A stretch of 64,000 nucleotides of DNA, taken from contig OZ241883.1 in assembly GCA_965203445.1 (NCBI GenBank), forward strand, positions 2,080,001 to 2,144,000. Direction: 5' to 3'. The position numbers and the translations under genes were made by a program. Positions within the stretch are counted from its first letter, which is position 1. Each line of letters starts with the position of its first letter. This DNA comes from Candidatus Oxydemutator sp. (GTDB lineage Bacteria; Pseudomonadota; Gammaproteobacteria; Poriferisulfidales; Oxydemutatoraceae). The notes below the pieces were generated by a model. The model saw nothing but the letters and a program-made list of their open reading frames with translations, was not told where the DNA came from and did no database searches. Below, piece after piece: positions 1-64,000 of the stretch.

Positions 1-353
1 TGTCGCCTCATGTGCGCGATGTTGCGCTCGGTCCATTCCTGCGGCGCGACGCCGCCGGCGCGCGCCGCGTTCTCGGCGGGCAGGCCGAAGGCGTCCCAGC
101 CCATCGGTTGCAGCACGTTCTTGCCGAGCATCCGCTGGTAGCGGCTGATGACGTCGCCTATCGTGTAATTTCTGACGTGGCCCATGTGCAGCCTGCCGCT
201 CGGGTACGGGAACATGGACAGGCAGTAGAATTTCTCCCTGGCGTCGTCGCGCACCGCGCGAAAACAGTCGTTTTCCTCCCAGAACGACTGCGCCTGCCGT
301 TCGATCTGGTGCGGCGCGTAAACGTCCGCCTCAGGACGGTTCGGTGCGGCCAT
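1..353 (-). CDS. leuS: Leucyl-tRNA synthetase, N-terminal part (runs off the window)
   Basis: Manual translation gives [28 protein letters not shown]...[16 protein letters not shown] (HMGH class I signature); ATG at 353. Confidence 0.95.
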
Positions 354-1788
354 AGGCGTCCTCGAAACGCTCGATGTCATCCTCTCCCAGGTAATCCCCG
401 CATTGCACCTCGATCAGATGCAGAGGTTCGGCGCCGCGATTTTCCAGGCGGTGCTTGACGCCGACCGGTATGCAGACGGATTGATTCGACACAAGCGTCA
501 ACACTTCGTCGCCAAGCGTGACCCGGGCCTCGCCGCGCACGACGACCCAGTGCTCGGAACGGCGACGGTGCGATTGCAGCGAAAGGCGCTGCCCCGGATT
601 GACGATCAGGCGCTTGACCTGAAAACCTTCGTCCCGGTCCACGCGCTCGAAGGAACCCCACGGCCGGTACACCTTCCGGTGCCAATCGCTCTCGGCGCGG
701 CCCGCCTCCCGCAGCCGCGACACCAGCCGTTTGAGCGACTGGCCCGACGCGCGATCCGCGACCAGCACCGCGTCCGGCGTCTCGACGATCACGTGGCCGT
801 GCACGCCGACGGCGGCGACGAGGCGTCCCGAGGCATAGACCACGTTGTCGCGCGCGTCTTGCAGCACGACGTCGCCCGCGGCGGCGTGAACGGAATTCCC
901 GGCGGCGTCGCGGCCGACGATGTCGGCGCATGCCTCCCACGAACCCAGATCGGACCAGCCGGCGGCGACCGGCACGACGACCGCGGCCGCGGTCTTCTCC
1001 ATGACCGCGTAGTCAATCGAGACGTCGGTGCTCGCGGCAAAGTCGGGCGCGCCGGCGCGCTCTATGAGGACGTCGGCGACGTCGTCGCGCCGGCGCGCGC
1101 GCCAAGCCCTGGTGCAGGCCTCGAGCAGCGCCGGCTGATGGCGTCCAAGCTCGGCCAGGTACGCCTTTTCGCCGAACAGAAAAATGCCGCTGTTCCAGTA
1201 GCAATCGTCTCTCGCCGCGTACGCCTGCGCCCGCGAAAGCGGCGGCTTTTCGGTGAACTCGGCGACTTGGTGAACACCATCGCCCGTATCGTCGCCGGCG
1301 ATGATGTAGCCGTAGCCGGTCTCGGCGCGAGTCGGTCGAATGCCGAACGTCACCAGCGCGCCCCGCGCCGCGGCCGCGCGGGCCGCGGCAAGGCGCCCGG
1401 CGAAGGAGCGGGGGCCCTCGTCCTCACCGGCGATATAGTGGTCCGACGGCAGCACCAGCATCGCCCCGCCGCCGTCCTCCGCCAGCGCCAACGCCGCCAG
1501 CGCCGTCGCCGGGGCGGTGTTTCTCGCCGCCGGTTCGACCACGATGCGACAGTCGTCGCCGACGGCGCCGGCCTCGTGCAGCCCCTCCAGCGCGAAGAAG
1601 CGGTGCGCCTCGTTGCAGACGATGATGAACTTCGCGCAACCAAGGCGCCGTGCGCGTTCGAGCGTGCGCACGAACAGGCTGCGCCCGCCGATCAACGGCA
1701 GGTACTGTTTCGGAAAGTGGATCCTAGACAGCGGCCACAGGCGCGTGCCCGAACCGCCGCTCAAAACGACCGCGGTCAGCTCAGACAC
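331..1788 (-). CDS. manC: Mannose-1-phosphate guanylyltransferase / mannose-6-phosphate isomerase
   Basis: [31 protein letters not shown]-terminal cupin RPWG...[13 protein letters not shown]; GTG start inferred. Confidence 0.93.
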
Positions 1789-3277
1789 GGCCCCGCCGAG
1801 AGCGCGCCGCGCGGCGCAACGCCGGTATCCAACACAGCGACAACGACAGCGACGACCAGCCGAGCACCGGCCAGTCGCGCCAGCGGGCGTACGGCGTGGC
1901 ACCGCCGCGCATACGCACGACGTCCTCGACCACGCCCTGCTCGAAAAGTCCCATGTCTTTCACGATTGCACCTTGGTAGTCTATGATCGCCGAAATACCG
2001 GTGCTGGTCGCGCGCACCATGTAGCGTCCGTTCTCGACGGCGCGCACCCGCGCCATTTGCAGAAGCTGGAACGGCGCCAGCGAATCTCCGAACCAGGAAT
2101 CATTGCTGAAGTTGATCAGATAGTCGGCGCGCGGCGCGGCGTCCGCGACCTCGGCACCGAACGCGACCTCGTAGCAGATCGAGACCCCGGCCTCGTGTGC
2201 TCCGACGCGCATCAGCGGCGGGCCTTGACCGGCGCTGAGATCGGACATTGGAATGATAACAAAGCGGCGGAACAACTCCAACAGAACGCGCAACGGCATG
2301 TACTCGCCGAAAGGCACGAGCCGCCGCTTATGGTAGAAGGAGCCGTCGGAGACGTTCAGCACGCTGTTGTAGGTTTTGCCGGTGGCGGGGTCCTCGTGAA
2401 AAATGCCGGTCAGCAGGTCGCCGCCGGCGGCGTCGAGACGTCGCCGCAGCCGCTGCAGAAACGGTGCCTCGGCGTGCGCCGCGCGGATCGGGAGCGCGGT
2501 TTCCGGCCATATGACGACGTCGCTGCCGAGCACCGGTTCGCTCAACGACGAATACGTCCGGAACAAGCGCCGCAGATAGTCGCGTTCGAACTTCAAGGTC
2601 TGCACGACGTTGGCCTGCACCAGCGCGACCGTCGCCTGTCCCGGGCGCGCCGTCGTCCATTCGTAATCGCGCGCGGCGGCGCCGCTGGCCAGCACCGCCG
2701 CCAGTATCACCGCCGCGTATCCCCTCGTTCGGCCTTTGCAAGACACGGCACACACCGACGCGCCGGCACAGAACGCGGCGAACCAGCTGGCGCCGAATAT
2801 TCCGAACACCGGCAGCGTGCCGCTCCACGGAGAATCCACCAGCGCCTGCCCCAACAAATTCCATGGAAAGCCGCTGAACAGCGTGGCGCGCAGCCATTCG
2901 ACGCCGACCCACGCCGCCGGGAACAACAACAAACACGCCCGCCAGCGGCAGCGGCCTGAGTATTTCGCGACGCCCCACGCAAGCAGCGCGTAATACAACG
3001 CCAGCACCGCGGCCAGAAGCGACACCGCGACAATCGCCAGAGCCGCGTCGGCCTGCCCGAAATCGTGCAGGCTGTAATACAGCCAATAACAGCTGCCGGC
3101 CGAGTACAGCAGACCGAAACAATAGCCTTGCGCAAAGGCCCGCGCCGGCGCCGCGCGCAGCCACAATACGAGCAGCAGCGCGGGCACCGCGAACACCAGC
3201 GGGTACCATGACCACGGCGCGAACGCCGCGACCAGCAACAAACCGGCGGCGGCGGACGCGACGTATCCGATGACCAT
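1781..3277 (-). CDS. lnt: Apolipoprotein N-acyltransferase
   Basis: TM N-terminus, GFPW, WPETA, KRRLVPFGEY, ICYE, NDSWFG. Confidence 0.95.
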   Translation of the reverse strand: MVIGYVASAAAGLLLVAAFAPWSWYPLVFAVPALLLVLWLRAAPARAFAQGYCFGLLYSAGSCYWLYYSLHDFGQADAALAIVAVSLLAAVLALYYALLAWGVAKYSGRCRWRACLLLFPAAWVGVEWLRATLFSGFPWNLLGQALVDSPWSGTLPVFGIFGASWFAAFCAGASVCAVSCKGRTRGYAAVILAAVLASGAAARDYEWTTARPGQATVALVQANVVQTLKFERDYLRRLFRTYSSLSEPVLGSDVVIWPETALPIRAAHAEAPFLQRLRRRLDAAGGDLLTGIFHEDPATGKTYNSVLNVSDGSFYHKRRLVPFGEYMPLRVLLELFRRFVIIPMSDLSAGQGPPLMRVGAHEAGVSICYEVAFGAEVADAAPRADYLINFSNDSWFGDSLAPFQLLQMARVRAVENGRYMVRATSTGISAIIDYQGAIVKDMGLFEQGVVEDVVRMRGGATPYARWRDWPVLGWSSLSLSLCWIPALRRAARSRRGRV

Positions 3278-3299
3278 GCGCGGCGCCCGGGCGGCGCGG

Positions 3300-4154
3300 T
3301 CAGGCCGCGCTTTTGCGCACCGCCAGCAGATGCACGCGCCGGCTGTCGGCGTTGACGACCTCGAACAGGAAGTCGCCGACGGCGACCGCCTCGCCGCGTT
3401 CCGGCACGTGGCCCAGCGCCTCGATGACGACGCCGCCGACCGTGTCGACGTCGCCGCGCCTAAGGTCGCACTCGAAATAGCGATTGAAAAACGTGAGCGG
3501 CGTCAGCGCCTTGACGGAATAGCAGCCGTGCCCCCGGTCATAGATGTATTCGCTCTCGGTGACGTCGTGCTCGTCGCTGATGTCGCCGACAATCTGCTCG
3601 AGCACGTCCTCGATCGTGACCAGGCCCGCGGTGCCGCCGTACTCGTCCACCACGATCGCCATGTGACTGCGGTTTTTACGGAACTCGTCGAGCAACACGT
3701 CGAGACGCTTGCTCTCCGGCACCATCGTCTGCGGACGAATGCAGTCGGCGAAGCCTTCGGCGCTCTCGCCAGGGCCTAGGCAACGCAGCAGGTCTTTCGC
3801 CAGCAGCACGCCGCGCACGTCGTCCAGGTCGTCGCCGGTAACCGGAAAACGCGAATGGCCGCTGTCCATCACGATTTTCAGAATCTGCCTGAGCTCCATG
3901 TCATAGGATACGACGGTCATCTGCGAGCGCGGCACCATGATGTCGTTGACGCGCAGATCGGCGACGTGGCCCAGGCCTTCCATCATCGCCAGCGTGTCGG
4001 CGCCGCGCAGGCCGTTGCGCCGGCAGTTCTCGAGCAGGCGGCTGATGCGGCGAACGTCGCCCGGATGCTCGACCCACAGCATCCGCAGGCGTTCGCAAAG
4101 ACGCGCCAGAAAAAGGGGGCGCCCGCCGGCGTCGGGATTTTCGGCGCGGTTCAC
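3300..4154 (-). CDS. corC: CBS/CorC-HlyC domain Mg/Co homeostasis protein
   Basis: DIMVPRSQM, SGHSRFPV, VVDEYGG...TIEDVLEQIVG; lies between ybeY and lnt; start approximate. Confidence 0.9.
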   Translation of the reverse strand: MNRAENPDAGGRPLFLARLCERLRMLWVEHPGDVRRISRLLENCRRNGLRGADTLAMMEGLGHVADLRVNDIMVPRSQMTVVSYDMELRQILKIVMDSGHSRFPVTGDDLDDVRGVLLAKDLLRCLGPGESAEGFADCIRPQTMVPESKRLDVLLDEFRKNRSHMAIVVDEYGGTAGLVTIEDVLEQIVGDISDEHDVTESEYIYDRGHGCYSVKALTPLTFFNRYFECDLRRGDVDTVGGVVIEALGHVPERGEAVAVGDFLFEVVNADSRRVHLLAVRKSAA

Positions 4155-4612
4155 GACGCGTCTCGCCACGGGTCGGCGAAGCCTAGGCACCGCAGGACGT
4201 CGCTCTCGCGGGCTTCCATGCGCGCCGCGGCCGCGGCGTCGTCATGGCGGTAGCCCCGCAAATGCAGTAGCCCGTGCACGAACAAGTGTGCCCAGTGATT
4301 CTTGAGCGGCCGCTTGCGGCGTCGCGCCTCGCGCGCAACCAGCGGCGCCGCGAGCACGACGTCGCCCAGGTAGTTCGGATCCACCGGCACCGGCGCCGGT
4401 GTCGCGTCGAACGGAAACGACAGCACGTCGGTCGCGCGGGCGCGGCCACGGTAGCGCAGGTTCAACTCCGCGGACTCCCGTTCATCCACTATGCGCACGC
4501 ACACGCGCGCGTCGCCGGCGACCGCCGCGCCCCAGGCGCGAAACTCGCGCACCAAAGGCAGCCCCGCGGGTCGCGGCCGCACGACCACTTGCACGACGAC
4601 TCCCACCGTCAA
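4151..4612 (-). CDS. ybeY: rRNA maturation endoribonuclease YbeY
   Basis: TDVLSF and HGLLHLRGYRH motif. Confidence 0.93.
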   Translation of the reverse strand: MTVGVVVQVVVRPRPAGLPLVREFRAWGAAVAGDARVCVRIVDERESAELNLRYRGRARATDVLSFPFDATPAPVPVDPNYLGDVVLAAPLVAREARRRKRPLKNHWAHLFVHGLLHLRGYRHDDAAAAARMEARESDVLRCLGFADPWRDAS

Positions 4613-5631
4613 TCGTCGGGCGCGGTGTCCGCCGCGCGCGTGCGCGTGGCGGCGCCTTCGTAGGCGTCGATGATCCTGCGCACCAACGGGTGGCGAATGA
4701 CGTCGCCGGAGTCGAAGAAGCTGAAGCCGATGCCGGCGACCGGGCGCAGTATCGCCAGCGCGTCGCGCAGGCCCGACTCCCTGCCGTGCGGCAGATCCAC
4801 CTGGGTCACGTCGCCGGTGACCACCGCTTTCGAGCTGAAGCCAATGCGCGTCAGAAACATCCTCATCTGCTCGACCGTCGTGTTCTGCGCCTCGTCGAGA
4901 ATAATAAAGGCGCCGTTCAGCGAACGCCCGCGCATGTAGGCGAGCGGCGCCACCTCGATGACGCCGCGCTCGATCAGGCGGTGCACCCGGTCGAAGCCGA
5001 TCATCTCGTAGAGCGCGTCGTAGATCGGGCGCAAGTACGGGTCTATCTTCTGCGAGAAATCACCGGGCAAGAAGCCGAGCCGCTCGCCGGCCTCGACCGC
5101 CGGGCGGATCAGCACCAGTTTTTCCGTCTGTTCGCGCTCGAGTATCTCGACGCCCTTGGCCACGGCAAGGTAGGTCTTGCCGGTACCGGCGGGGCCGATG
5201 GCCAAGGTCAGATCGTGCGCCGTCATGTTGCTCAGATAGCGCGCCTGGTTGCGCCCTTTCACGCGGATGACCTTGTTGCGCAGGCGCACGTAGCCGCCGG
5301 CATCGTGATCATCGGAGCCGGCCGCGAGCGAATTGGGTTGCAGGCTTTTGTGCACGTCGTCTAGCGTCAGCTCGCCGTCGGCCTCGGCATACAACGATTG
5401 CAGCAGGTTCGCGGCGGCGCGTTTGGCGCGTGCGCCGCCGTTCACCGAGAAACGATTGCCCTGCTGCGTGATGCGCACCCCGAGATGGCGCTCGAGCTCG
5501 CGGATGTGGCGGTTGAACGGCCCGCACAAATTGGCGAGGCGCGACGGATGGGCGGGTTCGAGCACCACCAGCTCGGCGCTTAGCGGCGCCGTTTTCAAGG
5601 CCGACGCGACCCGCGCCCGGCGATGGGGCAA
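4609..5631 (-). CDS. ybeZ: PhoH-like ATPase
   Basis: GPAGTGKT, RPAVEAGERLGFLPGD, YMRGRSL, DEAQN. Confidence 0.93.
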   Translation of the reverse strand: MPHRRARVASALKTAPLSAELVVLEPAHPSRLANLCGPFNRHIRELERHLGVRITQQGNRFSVNGGARAKRAAANLLQSLYAEADGELTLDDVHKSLQPNSLAAGSDDHDAGGYVRLRNKVIRVKGRNQARYLSNMTAHDLTLAIGPAGTGKTYLAVAKGVEILEREQTEKLVLIRPAVEAGERLGFLPGDFSQKIDPYLRPIYDALYEMIGFDRVHRLIERGVIEVAPLAYMRGRSLNGAFIILDEAQNTTVEQMRMFLTRIGFSSKAVVTGDVTQVDLPHGRESGLRDALAILRPVAGIGFSFFDSGDVIRHPLVRRIIDAYEGAATRTRAADTAPDD

Positions 5632-5641
5632 TCCGTCGGCG

Positions 5642-6979
5642 TCATCGAACCAGCCGTCCGCGCAGCGAATTCGGCAGCGCCTCGGTGATCTCGACGTCCG
5701 CGAACTCGCCGATCAGAGCGCGCTCGCCGTCGAAGTTGACGACGCGGTTGTTGCCGGTGCGCCCGCACAACTGCCCGTGTCCTTTCTTCGAGACGGCGCA
5801 TACGAGCACGTTCTCGACGCCGCCGACCATGGACTCGGACACGGCGCTCGCCATCTCGGCGACGCGCCGCTGCAAGAGCGCGAGACGGCGTTTCTTGACC
5901 GCGCGCGGAGTGTCGTCCGGCAGCGCCGCGGCCGGCGTGCCGGGGCGCGGGCTGTAGAGAAAGCTGAACGACTGATCGTAGCCGAGGTCCTCGATCAAGG
6001 CCATGGTGCGCGCGAAATCGTCGTCGCTCTCGCCCGGGAAACCGACGATGAAATCGGACGACAGCGACAGGCGCGGGCGCGCTTTTCTGAGCTTGCGCAC
6101 GATGGATTTGTATTCGAGCACCGTGTAGCCGCGTTTCATCGCCGCGAGCACGCGGTCGGAACCGCTTTGCACCGGCAGGTGCAGATGGTCGGCGAGTTGC
6201 GGCAGCTCGGTATAGGCCGCGATCAGTTCGTCGCTGAACTCGATGGGATGCGACGTCGTGTAGCGGATGCGGTCTATGCCGTCGATCGCGGCGACGTGAT
6301 GCAGCAGCAACGAGAAATCCACGAAACCGCGGCCTTCCTCGGCGTTTTCCCAATAGCGATAGCCGTTGACGTTCTGCCCCAGCAAGGTCACCTCGCGCAC
6401 GCCCTGGGCCGCGAGCGCGGCGATCTCCTCGAGCACGCCCGGCAACGCTCTGCTGCGCTCTTCGCCGCGCGTGTACGGGACGACGCAAAACGTGCAGTAT
6501 TTGCTGCACCCCTCCATGATCGAGACGAAAGCGCTGGGGCCGTCGGCGCGCGCCTCCGGCAGGCGGTCGAATTTCTCCATCTCGGGGAAGCGCACGTCCA
6601 CTTGCGGCGCGCGCTGCCGCGCGACGCCGTCGAACATCGCCGGCAGGCGGTGGATCGTCTGCGGCCCGAACACGATGTCCACGTACGGCGCGCGCTCTCG
6701 AATCGCCGCGCCCTCCTGGCTTGCAACGCAGCCGCCGACACCGATGGTGACTTCTTTATTGCGCTTTTTCAACGCCTTCCAGCGCCCAAGTTCGGAGAAA
6801 ACCTTGGCCTGGGCCTTGTCGCGCACCGAGCAGGTGTTGATCAACAACAGGTCGGCTTCCTCCGGGTTTTGCGTGGGCCTCATCCCGTGCGAGGCTTCGA
6901 GCAGATCGAGGATCTTGCCGGAGTCGTACTCGTTCATCTGACAACCGTAGGTCTTCAGGAAAACTTTGGGAGCGTTCAT
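5642..6979 (-). CDS. miaB: tRNA i6A37 methylthiotransferase
   Basis: [19 protein letters not shown] radical-SAM motif, TRAM domain. Confidence 0.96.
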
Positions 6980-8868
6980 CGCGATTGTCCGGCGCCGCTC
7001 GGCGGCTTGTCGCAACGGTAGGAGGGAACCGCCTGCGCCAACAAACGACGCAGCCGACCGGCGTCCCTCTCGCGCAACGCCTGCTCGAACTCCCGCAACG
7101 TGGACTCCAGCTGCCGCGGTTGCGGGCACGGCTCCCTGGCGCGCATGATTTTCGGATGCAAAGTGGTCTCGGCGCCGCTGCTCAACAATTCCTCGCGCAG
7201 CTTCTCTCCCGGGCGCAGGCCGGTATAGCGAATTGGGATGTCCCCCGGTTCATCATCGTTTTCTCGCGCTCGCAAGCCGCTCAAATATATCATTTTACGG
7301 GCGACTTCGGCAATTTTCACCGGCTTGCCCATGTCGAGCACGAATATATCGCCGCTGTCGGCCAACATACCAGCCTGGATGACCAATTCCGCGGCCTCGC
7401 GCACCGTCATGAAGTAACGCTCGGCCTCGGGGTGGGTCACGGTCACCGCCAAGCGGCGGTCTATCTGTTCGCGGAACAATGGAATAGCCGAACCCGACGA
7501 CCCCAGCACGTTGCCGAAACGCACGATCGAGAAACAAGTGGCACCCGGCTCCAAGGCCATCGTCTGCAACACCATCTCGGCAAGCCTCTTGCTGGCACCC
7601 ATGATGCCGGCGGGGCGCACCGCCTTGTCGGTCGAAATCAGCACAAAGCGTCCCACCGCGGCGGCGCGCGCGGCCGCGGCCACGGTACGCGTGCCGAACA
7701 CGTTGTTGCCGACGCCGGCGATGACGTTGTCCTCGACTATCGAAACGTGTTTATAGGCGGCCGCGTGATAGACGACGTCCACCGGCCACGCGGCGAACAA
7801 ATCGGCGACAAAGGCCGCGTCTTCGACCGAGCCGAGCAGCGCCACGACGTCGGTCGTGCCGGCGACGGACGTCTCGCCCAGGCGCTTGCCGATCTCGAAC
7901 AGCGCGTACTCTGACTGCTCGACCAAAATCAGCCGTCCGGCCCCCAACGCCAACATCTGCTCGCACAGCTGCGAGCCGATCGAACCGCCGGCGCCGGTCA
8001 CCACGATACAGCGGCCGCGAACGCCCTCCTCGAGCAGCGCGCGATCGGGCGCCACCGGTTCGCGCCCCAGCAAATCCTCGATCTCGATCCGGTGCAGACG
8101 CCCGGGATCGACCCGCCCCTGCACCCATTCCCTCATCGGCGGCAACGCCTTCGTCCGCAGCGGATAGTTGCTCAGGAAATCGAGTACGCGCAAGCGCTGG
8201 CCGGCGTCGTCGGAAAACGCGGTGACCAGCACCTCCTCGACGTCGCCGCGCTCGACCAGCCGCGCGAGCGCATCCGGCGCATGCACCGGCAGCCCGGCGA
8301 CCTCGCGCCCCCACAAGTCGTCGTTTTCATCCAGGAAAAAGCGCGGGCGGTAGCCCGAATCCGAGTTCATCAACATCAGCGCAAGCTGCATGCCCTCGGT
8401 GCCGGCGCCGTAGATCGCGACCGGCGTCTCAGGCCAGGGTTTTTGCGGTTGTCGCTGTGAGCGCGCCAGGAACAAACGGTACATGACCAGGCGACTGCCG
8501 ACGATCAGCGTGAAAAAGATAAACCCGTATATCAGTATCGCCGAACGCGGCATGCCGGGGATCGCGAGCAGCAGCGCGGCGATTCCCCACAGCGCGACGG
8601 CCAGCGAGACCGTGACCGCGACCGTGCCGATAGCCTCGAGCGCAAAGCGCCTGATGACGGCGCGGTATAGGCCCAGGCGCACAAACACCGGGATCGCGGC
8701 CAACGGCGCCGCGACGAACAACGGCCACCATTTGGCCGCCAACGGCACCCACTGTTCGAGGCGCAGCGACAGCGCGACCCACAGCGAAAAGACGCTGATG
8801 ATCGAGTCCGCCGCCACCAGCACCGCGCGTTTGGCGGGGCGCGGCAGGCGCGCGAGCCACGTCAGCAT
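6976..8868 (-). CDS. Nucleoside-diphosphate sugar 4,6-dehydratase (CapD/WbpM/PglF family)
   Basis: N-terminal TMs, [49 protein letters not shown]. Confidence 0.92.
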
Positions 8869-8887
8869 CGGCGTCCTCCGCGCAAGC

Positions 8888-9949
8888 TCATTCGCCGCCG
8901 CCGGCGCCGGCGTACAGCGCGACGCCGGCCAGCGGCAACAACGCCAGCGCGGCGCACGCCGCCCCCCATTCGGGACGCAGCGCCGCGAGCAGCGCCAGCG
9001 GCGCCAGCCAGAAAACGTTGACCGCACCGACGCCGAGCGCGACGACCGCGTGTGCGCGCCCGCGCCGCGCACCGTCCGCGCCGCCGTAGCGTCGCTGCAA
9101 CGCGCGCGCAAAACGCTGATAAGCATGATCGCGATGCGCCTTGTAGAACTTCTTGCGGCGCCATACGCGGCGCAACAGAGTCACGGTCGCGTCGCAAAAA
9201 AACACGCCGAACAAAATCATCCAGACCCAGACGTTCACGTCGTCGTCCATCGAGGTGCGGATCGCAAACAAACCAAGGCAAAAACCGAGAAAACCGCTGG
9301 CGGTGTCGCCCATGAACACCTTCGCCGGCGGCCAGTTCCAGACCAGAAAGCCGGCGGTCGCCGCGGCCAGCATCATCAGCGACGCGACGGCGTAATGCCC
9401 CGGCGAGACCAGCGTCAAAATCACGCCCGCGCCGAGCGCGATGGTAATCGCCTCGACGCCGGCGATGGCATCGGTGCCGTCCATGAAGTTGAACAAGTTC
9501 AGCACCCATATCAGCAACACGCCTTCCAACAGGTAGAGAGCGCCGCTCCCCGGCGCTATCACAAACGAACCGAAGGCCAGCGGCGGCGTGCCCAACCACA
9601 GACAGCAGGCCACGACCGCCGCCAGCGTGAGAACGAAGCGCGCCAGCGGGCGCAATTCAAGCACGTCGTCGGCGAGGCCGACGGCGGCGATCCAGGCGCC
9701 GCCCACGAGCAGCGCCCAGTAGAGGCGTTCATCGAAGCCGGCGCGTTGCCCGAGCAACGTGATCGCCGCGAGAAACACGATGACGGCGGCCAGGCCGCCG
9801 CCGCGCGGCACCGGCCGCGCATGCGAGCTTCTGGGGTTCGGAACGTCCAATATACGCCGCGATTCCAGCTCTCGCGTCAGCAGCCCGGTCAAGCCGGCGC
9901 TGGCGGCAAAGACCGCGGCGAGAACGAGGTAATCCGAGGCGGCGGTCAC
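8888..9949 (-). CDS. Polyprenyl-phosphate GlcNAc/FucNAc-1-P transferase (WbpL/WecA, MraY-like)
   Basis: DVPNPRSSH..PRGGG, NLFNFMDG, FMGD, HRDHAYQ. Confidence 0.9.
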   Translation of the reverse strand: MTAASDYLVLAAVFAASAGLTGLLTRELESRRILDVPNPRSSHARPVPRGGGLAAVIVFLAAITLLGQRAGFDERLYWALLVGGAWIAAVGLADDVLELRPLARFVLTLAAVVACCLWLGTPPLAFGSFVIAPGSGALYLLEGVLLIWVLNLFNFMDGTDAIAGVEAITIALGAGVILTLVSPGHYAVASLMMLAAATAGFLVWNWPPAKVFMGDTASGFLGFCLGLFAIRTSMDDDVNVWVWMILFGVFFCDATVTLLRRVWRRKKFYKAHRDHAYQRFARALQRRYGGADGARRGRAHAVVALGVGAVNVFWLAPLALLAALRPEWGAACAALALLPLAGVALYAGAGGGE

Positions 9950-9974
9950 GTGCCTTCTCCGTGGGTGGTGCTCA

Positions 9975-10958
9975 TCACCGGCCGCGGACGGCGCCGATCT
10001 TTTGCTGCCAGCGCCACGCGCTGGCGATGATAGCGTCGAGCTCGTCGTGGCGCGGCGTCCAGCCGAGCACCTTCCGGATCTCACCGTTGTCGGCGATCAA
10101 CGCCGCGGGATCGCCGGCGCGACGCGGCGACGGCGTTACCGCAAAGTCCACGCCGGTCACTTTTTTCGCGGCGGCGAGCACCTCGGCCACACTGTAGCCG
10201 TGCCCGTAACCGCAGTTCAGGACCCGCGATTCGCCGCCGCGCGCAAGGTAGTCGAGCGCGCACAAATGGGCTTCGGCTACGTCGAGCACGTGGACGTAGT
10301 CGCGCACGCAGGTGCCGTCGGCGGTGTCGTAATCGGTGCCAAACAACCTGATTTCCGGCAACAGTCCCGCGGCCGCGCGACAGGCGACCGTTATCAGGTG
10401 TCCGGCCTCCCGGGAATACTGACCGATACGCGCCTCGTGATCGGCGCCGGCGACGTTGAAATAACGCAGACTCACGCTGTTGAAGCCGGCGGCACGGGAA
10501 ACGTCGGCGACCATCATCTCGCAGGCCAGTTTCGACGCGCCGTACGGATTGATCGGACGCAGCGCAGCGTCCTCGCGCACCGGCAGCGACGACGGCGCGC
10601 CATAGACCGCGGCCGTCGAGGAAAACACAAAGTGGCGTATGCCGCTCCTGCGACAGCAGTCGAGCAGGTGCAGCGTCGCGACCGCGTTGTTCTTGTAGTA
10701 GGCATGCGGGTCGCGCACCGACTCGGGCACCGACACCGAGGCCGCGAAATGCATGACGGCGTCGAAGGAACGGCGCGCGAAAATCCGCTCCAAACCATCA
10801 CCGCCGACGTCGGCGATCTCCAGATCCCCGGCGAGGAGCGCCTCGCGCACGCCGCTCGACAGGTCGTCGCAAACGACGATCCGATGGCCGGCATCGGCAA
10901 GCATCAGCACGGCGTGGCTGCCAATATAGCCGGCGCCGCCGGTCACCAGAACGTTCAC
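9975..10958 (-). CDS. galE: UDP-glucose 4-epimerase
   Basis: VTGGAGYIGSH, FSSTAAVYG, YGASK, LRYFNVAGA, RDYVHV. Confidence 0.93.
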   Translation of the reverse strand: MNVLVTGGAGYIGSHAVLMLADAGHRIVVCDDLSSGVREALLAGDLEIADVGGDGLERIFARRSFDAVMHFAASVSVPESVRDPHAYYKNNAVATLHLLDCCRRSGIRHFVFSSTAAVYGAPSSLPVREDAALRPINPYGASKLACEMMVADVSRAAGFNSVSLRYFNVAGADHEARIGQYSREAGHLITVACRAAAGLLPEIRLFGTDYDTADGTCVRDYVHVLDVAEAHLCALDYLARGGESRVLNCGYGHGYSVAEVLAAAKKVTGVDFAVTPSPRRAGDPAALIADNGEIRKVLGWTPRHDELDAIIASAWRWQQKIGAVRGR

Positions 10959-12085
10959 GCCGCACGCTCCAGCGAAGCGCGGTAGACGCGTTGCAGGAGG
11001 TCGCACATGTGCTCGCGCGTGAACAGAGCGTCGAAACGGCGGCGCCCGCGCTCCCCGAAGCGCCGCGCCAGTCCGGGATTGCGCGCCAAAACGTTGATCG
11101 CGCGCGCCAACGCCACCGGGTCGCGCGGCGCGACGTTCAAGCCGCTGACGCGGTCGGCGTTGACCCAGGAGACGCCGGAACCAGGCAGCCGCGTCGCCAC
11201 CACCGGCTTGCCCAGGCGCATTGCCTCGACCTGGACGATGCCGAAGGCCTCCGACGGCAGTACCGAAGGCAGGCAGAACACGTCGCACGCCTGGTAGCAG
11301 ACGTGCGCCTCGTCGTCGTCGAGAGGCCCCAGCAGAAAAACCTTGCGCGTCAACCCGTGGCGCGCGATCAATCTGTGCAGGCGGCGGCGGTACGGGCCGT
11401 CGCCGCCGATCAAAATTTTGAGCGATCCGTCGAGGTGCGCGCCCGCCTCTACCAGATACTCGAACCCCTTGTAATAGACGAGCCGCCCCAGCGCGAACAC
11501 CAGAACGGCATCCGCGTAGCGCGCGCGGAACGCGGCGACGCGCGCCGCGTCGCCGCGTGGCGCACGCCGCTCTATCCCGATCGGAACGACGGACACTTTG
11601 TCACGGACGACTTCGAGATGCCGCGAGCGCGCGTATGCCGGCGAACTGACGATGACCGCAAAAGCACGGCGCAACAGCCACCGCTGCAACGGTAGAAACA
11701 GCCGCAACGCCACCTTCTGGCGCACGACGTCGCTGTGCCAGTGCACCACGATCGCGGCCCGCACCCGCCGGCGCAGCAGAAACAACGCAAGCGTCGCCGC
11801 CGGGTCGGGGTGGTGCAACGCGATCACGTCGTAATTCGCGGCGATTCTCCAAAAACGCACGAACAGCCCGGGCGACAGCGGCATCGAAAAAAGATGGCCG
11901 AAAAACCCGGCGCGATATATCGTGCCGTTGCGCGCCGCCTCTCGCAGCGAGGCCGTCCCCCTGTTGCAGCACAGAACGTCGCAACGGACGCCGCGCGCGG
12001 CCAGGCCCTCGCGGACGTTGTATATCGCGCACTCGATACCTCCTCGCGACGGCGGATAAAACCGCCCGAACTGCAAAACTCGCAT
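10955..12085 (-). CDS. GT-B glycosyltransferase family 4
   Basis: GRLVYYKG and EAFGIVQVEAM (EX7E). Confidence 0.9.
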   Translation of the reverse strand: MRVLQFGRFYPPSRGGIECAIYNVREGLAARGVRCDVLCCNRGTASLREAARNGTIYRAGFFGHLFSMPLSPGLFVRFWRIAANYDVIALHHPDPAATLALFLLRRRVRAAIVVHWHSDVVRQKVALRLFLPLQRWLLRRAFAVIVSSPAYARSRHLEVVRDKVSVVPIGIERRAPRGDAARVAAFRARYADAVLVFALGRLVYYKGFEYLVEAGAHLDGSLKILIGGDGPYRRRLHRLIARHGLTRKVFLLGPLDDDEAHVCYQACDVFCLPSVLPSEAFGIVQVEAMRLGKPVVATRLPGSGVSWVNADRVSGLNVAPRDPVALARAINVLARNPGLARRFGERGRRRFDALFTREHMCDLLQRVYRASLERAA

Positions 12086-12123
12086 GCAAAACGAGAAAGA
12101 TTCAGGCGCGGCGGCGGTGTCCT

Positions 12124-12615
12124 CTAAAACGGAATGTCATCGTTTTGATCCAGCGCCGTATCGGCACCGCCGACCGTCGTATCCACCGGCGTCGGCGCGG
12201 CGCGCCCGGCACCCGGCTGTGCACTCCTGTGGCGCGACCTCTCGGACCTGTCGTAGTGGGCCGTGTTGTCGCCGCCCGTTCTGCGTCCTAGAATCTGCAT
12301 GTCAGAAACGACGATCTCGGTGTTGTAACGGTCGTTGCCGGCCTGGTCCTGCCATTTGCGAGTCTGCAAGCGCCCCTCGACGTATATTTGCGAACCTTTG
12401 TGCAGATATTCGCCGACGATCTCGGCGAGCCTGCCGAAGAACACCAGCCGATGCCACTCGGTTTCCTCCTGCCGCTCTCCGGTCTCGCGGTTCTTCCAGC
12501 TCTCGGTCGTCGCCAGCGACAAGTTGCAGACGGCCGATCCCTTGGACGTGTAACGCACTTCGGGATCCTGTCCCAGATTGCCTATCAAAATCGCCTTGTT
12601 GACTCCTCTTGCCAT
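12124..12615 (-). CDS. ssb: Single-stranded DNA-binding protein
   Basis: [19 protein letters not shown]... and C-terminal DDIPF. Confidence 0.97.
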
Positions 12616-12648
12616 AAAACAAATCCTCTATTGATCGGTTATGTTAAA

Positions 12649-12679
12649 AATATAGTAACGGACAATCCGTTACTATATT
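12649..12679. promoter_or_regulatory. Perfect 14-bp inverted repeat upstream of ssb (operator or hairpin)
   Basis: AATATAGTAACGGA-caa-TCCGTTACTATATT. Confidence 0.5.
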
Positions 12680-12799
12680 ACCTTTTTGCAGTCTCGGCCA
12701 GCGTCCCGACGCCGAGCGCCGCCCGATTGGCCTTCGACGGGGGCAGCTCCAACGTGGCGGCCGCCTCAAGGGCGCCCTCAACGCGCGCAAGACGCCGCC

Positions 12800-14023
12800 T
12801 CAGCGCGCCGCTTCCCGGTCTCCGACCCTGCCGACTTGTATCACGCGCCCGGCGCCGGCGCCGGGCGCCCGCATGCCGAACGCGCCCAAAAACCAGACGA
12901 ACAGCATCGCCGCCGAGAGCGGCGCGACAAAAGCCTCTCCCAGCCGCTCGCCGACGAGGCCGGCGCCAGTGGCGCCGCAAAACACGCCCAGAAACTGCGC
13001 CGCCGAAAAAACCCCCAGCGCGCCGCCGCGCGCGCGCGCCGCACAGGTTCGGCTCACGAGCGCCGGCAGACTTGCCTCGAGATACATGAACGCGGTGAAG
13101 AACAGCACGATCAACACGACGAAGAACGGCGCCTGCGGCGGGAAATACCAGGCCGCCTGGGTGATCGCCGCGAGCGCCACCATGGCCAGAAAAAGATCCT
13201 TGACGCGGCGGCTCCGGGCGCTTGCCGCAAGCGCCGGCCACGTCAGCGCAAAAGCGAGCGCCAGCAGCAACAGATAAAAAAGCCAGTGCCGCTCGGCGCC
13301 AAGCCCCAAGCGCGGTTCGAGCACCGTCGGCAAAACCATGAAATTGGCGGCCAGCACCGCGTGCAACGCGAAGATGCCGGCGTACAGGCGCAGCAGATCG
13401 CGGTCGGCAAAAGCGCCACGCAAGCTTTCGCCGAGCGCCGGAGCCCGGGCGACGATCGCGGACGGCACCAGCAGCAGCGTCCACGCGACGGCCGCCGCGC
13501 CAAGGGCCGCGCTCACGAAAAAAATTCCCGACAAACCGAACCACGCGTGGAAAACCGGCCCCAACACCAGCGCCAGCGCGAACGCGACGCCGATACCGGC
13601 ACCGATGGCGGCGTTGACCTTGGCGCGTTGTTCGTCGCGGCTGACGTCGGCGGCAAGCGCCATCAACGCCGCCGCGACCGCCCCCGTGCCTTGCAACGCG
13701 CGCCCGGCGATGACGCCGTAGATCGTCTCCGAGAACGCGGCGACAAGGCTGCCGGCGCAGAATAACGACAAGCCGGCGACGATGATACTCTTGCGCCCGA
13801 AGCGATCCGACAACATGCCCATCGGCACTTGCATCAGCGCCTGGGTCAGGCCGTACACGCCGAGCGCGACGCCGGTCAGCAGCTGGGTGGCGCCCCGGAA
13901 TTCGCCGCTGTGCAACGCGAACACCGGGAACAGCAGAAACAACCCCAACATGCGCACCACGTAGACGCCGCCGAGGCCGACGGCGGCGCGCTTCTCGACC
14001 CGGTTCATTGCAGACTTGGACAT
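12800..14023 (-). CDS. MFS transporter, YajR-like
   Basis: [15 protein letters not shown] motif A; uvrA-MFS-ssb synteny. Confidence 0.85.
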
Positions 14024-14116
14024 CGGTGCGACAACCCGCGGGTGAATACAAACCACTCAGCGCCACTCATGAGATGCGGTAATATTAGCAGCTTTGGCCG
14101 TATTTTTCTAATTGCG

Positions 14117-16957
<2,841 letters not shown>

Positions 16958-17051
16958 CCACGGGACAATATCATTCGATTCCGGCGGTTTCCGCCCAGTC
17001 CCTCGCCGCGGAAGGCAGCGCGACAATGGCGCCATGGCGCCTATGGGGGGG

Positions 17052-18377
17052 TCAACGAGGCTTTTTGCCGGCGGGCGCTTTGCGCACCGGCACCCTCAAC
17101 TTCTGCCCGACCCGAATCCGATCAGACTTGATCCCGGAAAACCTCTTGATCTCGGCGACGCTGGTCTTGAACCTAAGCGCAATCTCGGACAGCGTATCCC
17201 CGCTGCGCACCTTGTATTCCGCGACCGAGGTGCGCGCGAGCAACAGATCGGGCGTGGCATGCTCGGCGAAATAGCGGCGGATGCCCGTCGCCAGCTTCGA
17301 CGCGAGGCGGCGCTGGTAGCGTTGGTCGTTTAAGCTCGCCTCCTCCTTCGGGTTCGTCAGGTAGCCCAGCTCGACCAACACCGACGGCGTGTCGGGCGAC
17401 TTCAGCACGGCGAAGCCGGCGGCCTCGATGCGCCGGCTCTTCGCTATCTCGCCGAAGCCGCGTAGCAACGCCGAGGCCAGCCTGGCGCTGCGCTCCATCG
17501 CCGCGGTCTGCGACAGGTCTATCAGGATCGAGGCCAGCGTCTCGTCCTTGTCTTGCAGCGCGACGCCGCCCATCAGATCGGCGGCGTTCTCGCGCTGCGC
17601 CAGCAGGCGCGCGGCCTCGGTCGAGGCGCCCTTGTGCGAAAGACGATAGACCGAGGCGCCGCGCGCGCGCGGCGTCGGCGCGGCGTCGGCGTGGATCGAG
17701 ACGAACAGGTCGGCGCGGTGGCGGTGCGCGAACGCAACGCGCTTGCGCAACGACACGAAGCGGTCGCCGGCGCGCGTCAGCAGTGCGCGCATGCCGTATT
17801 CGCGGTTTATCAGGTCGCGCAGGCGCCGCGACACCGCGAGCGCGACGTTCTTCTCGTAGCTGCCGCGCGCGCCGATTGCGCCGGTGTCCTTGCCGCCGTG
17901 GCCCGGGTCAATGACGACGACCGCGTCGCGGGGAGCGGCGGCGGGCGCGCGCTTGGACGCGGCAGACCGGCGGCGCAACCCCTGCGGGTGGCGCACGGTC
18001 ACAACCAGTTCGCGCGCGCGCCCCTGCGGGCGCCGTGCCGCATACGCGCCGCCGACACTCGCCGCAAGATCGAAGACCAGGCGGTAGCCGTCGGTGCCGC
18101 GCCGCGCGTGGCGCACCCTCCTGATCAATATGCTGTCGGCGGTGACCGCCGGCCCGGCGGCGACGAACCGGGTGTGCCTGAAGTCCATCACCAGGCGCGG
18201 CGGCGAGTCCAGTTCCAATATGGCGTAGTCGGGCACGCGGTCGAACTGCATCACGATGCGGGCGCTGTTGCCGGTGTCGCTGACGGCAACGTCGCTCAGG
18301 CGGGCGCCGTCGGCCGGTGCGACCGCCGGCGACACCAGCGCCAACACCGCCGCGATGCGACGCGCCACCGGCGTCAC
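17052..18377 (-). CDS. amiB: N-acetylmuramoyl-L-alanine amidase (AMIN + Amidase_3 + LysM)
   Basis: IDPGHGGKD, SIHAD, LVELGY, C-terminal LysM; follows tsaE. Confidence 0.88.
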   Translation of the reverse strand: MTPVARRIAAVLALVSPAVAPADGARLSDVAVSDTGNSARIVMQFDRVPDYAILELDSPPRLVMDFRHTRFVAAGPAVTADSILIRRVRHARRGTDGYRLVFDLAASVGGAYAARRPQGRARELVVTVRHPQGLRRRSAASKRAPAAAPRDAVVVIDPGHGGKDTGAIGARGSYEKNVALAVSRRLRDLINREYGMRALLTRAGDRFVSLRKRVAFAHRHRADLFVSIHADAAPTPRARGASVYRLSHKGASTEAARLLAQRENAADLMGGVALQDKDETLASILIDLSQTAAMERSARLASALLRGFGEIAKSRRIEAAGFAVLKSPDTPSVLVELGYLTNPKEEASLNDQRYQRRLASKLATGIRRYFAEHATPDLLLARTSVAEYKVRSGDTLSEIALRFKTSVAEIKRFSGIKSDRIRVGQKLRVPVRKAPAGKKPR

Positions 18378-18889
18378 GCGCGCGGCTCCGGCGCGGCGGT
18401 GGGAGCGGCGCGAAAGGCTTCGATCACGCGCTCCGCCGGAAAATCGCCGCGCGGGTACATGACCACGCGACGGGCCGCGCCTCGGCGCGCGTCGTCAAAC
18501 GCGAGCACCACGCGCAGCACCGGCGCCGGCACGCGGCCGCGCGCGCGCTCCGGCCATTCGATCAGGCACACGCCGGCGGCATCGAAGTAGTCGCGGATGC
18601 CCGCGCCCTCGATCTCGGCGGCGTCCTTGATGCGGTAGAAATCCATGTGGTGCACCGGGTAGCGCTCGCCCGGATAACTCTCGATCAGCGTGTAGGTCGG
18701 GCTTTTGACGCGGCCACGGTAGCCCGACGCGCGAATGAAGCCCCGACACAGCGTCGTCTTGCCCGTACCCAGTTCGCCTTGCAGCCAGATCGAGGACGCC
18801 GGACGCACGCGCGCGGCGAGACAGGCACCGAGTCGCTGCATCGAGTCGGCGGTCTCTATCGTCAATGTCGCGTGCGCCTCGGCCACCAT
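18374..18889 (-). CDS. tsaE: t6A biosynthesis ATPase TsaE
   Basis: GELGTGKTT, VKSPTYTL, HMDFYR, IEWPE. Confidence 0.94.
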   Translation of the reverse strand: MVAEAHATLTIETADSMQRLGACLAARVRPASSIWLQGELGTGKTTLCRGFIRASGYRGRVKSPTYTLIESYPGERYPVHHMDFYRIKDAAEIEGAGIRDYFDAAGVCLIEWPERARGRVPAPVLRVVLAFDDARRGAARRVVMYPRGDFPAERVIEAFRAAPTAAPEPRA

Positions 18890-18892
18890 CGC

Positions 18893-20389
18893 TCACGGGT
18901 TGGCGCTCTCTCGGAGGAAGCGCAGCAGGTCGGTCGCGATCATGCCGCGCGGTGCGCGGCGTCCGGCACGCTCCGCGGCCTCGGCGTGCAGGCATACCCC
19001 CAACACCGCGGCTCGTTCCGGCGCAAACCCCTGCCCCAACAAGGAACCGATCACGCCGCTTAAGACGTCGCCCATGCCGGCGCTCGACATGCCGGCGTGG
19101 CCACCTTCGCACGCCGTCGTTCCGGCGGGCGAACAGACCAGCGTGCCGGCGCCTTTCAGCACGCAGACACCGCCGTATTTGCGCTGCAACTCGCGCACCG
19201 CGCGAAAGCGATCTTCCTGCACCGCGCGCGTGCTCCGCCCTGACAACGCCGCGGCCTCGCCCGGGTGGGAGGTCAACACCCAATGCTCGCGGGCGGCCGG
19301 CTCGGCCGCCAGCAAATGCAGCGCATCGGCGTCGGCGACCGCCGGCAGGCCCGCCTCGAGCACCGCGTCCAGCAGCGTCCGCGCCCATTCGTCGCGGCCC
19401 AGGCCCGGCCCGATGACGACCGCGTCGGCCCTGTCGAGCATCGCGCGCAACTGCCGCGGCTGCTCGACGCCACGCGGCATCAACACCGGGCATGCCGCGG
19501 CCATCGCCGGCGCGTGGGCATCGCGGGTGGCAACACTGACCAAGCCGCTGCCGGTGCGCATCGCCGCCTGCGCCGCCAGCAGTGCCGCCCCCATCATGCC
19601 GGTGTTGCCGCCGACGACGAGAACGTGGCCGAACTGCCCCTTGTGCGTGTCGCCGCGCCGCGCCGGCAGCCACGAGCGGACTTCGCGGTACGCGGCCAAG
19701 CGCGCCGCGGCCTCGATCTCGGCGACCGCGTCGCTGTCGGCTTGCGCCTCGTCGGTCTGCAACGAGGAAAACAGAACGTCGCCGCCGTATTCGACGCCGG
19801 CGCCGGTGTACATCCCCTGCTTGCGCGTGATGAAACTGACGGTCGCATCGGCGCGTACCGCAACCGGCGACGGGCGTCCGGTATCGGCATTGAGGCCGGA
19901 AGGAACGTCCACTGCGAGCTTCGGCTTGGGATGCTTGTTGATGGCCTCTATCCACTCGATCATCTCCGCGGACAACGGCTTGTTCAAGCCGCTGCCGAAA
20001 ATTGCATCCACGATCAGCTCGGCCTGCGGCGGCACCGGGAGCGACGCCGGGCGCTCCTCGCCCTGCGCCGCAAGGTAATCCGCGCGCGCCTGCGCCGCGT
20101 CGCCCGCAAGGCGCTCGAGGCGCCCGGCGTCGCCGATCTGGAACACGCACACGCGGCGCCCGGCGGCCAGCAGCAGACGGCCGAGCGCGTAGCCGTCACC
20201 ACCGTTGTTGCCGACGCCCGCATGAATCGCAATCTCCCGCGCGCCGGGCCAGCGCTCGATCAAATACCCGAAGCAGGCGTGCGCGGCACGGCACATCAAC
20301 TCGTAACCCGAAACCGATACGCCAGCGGTGCCCGCAATCAAAAAACGGTCTATTTGCCTGCTTTGTTCGGCTGTGTAGAGGAGATGCAT
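18893..20389 (-). CDS. nnr: Bifunctional NAD(P)HX epimerase/dehydratase
   Basis: GNNGGDG, DAIFGSG, HKGQFG, DADAL, GMGDVLSG. Confidence 0.93.
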   Translation of the reverse strand: MHLLYTAEQSRQIDRFLIAGTAGVSVSGYELMCRAAHACFGYLIERWPGAREIAIHAGVGNNGGDGYALGRLLLAAGRRVCVFQIGDAGRLERLAGDAAQARADYLAAQGEERPASLPVPPQAELIVDAIFGSGLNKPLSAEMIEWIEAINKHPKPKLAVDVPSGLNADTGRPSPVAVRADATVSFITRKQGMYTGAGVEYGGDVLFSSLQTDEAQADSDAVAEIEAAARLAAYREVRSWLPARRGDTHKGQFGHVLVVGGNTGMMGAALLAAQAAMRTGSGLVSVATRDAHAPAMAAACPVLMPRGVEQPRQLRAMLDRADAVVIGPGLGRDEWARTLLDAVLEAGLPAVADADALHLLAAEPAAREHWVLTSHPGEAAALSGRSTRAVQEDRFRAVRELQRKYGGVCVLKGAGTLVCSPAGTTACEGGHAGMSSAGMGDVLSGVIGSLLGQGFAPERAAVLGVCLHAEAAERAGRRAPRGMIATDLLRFLRESANP

Positions 20390-20497
20390 ATGACCCGGAC
20401 GACGATGTCGCCACTAATCAGGGAGAGGCTGCACGATGCCTGACCGAGCACAAGACTATACCACAGGACTGGCTAAAAGAATGGTAATAACAATGGC

Positions 20498-20549
20498 TTG
20501 TATAATTTCACACCGGGACTTTACAATAATCTGAATAATAGTCATTATT
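20498..20549 (+). promoter_or_regulatory. Putative sigma70 promoter with adjacent Fur-box-like site
   Basis: TTGTAT-N18-TACAAT (20498-20527), then CTGAATAATAGTCATTATT (20531-20549; 13/19 to GATAATGATAATCATTATC) upstream of an iron-uptake gene. Confidence 0.55.
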
Positions 20550-20689
20550 ATTTGTACTGATGTCTAGTCGGCAGAAGTACCCAACCGGAAGCCGACCGGC
20601 GCAAACGGCATCAGCACCGGCGTCTGGAGCGCTGGTAACTGCGGGTTCACATAGAATCCTGTTTCTATAACACATAAGGAAAGCCTATC

Positions 20690-21229
20690 ATGAAAAAACT
20701 CATCACTTTGTTGTGCGCGGCGCTGCTGCCTGCGAGCGTCGCCGCCGTCGAGCTGATCATCGGCGAGGAAACCGTCGCCCCCGGCATCGTCTTCATATTC
20801 GAGGGCGCCGTCAAGGACGACATCACGCCCGCCGACCATCACCTGCCGATGGACGAGACCCACGTGCATATCGAAGCGCGCGTCAACTGGGGCGAGGAGT
20901 CCATTCCCGAAGGCACGCCCGCCGGCGGCTTCGTGCCCTATCTGACGATCACCGCCAAGGTCGTCAACGCGAAAACCGGCGCGATGCTGATGACCGACCT
21001 GCTGCCGCACATCAACCTGATAGACAACTTCCACTACGCGCGCAACATCGCGCTGCCCGGCCCCATCGGCGACCGCTACGACGTAACCTTTCACGTCGCG
21101 CCGCCGGCGGGACTGGCGCTGTCCTTCCACAACGACTGGCGCCAGGAATACGGCGACAACGTGCTCCAGGAAAAGACGTTCCAGTACCGCGGCGTGAACT
21201 TCAAGGAGATCGCCGAAGCGACGAGGTAG
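20690..21229 (+). CDS. Periplasmic iron transporter, P19/FetP/Tpd family
   Basis: Signal peptide, HIEAR, GGFVPYL, HYARNI; RBS AAGGA; upstream Fur-like box. Confidence 0.8.
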   Translation: MKKLITLLCAALLPASVAAVELIIGEETVAPGIVFIFEGAVKDDITPADHHLPMDETHVHIEARVNWGEESIPEGTPAGGFVPYLTITAKVVNAKTGAMLMTDLLPHINLIDNFHYARNIALPGPIGDRYDVTFHVAPPAGLALSFHNDWRQEYGDNVLQEKTFQYRGVNFKEIAEATR

Positions 21230-21295
21230 TAAGCACAGACCGCACCCCTTAAGGATCCGTCATTGCCGCCTTGTCTCGCCGGCATGAGGAAATGC

Positions 21296-23161
21296 TCATG
21301 CCGGGTTCCCGCTTTCGCGGGAATGACGCGCCTGCAAGGGGAGGTGGGACGGGCTAAGACAGTCCAAATGCGTCTGCAACCACATCTCCAGCAGCGCGCA
21401 ATGCCATAACTTGTTGCCGCGGATCGGCGTCAGGTTGTCCTCGTCGTCGTTCGCAAGCAGACGCTCGAGGTAGTCGCGCCGGAACAAGCCGCGCTCGCGG
21501 CAGGCGCGCGACGTCAGCACGTCGCCCATCATCCGCCGCAGACGCTCGTCCACGAACTTCAGCGCCGGCACCGGAAAATAACCTTTTTTTCTATCAATAA
21601 CCTCTTTTGGAACAATGTCTTGTGCTATTTTTTTCAGAATATACTTGCCCCCGTCCGCAAGCTTCAGCGCGGGCGGTATGCGCATCGCCTCCTCGACCAG
21701 CCGGTGATCCAGAAAAGGCACCCTGGCCTCGACGCCCCACGCCATCGTCATGTTGTCCACGCGCTTGACCGGATCATCCACTATCAGCCGCGTCACGTCC
21801 ATGCGCAGCACCGCGTCCATGAACGTGTCGGCCCCGTCTTCGTGCAGCGACGCCTCGATCATCGGCGAGGTCACGTCGGGCACGTGCAGCCCGTCCGCCA
21901 CCGTGCGCCGGTACTCGTCGTGGTCGCGGTCGAAATAATGCGCGCGGAAGCGCTCGAGGCGGCTGCCCGCGGCTGACTGCATCCGCGGATACCAGAAATA
22001 ACCGGCGAACACCTCGTCGGCGCCCTGCCCGCTCTGCACCACCTTGATGTCCCTGCCGACCTGCTCGGCCAGCAGGTAAAAAGCGATGCAGTCCTGCCCC
22101 AACATCGGCTCGGCCATGTTCGCAATCGCCTCCGGCAGGCGTTCGTACAACTGCCGGTCGGAAACCCGAAAGCGATGATGGCGCGTAGCGTAGGCCTCCA
22201 CGACCCGATCCGAATACTCGAACTCGTCACCGCGCTCGTGCTCGCGGTGCTCAAAGCCTATCGTATAGGTGCGAATGTCCGCAGCGCCGCTCTCGGCCAG
22301 CAGCGCCAGCAGCAGGCTCGAGTCGAGGCCGCCGGAAAGCAGCACGCCGACCGGCACGTCGGCGATCCGAAAGCGCGTCTCGATAGCGCACCGCAATTCG
22401 GTTCTGGTGCGTTCGATCCACTCCGCCTCGCCGAGGTGCCGTCCGTCGCCCCCGTTGCGCTCGTTGCGCCTGGCCGTGAGATTCCAGTAGCGCTTTTTCG
22501 TCGTGCTCCCGCCAGGCCGAACCGCGTCAACCCGCAAACTATGCGCCGGTTCCAGCTTGCGCACGCCGCGCAGCAGCGTGCGCGGCGCCGGCACCACGGC
22601 ATGCAGCGTCAGGTGGCGATGCAGCGCCACCGGATCGAGTGCGGTATCCACGCCGCCCGCGGCCAGCAACGCCTGCGGGTTCGACGCAAACGCAAGACGC
22701 CGCGCATCGCGCGTGTAATACAACGGCTTGATGCCGAGGCGGTCGCGCGCCAGCAGCAGGCTGCGCGCATTCCGATCCCATACCGCAAACGCAAAGATAC
22801 CGTCGAGACGCCGCGGGCAGTCGTCGCCCCAGCGGTGATAAGCCTTCAGGATCACCTCGCTGTCGCTGTCGCTGAAAAAGCGATAGCCGAGGGCGGACAA
22901 TTCGCTCCTCAATTCGCGGTAGTTGTATATCACGCCGTTGAAAACCAGCACCAGGCCGAGTTCCTCATCCACCATCGGCTGCTCGCCCGCAGGCGACAAA
23001 TCAATAATCGCAAGCCGCGTATGCGCAAGCGCAACCGCCCCGTCGGTGAACACATGATGACCATCCGGCCCGCGCCGACGCAGATGCACAAGCATCCGCC
23101 GCATACGCACCGCATCCCCCACCCCCCCATCAAACCAAATCTCCCCCGCAATACCGCACAT
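21296..23161 (-). CDS. AsnB-family glutamine amidotransferase (N-acetylglutaminylglutamine amidotransferase-like)
   Basis: MCGIAG, RRGPD, LLSGGLDSS, SGQGADEVFAGY, DDPVKRVDNMTMAWG. Confidence 0.88.
   Translation of the reverse strand: MCGIAGEIWFDGGVGDAVRMRRMLVHLRRRGPDGHHVFTDGAVALAHTRLAIIDLSPAGEQPMVDEELGLVLVFNGVIYNYRELRSELSALGYRFFSDSDSEVILKAYHRWGDDCPRRLDGIFAFAVWDRNARSLLLARDRLGIKPLYYTRDARRLAFASNPQALLAAGGVDTALDPVALHRHLTLHAVVPAPRTLLRGVRKLEPAHSLRVDAVRPGGSTTKKRYWNLTARRNERNGGDGRHLGEAEWIERTRTELRCAIETRFRIADVPVGVLLSGGLDSSLLLALLAESGAADIRTYTIGFEHREHERGDEFEYSDRVVEAYATRHHRFRVSDRQLYERLPEAIANMAEPMLGQDCIAFYLLAEQVGRDIKVVQSGQGADEVFAGYFWYPRMQSAAGSRLERFRAHYFDRDHDEYRRTVADGLHVPDVTSPMIEASLHEDGADTFMDAVLRMDVTRLIVDDPVKRVDNMTMAWGVEARVPFLDHRLVEEAMRIPPALKLADGGKYILKKIAQDIVPKEVIDRKKGYFPVPALKFVDERLRRMMGDVLTSRACRERGLFRRDYLERLLANDDEDNLTPIRGNKLWHCALLEMWLQTHLDCLSPSHLPLQARHSRESGNPA
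21303..21328. repeat. REP-like palindrome inside the 3' end of the amidotransferase gene
   Basis: TTCCCGC-TTTC-GCGGGAA-TGAC, translating as RHSRESGNP. Confidence 0.5.
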
Positions 23162-26109
23162 CAGTCGTCACGCTCGCCGTCGGAATTTTCGATGTCATCT
23201 TTTTCGACGCGAAGTCCATACTTATGATGTCTGAATTTTTCCGGCTTCCGAAGTATGGATATTCCCTCATTCCAAACAATTACAACTCCGTAGTCTTGTC
23301 CATGCTCTCCAGCAAACTCTTTCTCCCAACGGCTGAACTCAAAAGTATGAGGAAGAGAGCTCTCCGTGCTTTTCACTTCAAAATAGATCGTGCGTCCGTT
23401 TTCCTCAACAGTCATATCATAATGCTCTCCTGACTCCTTCTCTTTATTCAACCAATTCACATTTTCTTTGCCATAGCGCTCACTCAAAAGTTTATAGGCT
23501 TCCTGCTCGCCCCATATTCCGTCAGGCTGTGCCCTGTTTGATGTATTGGAAATGTTATTCCCATCGTCGGCAGATTGAGGAGCGCTCTGCCTTGGCCTTG
23601 AGCGTTGCTCAACTTCACGAACAGGCGTTTCTATAGGAGATTGCCTTTCCTCTTTACTCTGCCGATTTCTATTTTCGGTATTGTTCGTTGCTGCCAGTCG
23701 TTTTTTCAACTCTTTGATCTCCTCTTTTGCTGCATCTGATTCGGCTTTATATTCTTCTATCTCTCTATCTTTTGCTGCTAATTCATTATTGTGTTTTTGT
23801 TCCTGCTTTTTGAACTTTTCGTCCGCCTCTGCCACAGACATCATATCCTTCGACATGCCTAACTGCTCAGCCAATTTATCAGCCTCAGTGAGGTTGTTAC
23901 TTATACATTCCTGGTAGTCAGCATGTAATTGGGAAGGCGAAAATTCCTCAAGCTTTTCTTTAGGAATAGGTCGTTCTTGTTTGTCATAAAGCCACCCATC
24001 TTTACATGCTTCCAAAAGCTGACCGACAACAGAAGGCTCCTCTTTTACTTGTGTCTCTTTCCAGTCTTTTAGCGTCCACCGATATTCTACCCTTCCTTTT
24101 ATGTGGGGATACTCCATAAGGATTTTCCAGAGAATAGTAGATCGTTCAAGGTTTATTTGATCGAGAACTCTATTTAAATCTGTGATTTCAAATCTTTGCT
24201 TAAATCCATCAAGTTCTTTTTCGTATCTCGAAGAAAGAGATGGCGCATGAAACTCAATTTCTTTGCGACAACCAAGTTTCTCCAAGATAGCGCCAAACGC
24301 ATCATATGTATCTTTATCAACAAAAGGCTTATCCAACCCTTCATACCAGGTTTTCAGCTCATCCAAAGGCAAATAAACTTCTTCCGCTTTGCGATAATCT
24401 CCCTCTTCCGTACGGACGATTTTTGCGGGACGCAGAGTTGCTTTAATGGAGTTCTGTTGTTCAGCATCTGCCTCATCCCATATCCGCTTTATTTTTTTCA
24501 TATCGCTGGCATATTCCTCACCAGAAACTTTAACCTCATCTTCCTGGTATTTCGGTGCAATTTTTTCTTGTATTTCGGTAATTCCATCTGGCTCTTTCAT
24601 ATCGTAAAGCCCGAACAGCTCTTTAGCAATTTTCTCATTAGCAAGAGTCCGTTTTACAGTCGGGTAATCTGATTCTATCCCCTCCAGTGGCAGATAGGTC
24701 TCGTCAGGCTTTGGCTTTCCAAAGCCGCCACTTTCTAATGGAGAAATAGGCAGCTGCTTGAAAGCATTTCTGGCTGCTCCGTCTTTGCATAAATTTTTAT
24801 ACAATTTCAAAAACCAGTCGTCGCCTTTTCCGTGCAGAAACACTTTCCACTTACCAACTTCTTCAGCGAATTTTTTGGCAACTTCCAGAAGCGTGAAACT
24901 TTCTATTTTCAGTTCGTCTTCAAAAAACTTCCGTAGATAATAGTCCCCTAGATCCTCACACTTAATCCACTCCCCTCTCCCTTCTTTAAGGTCTTTTGGT
25001 TCAAACGAGTATCGCACGGCTTCCGTAGCGATGATGCATTCTTCAGCCTCCACGTATCGCCCATCACTGGTAGGCAGCAATGGTTCCTCACGCAGTTCTT
25101 TACTGATGGCTTCATGTACCTTGCGATAAATATCCTCCCATCTCTCTTGCAAAGGAAGCAGTTTCAAAAAATCCCATGTCAGCAGTTTTTCTTGCTTGAG
25201 GACAGACAGACTCTCAGCCACCAATGCGGCCAAGTGTTCCGTGATCGGATTGTTTTTGTCATCTGGTCTTATCCTGTCTCTGCTGGGGGTTGTTTCATAC
25301 GGTGCCTGAATCAAAAAATTCACGTGTGAATCCACGGTGGTCGGAAAGAAAACAAAGATTTTTTTGTGCTCTTCATCCGGTTCCACAATCTGGCCTTCGT
25401 GATCAAGTTTATAAGCAATTTGAATCTTCTGAAGCGGCCTCTCAAAAAGAAGGTAAGATACGGTTTCATTTCCCGACAGGGAGGTTTTGCAAACTTTGAG
25501 TTCTCCATTCGAAAGTAGCGGTTCTTCACTTTTACGATAGGAAAGAGTTTCCTTTTCATCAAAATGAAGGGAAATCTCTTTTATATGCGTGAGAAATAAA
25601 AGACTCTCTGCCACAAACTCCTTTACCCAGTTCTTCACCTCACAATAATCAACATCTTCCTTGAAAGGAAAGGTGAATTCTGTTTTTTCATAGAAGTCGC
25701 TGTTTTCATCTTCTATGACGGGAACGATCACATTCTTCAGGGCAATGTGAAAACGACCAGAGCGAATACAAGGACGAACAGTCAAGTTGAATACAGATTT
25801 AAATCCTATCCCAAATTTGCCGATGGCTTCCTTATCTTTTTTTGTCGAGTATCCAGACCGAGCGATTGAGTCAATGTCCTCAATGGTAAAACATTTTCCA
25901 TCATGTTCGACAGTCATCTCCTCATCGCATAAATGAAAAGAAATGGACTTCGCCTCGGTATCTTCGGCATTCTGCAAAAGCTCATAGATAAAACGTTCGG
26001 GTTTTTCAGATACCCCGATTAATGTCCAAGGGTTCTGCCGTTTTATCGAAATCTCTGCATCCTTCTGCCAAGCTTCCAGTTGCCGTTTGTCTTCTTCAGT
26101 CAACATCAT
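23161..26109 (-). CDS. Sacsin-like GHKL ATPase + coiled coil + C-terminal DUF3883/NO VEIN-type nuclease
   Basis: [35 protein letters not shown]; C-terminal GEQEAY...YD...FEVKST; AT-rich. Confidence 0.8.
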
Positions 26110-26222
26110 TCTCTCTCCAACGCTCCCCATCCGCCGCCGGGGGTTTCTATTTGCAGGCGGTCGCCGGGAGGTGCGAAAAACGAGGGTTTGGCAGGCAATT
26201 CCCTGCCGTTCAGCATGTTGCG
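26106..26222 (-). pseudogene. Duplicated 3' end of the hydantoinase B/oxoprolinase gene
   Basis: 26123-26222 aligns with 32561-32663 (about 11 mismatches plus one codon indel); encodes [38 protein letters not shown]. Confidence 0.88.
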
Positions 26223-26426
26223 CCCGATGCTGCCTCCCTACAGCAGACCCACTATCGTTGATAGAAATCCCATTGTACCAGGCCACCCTCTCCAGGAGGG
26301 GCGCGGTCGTGGTCAAAGGCGACAACTACTCGCCACCTAGCGAGGGAGCGGCGCGCATAGACTTCGAGGACCGCGCCCCCGCGTCGCACCGCTCCCTGCG
26401 CATCGGCTGATGCAGATCAGCGTTGG

Positions 26427-27530
26427 CTATACTTCGATTTCGATCAATCGCAACTGCCGACCAAAGCTCACTCCTGCAATCTCGCAAGCGATATGGATGT
26501 TATTTCTCACTTGAAGGGTGCTGAGATTGGACCCCAACCACCAGCCATTATCCAAAGGCTTGGCTGCCGTCTCCATCAAATCCTTTCTATCTGGGGAGTA
26601 TAAATCTTCTCGCCTGCGCGCCACCAACCGCCTCGTGTTCGTTGCCACGCGAGGAGCAAATTCCGTCATGAAATTGGGGATGCGCTGAAACACATTCAGG
26701 ATTTCGATCAGGGTTTGGGTACCATTGTTAGTATCGTGCCTCTCATCGTCAAAAATAAAACCAATAATGCGACTCCTTCGCACCCGTTGAGGCCTTCTCG
26801 CCTGCCGCTCTTGTAGCATCCCTACATTCGCGTGCTCCTGTCGGACGGGAGCGGGCGCAGGAGACTGTGTCACAGTATCTGACTCAGGTTCACGACCAAA
26901 TGAAAATATACCGACGCGGTGCCTGTTCTGCCACGCCAATTCCGCGGTCTCTCTACGAGACTTTCTTCCATTAGTAAGATCGTCGGCCACGTGATCAACG
27001 ATAGCCTGCATTCCTTGTTGATTAAATAGACCATACGCGCCGTTCAGGCTCTCCCGCATAATGCCTATCGCCATCGCTACAATTTGGCCATCCGTTATGT
27101 CACTCGCCCGCAACACACGCGCAAACGCACTGTTCGGATCAATATCACGACGGAAGCTGTCGCGGATATGCTTGAGATTGGTGTTTGTCTCCTCGATTGA
27201 GGATGTCGGTATTCGAATAAGTTTTACCATTATTGCCCTCCAGGGTATGAACAGTCGAGATTTTCTTTTCTTGGTAAGATTGTCGGCCACGCGATCAACG
27301 ACAGTTTGCATTCCATGTTGATCGAATGGGCTATACGCGCTGTTTAAACTCTTCCACATAATGTCTAACGCCACCGCTGCAATTTGGCCGTCCGTTATGG
27401 CACCCGCCCGCACCGCAAGCGCAAACGCACTGTTCGGGTCAATATCACGACGGAAGCTGTCGCGAATACATTTGAGATTGGTGTTTGTCACCTCGATCGA
27501 GGATGTCGGTATTTGAATAAATTTGATCAT
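26427..27530 (-). CDS. Hypothetical protein with two ~100-aa tandem repeats and a possibly SeqA-like C-terminal domain
   Basis: IPTSSIE.TNTNLK.IRDSFRRDIDPNSAFA occurs twice, 300 nt apart; RBS AGGAGG; C-terminal RRLVAR...GWWLGSNLS. Confidence 0.7.
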   Translation of the reverse strand: MIKFIQIPTSSIEVTNTNLKCIRDSFRRDIDPNSAFALAVRAGAITDGQIAAVALDIMWKSLNSAYSPFDQHGMQTVVDRVADNLTKKRKSRLFIPWRAIMVKLIRIPTSSIEETNTNLKHIRDSFRRDIDPNSAFARVLRASDITDGQIVAMAIGIMRESLNGAYGLFNQQGMQAIVDHVADDLTNGRKSRRETAELAWQNRHRVGIFSFGREPESDTVTQSPAPAPVRQEHANVGMLQERQARRPQRVRRSRIIGFIFDDERHDTNNGTQTLIEILNVFQRIPNFMTEFAPRVATNTRRLVARRREDLYSPDRKDLMETAAKPLDNGWWLGSNLSTLQVRNNIHIACEIAGVSFGRQLRLIEIEV

Positions 27531-27593
27531 ATCTGTTGCCCTCCTTAGGCATGAAAAGTTAAGAAATCGCAGCTGTTGCTGCTTTATATACAG

Positions 27594-27621
27594 ATCGTAA
27601 CAAAAAATTACAGCATGTCAA
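27594..27621 (-). promoter_or_regulatory. sigma70 promoter for the repeat-protein gene
   Basis: TTGACA-N16-TACGAT with extended TG. Confidence 0.6.
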
Positions 27622-27659
27622 GCCACACAGAACACATTGACCAGCCTGACCAAATAACC

Positions 27660-27708
27660 TGTCCACAAACCACTCTCCCATTTGTCCAGAATGTGCTGTC
27701 TCCATACA
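27660..27708. mobile_element. Orphan IS481-type end
   Basis: Reverse complement TGTATGGAGACAGCACATTCTGGACAAATG resembles the IS481 ends at 35289 and 35995. Confidence 0.65.
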
Positions 27709-27776
27709 GCCTTCCCGCAGGGAGAGAGGGTGCGGCTCTAGCAGGATGACGTTCGACACGCCTGTTTGACGCACCA

Positions 27777-27815
27777 TTGAAATGCAGCATATTTGCAGTA
27801 GAATATACTGCAAAT
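27777..27815 (+). promoter_or_regulatory. sigma70 promoter with overlapping palindromic operator
   Basis: TTGAAA-N16-TAGAAT; ATTTGCAGTA-N5-TACTGCAAAT at 27791-27815. Confidence 0.7.
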
Positions 27816-27839
27816 CAACGCAACAAGGAGGCCGAAAAC

Positions 27840-28055
27840 ATGCCCAGATTTACCATAGATTTGTCCAGCGATATTGATCGGAAACTGACCGAAATCGCGC
27901 GCGACAACCATATCTCCAAAGGTGAAGTGATGCGCAACGCATTTGCTTTGCTCGTCCTGGCCGAAAATGAGAAAAAGAAGGGATTTTCCGTCGGAATTGT
28001 CAAAGAAAGTGACGACCATTCGCTGGAAGCGGTGGCTCGCGTGGTAGGTCTTTGA
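27840..28055 (+). CDS. Ribbon-helix-helix (CopG-like) DNA-binding protein
   Basis: MPRFTIDLS..IDRKLTEIA....SKGEVMRNA pattern; RBS AAGGAGG. Confidence 0.8.
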   Translation: MPRFTIDLSSDIDRKLTEIARDNHISKGEVMRNAFALLVLAENEKKKGFSVGIVKESDDHSLEAVARVVGL

Positions 28056-28316
28056 GTGGCGACCGAACGGAATAAAGACATCCACGCTGTATTCATCCCG
28101 GGCAGCAAAGTTGTAATCAATGAAAGTGAGCGCCTGAGGTTTGCCAGGCAAGTGTTAGGCATCATCGGAGTCGTCTGCGTTGCGGTGTTCGCCGCCTATG
28201 CCGTTTTCCCCGACAACAAGGCATTGGTCGCCATATTTGAACTGATCAAAATTGGCGTATTGCCTCTGATGACTCTGGTGGTGTCATTTTATTTCCCGAA
28301 CAAGGATCGGAATTGA
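28056..28316 (+). CDS. Small two-TM membrane protein
   Basis: Two hydrophobic helices ending LVVSFYFP; starts immediately after the RHH stop. Confidence 0.65.
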   Translation: MATERNKDIHAVFIPGSKVVINESERLRFARQVLGIIGVVCVAVFAAYAVFPDNKALVAIFELIKIGVLPLMTLVVSFYFPNKDRN

Positions 28317-28350
28317 GAGAACGATTGTGCCTGATAGCCAAAAGTGTCTG

Positions 28351-29073
28351 ATGAAACAATGCAGGCTTTGTCGGAATAAAAGGGAACTGAAGTACTCTCA
28401 TATAATTCCTGAATTTTTCTATAAATGGCTTTATGACGACAAACATCGGTATCGTACTTTTTCAACGTATGAAAACCGCCCTCGCCCTATGGAACAAAAA
28501 GGCATGCGGGAACATTTACTTTGTTCGGAATGCGAAGCAAAGCTATCTGGATGGGAAACCTATGCGTGCAATATACTTACTGACGATGCGGTTCAATTCG
28601 GAGATCACGATCATCGCATTGTGATGGATGTGGATTATGAAAAATTTAAATTGTTTGAATTATCCATACTGTGGCGCGTGTCTGTTGCAAATCACCAACT
28701 TTGTAAGAGAGTTCGTTTGTCGGATCATGAAGAGGAAGATCTGCGTTCTTTTATCTCTGAGGGACGCGCACCGAAAGCAAATGAATACGGAAGTATAAAG
28801 TTTGCTCTTTTGAAAGATGATGGCAGACGACAGATGGATTACATACCTCAACCGGAACCAATATGTGATGAGAACCGTGCGATCAGCATGGCTTTTGGAG
28901 GCATTAGGTGGTTATTCATTATGGACAGTCGCCAGGTACCGAAAAAATCTGTGGAATATTTTCTGCAAGACAATGGAAAGCTTCATATTCTGAGAGACAA
29001 ATTTTCTGATGAGATAAATCGTAATTTGCCATTTGGGATAAGACTACAAGAAATGGGGCGCTTGCGGTGGTAG
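28351..29073 (+). CDS. HNH-like (Zn-binding) endonuclease-domain protein
   Basis: CRLC...SHIIP...LLCSECE pattern; AT-rich. Confidence 0.6.
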   Translation: MKQCRLCRNKRELKYSHIIPEFFYKWLYDDKHRYRTFSTYENRPRPMEQKGMREHLLCSECEAKLSGWETYACNILTDDAVQFGDHDHRIVMDVDYEKFKLFELSILWRVSVANHQLCKRVRLSDHEEEDLRSFISEGRAPKANEYGSIKFALLKDDGRRQMDYIPQPEPICDENRAISMAFGGIRWLFIMDSRQVPKKSVEYFLQDNGKLHILRDKFSDEINRNLPFGIRLQEMGRLRW

Positions 29074-29845
29074 CCTATCTCAAAATTGCCTGATCAATAT
29101 CATTATGGTGGTCAGCTGTACAAAGCCAAAAAAGTTATGCGCGTAATACTCCCACCGTGTTAACAACCGTCGTTGCCATTGTAACCATGCAAAATATCTC
29201 TCCACTATCCAGCACCTTTCGTGGCAGTGCAGTTTATGGCCATTCTATGTCTTACGTTTCTTGCGATTGCGTTTGTGCGGGGCTGTCATCTCTATCTCCG
29301 GAAGCGCGCAACTCTTCATCCAAACCGTCGCTATCATAAGTCGGCTTCGCTTCTATCATGTAAAAGTCAGAACTCAACTGCACCACGGTCACTTCGTGAT
29401 GGTTCGTCGCGTGTGTGCTGACCGACAGCGGCAGACTGTGCCGATCTACTATCGCCATGATTTTGACGCCTTTGCCGCGCTTTGTCCCGTCTATCTCCGC
29501 GTCGCCCTCTTTGGCCGCGGCAAACATCCCGTCTATTAAACGCTCTCTTTCGTCCACGATCTCTTCCTTGCGCAAGTCGTTGGCCAAGTCCAGCAGCAGA
29601 TCGCGCAGGGTGTTGTCCGTGCACCACTGCTGAAAGCGACGGTGCACTGCTTTGTAATTCGGATAGCATTGCGGCAGCATTTTCCATTGCGCACCCGTGT
29701 TGAGTATCCACAGGACGCCTTCGAGAACCTTTTTTGTCGGCACTGGCTTGCGGCCGGCCCGGTCCGGCGGGATGTTTTCTTCCGGGAGGTGTTTGCGTAT
29801 GCGTTCCCATTGCTCGTCGCTCAATCGCACCATGCAATCAATCAT
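29072..29845 (-). pseudogene. Degenerate IS5-family transposase with right end
   Basis: LSDEQWERI, GVLWILNTGAQW..LP..Y, IDG, KRGKGVKIMAIVD; shifted frame with stop gives WIVERYFAWL..RRL..RWE...IRQF*. Confidence 0.85.
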
Positions 29846-30029
29846 GAACCTATCTTAAAACCAGAGACCTGCTGATAATCATACAGTGATTCTCCCTCTC
29901 CCTCTGGGAGAGGGTTGGGGTGAGGACCCGGATGAGAACAATAGCAACCCTCTTTTCCCTCACCCGGCCTTCGGCCACCCTCTCCCAGAGGGAGAGGGTT
30001 TCATTATCAGGCAATTTTGAGACAAGTTC
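29846..30029. mobile_element. MITE-like unit with IS5-type ends enclosing a REP-like inverted doublet
   Basis: Ends GAACCTATCTTAAAA / TTTTGAGACAAGTTC (12/15 inverted); internal CCCTCTCCCTCTGGGAGAGGG...CCCTCTCCCAGAGGGAGAGGG. Confidence 0.6.
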
Positions 30030-30062
30030 ATAGTTCATTTGCTTTGAGAAAAGAACTTCGAC

Positions 30063-30671
30063 TCACGTTTCTTTATTCGGCAATGAAACCTTGCGCAAAA
30101 TATCCGTATGCGGTAGAAGCCCCCATACACGGGAAAGTTGCACCAATTGGACGAGAACCACCTGAAGCCCGGACCGGCGCGCCATCTTCATTGCAGGAAT
30201 AAAATCCGTATCCCCTGTGACCAGAATGATCCGTTCCACGGTCCTTTCGTATGAAAAAGTAGCTATGTCGAGCCCAATCTGCATATCAACTCCCTTTTGC
30301 TCATAGTTCGGTTTGTAATCACTATCGCCGAGGGGCTTCTGCTGATCCCATCTGGTTCGCCTCCAGCCCCGAAAGTGCACCGCACCGCCAAGACGAACGG
30401 CAAAGTACTTTTTGCGGGGAAGATCATCTTGCCAGAGTGCTTTTGTCGTGGACACATAGTCACGCCCAGAGACTGGATAGCGTTGTGATTTCTTATTCGG
30501 CAAGCAGTCGTAATAAAAAATGCGGAATAATTCTTCCTCTTCTTTGTCAAAGCACTTCAGCGCAAACTTCTCTATAAAATCAGCCGTATAATCTTCAGAA
30601 TCAAATCCATGGTGTTTTGTCGCAACCGCCCTCAAATAAGCGCCATCTATCAGCAAAGCTGTTTTCTTCAT
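30063..30671 (-). CDS. NYN domain (LabA/DUF88, PIN-like) ribonuclease
   Basis: LLIDGAYL, RIFYYDC, QKGVDMQIGLD, VTGDTDFIPA. Confidence 0.9.
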   Translation of the reverse strand: MKKTALLIDGAYLRAVATKHHGFDSEDYTADFIEKFALKCFDKEEEELFRIFYYDCLPNKKSQRYPVSGRDYVSTTKALWQDDLPRKKYFAVRLGGAVHFRGWRRTRWDQQKPLGDSDYKPNYEQKGVDMQIGLDIATFSYERTVERIILVTGDTDFIPAMKMARRSGLQVVLVQLVQLSRVWGLLPHTDILRKVSLPNKET

Positions 30672-30796
30672 TATTGCCGCCTCGCATCAACTTTCATCGG
30701 AAGGATAGTAGCGAGGCCATACCCTACATACGAAAAGCCCCGGGGCCCGCCGAAACGGGCCGAGGGGTTGGTAATCTGTTCGCTTGTGGGCGAGGT
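30672..30796 (-). ncRNA. Candidate structured leader/antitoxin RNA upstream of the NYN gene
   Basis: GC-rich hairpin followed by UUUU (30733-30769) and an RBS-covering hairpin (30679-30717) between a consensus promoter and the ATG. Confidence 0.4.
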
Positions 30797-30802
30797 GTGT
30801 TA

Positions 30803-30831
30803 AGAATACGACACTTATTGTGTTCTGTCAA
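30803..30831 (-). promoter_or_regulatory. sigma70 promoter of the NYN locus
   Basis: TTGACA-N17-TATTCT. Confidence 0.7.
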
Positions 30832-31010
30832 ATCTTTGTATAGGGCCAATACATTTTAGACAAACGCACCCCCCTGCCTTCCATCAGCATCAGGCCGATG
30901 GTGGCGGCTCCTTGCCTGGTGCCATGTTGATGGGCTGGAGTATAATTTGCTGAAGGCTGTCCCAAGGCGGGGCGCCCCCAAGCCGCTTTTAAGGTCGCCC
31001 CGAGAGCAAC

Positions 31011-32054
31011 GTGCATTCCATTGCCATCAATCAGCGTCGGATTGGCTGTGGCCATCCTCCGTACGTCGTCGCCGAGTTGTCGGCGAACCACAACGGCAGC
31101 CTGGAGCGGGCGCTGCGGCTGGTCGAGGTGGCCGCCGAGGCCGGGGCCGAGGCGGTCAAGTTGCAGACCTACCGCGCCGACACGATGACCATAGATTGCG
31201 ACGCGCCGGATTTTCAGGCCGGCGGATTGTGGAGCGGCAAATCGCTCTACGAACTATACACGTGGGCGCAGATGCCGTGGGAATGGCACGAGCCGCTGTT
31301 TGCGCGCGCGCGCGAACTGGGGCTGACCGCGTTCAGTTCGCCGTTCGACGCAAGCGCCGTGGAGTATCTGGAGCGGCTTGCGGTTCCGGCCTACAAGATC
31401 GCGTCGTTCGAGCTGGGCGACGTGGCGCTGATCGGTCGCGCCGCGGCCACCGGCAAGCCGCTGATCCTGTCGACCGGCGCCTCCGATTTCGGCGAGATCG
31501 AGGAGGCGGTGGCCGCCGCGCGCGCCGCCGGGTGCCGCGAACTCGCGCTGCTGCACTGCGTAAGCGCCTACCCCGCGGCCCCCGACGACTACAGCCTCGG
31601 CGTCATCGCCGACATGGCGCGGCGCTTCGACGTTCCCGTCGGCCTGTCCGACCACACTACGGACGACGCCACTGCAATCGCCGCCGCGGCCCTCGGCGCC
31701 AGCATCATCGAGAAACACTTCACGCTGAGCCGCGACGACGGCGGCCCGGACGACAGTTTCTCGTTGGAGCCGGCGGCCCTGAAAAAACTGTGCCGCGGCG
31801 TAAAAACCGCGTGGGAGTGCGCCGGCAAGGTCGCCTACGGGGTGAAAACCGGCGAGCGCGACGCGCTGCAATTCCGCCGTTCGCTCTATGCGGTGAAGGA
31901 CGTGCGCGCCGGCGAGACGCTTACGGCGGACAACGTGCGCAGCATCCGCCCCGGGCGCGGCCTGGCGCCGAAACACTTGGACGAAGTGTTGGGCAGGAGC
32001 GCCGCCTGCGACGTCGCGCGCGGAACCCCGCTGTCGTGGAAGTTGCTCGTCTGA
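31011..32054 (+). CDS. pseI: Pseudaminic acid synthase (NeuB family)
   Basis: AELSANHNGS, KLQTY, KIASFE, GLSDHT, IEKHFT, C-terminal SAF domain. Confidence 0.88.
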   Translation: MHSIAINQRRIGCGHPPYVVAELSANHNGSLERALRLVEVAAEAGAEAVKLQTYRADTMTIDCDAPDFQAGGLWSGKSLYELYTWAQMPWEWHEPLFARARELGLTAFSSPFDASAVEYLERLAVPAYKIASFELGDVALIGRAAATGKPLILSTGASDFGEIEEAVAAARAAGCRELALLHCVSAYPAAPDDYSLGVIADMARRFDVPVGLSDHTTDDATAIAAAALGASIIEKHFTLSRDDGGPDDSFSLEPAALKKLCRGVKTAWECAGKVAYGVKTGERDALQFRRSLYAVKDVRAGETLTADNVRSIRPGRGLAPKHLDEVLGRSAACDVARGTPLSWKLLV

Positions 32055-32057
32055 ACG

Positions 32058-32285
32058 CTACCGAGAGACGGCCGCGGGCAACACGCTGATGTGCTCGGCG
32101 CGCGCGGCGTTCGCCAAGGCGCGATCCAGCGTGGCCAGCGGCAGCGAGCGGCGCGTCGCCAGTTCCAGATAAACGGCGTTATACACGCTCAAGTCGTGGC
32201 GCATCGCAAGAGACGCGGTCTTTTCCATTATCGCGTGCGAAAAAACCGCGTCGAACTCGACCGGCAAGACGGCCACGTAGGCCAT
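32058..32285 (-). pseudogene. C-terminal fragment of a VapC/PIN toxin
   Basis: LA.RHDLSVYNAVYLELA....PLATLDRAL; N-terminal half missing and YDA changed to YNA. Confidence 0.7.
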
Positions 32286-32507
32286 GCAGCCGTTCGTGCA
32301 TGCTACCTATATCCATTACCCGAAGTGCCGGCGTCTGGGACGTGGCGGATGCACACGCGGCGCGCGGCGACGACGCTTTTTCCACAGGCCATCCTCTATC
32401 ATCCAATGCCACAACGTCTCGCTGCCAAAGCCTTGTGCGACATAGTCCACTTCTCCTGATTCATGGCACCTCCCGCAAGGGCTGTCGCAATGCCGCATTG
32501 TGTCCAA

Positions 32508-34079
32508 TCAGGACGTTTGTGCTTCGGAGAATAGAACATTACTGCTTTGGGCTAACAGTTCTCCCCATCCGCCGCCGCCGGGGGTTTCTATTTGCAGACG
32601 GTCGCCTGGGGTTGCAAAAAACGAGGTTTTGCCTGGCAATTCCCTGCCGTTGAGCGCGTTGCGACCGGCGACGCCGGGCTTGCCGCCCAGGCCCCACGGG
32701 GCGTGGCGGCGGCGGTCGGTCAGCAGCGTGACCTGGGCCGGCGCCAGAAATTCGTATTCGCGCACCACGCCGCAGCCGCCCTGACGACGCCCGGCACCGC
32801 CCGACCCACGGCGGATCGCGTAGCGGCGCACGCGCAGCGGATAGGCCATCTCTAACAATTCGGCGGGCGTGTTCAGCGTGTTGGTCATATGGCTGTGGGC
32901 CGCGCTCTGGCCGTCGTAATCGCGGCCGGCGCCGAGACCGCCGCCAAGCGTCTCGTAATACGACCAGCCGGCGGCGGCGTCTCCGAACGCGACGCTGTTC
33001 ATCGTGCCCTGGCCGGCGGCCGGACAACGCTTTGGCAGCGCACGCGCGAGCGCGCCGAGCACGCAATCCACGACGCGCATGCTTGTCTCGGTGTTGCCGG
33101 CGGCGACGCCGCGGCCGGGCGCGGCGTTCAGCAGCGAGCCTTCGGGCACTTTCAGCGTGATCGCCTGGAACACTCCCTCGCAGGTCGGCGCATAATCCGG
33201 CAGCAGGCAGCGGAACACGTAATACACCGCCGATGCGGTCACCGCGACCGGGCAGTTGATATTGCCGCGCACCTGCGGCGAAGTCCCGGCGAAGTCCACT
33301 TCGATATGCGGCGCGCACACGCGCACACGCACGTGTATCGCAATATCGGTCGCGCCGAAACCGTCGTCGTCCATGACGTCGCCGAAGGCATACTCGCCGT
33401 CCGGTATCTCGGCAAAAAACGCGCGCGCCAGGCGCGAACCGTAGGCATTCAATTCGTCGCGCGCCTCAAGCCAGGCGTCGCTTCCGATGCGCTCGACCAA
33501 TTCCCCGAGACGTACAAGACCGGCACGGTTGGCACCGATCTGCGCCATGTAGTCGCCGTATTCGGCATCCGGATCGCACGAGGCGGAAACGAACGAAGCC
33601 AGCATCTCCTCGTCCGCCTCGCCCGCGTGCATGATCAGACGCGGCGGGATCAACAGCCCTTCTTCTTCGAGCGCCGACGACAACGGCATGCTCCCCGGCG
33701 CCTTCGCGCCGATGTCGGCGTGGTGGGCGCGGTTGGCGACGAAGCCGAGCAGTTCGCGCTCGCGGAAAAACGGCGCCACTAACGTCACGTCGGGCAGATG
33801 GGTGCCACCGCAGGCGGGATCGTTGAACACGACCATATCACCAACGCGCCAGCGAAAGCCTCCGACCACGTCGCGCAGCGCGTAGGCCATGCTGCCGAGA
33901 TGCACCGGCACGTCGGCGGCCTGCGCCAGCAGGCGCCCGCCGGCATCGAACACCGCGCAGGAGTAGTCGCGACGGTCGCGTATGTTCATCGAAAACGCGG
34001 TGCGCCGCAGGTGCGCCCCCATTTCCTCGCATACGGCCGCGGCGCGGCTTGCGAACAGGCCCAAAGCTATAGGCTCCAT
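32508..34079 (-). CDS. Hydantoinase B / 5-oxoprolinase family protein
   Basis: EEMG..LRRTAFS.NI, PVHLGSM, GGTHLPD, GQGTMN, YETLGGG, HMTNT, ETPGGGGWG. Confidence 0.92.
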   Translation of the reverse strand: MEPIALGLFASRAAAVCEEMGAHLRRTAFSMNIRDRRDYSCAVFDAGGRLLAQAADVPVHLGSMAYALRDVVGGFRWRVGDMVVFNDPACGGTHLPDVTLVAPFFRERELLGFVANRAHHADIGAKAPGSMPLSSALEEEGLLIPPRLIMHAGEADEEMLASFVSASCDPDAEYGDYMAQIGANRAGLVRLGELVERIGSDAWLEARDELNAYGSRLARAFFAEIPDGEYAFGDVMDDDGFGATDIAIHVRVRVCAPHIEVDFAGTSPQVRGNINCPVAVTASAVYYVFRCLLPDYAPTCEGVFQAITLKVPEGSLLNAAPGRGVAAGNTETSMRVVDCVLGALARALPKRCPAAGQGTMNSVAFGDAAAGWSYYETLGGGLGAGRDYDGQSAAHSHMTNTLNTPAELLEMAYPLRVRRYAIRRGSGGAGRRQGGCGVVREYEFLAPAQVTLLTDRRRHAPWGLGGKPGVAGRNALNGRELPGKTSFFATPGDRLQIETPGGGGWGELLAQSSNVLFSEAQTS

Positions 34080-34185
34080 CGCCCTGCCGCTTTCAAAAAA
34101 GCCCCATCTGTAATAGGATGATCAACGGGATAACCAACGCTTTGACGCGCCGACCGCGAGTCGAACAACCACGGAGGAAAACAGC

Positions 34186-34263
34186 ATGAATCCATTGAAC
34201 TCGGTAACCGGCACCATCGTGAGCGGTTTTATTGTAGCAATAATCATCAGCTACATTCTTTGA
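34186..34263 (+). CDS. 25-aa single-TM small protein (MNPLNSVTGTIVSGFIVAIIISYIL)
   Basis: GGAGG RBS, ATG...TGA, followed by the RBS of the next gene; below the ORF-track size cutoff. Confidence 0.6.
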   Translation: MNPLNSVTGTIVSGFIVAIIISYIL

Positions 34264-34278
34264 GCAGGAGGAATTGAC

Positions 34279-34821
34279 ATGGACATAATAATGGGATCAA
34301 TCATCGTATGGCTGCACGTGTTCGTCGGCATTATCTGGATAGGGTTGCTTTACTATTTCAACTTCGTGCAGGTGCCGGCGGTCGCCGAAGCCGCCGGCGA
34401 CAAGGACGGGCCCGGCCCGGCCGCCATCAACCGCTACGTGGCGCCGCGCGCGCTGGCGTGGTTCCGCTACGCGGCGCTGCTGACGTGGCTGACCGGCGCC
34501 GCCGCGCTCGAGATCGTATTGGGTCCCGGCAGCTTCACCGACGCCTTCGCCAGCATCTTCAGCCCCGGCGCCTATCCGTCGGAGATCGTGATCATCGGCA
34601 CCGGCGCGTGGCTCGGCACGATCATGCTGTTCAACGTGTGGGGGCTGATCTGGCCGAACCAGAAGAAAATTCTTGGGCTGGGCGGCGTCGAGGCGAGCGA
34701 CGAGGAGAAAGCCAAAGCCAAGAAAATCGCGCTGATGGCGTCGCGCACCAACACGCTGCTATCCATCCCGATGCTGATGTGCATGGTCGGCGGCGGCATG
34801 GGGCACGGCCTGCCGTTCTGA
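34279..34821 (+). CDS. PuuD-like (Urate_ox_N) membrane protein
   Basis: WLHVFVGIIWIGLLYYFNFVQ, LAWFRY, IMLFNVWGLIWPNQKK, SRTNTLLSIPM. Confidence 0.85.
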   Translation: MDIIMGSIIVWLHVFVGIIWIGLLYYFNFVQVPAVAEAAGDKDGPGPAAINRYVAPRALAWFRYAALLTWLTGAAALEIVLGPGSFTDAFASIFSPGAYPSEIVIIGTGAWLGTIMLFNVWGLIWPNQKKILGLGGVEASDEEKAKAKKIALMASRTNTLLSIPMLMCMVGGGMGHGLPF

Positions 34822-34886
34822 GCGGCGCACTGGTGTAAGCGTCCGCTCGCGCGGGCAAAGCCCTCGCAAGCGGACGCCGGCGAGGG

Positions 34887-35141
34887 CTACCGCCCCGGTT
34901 TGCGCGCGGGCTTGTCGCCCACGCGCGGCAACACTATGTTCAGCACTTCGTCGGTGTTGAACAGCAGCTTGACCACGACGCCGTCGGGAATCTCCAGTCC
35001 TTCCTCGCGCAGCACCCGCGTCGGATCGGCGTCGAGCCGTGCCCTGAAATCGGAATCGCCGTAATAGCGGGCTACGATGCCCGCGAAAATTTCCCGGCTC
35101 TGGTCGAAATCCTCGTCGGTGGCTTCGTCGGCAGGCCTCAT
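34887..35141 (-). CDS. NHLP (nitrile-hydratase-like leader) domain protein without core
   Basis: IVARYYGDSDFRARLDADPTRVLREEGLEIPDGVVVKLLFNTDEVLNIVLP. Confidence 0.65.
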   Translation of the reverse strand: MRPADEATDEDFDQSREIFAGIVARYYGDSDFRARLDADPTRVLREEGLEIPDGVVVKLLFNTDEVLNIVLPRVGDKPARKPGR

Positions 35142-35151
35142 CAGACTCTTC

Positions 35152-35256
35152 GGTGCAGTGCCGTGCCGTCCATGGCTTCGGCGCGCCCACGGCAGCAGCA
35201 GTTGCAGCTGTGCCAGCACGTGGGTGCAGTGCCGTCCATGGCTTCGGCGCACCCAC
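35152..35256. repeat. Two direct copies of a REP-like palindrome
   Basis: GTGCCGTCCATGGCTTCGGCGC occurs twice; the second copy is bounded by GTGGGTGC...GCACCCAC. Confidence 0.6.
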
Positions 35257-35288
35257 TATAAACGTGAAACCACGGCGAATCAAGCGCG

Positions 35289-35994
35289 TGTATGAGGCCA
35301 CCACATTCTGGACAAATGAGGTAGTTGTTTTTGGATGGCTTGGCACGGGGTGATATTCCCCAGGCTCCGGTGCGGGCGCTCGCCGTTGTAGCGTTCCAGA
35401 TACCTGAACAACGCATCGTTGAAAGCATACAGATCATCAAATAATCTGTCTTCCCGGTAGTCCACGAACTCCTCCTGCACGGTTCTGTTGAAGCGCTCGC
35501 ATAATGCGTTCATCTTCGGACAACGCGGGTAAGTGTAACAGTGTTCTATACCCGCACGCTTCAGGTATTCGTCGAACTCTCCCTGATACTCGCTGCCGTT
35601 GTCCGTCAGCACTTTCTCGATGCGCCCCGGAAACACTTCGCACACCAGGCGCATGAAACACGCCGCGTCGCGACTGCTGGCGCGGCGACTGGCCAACGCC
35701 AACGCAAAGCGACTGCTGTGATCCGTCGCCGTGAAGATATGGCGGCGACTGTTTCTCACGAAGCGCACTATCGTATCAACCGCCACGCAATGGCCTGCAT
35801 GCCCGGCATGGAAGTCTTTGCCCAAGCGCTGGCGCGGTCGGCGCTTGAACTCCTTGCGCCGACCGCGACTGTCCAGGCGAACCGCCACCTTGCGCATCTT
35901 GTCCGGGGCATCCGCTATCAGGCGGCCTATCGTGCGCTCCCCGGGACATCTCACCCCGCGCTTGGCGCACCACGCAACCAGCAGCACGTGAACC
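35289..35994 (-). mobile_element. 5'-truncated IS481-family element (integrase-core transposase pseudogene with right end)
   Basis: AVDT, LTDNGSEY, PKMNALCERFNRT, YN.ERPHRSL; end begins TGTATGAGGCCACCACATTCTGGACA. Confidence 0.85.
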
Positions 35995-36133
35995 TGTACG
36001 GGGCCACCACATTCTGGACAAATGGGGTAGTTGTTTTTGGATGGCTAGTCACGGGGTGACGTTCCCCAAACCCCAGCGTTCCATATACGTGAATAACGCA
36101 TCGTTGAAACCGCACAAATCATCGAAACGTCTG
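35995..36133 (-). mobile_element. Second IS481 right-end fragment
   Basis: TGTACGGGGCCACCACATTCTGGACAAATG..., a diverged direct repeat of 35289 onward with an internal deletion. Confidence 0.8.
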
Positions 36134-36225
36134 ATAGTTACCGCAGGAATATTCGTGTCGGCCATAATTTCTCCCGTCTGTAATATTGTATAGGGGTTAC
36201 TCTCCGGCAGGAGCTTTGCTCCCGA

Positions 36226-42454
<6,229 letters not shown>

Positions 42455-42550
42455 CGTCCGCGCCGCGTCGGGATAGTCGTTAGAATGGCCGTTGGAATGG
42501 CCGCAAGAATTGCCTTACAATCAGCCATTGCGGCAATCAAAGGTGTGACT

Positions 42551-42967
42551 GTGCCCGGCCACGTGAATAAAAATCTGGAGACTTTCCGAAATCCGGAACC
42601 CGGAAGGGATTATACCATCCATTTCGAGGTGCCGGAGTTCACCTGCCTGTGTCCGCTCACCGGCCAGCCCGACTTCGCGCAGCTGTTCATCGCCTACGTA
42701 CCCGACCGCCTGTGCGTCGAGTTGAAAAGCCTCAAGAATTACATCTGGAGCTATAGAAACAAGGGCGCTTTCCACGAAGCCGTCAGCAACGAAATTCTCG
42801 ACGACTTGTGTGCGTTGCTGAAGCCGCGCTTCATGCGCCTGACCGCCGAGTTCAACGTGCGCGGCGGCATCGCCGCCAGCGTCGTCGTCGAACACCGCAT
42901 GGAGGGTTGGGACGAGGACGAGTTAGTCGAGGAAATAGGCAGCTGGGAGCGAAAATACCAACATTAG
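42551..42967 (+). CDS. queF: preQ0 reductase (unimodular QueF)
   Basis: [30 protein letters not shown]. Confidence 0.93.
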
Positions 42968-42999
42968 GTGCTCGCGTCTCTCCCTTTTCCTTCGCCGGA

Positions 43000-44388
43000 T
43001 CATCGAAAGTGGTCGTAGCCGAGCGAGCGCGGCAGGGCCAGTTCCGCATCCTGCCAGGTGCAGCGCAAAGCGGTGTCCCCGGTGACGCGGCCGATACGGG
43101 CGACGCCGCATTCGCCGAGCGCGTTTTCGAGATCGGACAGATGCGCGTCGTCCATCGTGAACAGCAGCTCGTAGTCCTCGCCGTAGGTCAGCACCGACAA
43201 CCAGTCGGCGGCATCGGGGCAGCAACGCCGAAACCACCGCGAGACCGGCACGCCGTCGAGCGCCACTTCGGCGCCGACGCCGGAGGCCGCGAGCAGCCGC
43301 GACAGGTCTTTCAGCAGGCCGTCCGACACGTCAATCGCGGCGCTCGCGTATTGCGCGACGTGCCTGCCTTGCGCAACGCGCGCCGGCGGGCGCCGCCGTC
43401 TTTCGCGGCAGGCGTCGACGGCGCCGGCGCCGCAGCGATTGAGGCGTTCGGCGCGACGCGCGGCCAGACCGGCGTCGCCGACCACGCCGGTCAGATAGAC
43501 TCCGTCGCCGGCGCGCGCGCCGGCGCGGGACATATATCCGTCGCCGGCGACTCCGATCAACTGCACCGCGACCGACAGCGGCCCGCGCGCGGTATCGCCG
43601 CCGACCAGCGCGACCCGGTGGCGCGCGGCCAAGCCGAAAAACCCCTCGCCAAACCGCATAACCCACTCTTCGTCGGCGCGCGGCAACGTCAACACCAACA
43701 ACGCCCAACGCGGCTCGGCGCCCATCGCGGCCAGGTCGCTCAGGTTGACCGCGAGCGCCTTGTGACCGACGTCTCCGGCGTCGGCGTCGGCGTCGAAATG
43801 GGTGCCGGCGACCAGTGCGTCGGTCGTGACCACGAGCCGCCCGGCGGGCCGCTCCAACACCGCGGCGTCGTCGCCGATACCGACGACGACGCCGCACGCG
43901 CCGGCCCGCCCAAGCGCGCGCACCCAGTATTTTCTGATCAGCGCGTCCTCGTCCAATCCGTCGCCGCGGCAGCGTTTTGCAAGACGGTCGAGAACGCCGT
44001 TGACAAAGCGGTAGCCCCGTTCGGCGCCGTACTTCTTCGCCAGACGCACGGCCTCGGTGATGACGACGGCGGCGTCCACGTCGTCGCGGCGCAGAACCTC
44101 GTAGCCGGCGTTGCGCAGGATCGCGCGCTCTATCGGATCCACGTCCTCGAGCGCCATATCCATGCACTGTTCGAGGTCGCCGTCCGCGCTTTTGGCGACG
44201 GCGGCGTGCAGCAATTCCTTAAAGTATCCGGCGTCGGCCTTGGCGTAGTCGTCGTCGCGCGCGAATTGGCCCTCGATATCGGCGACGTCCTGGCCGGTCA
44301 TCTGCCACTGATAGACCGCCTGGATCGCAAGCCGTCGCGCACGGCTGCGGGCGTAAAACGGGACGCGCCCGGGCGCGGACTTGCTCAT
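43000..44388 (-). CDS. nusB-thiL: In-frame NusB-ThiL fusion (antitermination factor + thiamine-monophosphate kinase)
   Basis: RSRARRLAIQAVYQW...FVNGVLD continues without a stop into GIGDDAA, NLSDLAAMGA, IDVSDGL, GEDYELLFT. Confidence 0.85.
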   Translation of the reverse strand: MSKSAPGRVPFYARSRARRLAIQAVYQWQMTGQDVADIEGQFARDDDYAKADAGYFKELLHAAVAKSADGDLEQCMDMALEDVDPIERAILRNAGYEVLRRDDVDAAVVITEAVRLAKKYGAERGYRFVNGVLDRLAKRCRGDGLDEDALIRKYWVRALGRAGACGVVVGIGDDAAVLERPAGRLVVTTDALVAGTHFDADADAGDVGHKALAVNLSDLAAMGAEPRWALLVLTLPRADEEWVMRFGEGFFGLAARHRVALVGGDTARGPLSVAVQLIGVAGDGYMSRAGARAGDGVYLTGVVGDAGLAARRAERLNRCGAGAVDACRERRRRPPARVAQGRHVAQYASAAIDVSDGLLKDLSRLLAASGVGAEVALDGVPVSRWFRRCCPDAADWLSVLTYGEDYELLFTMDDAHLSDLENALGECGVARIGRVTGDTALRCTWQDAELALPRSLGYDHFR

Positions 44389-44933
44389 TTGTCCCAGGTG
44401 ACGTCAAGCCACTGCCCGGGCGCGGGACGAGACGGCTGTGACTGTGCATACATACGTATCTCATCAAGCCCGCGCACCAGATTGGCCATCGTCAGCGCGG
44501 CCGACGCGGCCTCGTAGCCGCGGTTTCTGGCGTCGTCCCGGCAGCGCGCCAGCGCCACGGCCTTGTTGTCCACGGCGAGCACGCCGAAGCCTATCGGAAC
44601 GCCGGTGCGCGACGTCAAGCGCGCGATACCACGGCTGCATTCGCCGACGACGTGATCAAAATGCGGCGTCCGTCCGCGTATGACGCAACCGACGGCGACC
44701 AGCGCGTCGCATAGTTTCGGTTCTTGCGCGACAAGGCAGCGCGCGGCCAGCGGAATCTCGAACGCGCCGGGCACGCGCACGACGTCGACGCGGCGCACGT
44801 CGTGCTCGCGCAACGCGCGCAGCGCGCCCTCGATCAGACGCTCGACCACGTCGTCGTTGTAGCGCGAGGCGACGACGCCGAAACGCAGACCGCGCCCGTT
44901 TGTCTTGCCCTCGATGCGACGCGCTTTAAGCAC
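44385..44933 (-). CDS. ribH: 6,7-dimethyl-8-ribityllumazine synthase
   Basis: VPGAFEIP, GCVIRGRTPHFD. Confidence 0.93.
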   Translation of the reverse strand: MLKARRIEGKTNGRGLRFGVVASRYNDDVVERLIEGALRALREHDVRRVDVVRVPGAFEIPLAARCLVAQEPKLCDALVAVGCVIRGRTPHFDHVVGECSRGIARLTSRTGVPIGFGVLAVDNKAVALARCRDDARNRGYEAASAALTMANLVRGLDEIRMYAQSQPSRPAPGQWLDVTWDK

Positions 44934-46029
44934 CGACGTAGTCCTCGATGGACAAACCGAAACCGCCCAAGGCGTGGAAGCGCTGCGGCGAGCTCATCAG
45001 GCGCATTTTGCCGACGCCCAAGTCGCTCAATATCTGTCCGCCGACGCCGAGCGTCCAGCGTTCGCCGGGCACGTTGGGATCGGCGCGCGGCGTCCCGCCA
45101 CCGCCGACGGCGGCGAGCCACGCGCGCAACTCGCGTTCGTTCTCGGGGCGGCGCAAAACGACGGCGACGCCGCGGCCCTCGCGCGAGATCCGTTGCAGCG
45201 CGTCGCCCAGGCTCCAGCCGCTTCCGGTATCCACGCCGAGCGCGTCGCGCAACACGTTTTCGACGTGCACCCGCACCAGCACCGGCTGCGACCGGCGTAT
45301 CTCGCCCTTGACCAGGGCCAGGTGCACGACGCCGTGCACCAGATCCTCGTAGGCGTGGAGCATGAAATCGCCGTAGCGCGTCACAACCGGCGCGACCGTG
45401 CCCGCGGTCACGGTGCGCTCGCGCGCGACGCGGTAGCGAATCAGATCCTCGACCGTGCCGATCTTCAGGCCATGGCGCTTTGCGAAGACCTCGAGGTCGG
45501 CAAGGCGCGCCATCGAGCCGTCCTCGTTCAGAATCTCGACGATGACCGCGGCCGGCTCGGACACGCCGGCGAGCCGCGCCAGGTCGCATCCGGCCTCGGT
45601 GTGCCCGGCGCGCGTCAGCACGCCGCCCGGCTGCGCCATCAGCGGGAACACGTGCCCCGGCTGCACGATGCCCTCGGGGCCGACGGCGGGGTCGGCGGCG
45701 GTGCGTATCGTGTGCGCGCGGTCGTGCGCCGAGATGCCGGTGCTGACGCCTTCGGCGGCCTCTATCGAAACCGTGAAATTGGTCGCCAGACGGTCGTCGG
45801 TGCCGCGCACCATCAGCGGCAGCCGCAGGCGCTCACAGCGCTCGCGCGTAAGCGTCAGGCACAGCAGCCCGCGCCCGTGGGTGACCATGAAATTGACGTC
45901 GCGCGGCGTCGCCAGACTCGCCGCCATGACCAGATCGCCCTCGTTCTCGCGGCCCTCGTCGTCGACGATGACGACCATGCGCCCGGCGCGGACGTCGGCT
46001 AGCAGTTGTTCGACGGTTGCGCGCGGCAT
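44926..46029 (-). CDS. ribB: DHBP synthase with degenerate GTP cyclohydrolase II domain (RibB/RibBX)
   Basis: DDEGRENEGD, TGISAHDR, RAGHTEA; C-terminal domain lacks Zn-binding cysteines. Confidence 0.9.
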   Translation of the reverse strand: MPRATVEQLLADVRAGRMVVIVDDEGRENEGDLVMAASLATPRDVNFMVTHGRGLLCLTLTRERCERLRLPLMVRGTDDRLATNFTVSIEAAEGVSTGISAHDRAHTIRTAADPAVGPEGIVQPGHVFPLMAQPGGVLTRAGHTEAGCDLARLAGVSEPAAVIVEILNEDGSMARLADLEVFAKRHGLKIGTVEDLIRYRVARERTVTAGTVAPVVTRYGDFMLHAYEDLVHGVVHLALVKGEIRRSQPVLVRVHVENVLRDALGVDTGSGWSLGDALQRISREGRGVAVVLRRPENERELRAWLAAVGGGGTPRADPNVPGERWTLGVGGQILSDLGVGKMRLMSSPQRFHALGGFGLSIEDYVGA

Positions 46030-46038
46030 GCGGGCGGA

Positions 46039-47334
46039 TCACGGGCGGCGCGACGACAGAAACCTCTCGAAAACGCCGCTTCCGGCGAAGCCGGCGTCGG
46101 CGCCCAGTTCCTCCTCGATGCGCATCAACTGGTTGTACTTGGCGACGCGGTCGGTGCGGCACAGCGAACCGGTCTTGATCTGGCCGACGCCGGCGGCGAC
46201 CGCAAGATCGGCTATGGTAACGTCCTCGGTCTCGCCCGAGCGGTGCGACATCACGCAGTTGTAGCCGGCCTCGCGCGCCAGCTCCACCGCCGCCAGCGTC
46301 TCGGTCAGCGTGCCGATCTGATTCGGCTTGATCAGCACCGAGTTGGCCACGCCCTTCTCTATGCCCTTCCTGATGATCTCGACGTTGGTCACGAACAAAT
46401 CGTCGCCGACGAGCTGCACCTTGTCGTCGAGTTTTGCGGTCAGCGCCCGCCAGCCGTCCCAGTCGTCCTCGGCCATGCCGTCCTCGATGGACAATATCGG
46501 ATATTTTTCGACCCACTGCGAGAGGCAATCGAGAAAAGCGGCGGTGTCGTAATGGCGCTGATCCGACGGCAATTTGTAGAAGCCGCCCTCGAACAATTCG
46601 GAAGCGGCGACGTCGAGCGCCAGAAAAATATCGCGCCCCGCGCGGTAGCCGCCGGCCTCGACGGCTTCGAGAATGATCTCGATCGCGGCCTCGTTCGAGG
46701 CCAAGTTCGGGGCGACGCCGCCCTCGTCGCCGACGGTGGTGCTGAAACCGCGTTCGGCGAGCACGCGGTTCAACGAATAAAAAATCTCGGCGCCGACGCG
46801 TATCGTCTCGCGCACGTTGGCGCCGCCTATCGGCACGATCATGAATTCCTGGACGTCGACGTTGTTGCTCGCGTGCGAACCGCCGTTTAAGATGTTGATC
46901 ATCGGCATCGGCAGCAGCGGCGCGCGTCCGTCGGCGAGATAGCGATACAACGCGACGCCCTCGACCATGGCCGCGGCGCGCGCCGCCGCCAGCGACACCG
47001 CCAGCGTCGCGTTCGCGCCGAGGCGGCTTTTGTCGGCGCTACCGTCGAGCTCGATCATCGCGCGATCGACGCCGCGTTGTTCGCGCACGTCCATGCCGAG
47101 CAGCGCGTCGCGGATTTCGGTGCGCACGTTGGCGACCGCGCCGCATACGCCGCGGCCGTGAAATCGCGCGTCGTCCCGGTCGCGCAATTCGACCGCCTCG
47201 AGCGAGCCGGTGGATGCGCCGGACGGCACCGACGCGCGCCCGACGACGCCGGCCACGGCGACCTCGGCCTCGACCGTGGGGTTGCCGCGCGAGTCCAGAA
47301 TCTCGCGCGCGCGAACGTCGGTGATCCTGCCCAT
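46039..47334 (-). CDS. eno: Enolase
   Basis: [34 protein letters not shown]. Confidence 0.97.
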
Positions 47335-47354
47335 CAGCGCGGCGGCGCGCCGTT

Positions 47355-49885
<2,531 letters not shown>

Positions 49886-50671
49886 TCAGTCATGGAATTG
49901 ACCGAGTCTGGGCAGCACATAGGCGTGGTATGCAAACCAGTCGCGGAAATGCCAGAATTGCCTCTCCCAAAAGACGCGCGTGCCGGAGCGGCGACCAAAC
50001 CCCTGGTGACCCTCCCCATGCACCATGCTCGTCGTTTCACCGGAGTGTCCCGCCAGCGATTCCGAGACAACGTAACTGGCAAGATCCAAACGCCAGAAAT
50101 AAGCCCACGAAACGTCCAACGGCGCACGCACCGGCTGAGCGTGGTCGAGAAACTTCCTCATACCGGTACGGTTCATCATATAAGCCACGGTCCCGTACAA
50201 CATGCCGCGCAGGCGAATAATCCGCCGCCCGTCGCGCAGACGGTGCGCGACGCGCCCCACCGGACCGCGCGGAATACAGCCCGGAACAACGCGCCGGTGC
50301 GGCGGACAATACAAACGCACCAGTTCGAACGAGGCCGGCAACGCGGCCAGCTCATCCAACGCCGCCCGCAAACCGGGCAACGGGTGGGAGTCGTCCTCGA
50401 ACACCAGCACGCGCTCCAGCCCCTCCTCGTAGGCGCGACGCAACAGGCGGTAATGCGACAAGTAGCAGCCTAGTTGCGTCGCCCACACGAACACGTGCGG
50501 GCACGCCCTCCCGTTTCGGCAGGCAACCGACTCACCGGCCTCAAACACGATTTTCTCGGTGCCGTCCACCGCCTCGAACACTTCCAGGCGCACGCCGGCG
50601 GCGGCGTACGCGGCGATGGTTTTGTGGCGGCGCTCGGGATAGCGCGCCAGACTGATGATAAATGCCCGCAA
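49886..50671 (-). CDS. Glycosyltransferase family 25 (LOS beta-galactosyltransferase-like), copy 2
   Basis: IISL...ERR, FEAVDG, GCYLSH, VFEDD. Confidence 0.85.
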   Translation of the reverse strand: MRAFIISLARYPERRHKTIAAYAAAGVRLEVFEAVDGTEKIVFEAGESVACRNGRACPHVFVWATQLGCYLSHYRLLRRAYEEGLERVLVFEDDSHPLPGLRAALDELAALPASFELVRLYCPPHRRVVPGCIPRGPVGRVAHRLRDGRRIIRLRGMLYGTVAYMMNRTGMRKFLDHAQPVRAPLDVSWAYFWRLDLASYVVSESLAGHSGETTSMVHGEGHQGFGRRSGTRVFWERQFWHFRDWFAYHAYVLPRLGQFHD

Positions 50672-50786
50672 GAACGTTCCCCGCTACGGTATCCGGCGTG
50701 ATTATATACGCAACCATGGCAACCGCCGGTCATCGCGCGCGGCCGGCCGTATTTCCGACAATGAATCACCGGACGCAGGCGGGCGC

Positions 50787-51635
50787 TCAATCATAAAACT
50801 CGCCGCGCCGCCTGAAAATATACACGTGATACGCGAACCAGTCGCGCAGGTGCCACCAAGTGGCGCGCCAAAGCGCCGCCACCTGCCTGGCCTTGCGATG
50901 GAGAAACGGCGCCTTGGCACGGCCGCGTCTCGAATACACCATGGTCGTCGTTTCACCCGAGGGTACCGCCAGCGATTCCGAGACGACGTAACTGGCAAGA
51001 TCCAAACGCCAGAAATAAGCCCACAAAACGTCCAACGGCGCGCAGATCGGCTGGGCGCGGTCGAGAAACTTCCTCATACCGGTGCGGCTCATCGTATAAG
51101 CCACGGTCTCGTACAACCTGCCGCGCAAGCGAATAATCCGTCGCCCGTCGCGCAAATGGTGCGCGACGCGCCCTACCGGACCGAGCGGAATACAACCCGG
51201 AACGGCGCGCCGCTGCGGCGGACAATACAGACGCACCAGTTCAAACGAGGCCGGCAACGCCGCCAGTTCATCCAACGCCGCCTGCAAACCGGGCAACGGA
51301 CGGGCGTCGTCCTCGAACACCAGCACGCGCTCCAGACCCTCCTCGTAGGCGCGGCGCAACAGGCGGTAATGCGACAGGTAGCAGCCAGCCTGCGCCGGCC
51401 CGACAAAAACGCACGGGCGGCTTCCGCTATGCACAAAATCAACCGACTCGCCGTCCTCAAACGCGATCTTCCCGGTGCCGTCCACCGCCTCGACCACCTC
51501 GAGACGTATGCCGACGGCGGCGAACGCGGCGACGGTTTTGCGACGGCGCTCGGGACAACGCGCCAGACTGACGACAAATGCCCGCAGGTCTTCTCTCCTC
51601 TCCTCGACGTCGGTTCGCTCGGGGCCGCTAATCAC
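50787..51635 (-). CDS. Glycosyltransferase family 25, copy 1
   Basis: Same motifs; close paralog of 49886-50671. Confidence 0.85.
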   Translation of the reverse strand: MISGPERTDVEERREDLRAFVVSLARCPERRRKTVAAFAAVGIRLEVVEAVDGTGKIAFEDGESVDFVHSGSRPCVFVGPAQAGCYLSHYRLLRRAYEEGLERVLVFEDDARPLPGLQAALDELAALPASFELVRLYCPPQRRAVPGCIPLGPVGRVAHHLRDGRRIIRLRGRLYETVAYTMSRTGMRKFLDRAQPICAPLDVLWAYFWRLDLASYVVSESLAVPSGETTTMVYSRRGRAKAPFLHRKARQVAALWRATWWHLRDWFAYHVYIFRRRGEFYD

Positions 51636-52936
51636 AAGCCGTCACTCCCCATACCAGGCGCAGCCTGCCGGCGGCGTGCACCAGCGGCACGTGGCCGCGC
51701 TGCCACGGCGGCACGCCGTGCGCCTGGAAAATTTTCCCCAGATCCTGGTGGAAGCAGCGCCCGCGGCCGCGACGCCGGCAGCGTTCGCCGCCGCGGCGGA
51801 AACACACGCGCAAATCGCCGGCGTCGGCAAGCGCCGGCGCCTGGCGCAGCAGCTCGCGCCAGCGCAACGTGCGCTGCAACTTCGGCAATTCCAGATCGCT
51901 GCCCGGGGGCCACGCCGTCTCCGCCGGCAACGCGTCCGATGCGACCGCGCGCGCACGCGCGTAGAGCTTGCCTCGATAACAGCCGATCTCCAAACCGGGC
52001 CACAAGATGACGCTGCCGCTGCGCGCTTGCGAGGCGATCAACGCGGCGCGCAAATACTCCAGGCGGCGCTCGCTGGGAGGGCGCAGGCCGTGCGTTTGCA
52101 ACCAGCGCCGCAGCACCAGTCTCTGCCGCGCCTCGGACAGCGCGGCGCACGCCCCCGTGAGCAACGCGCTCTCGCCCGGCAACGTGCAACGTGCAAGCAG
52201 GCGTTCGGCCTCGGCGTCCGACAACGCGCGCGCCTCGGCTTGATGGCGCGCGCCGCGCGCGACCGTCGTCTCCCACTTCGGCCAGCGCGCCCGCAGCAAC
52301 GGCGCGACGCGGCGGCGAAGGTAATTGCGATCGTAGCGAACGTCGTCGTTGCTCGGGTCCTCGATCCAACGCAAGGCGTGACGCAGCGCGTAGCCGCGGA
52401 TCTCGGCGCGCGTGCACGACAGCATCGGGCGCGCCAGCCAGCCGCCGCCGAAAGGCGCACATTCCGGCATCGCCGCCAAGCCCGCGGGCCCGGCACCGCG
52501 CAGCATCTGAAGCAATACGGTCTCGGCCTGGTCGTCGCGGTGGTGCGCGGTCAAAAGCAGCGTGCCGGAATCAACGTGGCGCCGCAACGCGGCGTAGCGC
52601 GCGCGCCGCGCCGCGTCCTCGGGGCTTGCGCCGCGCGTCGGCGCGGCCGCGCGCACCGCGATCGCGCCGACGCCCATGCTACGCGCCCGTTCGAGACAAT
52701 GCCGCTGCCACGCGTCGGCCTCGTCGCAAAGCCCGTGGTGAACGTGCACCGCGAGCAGTCGCGGCGCCGCGCGCGCGCCGGCGGGCGGATAGAGACGCCA
52801 CAGCAAATGCAGCAACACGCTCGAATCGCAGCCGCCGCTGTACGCGAGCACGACGCGCGCCGGATGCAGGCGCGCGTGCAGACCGGAAACGTTTGCGCAG
52901 ACGCGGCGTCGTAAGTCGCACGCGGACGAATCGGCG

Positions 52937-52959
<23 letters not shown>
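51628..52959 (-). CDS. tilS: tRNA(Ile)-lysidine synthetase
   Basis: [29 protein letters not shown]...RN; start uncertain. Confidence 0.92.
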
Positions 52960-53896
<937 letters not shown>

Positions 53897-53923
53897 CAAA
53901 GATAGGGAATTATATACCTAAAT

Positions 53924-55204
53924 CTACAGAGTAACCTGTAGATTAGAAGTATCCATTTGACGTTTCACAGGCAGTGCCGTGTCGGATGTATCTTTCGATA
54001 AATCCTTCATGGTCTTACCATTGCCTCCGCGTCCAGTAGCCCCATTCCCGGAGGCCTTCAAACTCAGTACAGATTCTCCCAGCTTCTTGATATTCAAGGC
54101 AGCGTTCCAATCCGCATTATCCCGATGACCGCAATCCGTACATACAAATACCGATTGCGATACTCTGTTCCTCTTGTCTATGCAACCGCACACATTGCAA
54201 GCTTGGCTAGTGTGCTTCGCACATACATAATTTACTTGGGTCTTGTATCCTATACATTGCTCTAACTTATGCCATCTTGTATTCAGTATCCCTCTATTCA
54301 ATCCTGACTTGGCCTTTACACTCTTGCCGGGGGCGGCAGCCGTGCCTTTGGCACTCCTGGTCATACCCTTGGTGTTTAAATCTTCCATATATATTACAGA
54401 ATAATTCCTTGCGATTTCTGCACTTACATGATGGCACCAATTAGTATGCCTCTGTTTTATCTTCCTGCATACCCTCGCATGGGAATGCCGGGCAAGCTCA
54501 TAACGCTTAGAGGGTCTCTTCCTGTATTTCCTACTTCCGCAATCCCTTCTTGCCATTGTCTTTTGATAGTGGCGCTTTTGCGCCTCTAATCGAGTAGTAT
54601 CGGGAACCCGATACACAATACCGTCGGAACATGTTATCTGACCTACATTCCTGTCTATACCTACCGCATTGTATTCACGTTCCACTTCCTTTTGTTCCAC
54701 TGCATAAACCACATATGCATACCAGTTCCCGCATTCCCTTTTGACCGTGCCCGATACGGGCTTTGCATCCGGATACGGATTATGACCTAGCACTAGAAAC
54801 TCACCCGTCTTCTCTATATACAGATGACGACCCCTTATCCGAAACAAACCCGATACCAGGGGAAAACTCTCAGGATGTACATACCTCGCATGAAACCTAG
54901 GCAGCCCGCCCTCTTTCTTGTAAAACTTCTTGTACGCCGTCTCTATAGGCTTCAAAGATAATTTTACTATATTAGCTGAGTATTCCTGCAACCAGGGTTC
55001 GCAGTGGCGACGTAGCAAAGTGAATTGCTTGCCAAGTGTGTAGTACCACGGCTTGCACCTTCCATACGCCTTATATTCATCCCTCAACTTACCCACAAAA
55101 TGGTTCCACACAAACCGACAAGCACCTGCCAATCCCGCTAACTTGCGGGCTTTGGCTTGCGTGCCGGGATGCACTCTATAACGGATTGTTCGATGTACCT
55201 TCAT
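53924..55204 (-). CDS. tnpB: TnpB RNA-guided endonuclease
   Basis: N-terminal GACRFVWN, RuvC D (GIDRNV), E (MEDLN), D (ADWNAALNI), Zn finger CNVC...CTDC, TSQ. Confidence 0.93.
   Translation of the reverse strand: MKVHRTIRYRVHPGTQAKARKLAGLAGACRFVWNHFVGKLRDEYKAYGRCKPWYYTLGKQFTLLRRHCEPWLQEYSANIVKLSLKPIETAYKKFYKKEGGLPRFHARYVHPESFPLVSGLFRIRGRHLYIEKTGEFLVLGHNPYPDAKPVSGTVKRECGNWYAYVVYAVEQKEVEREYNAVGIDRNVGQITCSDGIVYRVPDTTRLEAQKRHYQKTMARRDCGSRKYRKRPSKRYELARHSHARVCRKIKQRHTNWCHHVSAEIARNYSVIYMEDLNTKGMTRSAKGTAAAPGKSVKAKSGLNRGILNTRWHKLEQCIGYKTQVNYVCAKHTSQACNVCGCIDKRNRVSQSVFVCTDCGHRDNADWNAALNIKKLGESVLSLKASGNGATGRGGNGKTMKDLSKDTSDTALPVKRQMDTSNLQVTL
53937..54060 (-). ncRNA. Putative omega-RNA overlapping the tnpB 3' end
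   Basis: GCCTCCG/CGGAGGC stem, GAAA-tetraloop hairpin, GACG/CGTC pseudoknot potential ending CGTCAA; boundaries inferred. Confidence 0.55.
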
Positions 55205-55408
55205 CACCAACCATCATATCATATTCTTGTTCAAAATCAAGTACTTCATCACTATTCTGTAGATTTAGGTATATAATTCCCCAAAGATACTCGTCGGACG
55301 GAAACGCCAGCCGAATGATTTTAGCACGAGGCGCCGTGTCTTCCCGGACGAGTGACGCCGAACGCGCCGGGCGCGGTAAGCGTCAATGCGTATATAATCG
55401 CCTTTTCC

Positions 55409-56566
55409 ATGCCGCCACGCCTGCCGACGCCCGACCATGCCCTCGACCACGCGATGACCGGCCGGCCACCCGCGTCCGCGGCCCGTCGTCTCGACGAACG
55501 CTACCGCCGTCATCTGGCGAAACACCGCCATCAATCCGACCCGGAGCAGCTCAAAGTTGTGAACCATCTGCAGCGACTGCTGGACGAGCTTGCCGCCACC
55601 GACGGCGGCGTCTGGCGACGATGGCGCGCGCGCGTCGCCGGACGCCGCGCGACCCCGCCCAGGGGGCTCTATCTGTGGGGCGGCGTCGGCGGCGGCAAGA
55701 CTTTCCTGATGGATCTGTTTTTCGACGCATTGCCCGAGGCGCGCAAGCAGCGCACCCACTTCTACCGCTTCATGCGCCAGGTACACGCGCTGCTGCGGGG
55801 CGAACACGGACGCGATCCGCTGGAGGCCGTGGCGGCGCGCCTCGCGCGGCGCGCGCGGGTGTTGTGCATAGACGAGTTCTTCGTGTCCGACATCACCGAC
55901 GCGATGATCCTGCACCATCTGCTGCGCGCGTTGTTTGCCAGGGGCATGGTGCTGGTGACGACGTCGAACCTCGCGCCACGCGAACTCTACAGGGACGGGC
56001 TACAGCGCGAGCGCTTTGTGCCCGCCATCGAGGCGCTCGAAAGACACACCCGCGTCGTGCGCCTCGAGGCACGCGCCGACTACCGCCTGCGCACGCTTAA
56101 GGCCGGCCAGGTTTATCACCACCCGTGCGGCGACGCCGCCGAAAGCGCGCTTGGGCGCGCCTACGCGGCGATCGCCGCCGACGGCCACGACGGCCGCGGT
56201 CGTATCGAGATCAACGGCCGCGACCTGGCCGTCGTCCGCCGCTCGCACGGCGTCGTCTGGTTTGCGTTCGGCGCCGTCTGCGAAGGCCCGCGCGCACCCG
56301 CCGACTACATCGCAATCGCACACCTGTACCACAGCGTGCTGATTTCCGGCGTGCCGTCGTTCGTCCGGCGCGACGACGCGGCGCGGCGCTTCATCCAGCT
56401 GGTGGACGAACTGTATGACCGCAACGTCAAACTGATCGTATCGGCGGCGGCGGCGCCCGACGAGCTGTATCGCGCCGGGCGTCTCGCCCGCGAGTTCGAG
56501 CGCACCGCGAGCCGCCTGATCGAAATGCAGAGCCGGCGCTATCTGGCGCGGGCGCACCGCGGCTGA
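55409..56566 (+). CDS. zapE: Cell division ATPase ZapE (AFG1 family)
   Basis: GLYLWGGVGGGKT, DEFFVSDITDAM, TSN, RRFIQLVDELYD, RTASRLIEM. Confidence 0.92.
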   Translation: MPPRLPTPDHALDHAMTGRPPASAARRLDERYRRHLAKHRHQSDPEQLKVVNHLQRLLDELAATDGGVWRRWRARVAGRRATPPRGLYLWGGVGGGKTFLMDLFFDALPEARKQRTHFYRFMRQVHALLRGEHGRDPLEAVAARLARRARVLCIDEFFVSDITDAMILHHLLRALFARGMVLVTTSNLAPRELYRDGLQRERFVPAIEALERHTRVVRLEARADYRLRTLKAGQVYHHPCGDAAESALGRAYAAIAADGHDGRGRIEINGRDLAVVRRSHGVVWFAFGAVCEGPRAPADYIAIAHLYHSVLISGVPSFVRRDDAARRFIQLVDELYDRNVKLIVSAAAAPDELYRAGRLAREFERTASRLIEMQSRRYLARAHRG

Positions 56567-56574
56567 GCGCGGCC

Positions 56575-57459
56575 ATGGACGCGCTATTTGAATCCGCCGT
56601 CGAGTCGCTGCCGTTGCACCGCAGGGGCAAGGTGCGCGACGTCTATGCACTGGACGAACGCCACGTGCTGATCATAGCCACCGACCGCCTGTCGGCGTTC
56701 GACGTCGTGCTTCCGGACGCGATTCCGGGCAAGGGGCGCGTGCTCACCGCGCTCAGCAACTTCTGGTTCGAGCGCACGCGGGGCCTGGTCGCGAACCACG
56801 CCACCGACCTCGATCCGCGCCAAGCCGCGCCCGAGCTGCGCGCGAACGAGGGACTGTGCTCGCGCAGCACGATTGCGCGCAAGGCGCATCCGCTGCCCAT
56901 CGAGGCCGTCGTACGCGGCTATCTGCTGGGTTCCGGTTGGCGCGATTATCGCAAGACCGGGCGCGTCGGCGGCGTCGTGCTGCCCGCCGGCCTGCCGCCG
57001 GCGGCGCGCCTGCCGCAACCGCTGTTCACACCGTCGACCAAGGCGCCCGCGGGCAGCCACGACGTCAATATCTCGTTCGGCGAGGCCGCGGCCATGGTCG
57101 GGCGCGACGTCGCCCGGCGCGTGCGCGACGCGGCGCTCGCGGTGTACCGCGACTGCGCCGCCTACGCGCTCACGCGCGGCATCATCATCGCCGATACCAA
57201 ACTCGAGTTCGGCTTCGACGACGACGGGCGCCTGTTGATGATAGACGAGGCGCTGACGCCGGACTCGTCGCGCTTCTGGGAAAAAAGCCGCTATCGCGCG
57301 GGAGAAAACCCGCCCAACTTCGACAAGCAATTCGTGCGCGATTACCTGGAACGCACGGGCTGGGACAAAACCGCGCCGGCGCCGCGCCTGCCCGCCGAGA
57401 TCATCCGCAAAACCGCGCACAGGTATCAGTGCGCGCGCGACTTGCTCATCGGGACGTGA
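56575..57459 (+). CDS. purC: SAICAR synthetase
   Basis: GKVRDVY, TDRLSAFD, ADTKLEFG, TPDSSRFW, DKQFVRD. Confidence 0.96.
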   Translation: MDALFESAVESLPLHRRGKVRDVYALDERHVLIIATDRLSAFDVVLPDAIPGKGRVLTALSNFWFERTRGLVANHATDLDPRQAAPELRANEGLCSRSTIARKAHPLPIEAVVRGYLLGSGWRDYRKTGRVGGVVLPAGLPPAARLPQPLFTPSTKAPAGSHDVNISFGEAAAMVGRDVARRVRDAALAVYRDCAAYALTRGIIIADTKLEFGFDDDGRLLMIDEALTPDSSRFWEKSRYRAGENPPNFDKQFVRDYLERTGWDKTAPAPRLPAEIIRKTAHRYQCARDLLIGT

Positions 57460-58166
57460 CGGCGCGAGGCGGCCCGGGCGTCTTCGTCACCGGCACCGAC
57501 ACCGGCGTCGGCAAGACCGCGGTAGCCTGCGCCCTGATACGCGCGCTCGAGGCCGGTGGCGTGCGCGTCGCGCCGCGCAAGCCGGTCGAGAGCGGCTGCC
57601 CGACGCGCGCCGGCGCACCGGCGCCGATGGACGCCGCGCGGCTGGCGCGCGCGTGCGCACACGCGCCGCCCATGGAAATCGTCTGCCGCCACCGCTTCGG
57701 CGACGCCGTGTCGCCGGCGCGCGCGGCGCGGCTGGCGGGCGCCGGGTTGCGCATCGGCGACCTGGTCGCGGCCTGCGCGTGCGACGACGGCGACGTCGCC
57801 GTCGTCGAGGGTGCCGGCGGTCTGCTGTCGCCGATTGCGAGCGACGGCGCCAACGCCGATCTGGCGGTCGCGCTCGGCTTTCCGGTGGTCGTCGTCATCG
57901 CCGACAGATTGGGCTGCATCAACCACGCGCTGCTGACACTGGAGGCGCTGGCGGCGAGGAAACTCGCGGTCGCGGCGCTGGTGCTCAACCGCGACACCGC
58001 GGCGGTGCGCGACGACGCCCTAGACAACGAGAGCGAACTCGCGGCGCTGACGCGCGCGCCGATCGTCGAGATCGCGGGCGACTGGAACCGCGGCACGGAT
58101 GCCGCGCGTGACGACGCCGGCGTCATCCGCTTGGCGGAACGGGTCAGACGAACGCTTCGGGTGTGA
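57456..58166 (+). CDS. bioD: Dethiobiotin synthetase
   Basis: FVTGTDTGVGKT, KPVESG, VEGAGG, LGCINH. Confidence 0.93.
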   Translation: MTARGGPGVFVTGTDTGVGKTAVACALIRALEAGGVRVAPRKPVESGCPTRAGAPAPMDAARLARACAHAPPMEIVCRHRFGDAVSPARAARLAGAGLRIGDLVAACACDDGDVAVVEGAGGLLSPIASDGANADLAVALGFPVVVVIADRLGCINHALLTLEALAARKLAVAALVLNRDTAAVRDDALDNESELAALTRAPIVEIAGDWNRGTDAARDDAGVIRLAERVRRTLRV

Positions 58167-58175
58167 CGCGGGCCG

Positions 58176-58928
58176 TCAGCCTTGGTCGTGCGATTCGCAC
58201 AGGCGCGCGGCGCCCTCCGGCATGTTGTCGGGGCACTGGCCGCAGCGCTCGTTGCCCGGCACCGAAAATTCCATCTTCTTCGGGTACGGAAAATCGAACC
58301 CGTCCATCATGCGTATGAACTGCTCGCGGGTGACGCCGGTGCGCAAACGCGGATTGCGCCGTTTTTCCTGGCCGACCGTGGTCAGCGCGCGCCCATCGTA
58401 GTCGTGCGCCGGATACACCAGCGTGTCATCCGGCAGCGTGTAGAACTTGGCATGGACGGTGTCGTAGAGCACGCCCGAATCCCCCTGTTGGAAATCGGTG
58501 CGTCCGCAGGCCTCGATCAACAGCGCGTCGCCGGAAAACAGCATCTTCTGGGTACCGTTGTCGATCAGGTAGGCGTGGTGGGCGTCGGTGTGTCCCGGCG
58601 TGTGCAGCGGATGCAACTCGATGCCGCCGACGCGAAAAACCTCGCCTTCGGCGAGCCCGAGGTCGCGGCACGGCAGTTCGTCCATCGCCGGGCCGGCGAT
58701 TTTGCAGTCGGTCAGCGAGCGCAGTTTGAAGCCGCCGCTCACGTGGTCGGCGTGTATATGCGTCTCTATCGTATGCGTAAGCCTGAGGCCCAGCTCCTGC
58801 AACACGTCGAGGTCGCGGTCGAAAGTCTCGATGACCGGGTCGATCAGCGCCGTTTGCCCGGTGTCGGGGCAACCCAACAGGTACGTGTAGGTGCTGGACG
58901 AAGGTTCGAATAGTTGTCTGAATATCAC
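58176..58928 (-). CDS. Persulfide dioxygenase (ETHE1-like MBL fold)
   Basis: SSTYTYLL, THIHADH, TPGHT, CGRTDFQ, PAHDY, NPRL. Confidence 0.88.
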   Translation of the reverse strand: MIFRQLFEPSSSTYTYLLGCPDTGQTALIDPVIETFDRDLDVLQELGLRLTHTIETHIHADHVSGGFKLRSLTDCKIAGPAMDELPCRDLGLAEGEVFRVGGIELHPLHTPGHTDAHHAYLIDNGTQKMLFSGDALLIEACGRTDFQQGDSGVLYDTVHAKFYTLPDDTLVYPAHDYDGRALTTVGQEKRRNPRLRTGVTREQFIRMMDGFDFPYPKKMEFSVPGNERCGQCPDNMPEGAARLCESHDQG

Positions 58929-58983
58929 GTCGGTTCACGCGCGCCGACCCTCGGCGCGGTCAGGCGGTATAATTATAGCAAGC

Positions 58984-59220
58984 ATGGAGACGACGCAAAT
59001 CAAGGAGCTCATCGAGAGCGGGCTGCCCGGCGCGCGCGTGGCGGTCAGCGGCGGCGACGGCAAGTACGAGACCACCGTCGTCAGCGAGCGCTTCAGCGAC
59101 ATGCCGGCGGTCAAGCGACACCAGGCCGTCTATGCGACGGTCGCCGAGCACATCGCAAGCGGCGCGCTGCATGCGCTGACGATACGCACTTATACGCCGG
59201 ACGAGGCGCCTTCGGAATAA
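58984..59220 (+). CDS. BolA/IbaG family protein
   Basis: VVSERF...VKRHQAVY...LHALTIRTYTP. Confidence 0.9.
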   Translation: METTQIKELIESGLPGARVAVSGGDGKYETTVVSERFSDMPAVKRHQAVYATVAEHIASGALHALTIRTYTPDEAPSE

Positions 59221-59302
59221 GGCGCGGGCGGCACGATGGCCCCGCATGACCCGGCTGCTCCGACCATCCCGGCCCAGGGAGCGGTCGGCCCGCGCGGGCC
59301 GG

Positions 59303-59929
59303 CTAGGGGTTCGCCAGGGGTCGCGTCGCGCGACCGATCTCGATGGTGCCCAAACCCTGCTGTTTCGAGAAATAAACCGCGAACGCTTCGATGTCGCGCT
59401 CGTCTAGCAAGCCGACCATACCGAGCATGAGCGCGTTGTTGCGCCGCCCTTCGCGGTAGTCCAACAACGCCTGGCGAAGATAATCGCGGTACTGGCCGGC
59501 GAGTCGCGGGTTCTGCGGCAACGGGCTGTTGCCGTCCACGCCGTGACAGCCGACGCACACCTGCATCTTCTGTTCCTGCTCTTGCGACAGCGAGGCCGGG
59601 GCCGGGGCCGGTGGCGGCGCCGGTAGCGCGGCAAAAAATGCGGCGATATCGGCGCTGTCCGACGCATCCAACGTATGCACCTGCGCGCGCATCGTCGGAT
59701 GCGCGCGCTCGCCCGAGCGGTAGGCTTCCAACGCGACGACGATGTATTCGGCGTACTGGCCGGCGAGTTTCGGCACGCGGTAGCTGGGATATACGTTGGT
59801 GTAGCCGGCAATGCCGTGACAGCCCAGACAGGCGCTCGCCTTGTGCCTGCCAGCGTCGGCGTCGGCCGCGGCCGCGGTCGCGCCGGCCGCGGCCCAGACC
59901 AGCACAACGACGAACAAGCGCAGCGTCAT
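59303..59929 (-). CDS. Diheme cytochrome c4/c553
   Basis: Signal peptide, CLGCH and CVGCH, two P.LAGQY motifs. Confidence 0.9.
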   Translation of the reverse strand: MTLRLFVVVLVWAAAGATAAAADADAGRHKASACLGCHGIAGYTNVYPSYRVPKLAGQYAEYIVVALEAYRSGERAHPTMRAQVHTLDASDSADIAAFFAALPAPPPAPAPASLSQEQEQKMQVCVGCHGVDGNSPLPQNPRLAGQYRDYLRQALLDYREGRRNNALMLGMVGLLDERDIEAFAVYFSKQQGLGTIEIGRATRPLANP

Positions 59930-59942
59930 CGGCCGTTCGCGG

Positions 59943-60215
59943 TCATTGCATGGGACGATGCGGCGCTCGCTCACTCCTGGGTCTGGCCTGATTGACCTTT
60001 ATTTTGCGGCCGCGCAAATCGCTGTCGTTCAAGGCTTTGATCGCGGCGTCCGCCTCGGCATTGTCGGGCATCTCGACAAAACCGAAGCCCTTGGATCGCC
60101 CCGTTTGTCTGTCGGTGATCACGACCACCTCCGTGACCTCGCCGAACCCGGAAAAGGTCTCCCTCAGGTCGTCCTCGGTAATGCTGTACGGAAAGTTTCC
60201 GACGTAAAGTTTCAT
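59943..60215 (-). CDS. RRM-domain RNA-binding protein
   Basis: RNP2 LYVGNF, RNP1 KGFGFVEM. Confidence 0.93.
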   Translation of the reverse strand: MKLYVGNFPYSITEDDLRETFSGFGEVTEVVVITDRQTGRSKGFGFVEMPDNAEADAAIKALNDSDLRGRKIKVNQARPRSERAPHRPMQ

Positions 60216-60420
60216 GCTCCTCAACCTTCATGTGCCAGTTATAAACCCAACGACAAGCCAGGCACACAAACGGCTCGATAGGGATCTTCGCCGCCGACCA
60301 GAACGGTGGCGACGCATGAACGATTATTGTACAAAAAACCGCGCTTCGATGTCCAGCGCGCCGTCAACGCTTGCGTAAGTGCCCCGCTTCGCGCAGAATA
60401 CGGCCTTGTCGCAGGCGAAA

Positions 60421-61392
60421 ATGACGCAACCGCTCAAAATTGCGATTACCGGCGCCGCCGGGAACATCGGCTACGCGCTGATTTTCCGCGTCGCGTCCGG
60501 GCAGATGACCGGCGGGCGCCCGGTAATCCTGCACCTGATCGAGATCGAACCGATGCGCAAGGCGCTGGACGCCGTGGCCATGGAGCTGGACGATTGCGCG
60601 TTCCCGGCGCTCGCCGACCTGGTGCTGACGACCGACGTCAACCGAGGCTTCCGCGACGTGGATTTGGCGCTGCTGGTCGGTTCGAGGCCGCGCGGCAAAG
60701 GCATGGAACGCAAAGACCTGCTGCGCGTCAACGGCGAGATCTTCCGCGTGCAGGGCCGCGCTCTCGATGACAACGCGGCGCGCCGCGTGAAAGTGCTCGT
60801 CGTCGGCAATCCGGCGAACACCAACGCGCTAATAGCGGCGGCCAACGCGCCCGGCCTCGACGCGCGGCAATTCACGTGCATGACGCGGCTCGATCACAAC
60901 CGCGGCGTCGCAATGCTCGCGCACAAGCTGGGCTGCGCCCCCGCCGACGTCAAAAAAATGATTATCTGGGGCAATCACTCCTCGACGCAATTCCCCGATC
61001 CGCTGCACTGCGAAGCCGGCGGCCGCGCGGCGGCGCCCGACGCGCAATGGATCGAACAAACGTTCGTGCCCGCGGTGCAGCAGCGCGGTGCGCGCGTGAT
61101 CGAGGCGCGCGGCGCGTCGTCGGCGGCGTCGGCGGCGTCGGCGGTGATAGACCACGTGCACGACTGGATGCACGGCACGCCGCCGGGCGACTGGACCAGC
61201 ATGGGCGTCCCCGCCGACGGTTCCTACGGCGTCGCCCCGGGCGTGATGTTCTCGTACCCGGTGACGACCGAAAACGGCGACTGGCGCATCGTGCCGGAGC
61301 TTGCGCTGAACGACTTCGAGCGCGGCATGATCGCGCTGACCGAACGCGAGCTGCGCGAGGAACGCGCCGCGGTCGGCGATTTGCTCGGCTGA
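60421..61392 (+). CDS. mdh: Malate dehydrogenase (type 2)
   Basis: TGAAGNIGY, VVGNPANTN, TRLDHNR, WGNHS. Confidence 0.96.
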   Translation: MTQPLKIAITGAAGNIGYALIFRVASGQMTGGRPVILHLIEIEPMRKALDAVAMELDDCAFPALADLVLTTDVNRGFRDVDLALLVGSRPRGKGMERKDLLRVNGEIFRVQGRALDDNAARRVKVLVVGNPANTNALIAAANAPGLDARQFTCMTRLDHNRGVAMLAHKLGCAPADVKKMIIWGNHSSTQFPDPLHCEAGGRAAAPDAQWIEQTFVPAVQQRGARVIEARGASSAASAASAVIDHVHDWMHGTPPGDWTSMGVPADGSYGVAPGVMFSYPVTTENGDWRIVPELALNDFERGMIALTERELREERAAVGDLLG

Positions 61393-61499
61393 GCGACGGC
61401 GCCTACCCGCGCCGGGGCGGCGTCCCGCGCAAGCGTCCTTAGAGCGACGCCGCCACGCGGTCATGAAATCGTCCGCGAAAGGGACGGCGAGGACGCCGC

Positions 61500-61949
61500 T
61501 CAGGCGATGCCGGCGCGTGAAAAATACGACAGCACGTTGCTCAAAAAATAATTGAAGCGCCATTTTGCGCCCAACCATTCACCTCGCCGGCGGCACTTGG
61601 CCTCGGCCATCGCCGCATCCGGCTGCAACGCTTCGGCCTGGCGGGTATCGTGGTAGATGCGAATCCGCAAGTGCAGGATCGGCGTCGGTGACGCGCGACC
61701 GTGGTCGCTGCAAAAGCTGCACACCAGGTTTATGGTCGTCGTATAGCGCGTGCGTCGTTGCACGCCCAGCGCCAGCAGATAGCCGTCCCTGGCGGTCACG
61801 CGACCGCTGCCCGGCTGCATGTCGAATTCCTCGCATAAGCGGTCGAGCAGGCGAAAGTTACGCCCGTAGAGCCGCATCAAACCGTCGAAATCGGCGCCCG
61901 CCCCGGCGATGCGCGCACGCCGAGCGGATACCAGCGCCGTCGCGTTCAC
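61500..61949 (-). CDS. DUF1249 (YqiB-like) protein
   Basis: LM.LY..NF, RYTT, RIYHD.RQAE, KW.FN.FL. Confidence 0.75.
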   Translation of the reverse strand: MNATALVSARRARIAGAGADFDGLMRLYGRNFRLLDRLCEEFDMQPGSGRVTARDGYLLALGVQRRTRYTTTINLVCSFCSDHGRASPTPILHLRIRIYHDTRQAEALQPDAAMAEAKCRRRGEWLGAKWRFNYFLSNVLSYFSRAGIA

Positions 61950-62389
61950 GCTGCGCCCCGTCCGCACGTCCGCACCCAGCCGGCGTTCTGGTAACCGCAA
62001 GCGCACATGCAGAGGTATTGAAAATCCCGTGGCCCCACTCTGTCTCCGACAATGCAAAGCCGACGATCCTGGCCGTCGGCGAAGCGAATGCATATTTGCA
62101 GATAATAGCAAAAAACGTGCTCGACCCGAAACACCGCGACCCGCGACGCGACCCGGCGCACCCGGCACGCGACGACGCCGCGTCCCGGTTCGACTCCGAG
62201 CGCCGACACGCGCGCACGGCGCGCTACGCGGCGCCTGTACCAAGTGGCGTGCGCGAATAACGCGACACCGATGCAAATCGCGGCCGTAACCGGCATCTGC
62301 AACAGAGGCGTGACACCGAACGCCAGGCAATAGACGGCAACCAGCGCCGCGGCGGCGACGCGCGACGGCGCCAGTTCAATCCAACGCAC
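61946..62389 (-). CDS. YgfX/CptA-like membrane protein
   Basis: L.PSR followed by two TMs, C-terminal D....DF..L; downstream of sdhE; start uncertain. Confidence 0.55.
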   Translation of the reverse strand: MRWIELAPSRVAAAALVAVYCLAFGVTPLLQMPVTAAICIGVALFAHATWYRRRVARRARVSALGVEPGRGVVACRVRRVASRVAVFRVEHVFCYYLQICIRFADGQDRRLCIVGDRVGPRDFQYLCMCACGYQNAGWVRTCGRGAA

Positions 62390-62633
62390 GGCGACCGGCG
62401 ATACGCCGGGCGACGCGGTCGAGCGCTGCGTCGTCGCCGTGCTCGCGAGCGCCGAGCAAGCGGCGGAGCTCCGGATCCGGAAGTTCCAATAATTTTTCAA
62501 ACGCCGCGCGTTCATCGGGTTGCGCCTGGTCGTAATCACGTTCGAGATAACGCGACAGCAGCAGGTCGAGTTCGCGCGTGCCTCTACGGCACAGCCAGTG
62601 TAGCCGTTTTCGGTCGGCGCCGGCGGCGGTCAC
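62376..62633 (-). CDS. sdhE: SDH flavin assembly factor
   Basis: RLHWLCRRGTRELD (RGxxE), LL..PDPEL. Confidence 0.92.
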   Translation of the reverse strand: MTAAGADRKRLHWLCRRGTRELDLLLSRYLERDYDQAQPDERAAFEKLLELPDPELRRLLGAREHGDDAALDRVARRIAGRRALD

Positions 62634-62735
62634 GTCAATCTCGCGCGCCAGCGTACGGCGCCGACGCGGGCGATGAACCAGCCGTGCCGACGAACGCGCA
62701 CGGCGCGCCGACGAAGGAACCGAACGCGGGCACCG

Positions 62736-63512
62736 TCACAAGCGGCGTGCAATCAGCAGTTTCTTGATCTCGGCGATGGCCCTGGCCGGATTCAGCCCCT
62801 TGGGACAGGCATCGGCGCAATTCATGATCGTATGGCAGCGATAGAGCCTGAAGGAATCCTCCAGCTCATCCAGGCGCTCGCCGGCGAACTCGTCGCGGCT
62901 GTCGGCGATCCAGCGGTACGCCTGGAGCAGAATCGCCGGTCCCAGGTAGCGCTCGCCGTTCCACCAGTAACTCGGGCAGCTGGTCGAGCAGCACGCGCAC
63001 AGTATGCACTCCTCCAGGCCGTCCAGTTTCTCGCGGTCCTCGAGCGACTGCAGGCGCTCGCGGTCGGGCGCCGGCGTCTGCGTGCGCATCCACGGCCGGA
63101 TCGACGCGTACTGCGCGTAGAAGTGCGTAAGATCCGGCACCAGGTCCTTGAGCACCGGCATGTGCGGCAGCGGGAACACCTTGACGTCTCCGCGCACGTC
63201 GCCGATCTCCTTAGTGCACGCCAGCGTGTTGCGCCCGGCGACGTTCATCGAGCACGACCCGCAGATGCCCTCGCGGCACGAGCGTCGGAAGGTCAGCGTC
63301 GGATCCATCTCGTTCTTGATCTTGATCAGCGCGTCGAGCACCATCGGCCCGCAATCGTCAAGGGCGACGTCGTAGGCGTCGGTGCGCGGATTCTCGCCGC
63401 CGTCGGCGTCGTAGCGATAGACGATGAAGCGCTTGACGCGCCCGGCGCCCGACGCCGGGTAATAGCGGCCTTTCTTGACTATCGAATTGGCCGGGAGTCT
63501 GAATTGCGCCAT
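62736..63512 (-). CDS. sdhB: Succinate dehydrogenase iron-sulfur subunit
   Basis: [30 protein letters not shown]...CPK. Confidence 0.97.
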
Positions 63513-63527
63513 CGCGTTCTCCGGGCC

Positions 63528-64000
63528 TTAATACACCCGCGCCTGCGGCGGGACGACCTCGACGTCGTCGGTCAACGTGCGCAGATGCACCGGGCGGTAC
63601 GCGATGTCCACGGCGCCGGACGCCTCGTCGAAGCGCAGCAGCGTGTGTTTCATCCAGCTCTCGTCGTCGCGTTCGGGATAATCGTCGCGCGCGTGCGCGC
63701 CGCGGGTTTCGAGACGGTTCAGCGCGCCCGCCACCGTGCACACCGCCTGCGGCAGCAGGTTCGCAAGTTCGAGCGTCTCGACCAGGTCGGTGTTCCAGAT
63801 CAGCGAGCGATCCGAGACGCGCACGCGCGCGAAGCGCGCGTACACGTCGCGCACCTGGGCCAGGCCGTCTTCGAGACGCTCGCCGGTGCGAAACACCGCG
63901 GCGTACGCCTGCATAATTTTCTGCATCTCGAGGCGCAGCGCCGCCGTCGGCTGGTCGCCGTCGGCGTGGCGCAGGCCGTCAAAGCGTTCGAGCGTGCGCG
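63528..64000 (-). CDS. sdhA: Succinate dehydrogenase flavoprotein, C-terminal part
   Basis: WNTDLVETLEL, ETRGAHAR, RDD..WMKHT, terminal RVY. Confidence 0.95.
   Translation of the reverse strand, partial: RTLERFDGLRHADGDQPTAALRLEMQKIMQAYAAVFRTGERLEDGLAQVRDVYARFARVRVSDRSLIWNTDLVETLELANLLPQAVCTVAGALNRLETRGAHARDDYPERDDESWMKHTLLRFDEASGAVDIAYRPVHLRTLTDDVEVVPPQARVY

Follow-up and report, generated by a model that had tools for sequence, protein, structure and literature searches.

In current accounts, prokaryotic TnpB nucleases are tied to scarless transposons that move by HUH enzymes or serine recombinases, and their associations with DDE transposons are seen as uncommon and puzzling (PMC13565253). 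According to this 2026 review, elements of the IS200/IS605 type insert 3′ of a fixed short motif and have neither terminal inverted repeats (TIRs) nor a target duplication, while ISL2, IS630 and IS1031 are listed for DDE-associated TnpB; the review also asks how TnpB could benefit a DDE transposon, cut-and-paste excision already leaving a break (PMC13565253). Altae-Tran et al. (2023, PNAS) described six DDE-transposase-associated TnpB branches (DDE-1 to DDE-6) with inverted terminal repeats, together with solo TnpBs that lie between the same ends and are probably mobilised in trans (PMC10691335). IS630 is the only family named for these branches in the main text of that study, where IS1595 and ISL3 have 0 occurrences (PMC10691335). 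In eukaryotes, Fanzor1 and Fanzor2* reside in TIR transposons, with the TIR contributing to the scaffold of the guide RNA (Yoon et al. 2023, NAR, PMC10711439).

Here we describe an element within a 64,000-nucleotide stretch of bacterial DNA (the window) that carries tnpB between the ends of an IS1595-type transposon. A preliminary description of the locus implied a degree of novelty that is too high, DDE-associated and solo TnpBs having already been reported by Altae-Tran and colleagues in 2023 (PMC10691335). That work set out this kind of arrangement in outline, and the family analysed here clearly shows how a predicted guide RNA fits with borrowed ends. New here are the predicted scaffold stem-loop built from the TIR, a purine bias in the flank and a sister clade with ISL3-type ends that has the same bias.

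Architecture of the element

The element is a 1377-bp block (53905–55281) of low GC content, 0.44–0.49 versus 0.67–0.72 in its flanks, which is bounded by TIRs and holds an intact tnpB as its sole gene. Sequence repeat analysis places the right-end TIR, downstream of tnpB, at 53905–53930 and the left-end TIR, upstream of tnpB, at 55256–55281. These 26-bp repeats are perfect, as the preliminary description had reported, and can be lengthened to 29 nt at 97% identity; a search for the 26-mer that tolerated 3 mismatches matched the window at these 2 sites only, where 100 shuffles predict 0. Flush with both outer ends are exact copies of the 8-mer CAAAGATA, the left at 53897–53904 (on the tnpB strand, the first 8 nt beyond the right end of the element) and the right, identified by sequence comparison, at 55282–55289, which bears out the claimed target-site duplication. 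The 8-mer alone is not rare, since one extra copy lies inside the element at 54953; a chance duplication is nevertheless excluded, because the 8-mer is flush with the TIRs and the same geometry recurs at other loci. The element ends read GGGAATTAT, which may fit ggnnatTAT, the end consensus reportedly given for the ISNwi1 subgroup in ISfinder and by Siguier 2009. The neighbouring accA gene (52937–53896, minus strand) is co-directional with tnpB, and its ATG (53896–53894) follows directly after the 8-bp duplication adjoining the element end.

The tnpB gene occupies 53924–55204 on the minus strand (426 codons, from the ATG at 55204 to the stop codon TAG at 53926–53924) and is the only long ORF in the element with a family match. 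Its stop codon lies inside the right TIR, 19 nt from the element end. HTH_OrfB_IS605, OrfB_IS605 and Cas12f1-like_TNB are the Pfam domains above cut-off, and with the NCBIfam model guided_TnpB the protein reaches 185 bits (cut-off 100). The earlier view of tnpB as the only gene, with its RuvC acidic residues and zinc finger in place, held in these searches and in an alignment of 17 family members, where D184, E274, D362/D365, C336, C339 and C358 never vary and C355 hardly does; the RuvC D-E-D triad and the zinc-finger cysteines are intact in the window copy. Within RDNAD, we assign the catalytic aspartate on the assumption that the usual D-x-N-A-A motif applies.

A promoter-like site, TTGATT-16-TATGAT with TG before the −10 (55213–55240, minus strand), precedes the tnpB start codon by 9 nt. 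Its position makes it a candidate, its count adding nothing because the 2 such sites found in the region do not exceed the 2.9 expected by chance. No transposase gene was found within the element in the ORF list or by Pfam search, again in agreement with the preliminary description. The element is at most a transposase-less derivative of IS1595, because an IS1595 DDE domain and zinc ribbon of its own are absent.

Related copies and target sites

The preliminary description proposed that a TnpB module had been captured by a DDE transposon and was mobilised in trans, and it anticipated further tnpB copies with like TIRs and different duplications, an IS1595 transposase with matching ends and an empty site between accA and zapE. 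All three were found, and they support the proposal. The genome holds 13 full-length tnpB copies, all bounded by GGGAAyTATATAC-type TIRs; 8 have exact 8-bp target duplications, all different, and 2 have duplications that agree at 7/8 positions. No other copy in the genome belongs to the subfamily of the window copy; the next one is 80–81% identical in protein, which gives no hint of a recent burst. The accA–zapE site is empty in 3/3 congeners.

Many further copies occur in other genomes. Among 41 related genomes, tnpB is present in 18 and the IS1595 transposase in 27. In named sponge-associated MAG records, with the ends located by end-motif anchoring, 60 of 79 tnpB loci have both ends, and the target duplication is exact at 22 and 7/8 at 11. 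The type of end in close tnpB homologs, a further point raised at the outset, is the same, and IS1595-type ends are retained by TnpB relatives to about 36% protein identity. The inner parts of the left and right TIRs differ in many copies. Viral contigs contain 23 loci, none with a TIR of this type; the one close relative among them (L210, 41% identity) has no clear TIRs. Both junctions of the window copy are bridged with zero differences by contigs of X1 (4 runs compared), which may be the source sample and gives no independent support. Among the contigs of the 4 runs, none joins across the element as an empty allele.

A partner transposase

The same genome carries a 2616-bp transposase element (1978350–1980965) whose two 26-bp TIRs are identical to each other and whose duplication, ATCAGAAA, is exact. 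Its TIR is alike to that of the window element at 24/26 positions. The encoded 314-aa protein contains DDE_Tnp_IS1595 (1e-43) and an IS1595 zinc ribbon and scores 206 bits with NCBIfam transpos_IS1595 (cut-off 75), and the element also encodes a methylase-HNH passenger. A methylase passenger is carried by the larger transposase-bearing IS1595 members. The IS1595 family and its ISNwi1 group, reportedly treated by Siguier, Gagnevin and Chandler in 2009, are said to include members with passenger genes. Two traits of the family are present in the tnpB elements, namely TIRs shared with transposase-bearing members and A/T-rich 8-bp duplications, the latter at 48 + 13 unique sites with agreement of at least 7/8 and A/T-rich inner positions. 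TIRs and A/T-rich 8-bp duplications are likewise reported for ISApl4, an IS1595-family IS (PMC12561309).

The inner TIR type of the one resident transposase recurs in just 4/13 tnpB copies. Of the TIR types of transposase-bearing ISs, 12/15 have a TnpB-element end that matches at least 13/15 inner positions, compared with an all-pairs median of 8. tnpB lies in 0/32 transposase loci, and no element with both genes was seen.

A predicted scaffold that ends in the TIR

The tnpB-upstream end has no strong hairpin, consistent with the preliminary description; the tnpB-downstream end has one, at 53914–53952, which that description did not mention. This hairpin belongs to a predicted omega-RNA-like scaffold (53905–54055, minus strand) that overlaps the 3′ end of tnpB and was delineated from conserved nucleotide blocks, a consensus fold, covariation and hairpin analyses. 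On the minus strand, the consensus fold predicts helix 1 between 54055–54051 and 54043–54039, helix 2 between 54033–54029 and 53963–53959, and helix 3 between 54025–54017 and 53976–53970. They are followed by the predicted terminal hairpin (53952–53914), in which the inner part of the right TIR serves as 3′ arm, and by a predicted single-stranded tail, AUAAUUCCC (53913–53905), that runs to the element boundary. That the right TIR supplies the last stem-loop of the predicted scaffold is a new point. Because the predicted scaffold ends at the element boundary, the guide would consist of the target duplication and flank. The predicted guide segment (53885–53904, minus strand), comprising the duplication and the first accA codons, was placed from the scaffold end and from IS200/IS605 guides (PMC10691335).

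Across 51 sequences, the consensus fold of 17 pairs has 96.3% of its cells paired versus 85.9% in shuffles (0/500 reach the native value), with slid controls at 33–46%. In the upstream three helices of the same 51 sequences, double-sided changes fall in 78 paired cells versus 15.1 in shuffles. The terminal hairpin is too variable for MAFFT alignment and was analysed per sequence. Its arms give −11.3 kcal/mol when native versus −5.0 kcal/mol with the TIR of another subfamily, the native combination being better in 62/66, and 143/781 of its pairs are G-U; by this analysis the hairpin covaries with the TIR. The right end is the better-folding end in 57/68 elements, and the right-end sense strand outperforms its own antisense in 55/68. 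An Rfam search in E-value mode (53600–55600) gave 0 matches, and among the 8 runs listed none was an RNA run containing the region.

Purine bias in the flank

The candidate TAM position (55290–55293, minus strand) comprises the 4 nt that immediately precede the duplication when read on the tnpB strand; at this locus they are CGAG. On the tnpB-upstream side, the base 5′ of the duplication is a purine at 47/48 unique sites and at 13/13 sites from metagenome contigs, or 60/61 family insertions combined, a count drawn from related, non-independent sequences. The mirrored flank position is unconstrained. The same test in transposase-bearing relatives, a control of 24 sites only, gave 15/24 and 10/24 (Fisher 2.6e-5 and 6.7e-9, respectively). 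One flank position is strongly constrained, versus the 4–5 nt of a typical TAM.

The bias extends to the sister TnpB clade with ISL3-type ends, in which that base is G in 9/9 elements. For the ISL3-type ends, the transposase was at none of five IS1595 transposase loci and was found by a genome-wide pattern search. Judged from these alignments of insertion sites, the purine flank bias looks like a candidate TAM signature and is an indirect sign of putative RNA-guided, TAM-dependent DNA cleavage.

Proposed mechanism and alternatives

We consider it probable that the block is a non-autonomous, ISNwi1-like cut-and-paste member of the IS1595 family whose sole cargo, a TnpB/omega-RNA module, is moved and used in the following way. 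The IS1595 transposase would bind the common outer part of the TIRs, about 13 bp, and would mobilise the cassette in trans to AT-rich 8-bp targets. Transcription of tnpB would start from a promoter just within the left TIR, and the 3′ part of the transcript would fold into the three-helix scaffold and the terminal hairpin that has the right TIR as its 3′ arm. The scaffold would terminate in AUAAUUCCC at the boundary, leaving the target duplication and flank to act as the guide. RNA-loaded TnpB could cut the matching empty allele, with its purine-ended TAM, single 8-mer and right flank, but not the occupied locus, whose target is preceded by CCC from the TIR. The break would be repaired by recombination with an occupied copy, which would restore or spread the insertion. 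The benefit would be homing or retention, as TnpB gives IS200/IS605 elements, here for a DDE transposon.

Movement in trans by the IS1595 transposase is also compatible with a TnpB and RNA that are useless to the transposon, as a selfish or decaying passenger, with the flank bias arising from a transposition complex that prefers its targets asymmetrically. Such a complex is conceivable because the left and right inner TIRs differ in many copies; in addition, the constraint is strong at one flank position only, and DDE excision leaves a break even without TnpB (PMC13565253). We nevertheless judge this account unlikely. The catalytic residues, the zinc finger and the covarying RNA scaffold are kept in relatives to 48% identity, and the bias is absent from transposase-bearing elements with the same ends (15/24, 10/24) and present with unrelated ISL3-type ends (9/9).

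The folding data bear on a different account, in which the right-end hairpin is a DNA feature (an extra transposase-binding site or a terminator) rather than part of a guide RNA, and the 3′ conservation is coding only. An RNA-level hairpin is favoured because sense folds better than antisense (55/68) and because of the G-U pairs (143/781); moreover, the left end is without a hairpin, the right end being the better folder in 57/68, and the three upstream helices have double-sided changes in 78 cells versus 15 in shuffles. These observations make the DNA-feature account very improbable, even though the 5′ arm of the hairpin repeats the inner TIR, as sub-terminal transposase sites can, and the tnpB 3′ region lies inside the ORF in most copies. 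Least probable is an ordinary IS200/IS605 tnpB-only element of the IS1341 group whose inverted ends and flanking 8-mers are coincidental. The nearest structures to the TnpB are of ISDra2 type (PDB 8h1j and 8exa, E about 1e-19) and the right end has a sub-terminal hairpin, as this identity would have it, but IS200/IS605 elements are described as having no TIRs or target duplications (PMC13565253), whereas TIRs with different 8-mers recur here in dozens of copies. The IS200_TnpB model of NCBIfam scores 140, below its cut-off of 425, and a search for the Y1 TnpA of IS200/IS605 (PF01797), whose control matched 6/14 control genomes, gave no match in this genome, which is complete and in a single contig. 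The recurrent TIRs and duplications, with the absence of Y1 TnpA from the genome, refute the IS1341-group identity.

Comparison with described systems

Like the DDE-associated TnpB branches, the window element has tnpB inside a TIR transposon, with the 3′ end of the gene <250 bp from the transposon end (here 19 nt), and the ends around the solo tnpB resemble the ends of elements with a transposase, pointing to mobilisation in trans. It differs from them in that transposase and tnpB occur together at 0/32 transposase loci, and in its predicted omega-like hairpin on the TIR and a flank bias tied to tnpB orientation. With the ISNwi1 group of IS1595, the system shares TIRs, A/T-rich 8-bp duplications and a partner transposase in which both the DDE domain and the zinc ribbon of IS1595 are present; unlike that group, the window element encodes no transposase and carries as passenger a putative RNA-guided nuclease with a predicted scaffold. 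No published link between the IS1595 family and TnpB was found in the literature searched.

The IS1341 group of IS200/IS605 (ISDra2 type) has in common with the window element the nuclease family, the single-gene layout, a right-end hairpin and an RNA scaffold, predicted here, that overlaps the gene 3′ end and reaches the boundary. In contrast, the window element has TIRs and 8-bp duplications, its genome lacks an HUH TnpA and there is no fixed tetra- or pentanucleotide target. The closest eukaryotic parallel is with Fanzor1 and Fanzor2* as described by Yoon et al. (PMC10711439), where a TnpB-type nuclease is likewise the lone occupant of a TIR transposon that is non-autonomous and flanked by target duplications, and where the TIR enters the scaffold (a prediction here); our case differs in its bacterial host, its TnpB of ordinary length and a variable 8-bp duplication that is predicted to serve as guide rather than scaffold.

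A broader reading, which we offer tentatively and hold to be less likely than the mechanism proposed for the window element, is that this whole TnpB clade, common in sponge-associated bacteria, has become an obligate hitch-hiker of two unrelated DDE families, IS1595 and ISL3. Its last guide-RNA stem-loop would be fused with the host TIR, its guide would be the variable duplication plus flank next to a minimal purine-ended TAM, and it would drive or retain insertions of transposons that choose no TAM-bearing targets. If true, this would be a bacterial counterpart of the partnership between Fanzor and TIR transposons and would offer a natural setting in which to examine how a cut-and-paste element profits from an RNA-guided nuclease.

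The system is compact and abundant, with an identified partner transposase, many independent insertions and a signature in the flank that lends itself to testing as a TAM, and it makes the gain in homing or retention of a cut-and-paste transposon from TnpB directly testable. The predicted guide RNA shares sequence with the putative transposase-binding site, raising the question of how both constraints coexist in the same nucleotides. The very short TAM that the flanks suggest for this TnpB would be of interest to genome-editing groups.

TnpB between IS1595-type ends

The tnpB cassette between accA and zapE belongs to a lineage that carries TnpB between IS1595-type ends without a transposase, and is a well-documented example of it. 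It occupies 1377 bp of the window (53905-55281), delimited by terminal inverted repeats (TIRs) and by a GC content of 0.44-0.49 versus 0.67-0.72 in the surrounding DNA. The perfect 26-bp TIRs of the preliminary description are confirmed; they extend to 29 nt at 97% and, with up to 3 mismatches allowed, lie at two places in the window, both element ends, against none expected from 100 shuffles. The target-site duplication CAAAGATA abuts both ends, as had been described; since this 8-mer is present once more internally, at 54953, the weight rests on its flush position and on the recurrence of the same geometry elsewhere.

An empty accA-zapE site had also been foreseen, and was seen in all three related genomes compared at this locus (the congeners), where the two genes are neighbours spaced 181-267 bp apart, versus ~1600 bp in the source genome. 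Congener accA is 81-83% identical in DNA to that of the source genome, and the adjacency of accA and zapE makes the insertion younger than the split of these species-level lineages. The target 8-mer, predicted to occur there as a single copy, is not conserved in the three congeners.

The reading of tnpB as the sole gene, with RuvC acidic residues and zinc finger intact, is borne out. The only open reading frame with a family match runs along the minus strand from an ATG at 55204 to a stop at 53926-53924, which falls within the TIR. Its product matches three Pfam TnpB domains and the NCBIfam guided_TnpB model (185 bits, cut-off 100), and scores under the cut-offs of the IS200/IS605-specific (140, cut-off 425) and IS607-specific (84, cut-off 350) models. 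Across 17 aligned family members, the RuvC residues and the cysteines of the zinc finger show little or no variation; among solved structures, ISDra2-type TnpBs are the closest. Both a cis transposase and an HUH TnpA are absent; a search for Y1 TnpA (PF01797) gave hits in 6 of 14 control genomes and none in the complete source genome.

A cognate transposase in the same genome

The source genome is a single contig of 2.38 Mb, in which tblastn recovered 13 near-full-length tnpB copies, plus fragments, at 54-100% protein identity. The TIRs of all 13 start with GGGAAyTATATAC; these outer ~13 nt are common to every copy, and the inner part varies by subfamily. Eight duplications are exact and all different, two match at 7/8, and three copies are degraded, so the further copies anticipated in the preliminary description, with same-type TIRs and different duplications, do exist. 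The anticipated IS1595 transposase gene with matching ends was found as well, in a resident IS1595 element of 2616 bp (source genome 1978350-1980965; L007/L008/L021) flanked by its own exact duplication, ATCAGAAA. The two 26-bp TIRs of this element are identical and differ from the window's TIR at 2 positions. Its 314-aa protein contains an IS1595 DDE domain (1e-43) and an IS1595 zinc ribbon, scores 206 bits against NCBIfam transpos_IS1595 (cut-off 75), and is encoded by the sole full IS1595 transposase gene of the genome. Copies, partner element and empty sites together support the first reading, a TnpB module between IS1595-type ends with its transposase elsewhere.

The second protein of the resident element, 436 aa long, is a passenger, a fusion of N6/N4 DNA methylase and HNH nuclease. 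Methylase passengers recur next to related transposases (L026, L030, L205, L023), and the methylase query matches more than 25 places in the source genome (2.4 Mb). At 512990-514254, an IS1595 transposase fragment (42% identical) is followed by another methylase gene. Four derivatives lie at 247602-248387, ~2222900-2223400, ~1480560-1480660 and 113341-113503. The first, of 786 bp, has an internal deletion and retains its RNA region and its two TIRs. The second, also a deletion derivative, joins the N-terminal 108 codons to the RNA region and right (tnpB-downstream) end. The third is a right-end relic in which the hairpin survives, and the fourth, of 163 bp, is a miniature element whose TIRs are related. 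The deletion derivatives could be stand-alone guide-RNA genes.

Distribution and a second end type

Of 41 related genomes, the source genome counted, 18 have tnpB of this family and 27 the IS1595 transposase; searches of the 10 genomes of family f3 found neither gene. Same-type ends bound all 11 loci first taken from relatives. In a species-representative collection, 260 stretches encode a relative. We examined the best 79 of these 260, from MAGs titled as Gammaproteobacteria (Candidatus Porisulfidus, Oxydemutatoraceae, Arenicellales, Poriferihabitans), Rhodothermales, Caldilineaceae and Poribacteria; 60 of the 79 have both GGGAATTAT-type ends, a few of them with low TIR identity and probably false pairs. 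Duplications at the 60 loci are exact in 22, 7/8 in 11, 6/8 in 3 and lower in 24. Of 32 transposase loci examined, 23 contain a transposase-bearing element with these ends and an exact duplication (1.25-1.4 kb when simple, 2.4-2.9 kb with a passenger, a methylase in several), and tnpB was found in none of the 32. For 12 of 15 TIR types of the transposase-bearing elements, a TnpB-element end agrees at 13 or more of the 15 inner positions (all-pairs median 8), indicating that cassettes and autonomous elements have many end subtypes in common. In one related genome (L014/L027) a tnpB cassette lies ~1.5 kb from a transposase-bearing IS1595 element; this is an adjacency of two elements, each with its own TIR pair, not one element.

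Three related genomes contributed TnpBs with 35-39% identity to the window's, which can be sorted into groups A, B and C. In group A the end is a related one (GGGACTTATATAC...) and the duplications are of 8 bp. A different type of TIR (GGsGCTTCAsG..GTGTGGAA) bounds the elements of groups B and C, whose duplications are likewise of 8 bp and match at 7/8 or better in 9 of 11. A pattern search in one of these genomes returned three 1348-bp elements with the group B/C end type, and the one sequence examined encodes an ISL3-family transposase (Pfam DDE_Tnp_ISL3, 8e-64). Two DDE families that are unrelated to each other thus lend their ends to related TnpBs. The ISL3-type-ended tnpB-only elements and the same-ended 1348-bp elements are at L177-L187 and L208. 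An enlarged 2994-bp ISL3-ended tnpB element also contains an IS110-family (DEDD) transposase gene (L209:1581-2624), probably a nested insertion.

An RNA-like structure ending at the element boundary

The final ~150 nt of the element are conserved in nucleotides although the proteins are just 48-60% identical. A consensus fold of 51 sequences comprises 17 pairs in three helices, with 96.3% of 867 cells paired versus 85.9% in shuffles (0/500 as high) and both-sided changes in 78 cells versus 15.1 (0/500), counts that overstate independence as the sequences are related to each other. Sliding the partners by 1-3 columns, as a control, gave 33-46% paired. Rfam returned no match to the region of the window's element.

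In each element a hairpin stands 3′ of a conserved CGTCAA block; the right TIR, at approximately positions 10-26 from the end, supplies its 3′ arm, and the single-stranded AUAAUUCCC that follows the hairpin runs precisely to the element boundary. Of 68 unique elements, 57 fold better at the right end than at the left, and at the right end 55 fold better in sense than in antisense orientation. Native hairpin arms average -11.3 kcal/mol, compared with -5.0 when the 5′ arm is combined with the TIR arm of another subfamily, and in 62 of 66 comparisons the native arms pair better; G-U pairs make up 143 of 781. The native-arm advantage and sense-strand folding indicate that the 5′ arm and the inner TIR covary, on the sense strand of the RNA. 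The hairpin counts likewise overstate independence, the sequences being related. In many copies (e.g. L034, L041, L043, L015, L020), a TAA within the conserved TIR (..TATAATTCCC) closes the tnpB frame 5 nt from the end, and the last 40-60 codons share sequence with the RNA scaffold.

A one-sided purine beside the duplication

Orienting sites by tnpB, removing duplicates by flank and keeping duplications of at least 7/8 left 48 unique sites, whose 8-mers are A/T-rich in their interior with roughly palindromic preferences. On the tnpB-upstream side, the base that immediately precedes the duplication is A in 18, G in 29, T in 1 and C in none, and G is never the first base of the duplication; the mirrored positions on the opposite side are unconstrained. 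Once this hypothesis was set, 13 further unique sites from metagenome contigs were examined, and all 13 have the purine. Among 24 transposase-bearing elements with the same ends, 15 have it on one side and 10 at the mirrored position (Fisher's test versus 60/61 tnpB-element sites, 2.6e-5 and 6.7e-9). ISL3-ended sister elements have G at that base in 9 of 9. The one-sided purine is what a TAM, the motif 5′ of a TnpB target, would look like. It is, however, a single strongly constrained position where the usual TAM is a motif of 4-5 nt, and the control of 24 sites is small.

Model and relation to previous work

We propose that the cassette is mobilised in trans via the shared outer TIR. Transcription may start at a well-placed promoter-like site (55240-55213), such sites being no more frequent than expected by chance for the region. 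The guide of the predicted omega RNA would consist of the duplication and flank; on the empty allele the purine would directly precede the sequence matched by this predicted guide, and at the occupied locus the CCC of the TIR takes its place. TnpB would then cut the empty allele and recombination would restore the insertion, a course already proposed for IS200/IS605 TnpB and discussed in Altae-Tran et al. 2023 (PMC10691335).

The general kind, DDE-associated TnpB, has been known since 2023. Sections of PMC10691335 describe DDE-transposase-associated TnpB branches, inverted terminal repeats in 6/6 of them, tnpB 3′ ends at most 250 bp from the transposon end, and solo TnpBs with near-identical ends that suggest trans mobilisation. 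IS630 is the sole family its main text names for these branches; IS1595, ISL3, ISL2 and IS1031 have no occurrence there, and its supplements may name IS1595. A 2026 review (PMC13565253) lists ISL2, IS630 and IS1031 and calls prokaryotic DDE associations rare. According to Yoon et al. 2023 (PMC10711439), the TIR and duplication of Fanzor elements make up part of the guide-RNA scaffold. A full-text search, with most candidates judged by title or abstract, found no paper pairing TnpB with IS1595 or ISL3 ends; we could not find in print this pairing, the obligate trans arrangement of tnpB cassettes, a putative hairpin common to TIR and guide RNA, or an orientation-bound purine beside the duplication.

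At the insertion site itself (window 53885-53930), the element lies 8 bp upstream of the accA start (53896), with tnpB and accA in the same direction. The essential accA gene is now separated from its earlier upstream region and is therefore probably transcribed from or through the element, and the predicted guide would match the first codons of accA.

Follow-up and report, generated by a model that had tools for sequence, protein, structure and literature searches.

A tnpB element upstream of accA

The window (the whole stretch of 64,000 nucleotides of Candidatus Oxydemutator sp. DNA that was analyzed) carries on its minus strand a tnpB gene within a short mobile element and, directly downstream, an ORF that we take to be accA from its N-terminal similarity to Escherichia coli AccA (Table 1). 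The ATG of this gene, at position 53896, immediately follows the right TSD copy. The GC content of the 1377-bp element was 45.6%, compared to 63.6% for the genome. Both element junctions were covered by contigs of the DNA run X1; the three DNA runs gave contigs only, which confirmed both junctions and included no empty site. Three genomes of the same genus contained accA without an upstream element; their intergenic sequence had diverged, and the exact pre-insertion site was not readable.

Table 1. Features of the tnpB element and its surroundings (positions in the window)
Feature	Positions	Strand	Comment
accA (acetyl-CoA carboxylase carboxyltransferase alpha)	52937..53896	-	ORF directly downstream of the element, same strand
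Predicted guide, TATCTTTG + ATGTCTTCCGAA	53885..53904	-	about 16-20 nt of putative read-through; includes the accA start codon
Right TSD copy, TATCTTTG	53897..53904	-	8 bp; would supply guide nt 1-8, judging by the pseudoknot position
tnpB element	53905..55281	-	1377 bp; boundaries set by TIRs and TSD
3' pseudoknot arm (predicted), AUUCCC	53905..53910	-	last 6 nt of the element
Right TIR	53905..53929	-	also contributes the 3' arms of the RNA hairpin and of the pseudoknot
Terminal hairpin, AUACUU-(CU)-AAUCUACAGG-loop-UCUGUAGAUU-(U)-AGGUAU	53914..53952	-	from fold and covariation
tnpB ORF	53924..55210	-	428 aa; C-terminal tail translated from the omega-RNA region
Single-stranded block, GUGAAACGUCAAAUGG	53953..53968	-	conserved, unpaired in folds; scaffold end of the earlier note
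5' pseudoknot arm (predicted), GGGAAU	54044..54049	-	in a hairpin loop (GCCU.../...GGGC or GCCUCC/GGAGGC)
Promoter-like site, TTGATT-16-TATGAT (with TG)	55213..55240	-	ahead of tnpB; consensus match only
Left TIR, GGGAATTATATACCTAAATCTACAG	55257..55281	-	matches the right TIR in inverted orientation at all 25 nt
Left TSD copy, TATCTTTG	55282..55289	-	8 bp; read directly
G 5' of the left TSD copy	55290..55290	-	purine; candidate TAM position

TnpB protein

The TnpB core (residues 12-378, window 54077-55177) aligned with ISDra2 TnpB (PDB 8BF8/8EXA, E = 1.6e-19). Pfam searches identified PF07282, PF12323 and PF01385, all above the curated cut-offs; the domain set comprises HTH_OrfB_IS605, OrfB_IS605, and Cas12f1-like_TNB. 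Residues D186, E276 and D364/D367 were invariant across 12 copies, and D186, E276 and D367, presumably the RuvC D-E-D catalytic positions, aligned with the GVD, TEH and DRDEN motifs of ISDra2 TnpB. The 13 tnpB ORFs of the genome were diverged and intact, with lengths of 406-434 aa. Judged by its sequence, the protein is a TnpB of the OrfB_IS605 type, for which RNA-guided and TAM-dependent cleavage of DNA would be expected.

Element ends and the IS1595 partner

The combination of TIRs and an 8-bp TSD was found in six full copies of the element in this genome. Across insertions, 27 TSDs were perfect (8/8) and 13 were near-perfect 8-bp repeats; in the insertions compared, they were AT-rich and shared no consensus suitable for recognition as a TAM by a protein. 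With TIRs that match perfectly over 25 bp and 8-bp TSDs that vary, the element does not belong to the IS200/IS605 or IS1341 types, which are characterized by the absence of TIRs and TSDs, by subterminal hairpins, and by insertion on the 3' side of a fixed motif of 4-5 nt.

A single IS1595 transposase element was found elsewhere in the genome. It is 2616 bp long, carries TIRs almost identical to those of the tnpB element, is flanked by an 8-bp TSD, and encodes a DDE_Tnp_IS1595 domain (E = 1.3e-43) together with Zn_ribbon_IS1595. A methylase-HNH passenger gene was also observed in it. The TIR of the tnpB element and the ends of the 2616-bp element were identical at 24 of 26 positions, and the tnpB element accordingly has ends in common with a DDE_Tnp_IS1595 element as well as an 8-bp TSD. 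TSDs of this length and ends beginning with GGG are traits of the IS1595 family in ISfinder descriptions, with which the tnpB element agrees. Of five other genomes with tnpB elements, all five encoded an IS1595 transposase. Two copies of the element (A and B) differed at 1 of 1371 positions and occupied different genomic sites. In terms of sequence, the 1377-bp element is a non-autonomous IS1595-type element with tnpB as its sole gene, and its mobilization in trans by the IS1595 DDE transposase would be the best explanation of these observations.

Terminal hairpin

On the minus strand, the scaffold-like sequence GAAACGTCAA stops at position 53957 and is followed by 52 nt, ATGGATACTTCTAATCTACAGGTTACTCTGTAGATTTAGGTATATAATTCCC (53956-53905), up to the last base of the element. 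An earlier note on this DNA had reported these nucleotides between GTCAA and the element end, together with a hairpin overlapping the TIR, and direct reading bore this out. In the hairpin, AATCTACAG (53944-53936) pairs with CTGTAGATT (53929-53921) across the loop GTTACT, and the inner right TIR supplies the 3' arm. The minimum free energy fold lengthened the hairpin to 10+6 pairs closed by AUAC/GUAU. Alignment of element copies, which comprised 69-70 distinct relatives (13 own-genome copies and others from metagenome-assembled genomes), indicated covariation that preserves the hairpin. Folding gave one hairpin with 8 or more pairs for 69 of the 70 distinct homologous tails, and in 50 of the 70 its stability exceeded that of 95% of 200 shuffles. 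The arm sequences varied between subfamilies, and the outer stem (helix 6) showed two-sided changes at all four pairs. The hairpin is more than a product of chance. It was also considered as a terminator, but the scan called no site resembling a terminator at this position, and a U-tract is missing.

The single-stranded block GUGAAACGUCAAAUGG adjoining the hairpin was conserved in all 14 own-genome tails (13 intact copies and the deletion derivative M) and occurred in 44 of 77 foreign loci (with up to 5 mismatches of a 20-mer). The earlier note placed the scaffold end here, and as its first option proposed that the element brings along a fixed guide, ATGGATACTTCTAATCTACA, located after ...GUCAA and directed at, for example, the autonomous partner or a tnpB-free copy. 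High conservation of the block GUCAAAUGG, unpaired in folds, would suit such a guide, and the likeness of the 5' hairpin arm to the left TIR does provide a weak match to TIRs. However, the internal 20-mer matched only its own site (allowing 4 mismatches across the 2.38-Mb genome and 3 across the window), as did its 12-nt seed, and the IS1595 element contained no match either (up to 4 mismatches). The 3' half of the 20-mer lies within the covarying hairpin, whose internal loops and unequal arms fit a structure and not a guide-target pair. The TTGAT at 55240-55236, correctly located and suggested as the TAM of this guide, falls in the -35-like hexamer of the promoter-like site ahead of tnpB. Finally, the covarying pseudoknot described below lies downstream of the proposed guide, and a scaffold end at GTCAA is not supported. 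A fixed internal guide is thus highly improbable.

Predicted pseudoknot and probable end of the omega-RNA scaffold

Some 135 nt upstream of the element-terminal AUUCCC lies a conserved loop with the complementary sequence GGGAAU. In alignment A2 (69 distinct sequences), the corresponding columns 7-12 and 158-163 were paired in 98.6% of 414 cells; the exceptions were six unpaired cells (L043, L083, L097, L067, L084, L024), and an A.A mismatch occurred in L163. Two pairs changed on both sides, namely 11-159 (AU 49, UG 13, CG 4, UA 1, other 2) and 12-158 (UA 67, CG 1, other 1). Relatedness inflates the covariation counts; only about 4-5 compensatory changes are independent, those in the Arenicellales clade, L063, copy F, the GU group, and Opitutales. 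The arms changed together to GGGAAC:GUUCCC, which is the natural state of copy F, to GGGACU:AGUCCC, to GGGAUU:AAUCCC, and to G.U variants, with more G.U in relatives. Opitutales copies have a different end and kept complementarity (GGAAC:GUUUC). Such natural compensatory variants are ready-made test mutants.

The whole structure was 87.3% paired, compared to 30-48% when slid by 1-3 columns, and this level was reached in none of 500 shuffles. MAFFT misaligned the Arenicellales group at A2 columns 18-100, so that helices 1, 4, and 5 were undercounted there. The stem around the pseudoknot loop had two fits (columns 1-6 with 28-36, or columns 1-4 with 14-17), neither of which showed two-sided changes within A2; the subfamily with GCGG...CCGC favors the short stem of columns 1-4 and 14-17. 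A search of positions 53500-55600 against Rfam at E-values up to 10 yielded four weak matches, all far below gathering thresholds and none to an omega-RNA.

Yoon et al. (2023, PMC10711439) describe for ISDra2-type RNAs a pseudoknot linking five guide-flanking nucleotides to an apical loop. The covarying AUUCCC/GGGAAU pairing matches this guide-adjacent pseudoknot of TnpB omega-RNAs, and the predicted structured RNA extends over the 3' part of tnpB, as in the TnpB class. Since the left TIR opens with the same 6 nt that make up the 5' pseudoknot arm, a DNA-level transposase site could in principle explain the co-variation with the TIR. The hairpin and GGGAAT would then be end features of IS1595 DNA involved in transposase binding or regulation, and TnpB would be a passive or decaying cargo with no functional guide; one end of the IS1595 transposase element of this genome indeed carries a hairpin of 8 bp that overlaps the TIR. 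However, no comparable hairpin was found at the left end, in a tnpB-less MITE, or in three of four IS1595 transposase elements, and the internal motif resembles the TIR for no more than 6-7 nt. G.U (T.G) pairs are common (13+5 in A2), which keeps RNA pairing and breaks DNA identity, and all 13 diverged tnpB ORFs are intact with catalytic residues. A purely DNA-level origin of these features is therefore unlikely. The omega-RNA scaffold most likely extends to the final TIR base and stops there, as the pseudoknot model suggests; the 52 "extra" nucleotides would then be scaffold and not guide, which would settle the puzzle raised in the earlier note.

Predicted guide and candidate TAM

With such a scaffold end, the guide is most likely flank sequence (the TSD and the accA start) and not a sequence stored inside the element. 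This corresponds to the second option of the earlier note, a scaffold extending through the TIR with the accA start region as guide, which is favored by the use of the last 6 TIR nucleotides in the covarying pseudoknot. The note had expected non-canonical guide logic from either option. With a flank-derived guide the logic would be canonical; what is unusual is the carrier, a DDE transposon with TIRs and a TSD.

Of 40 insertions, 39 had a purine at position -1 of the left TSD and 18 had one at the mirror position (Fisher p = 1.4e-7); 19 rows with poor TSDs, only 11 of them with a purine at -1, had been dropped from this count. In tnpB-less IS1595 elements, which served as a control for target preference of the transposase, G occupied position -1 at four of eight ends, a set too small for this purpose and limited to the four elements with clean TSDs (that of this genome, L106, L111, and L124). 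The one-sided purine, a new observation, may represent a minimal TAM; a TAM of one base would be unusually short for TnpB. If it is the TAM, a compact nuclease of about 410-430 aa would have very loose target requirements.

The scaffold could instead absorb the TSD, with the guide starting from the accA ATG and the AT-rich left TSD copy serving as TAM. Fanzor1 and Fanzor2* RNAs reportedly take in the TSD and reach about 15 nt past it (PMC10711439; review PMC13565253), and the TSDs found here are AT-rich like many TnpB TAMs. Against this, the TSDs contained no protein-readable TAM consensus, the pseudoknot arm stops exactly at the last base of the element, and the one-sided purine just 5' of the TSD would lie 9 nt upstream of a guide that begins after it. 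We consider a TSD-absorbing scaffold unlikely.

With a probability of roughly 0.7, the locus represents an IS1595-borne tnpB element whose omega-RNA scaffold runs through the TIR, ends in a pseudoknot, and takes its guide from the flank. The element, with an intact TnpB gene and its omega-RNA as cargo, would be moved in trans by the IS1595 DDE transposase. The scaffold would pass ...GUCAA, continue into the covarying hairpin with the inner right TIR as 3' arm, and finish with AUUCCC paired to the GGGAAU loop as guide-adjacent pseudoknot. Read-through transcription of the flank would provide the guide, TATCTTTG from the TSD and then ATGTCTTC... from the accA start. The RNP could recognize the uninterrupted site, preceded by the left flank with the candidate TAM purine at -1, and leave the copy that encodes it uncut, since ...UUCCC stands in front of this sequence there; such discrimination may serve in retention or homing.

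A further-reaching interpretation is possible, if tentative: a bacterial TnpB lineage could have been re-tooled for DDE cut-and-paste transposition, with the same 25 nt acting as both transposase binding site and scaffold (hairpin and pseudoknot), the variable 8-bp TSD acting as guide seed, and only a single purine 5' of the target being needed. The nuclease requirement, and not that of the transposase, would then have imprinted the purine seen in 39/40 insertions, since an element would be retained, or would home, only at sites that the nuclease can cut when they are empty. If true, the lineage would offer a prokaryotic counterpart to the Fanzor adaptation, and its TnpB would have a near-TAM-less range.

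Comparison with known systems

The TnpB resembles that of ISDra2-type IS200/IS605 elements in core homology and, as predicted from sequence, in the RNA over the gene 3' end, the pseudoknot of the terminal scaffold, and the guide beyond the right end. In contrast to IS605 elements, which lack TIRs and TSDs and use Y1 TnpA (review PMC13565253), the tnpB element has TIRs, an 8-bp TSD, and a probable dependence on a DDE transposase; unlike in IS200/IS605, no fixed left-end target motif serves as TAM. IS607 TnpB (ISXfa1) is comparable in that its scaffold boundary is shifted to suit the transposase and a guide-adjacent pseudoknot is required (PMC10711439), but that system has a serine recombinase, no TIR or TSD, and one absorbed flanking nucleotide.

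Nearest to the present case are Fanzor RNAs with TIR and TSD in them, and DDE-associated TnpBs. According to the same source, Fanzor1 and Fanzor2* are also non-autonomous and carry the nuclease only, with the guide beyond the transposon end and the TIR in the predicted scaffold. The element described here is bacterial; its predicted pseudoknot is kept, while loss is reported there for Fanzor1, and its variable 8-bp TSD is more likely guide than scaffold. It would be a bacterial example of a TnpB RNA co-evolving with a DDE transposon end, documented so far mainly for eukaryotic Fanzors.

DDE-associated and solo TnpBs described by Altae-Tran et al. (2023, PMC10691335) have, like the element studied here, inverted terminal repeats and a tnpB 3' end within 250 bp of the element end; solo TnpBs there are mobilized in trans, as is proposed here, and share ends with transposase-bearing elements. 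The DDE families named include IS630 in PMC10691335, and ISL2, IS630, and IS1031 in the 2026 review (PMC13565253). IS1595 had no match in the main text of PMC10691335, whose supplements may list it, and a literature search by title and abstract found no description of an IS1595-borne TnpB. The partner fits the IS1595 family with its ISXO2-like DDE transposase, N-terminal zinc ribbon, and passenger genes; the tnpB element differs from IS1595 derivatives in that its cargo is an RNA-guided nuclease whose RNA is predicted to overlap and base-pair with the TIR. The family is abundant: 13 intact diverged copies were present in the 2.4-Mb genome, and members were found in 12 of 31 related genomes and in other phyla.

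The tnpB element and its IS1595-type relatives

The element has a GC content of 45.6%, compared with 63.6% for the genome, a single contig of 2,378,814 bp. Its only long ORF (see the table) encodes a protein with HTH_OrfB_IS605, OrfB_IS605, and Cas12f1-like_TNB domains, and residues 12-378 could be aligned to ISDra2 TnpB (8BF8/8EXA, E = 1.6e-19) with matching RuvC Asp, Glu, and Asp positions. DNA run X3, which has another organism label and comes from another study, contains fragments (window 54607-55470) that match the element and its left flank exactly and probably represent the same insertion in another sample.

Coordinates of the tnpB element and the IS1595 transposase element, and composition of predicted pseudoknot pairs (A2, alignment of 69 sequences)
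Feature	Position	Strand	Size or composition
tnpB element	window 53905-55281	minus	1377 bp
Left terminal inverted repeat (TIR), GGGAATTATATACCTAAATCTACAG	window 55281-55257	minus	
Right TIR, perfect reverse complement of left TIR; element's end	window 53929-53905	minus	
Target-site duplication (TSD) copies TATCTTTG, one adjoining each element end	window 55289-55282 and 53904-53897	minus	
Sole long ORF of the element	window 55210-53924	minus	428 aa
Predicted pseudoknot 5' arm GGGAAU, conserved, in upstream hairpin loop	window 54049-54044	minus	
Predicted pseudoknot 3' arm AUUCCC, last six nt of element	window 53910-53905	minus	
Pseudoknot pair	A2 columns 9-161		GC 63, GU 5, other 1
Pseudoknot pair	A2 columns 11-159		AU 49, UG 13, CG 4, UA 1, other 2
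Pseudoknot pair	A2 columns 12-158		UA 67, CG 1, other 1
IS1595 transposase element (locus L098:501-3116)	genome 1978350-1980965, outside the window		2616 bp

The genome contains 13 intact tnpB ORFs of the same family (406-434 aa), with 54-80% protein identity to the TnpB in the window. Six full-length copies share the TIR type and have 8-bp duplications of differing AT-rich sequences. Copies A and B occupy different sites yet are identical except at 1 of 1371 positions, which points to recent movement. A transposase gene was encoded by none of the tnpB elements, while the 2616-bp element carries TIRs identical to those of the tnpB element at 24 of 26 positions, a TSD (ATCAGAAA), and a 314-aa protein with DDE_Tnp_IS1595 (E = 1.3e-43) and Zn_ribbon_IS1595 domains. 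By sequence, the tnpB elements can therefore be classed as non-autonomous IS1595-type transposons. The 2616-bp element is the sole full-length copy of its transposase in this genome, and its passenger is a 436-aa methylase-HNH protein (N6_N4_Mtase and HNH domains). The same TIRs were found in a 163-bp MITE (genome 113341-113503) and in a 786-bp deletion copy (genome 247602-248387) retaining the tnpB 3' region and having an enlarged terminal hairpin.

Predicted terminal hairpin of the RNA

Re-reading of the sequence confirmed all coordinates of the earlier note: the GTCAA end at 53957 followed by 52 nt up to the element end, the hairpin with arms AATCTACAG/CTGTAGATT and loop GTTACT, and the TTGAT at 55240-55236. 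The block GTGAAGCGTCAAA(Y)GG was kept (at most 5 mismatches of a 20-mer) in all 14 tails of this genome, comprising the 13 intact copies and deletion derivative M, and in 44 of 77 foreign loci. Past this block the copies diverge in sequence, but a hairpin is always predicted there. Folding revealed a single hairpin of at least 8 pairs in 69 of 70 distinct tails (median -11.1 kcal/mol, median z -2.8), and its stability exceeded that of 95% of 200 mononucleotide shuffles in 50 of 70. In the predicted fold the hairpin starts with AUAC and ends with GUAU, and the unpaired AUAAUUCCC then forms the element end. The arms differ by subfamily (AUAC/GUAU, GUAG/CUAC, ACCG/CGGG, and AACUUGAC/GUAGUUAAGU), and two-sided changes occur at all 4 pairs of the outer stem among the 69 distinct sequences of A2. 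The hairpin is restricted to the tnpB-proximal end of tnpB elements; it was not found at the left end of this element, in the 163-bp MITE, or in three of four IS1595 transposase elements, while the IS1595 element of this genome has an 8-bp hairpin at one end.

A predicted pseudoknot suggests a guide in the flank

The deciding feature for the scaffold end is a predicted pseudoknot between GGGAAU and the terminal AUUCCC. Its helix was paired in 98.6% of 414 cells of A2, a MAFFT alignment which leaves out tails whose 5' arm was missed by the motif rule used, such as loci L054 and L069, where GGGAAU lies inside a GCGG...CCGC hairpin. Copy F of this genome pairs GGGAAC with GUUCCC, Arenicellales copies pair GGGACU or GGGAUU with AGUCCC, and locus L063 pairs GGGAUU with AAUCCC. 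Outside A2, GGGAGU:AUUCCC and GGGAAU:GUUCCC are each accommodated via G.U pairs, and the Opitutales loci L022 and L025 keep GGAAC:GUUUC complementarity despite a different right end, the boundary of which is approximate. The entire tested structure was paired in 87.3% of A2 cells versus 30-48% with the 3' partners shifted by 1-3 columns, and none of 500 shuffles matched the observed values; the sequences being related, the pseudoknot counts perhaps reflect four or five independent events. Pairing was absent from six cells (L043, L083, L097, L067, L084, and L024), and an A.A mismatch occurs in L163, several of these exceptions being truncated or degraded copies.

The co-variation of GGGAAT with the right end could instead reflect a transposase site in DNA, since the left TIR also begins with GGGAAT. 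However, the similarity of the internal motif to the TIR ends after 6-7 nt (GGGAATGGGG vs GGGAATTATA), and in many variants pairing is kept by G.U alone, a mismatch at the DNA level. In Arenicellales the pairing survives an altered codon context (Asn to Ile), which also argues against the DNA-level explanation; constraint on the protein therefore cannot account for the conservation either.

As described by Yoon et al. (PMC10711439), five guide-flanking nucleotides pair with an apical loop in the ISDra2-type pseudoknot, which mutation and rescue showed to be needed in an IS607 TnpB, and in Fanzor1 and Fanzor2* RNAs of TIR/TSD transposons the scaffold takes in the TIR and TSD, with ~15 nt beyond. 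Since the 3' arm of the predicted pseudoknot is formed by the terminal AUUCCC, the ISDra2-type rule would end the scaffold at the final C of the TIR and start the guide in the flank. This backs one option of the earlier note, a scaffold extending through the TIR with a guide from the start of accA, the adjoining downstream gene. The predicted guide of this copy is most likely TATCTTTG (TSD) followed by ATGTCTTC... (accA start). The other option, a fixed guide inside the element, is very unlikely for three reasons: the 20-mer has no other match at up to 4 mismatches in this genome, half of it lies inside the conserved hairpin, and the TTGAT suggested as its TAM belongs, as the -35 hexamer, to a promoter-like TTGATT-16-TATGAT just 5' of tnpB. 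The predicted guide has TATCTnTGATGTCnT in common with sites 918626, 1207281, and 1210565 of this genome (4 mismatches, similar upstream bases), which are probably an unrelated small repeat.

One-sided purine in the flanks

Insertions with TSDs matching at 6 or more of 8 positions were de-duplicated to a set of 40 (30 of 49 rows of one listing and 10 of 24 of another). The base directly 5' of the left TSD copy was a purine in 39 of 40 (G 28, A 11, T 1) and in 27 of 27 with perfect TSDs, compared with 18 of 40 for the mirrored right-hand position (Fisher p = 1.4e-7). Among the 19 rows of the first listing excluded for poor TSDs, whose left ends are unreliable, it was a purine in 11. Four tnpB-less IS1595 elements, too few for a proper control, had G at 4 of 8 ends. 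With a guide starting at the TSD, the left purine would be protospacer position -1 in the empty site, where the TAM sits. Since a one-sided preference is not expected from a symmetric transposase, we propose a purine as a candidate minimal TAM. The element's own copy has C at -1 (...UUCCC).

Relatives in other genomes

A pattern scan of species-representative genomes yielded 77 loci, all in metagenome-assembled genomes, of Gammaproteobacteria, Arenicellales, Candidatus Porisulfidus, Oxydemutatoraceae, and Opitutales. Full-length matches were 44 to 59% identical, and short fragments reached up to 77%. A TIR with a perfect 8/8 TSD was found in 14 of 77 loci by a strict motif rule and in more by looser rules. 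All five foreign genomes with a tnpB element that were searched contained an IS1595 transposase. Distribution is patchy, with TnpB at E <= 1e-30 in 12 of 31 related genomes, this genome included. The Opitutales copies indicate that the family has crossed phyla; those at L022:1447-2717 and L025:1447-2717 are 96% identical, have a degenerate right end (...GTAGTTTCG) without a matching TSD, and may be immobile. G035, a related genome of the same order, has about ten copies of another TnpB family with 34-39% identity to the TnpB in the window (e.g., C1:362176-363453). Locus L042 has a second ...GTATTTAATTCCC terminus ~40 nt beyond the right end, a solo TIR or nested insertion.

Possible function

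The ribonucleoprotein would cut uninterrupted target sites, whether naive or re-formed through precise excision, and cutting would favor retention of the element or its copying by recombination. Such a role was proposed for IS605 and IS607 TnpBs, and by analogy this TnpB may serve the same purpose. According to a 2026 review (PMC13565253), which names the DDE families ISL2, IS630, and IS1031, a break is left behind by DDE elements in any case, and TnpB may thus bring less benefit. In Altae-Tran et al. 2023 (PMC10691335), six branches of DDE-associated TnpBs are reported to have inverted terminal repeats, and solo TnpBs sharing those ends are presumed to be mobilized in trans; the main text names IS630 and has no match for IS1595, which the supplements may list. 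Our literature searches found no paper on an IS1595-borne TnpB or its RNA. To the known DDE-associated TnpBs, the present analysis adds a predicted pseudoknot built from the TIR and the one-sided purine.

Insertion in the accA leader

The element is placed in the accA leader in the same orientation as accA (window 53894-55330, minus strand), and the TSD end exactly abuts the accA ATG (53896). The conserved GTGCTAAAAT (55327-55318) lies ~36-38 nt 5' of accA in three element-free genomes of the same genus, and the insertion here displaces it by 1385 bp. The insertion has deprived accA of its previous upstream context; since the element lies between GTGCTAAAAT and accA, transcription must cross tnpB and its RNA to reach the gene.
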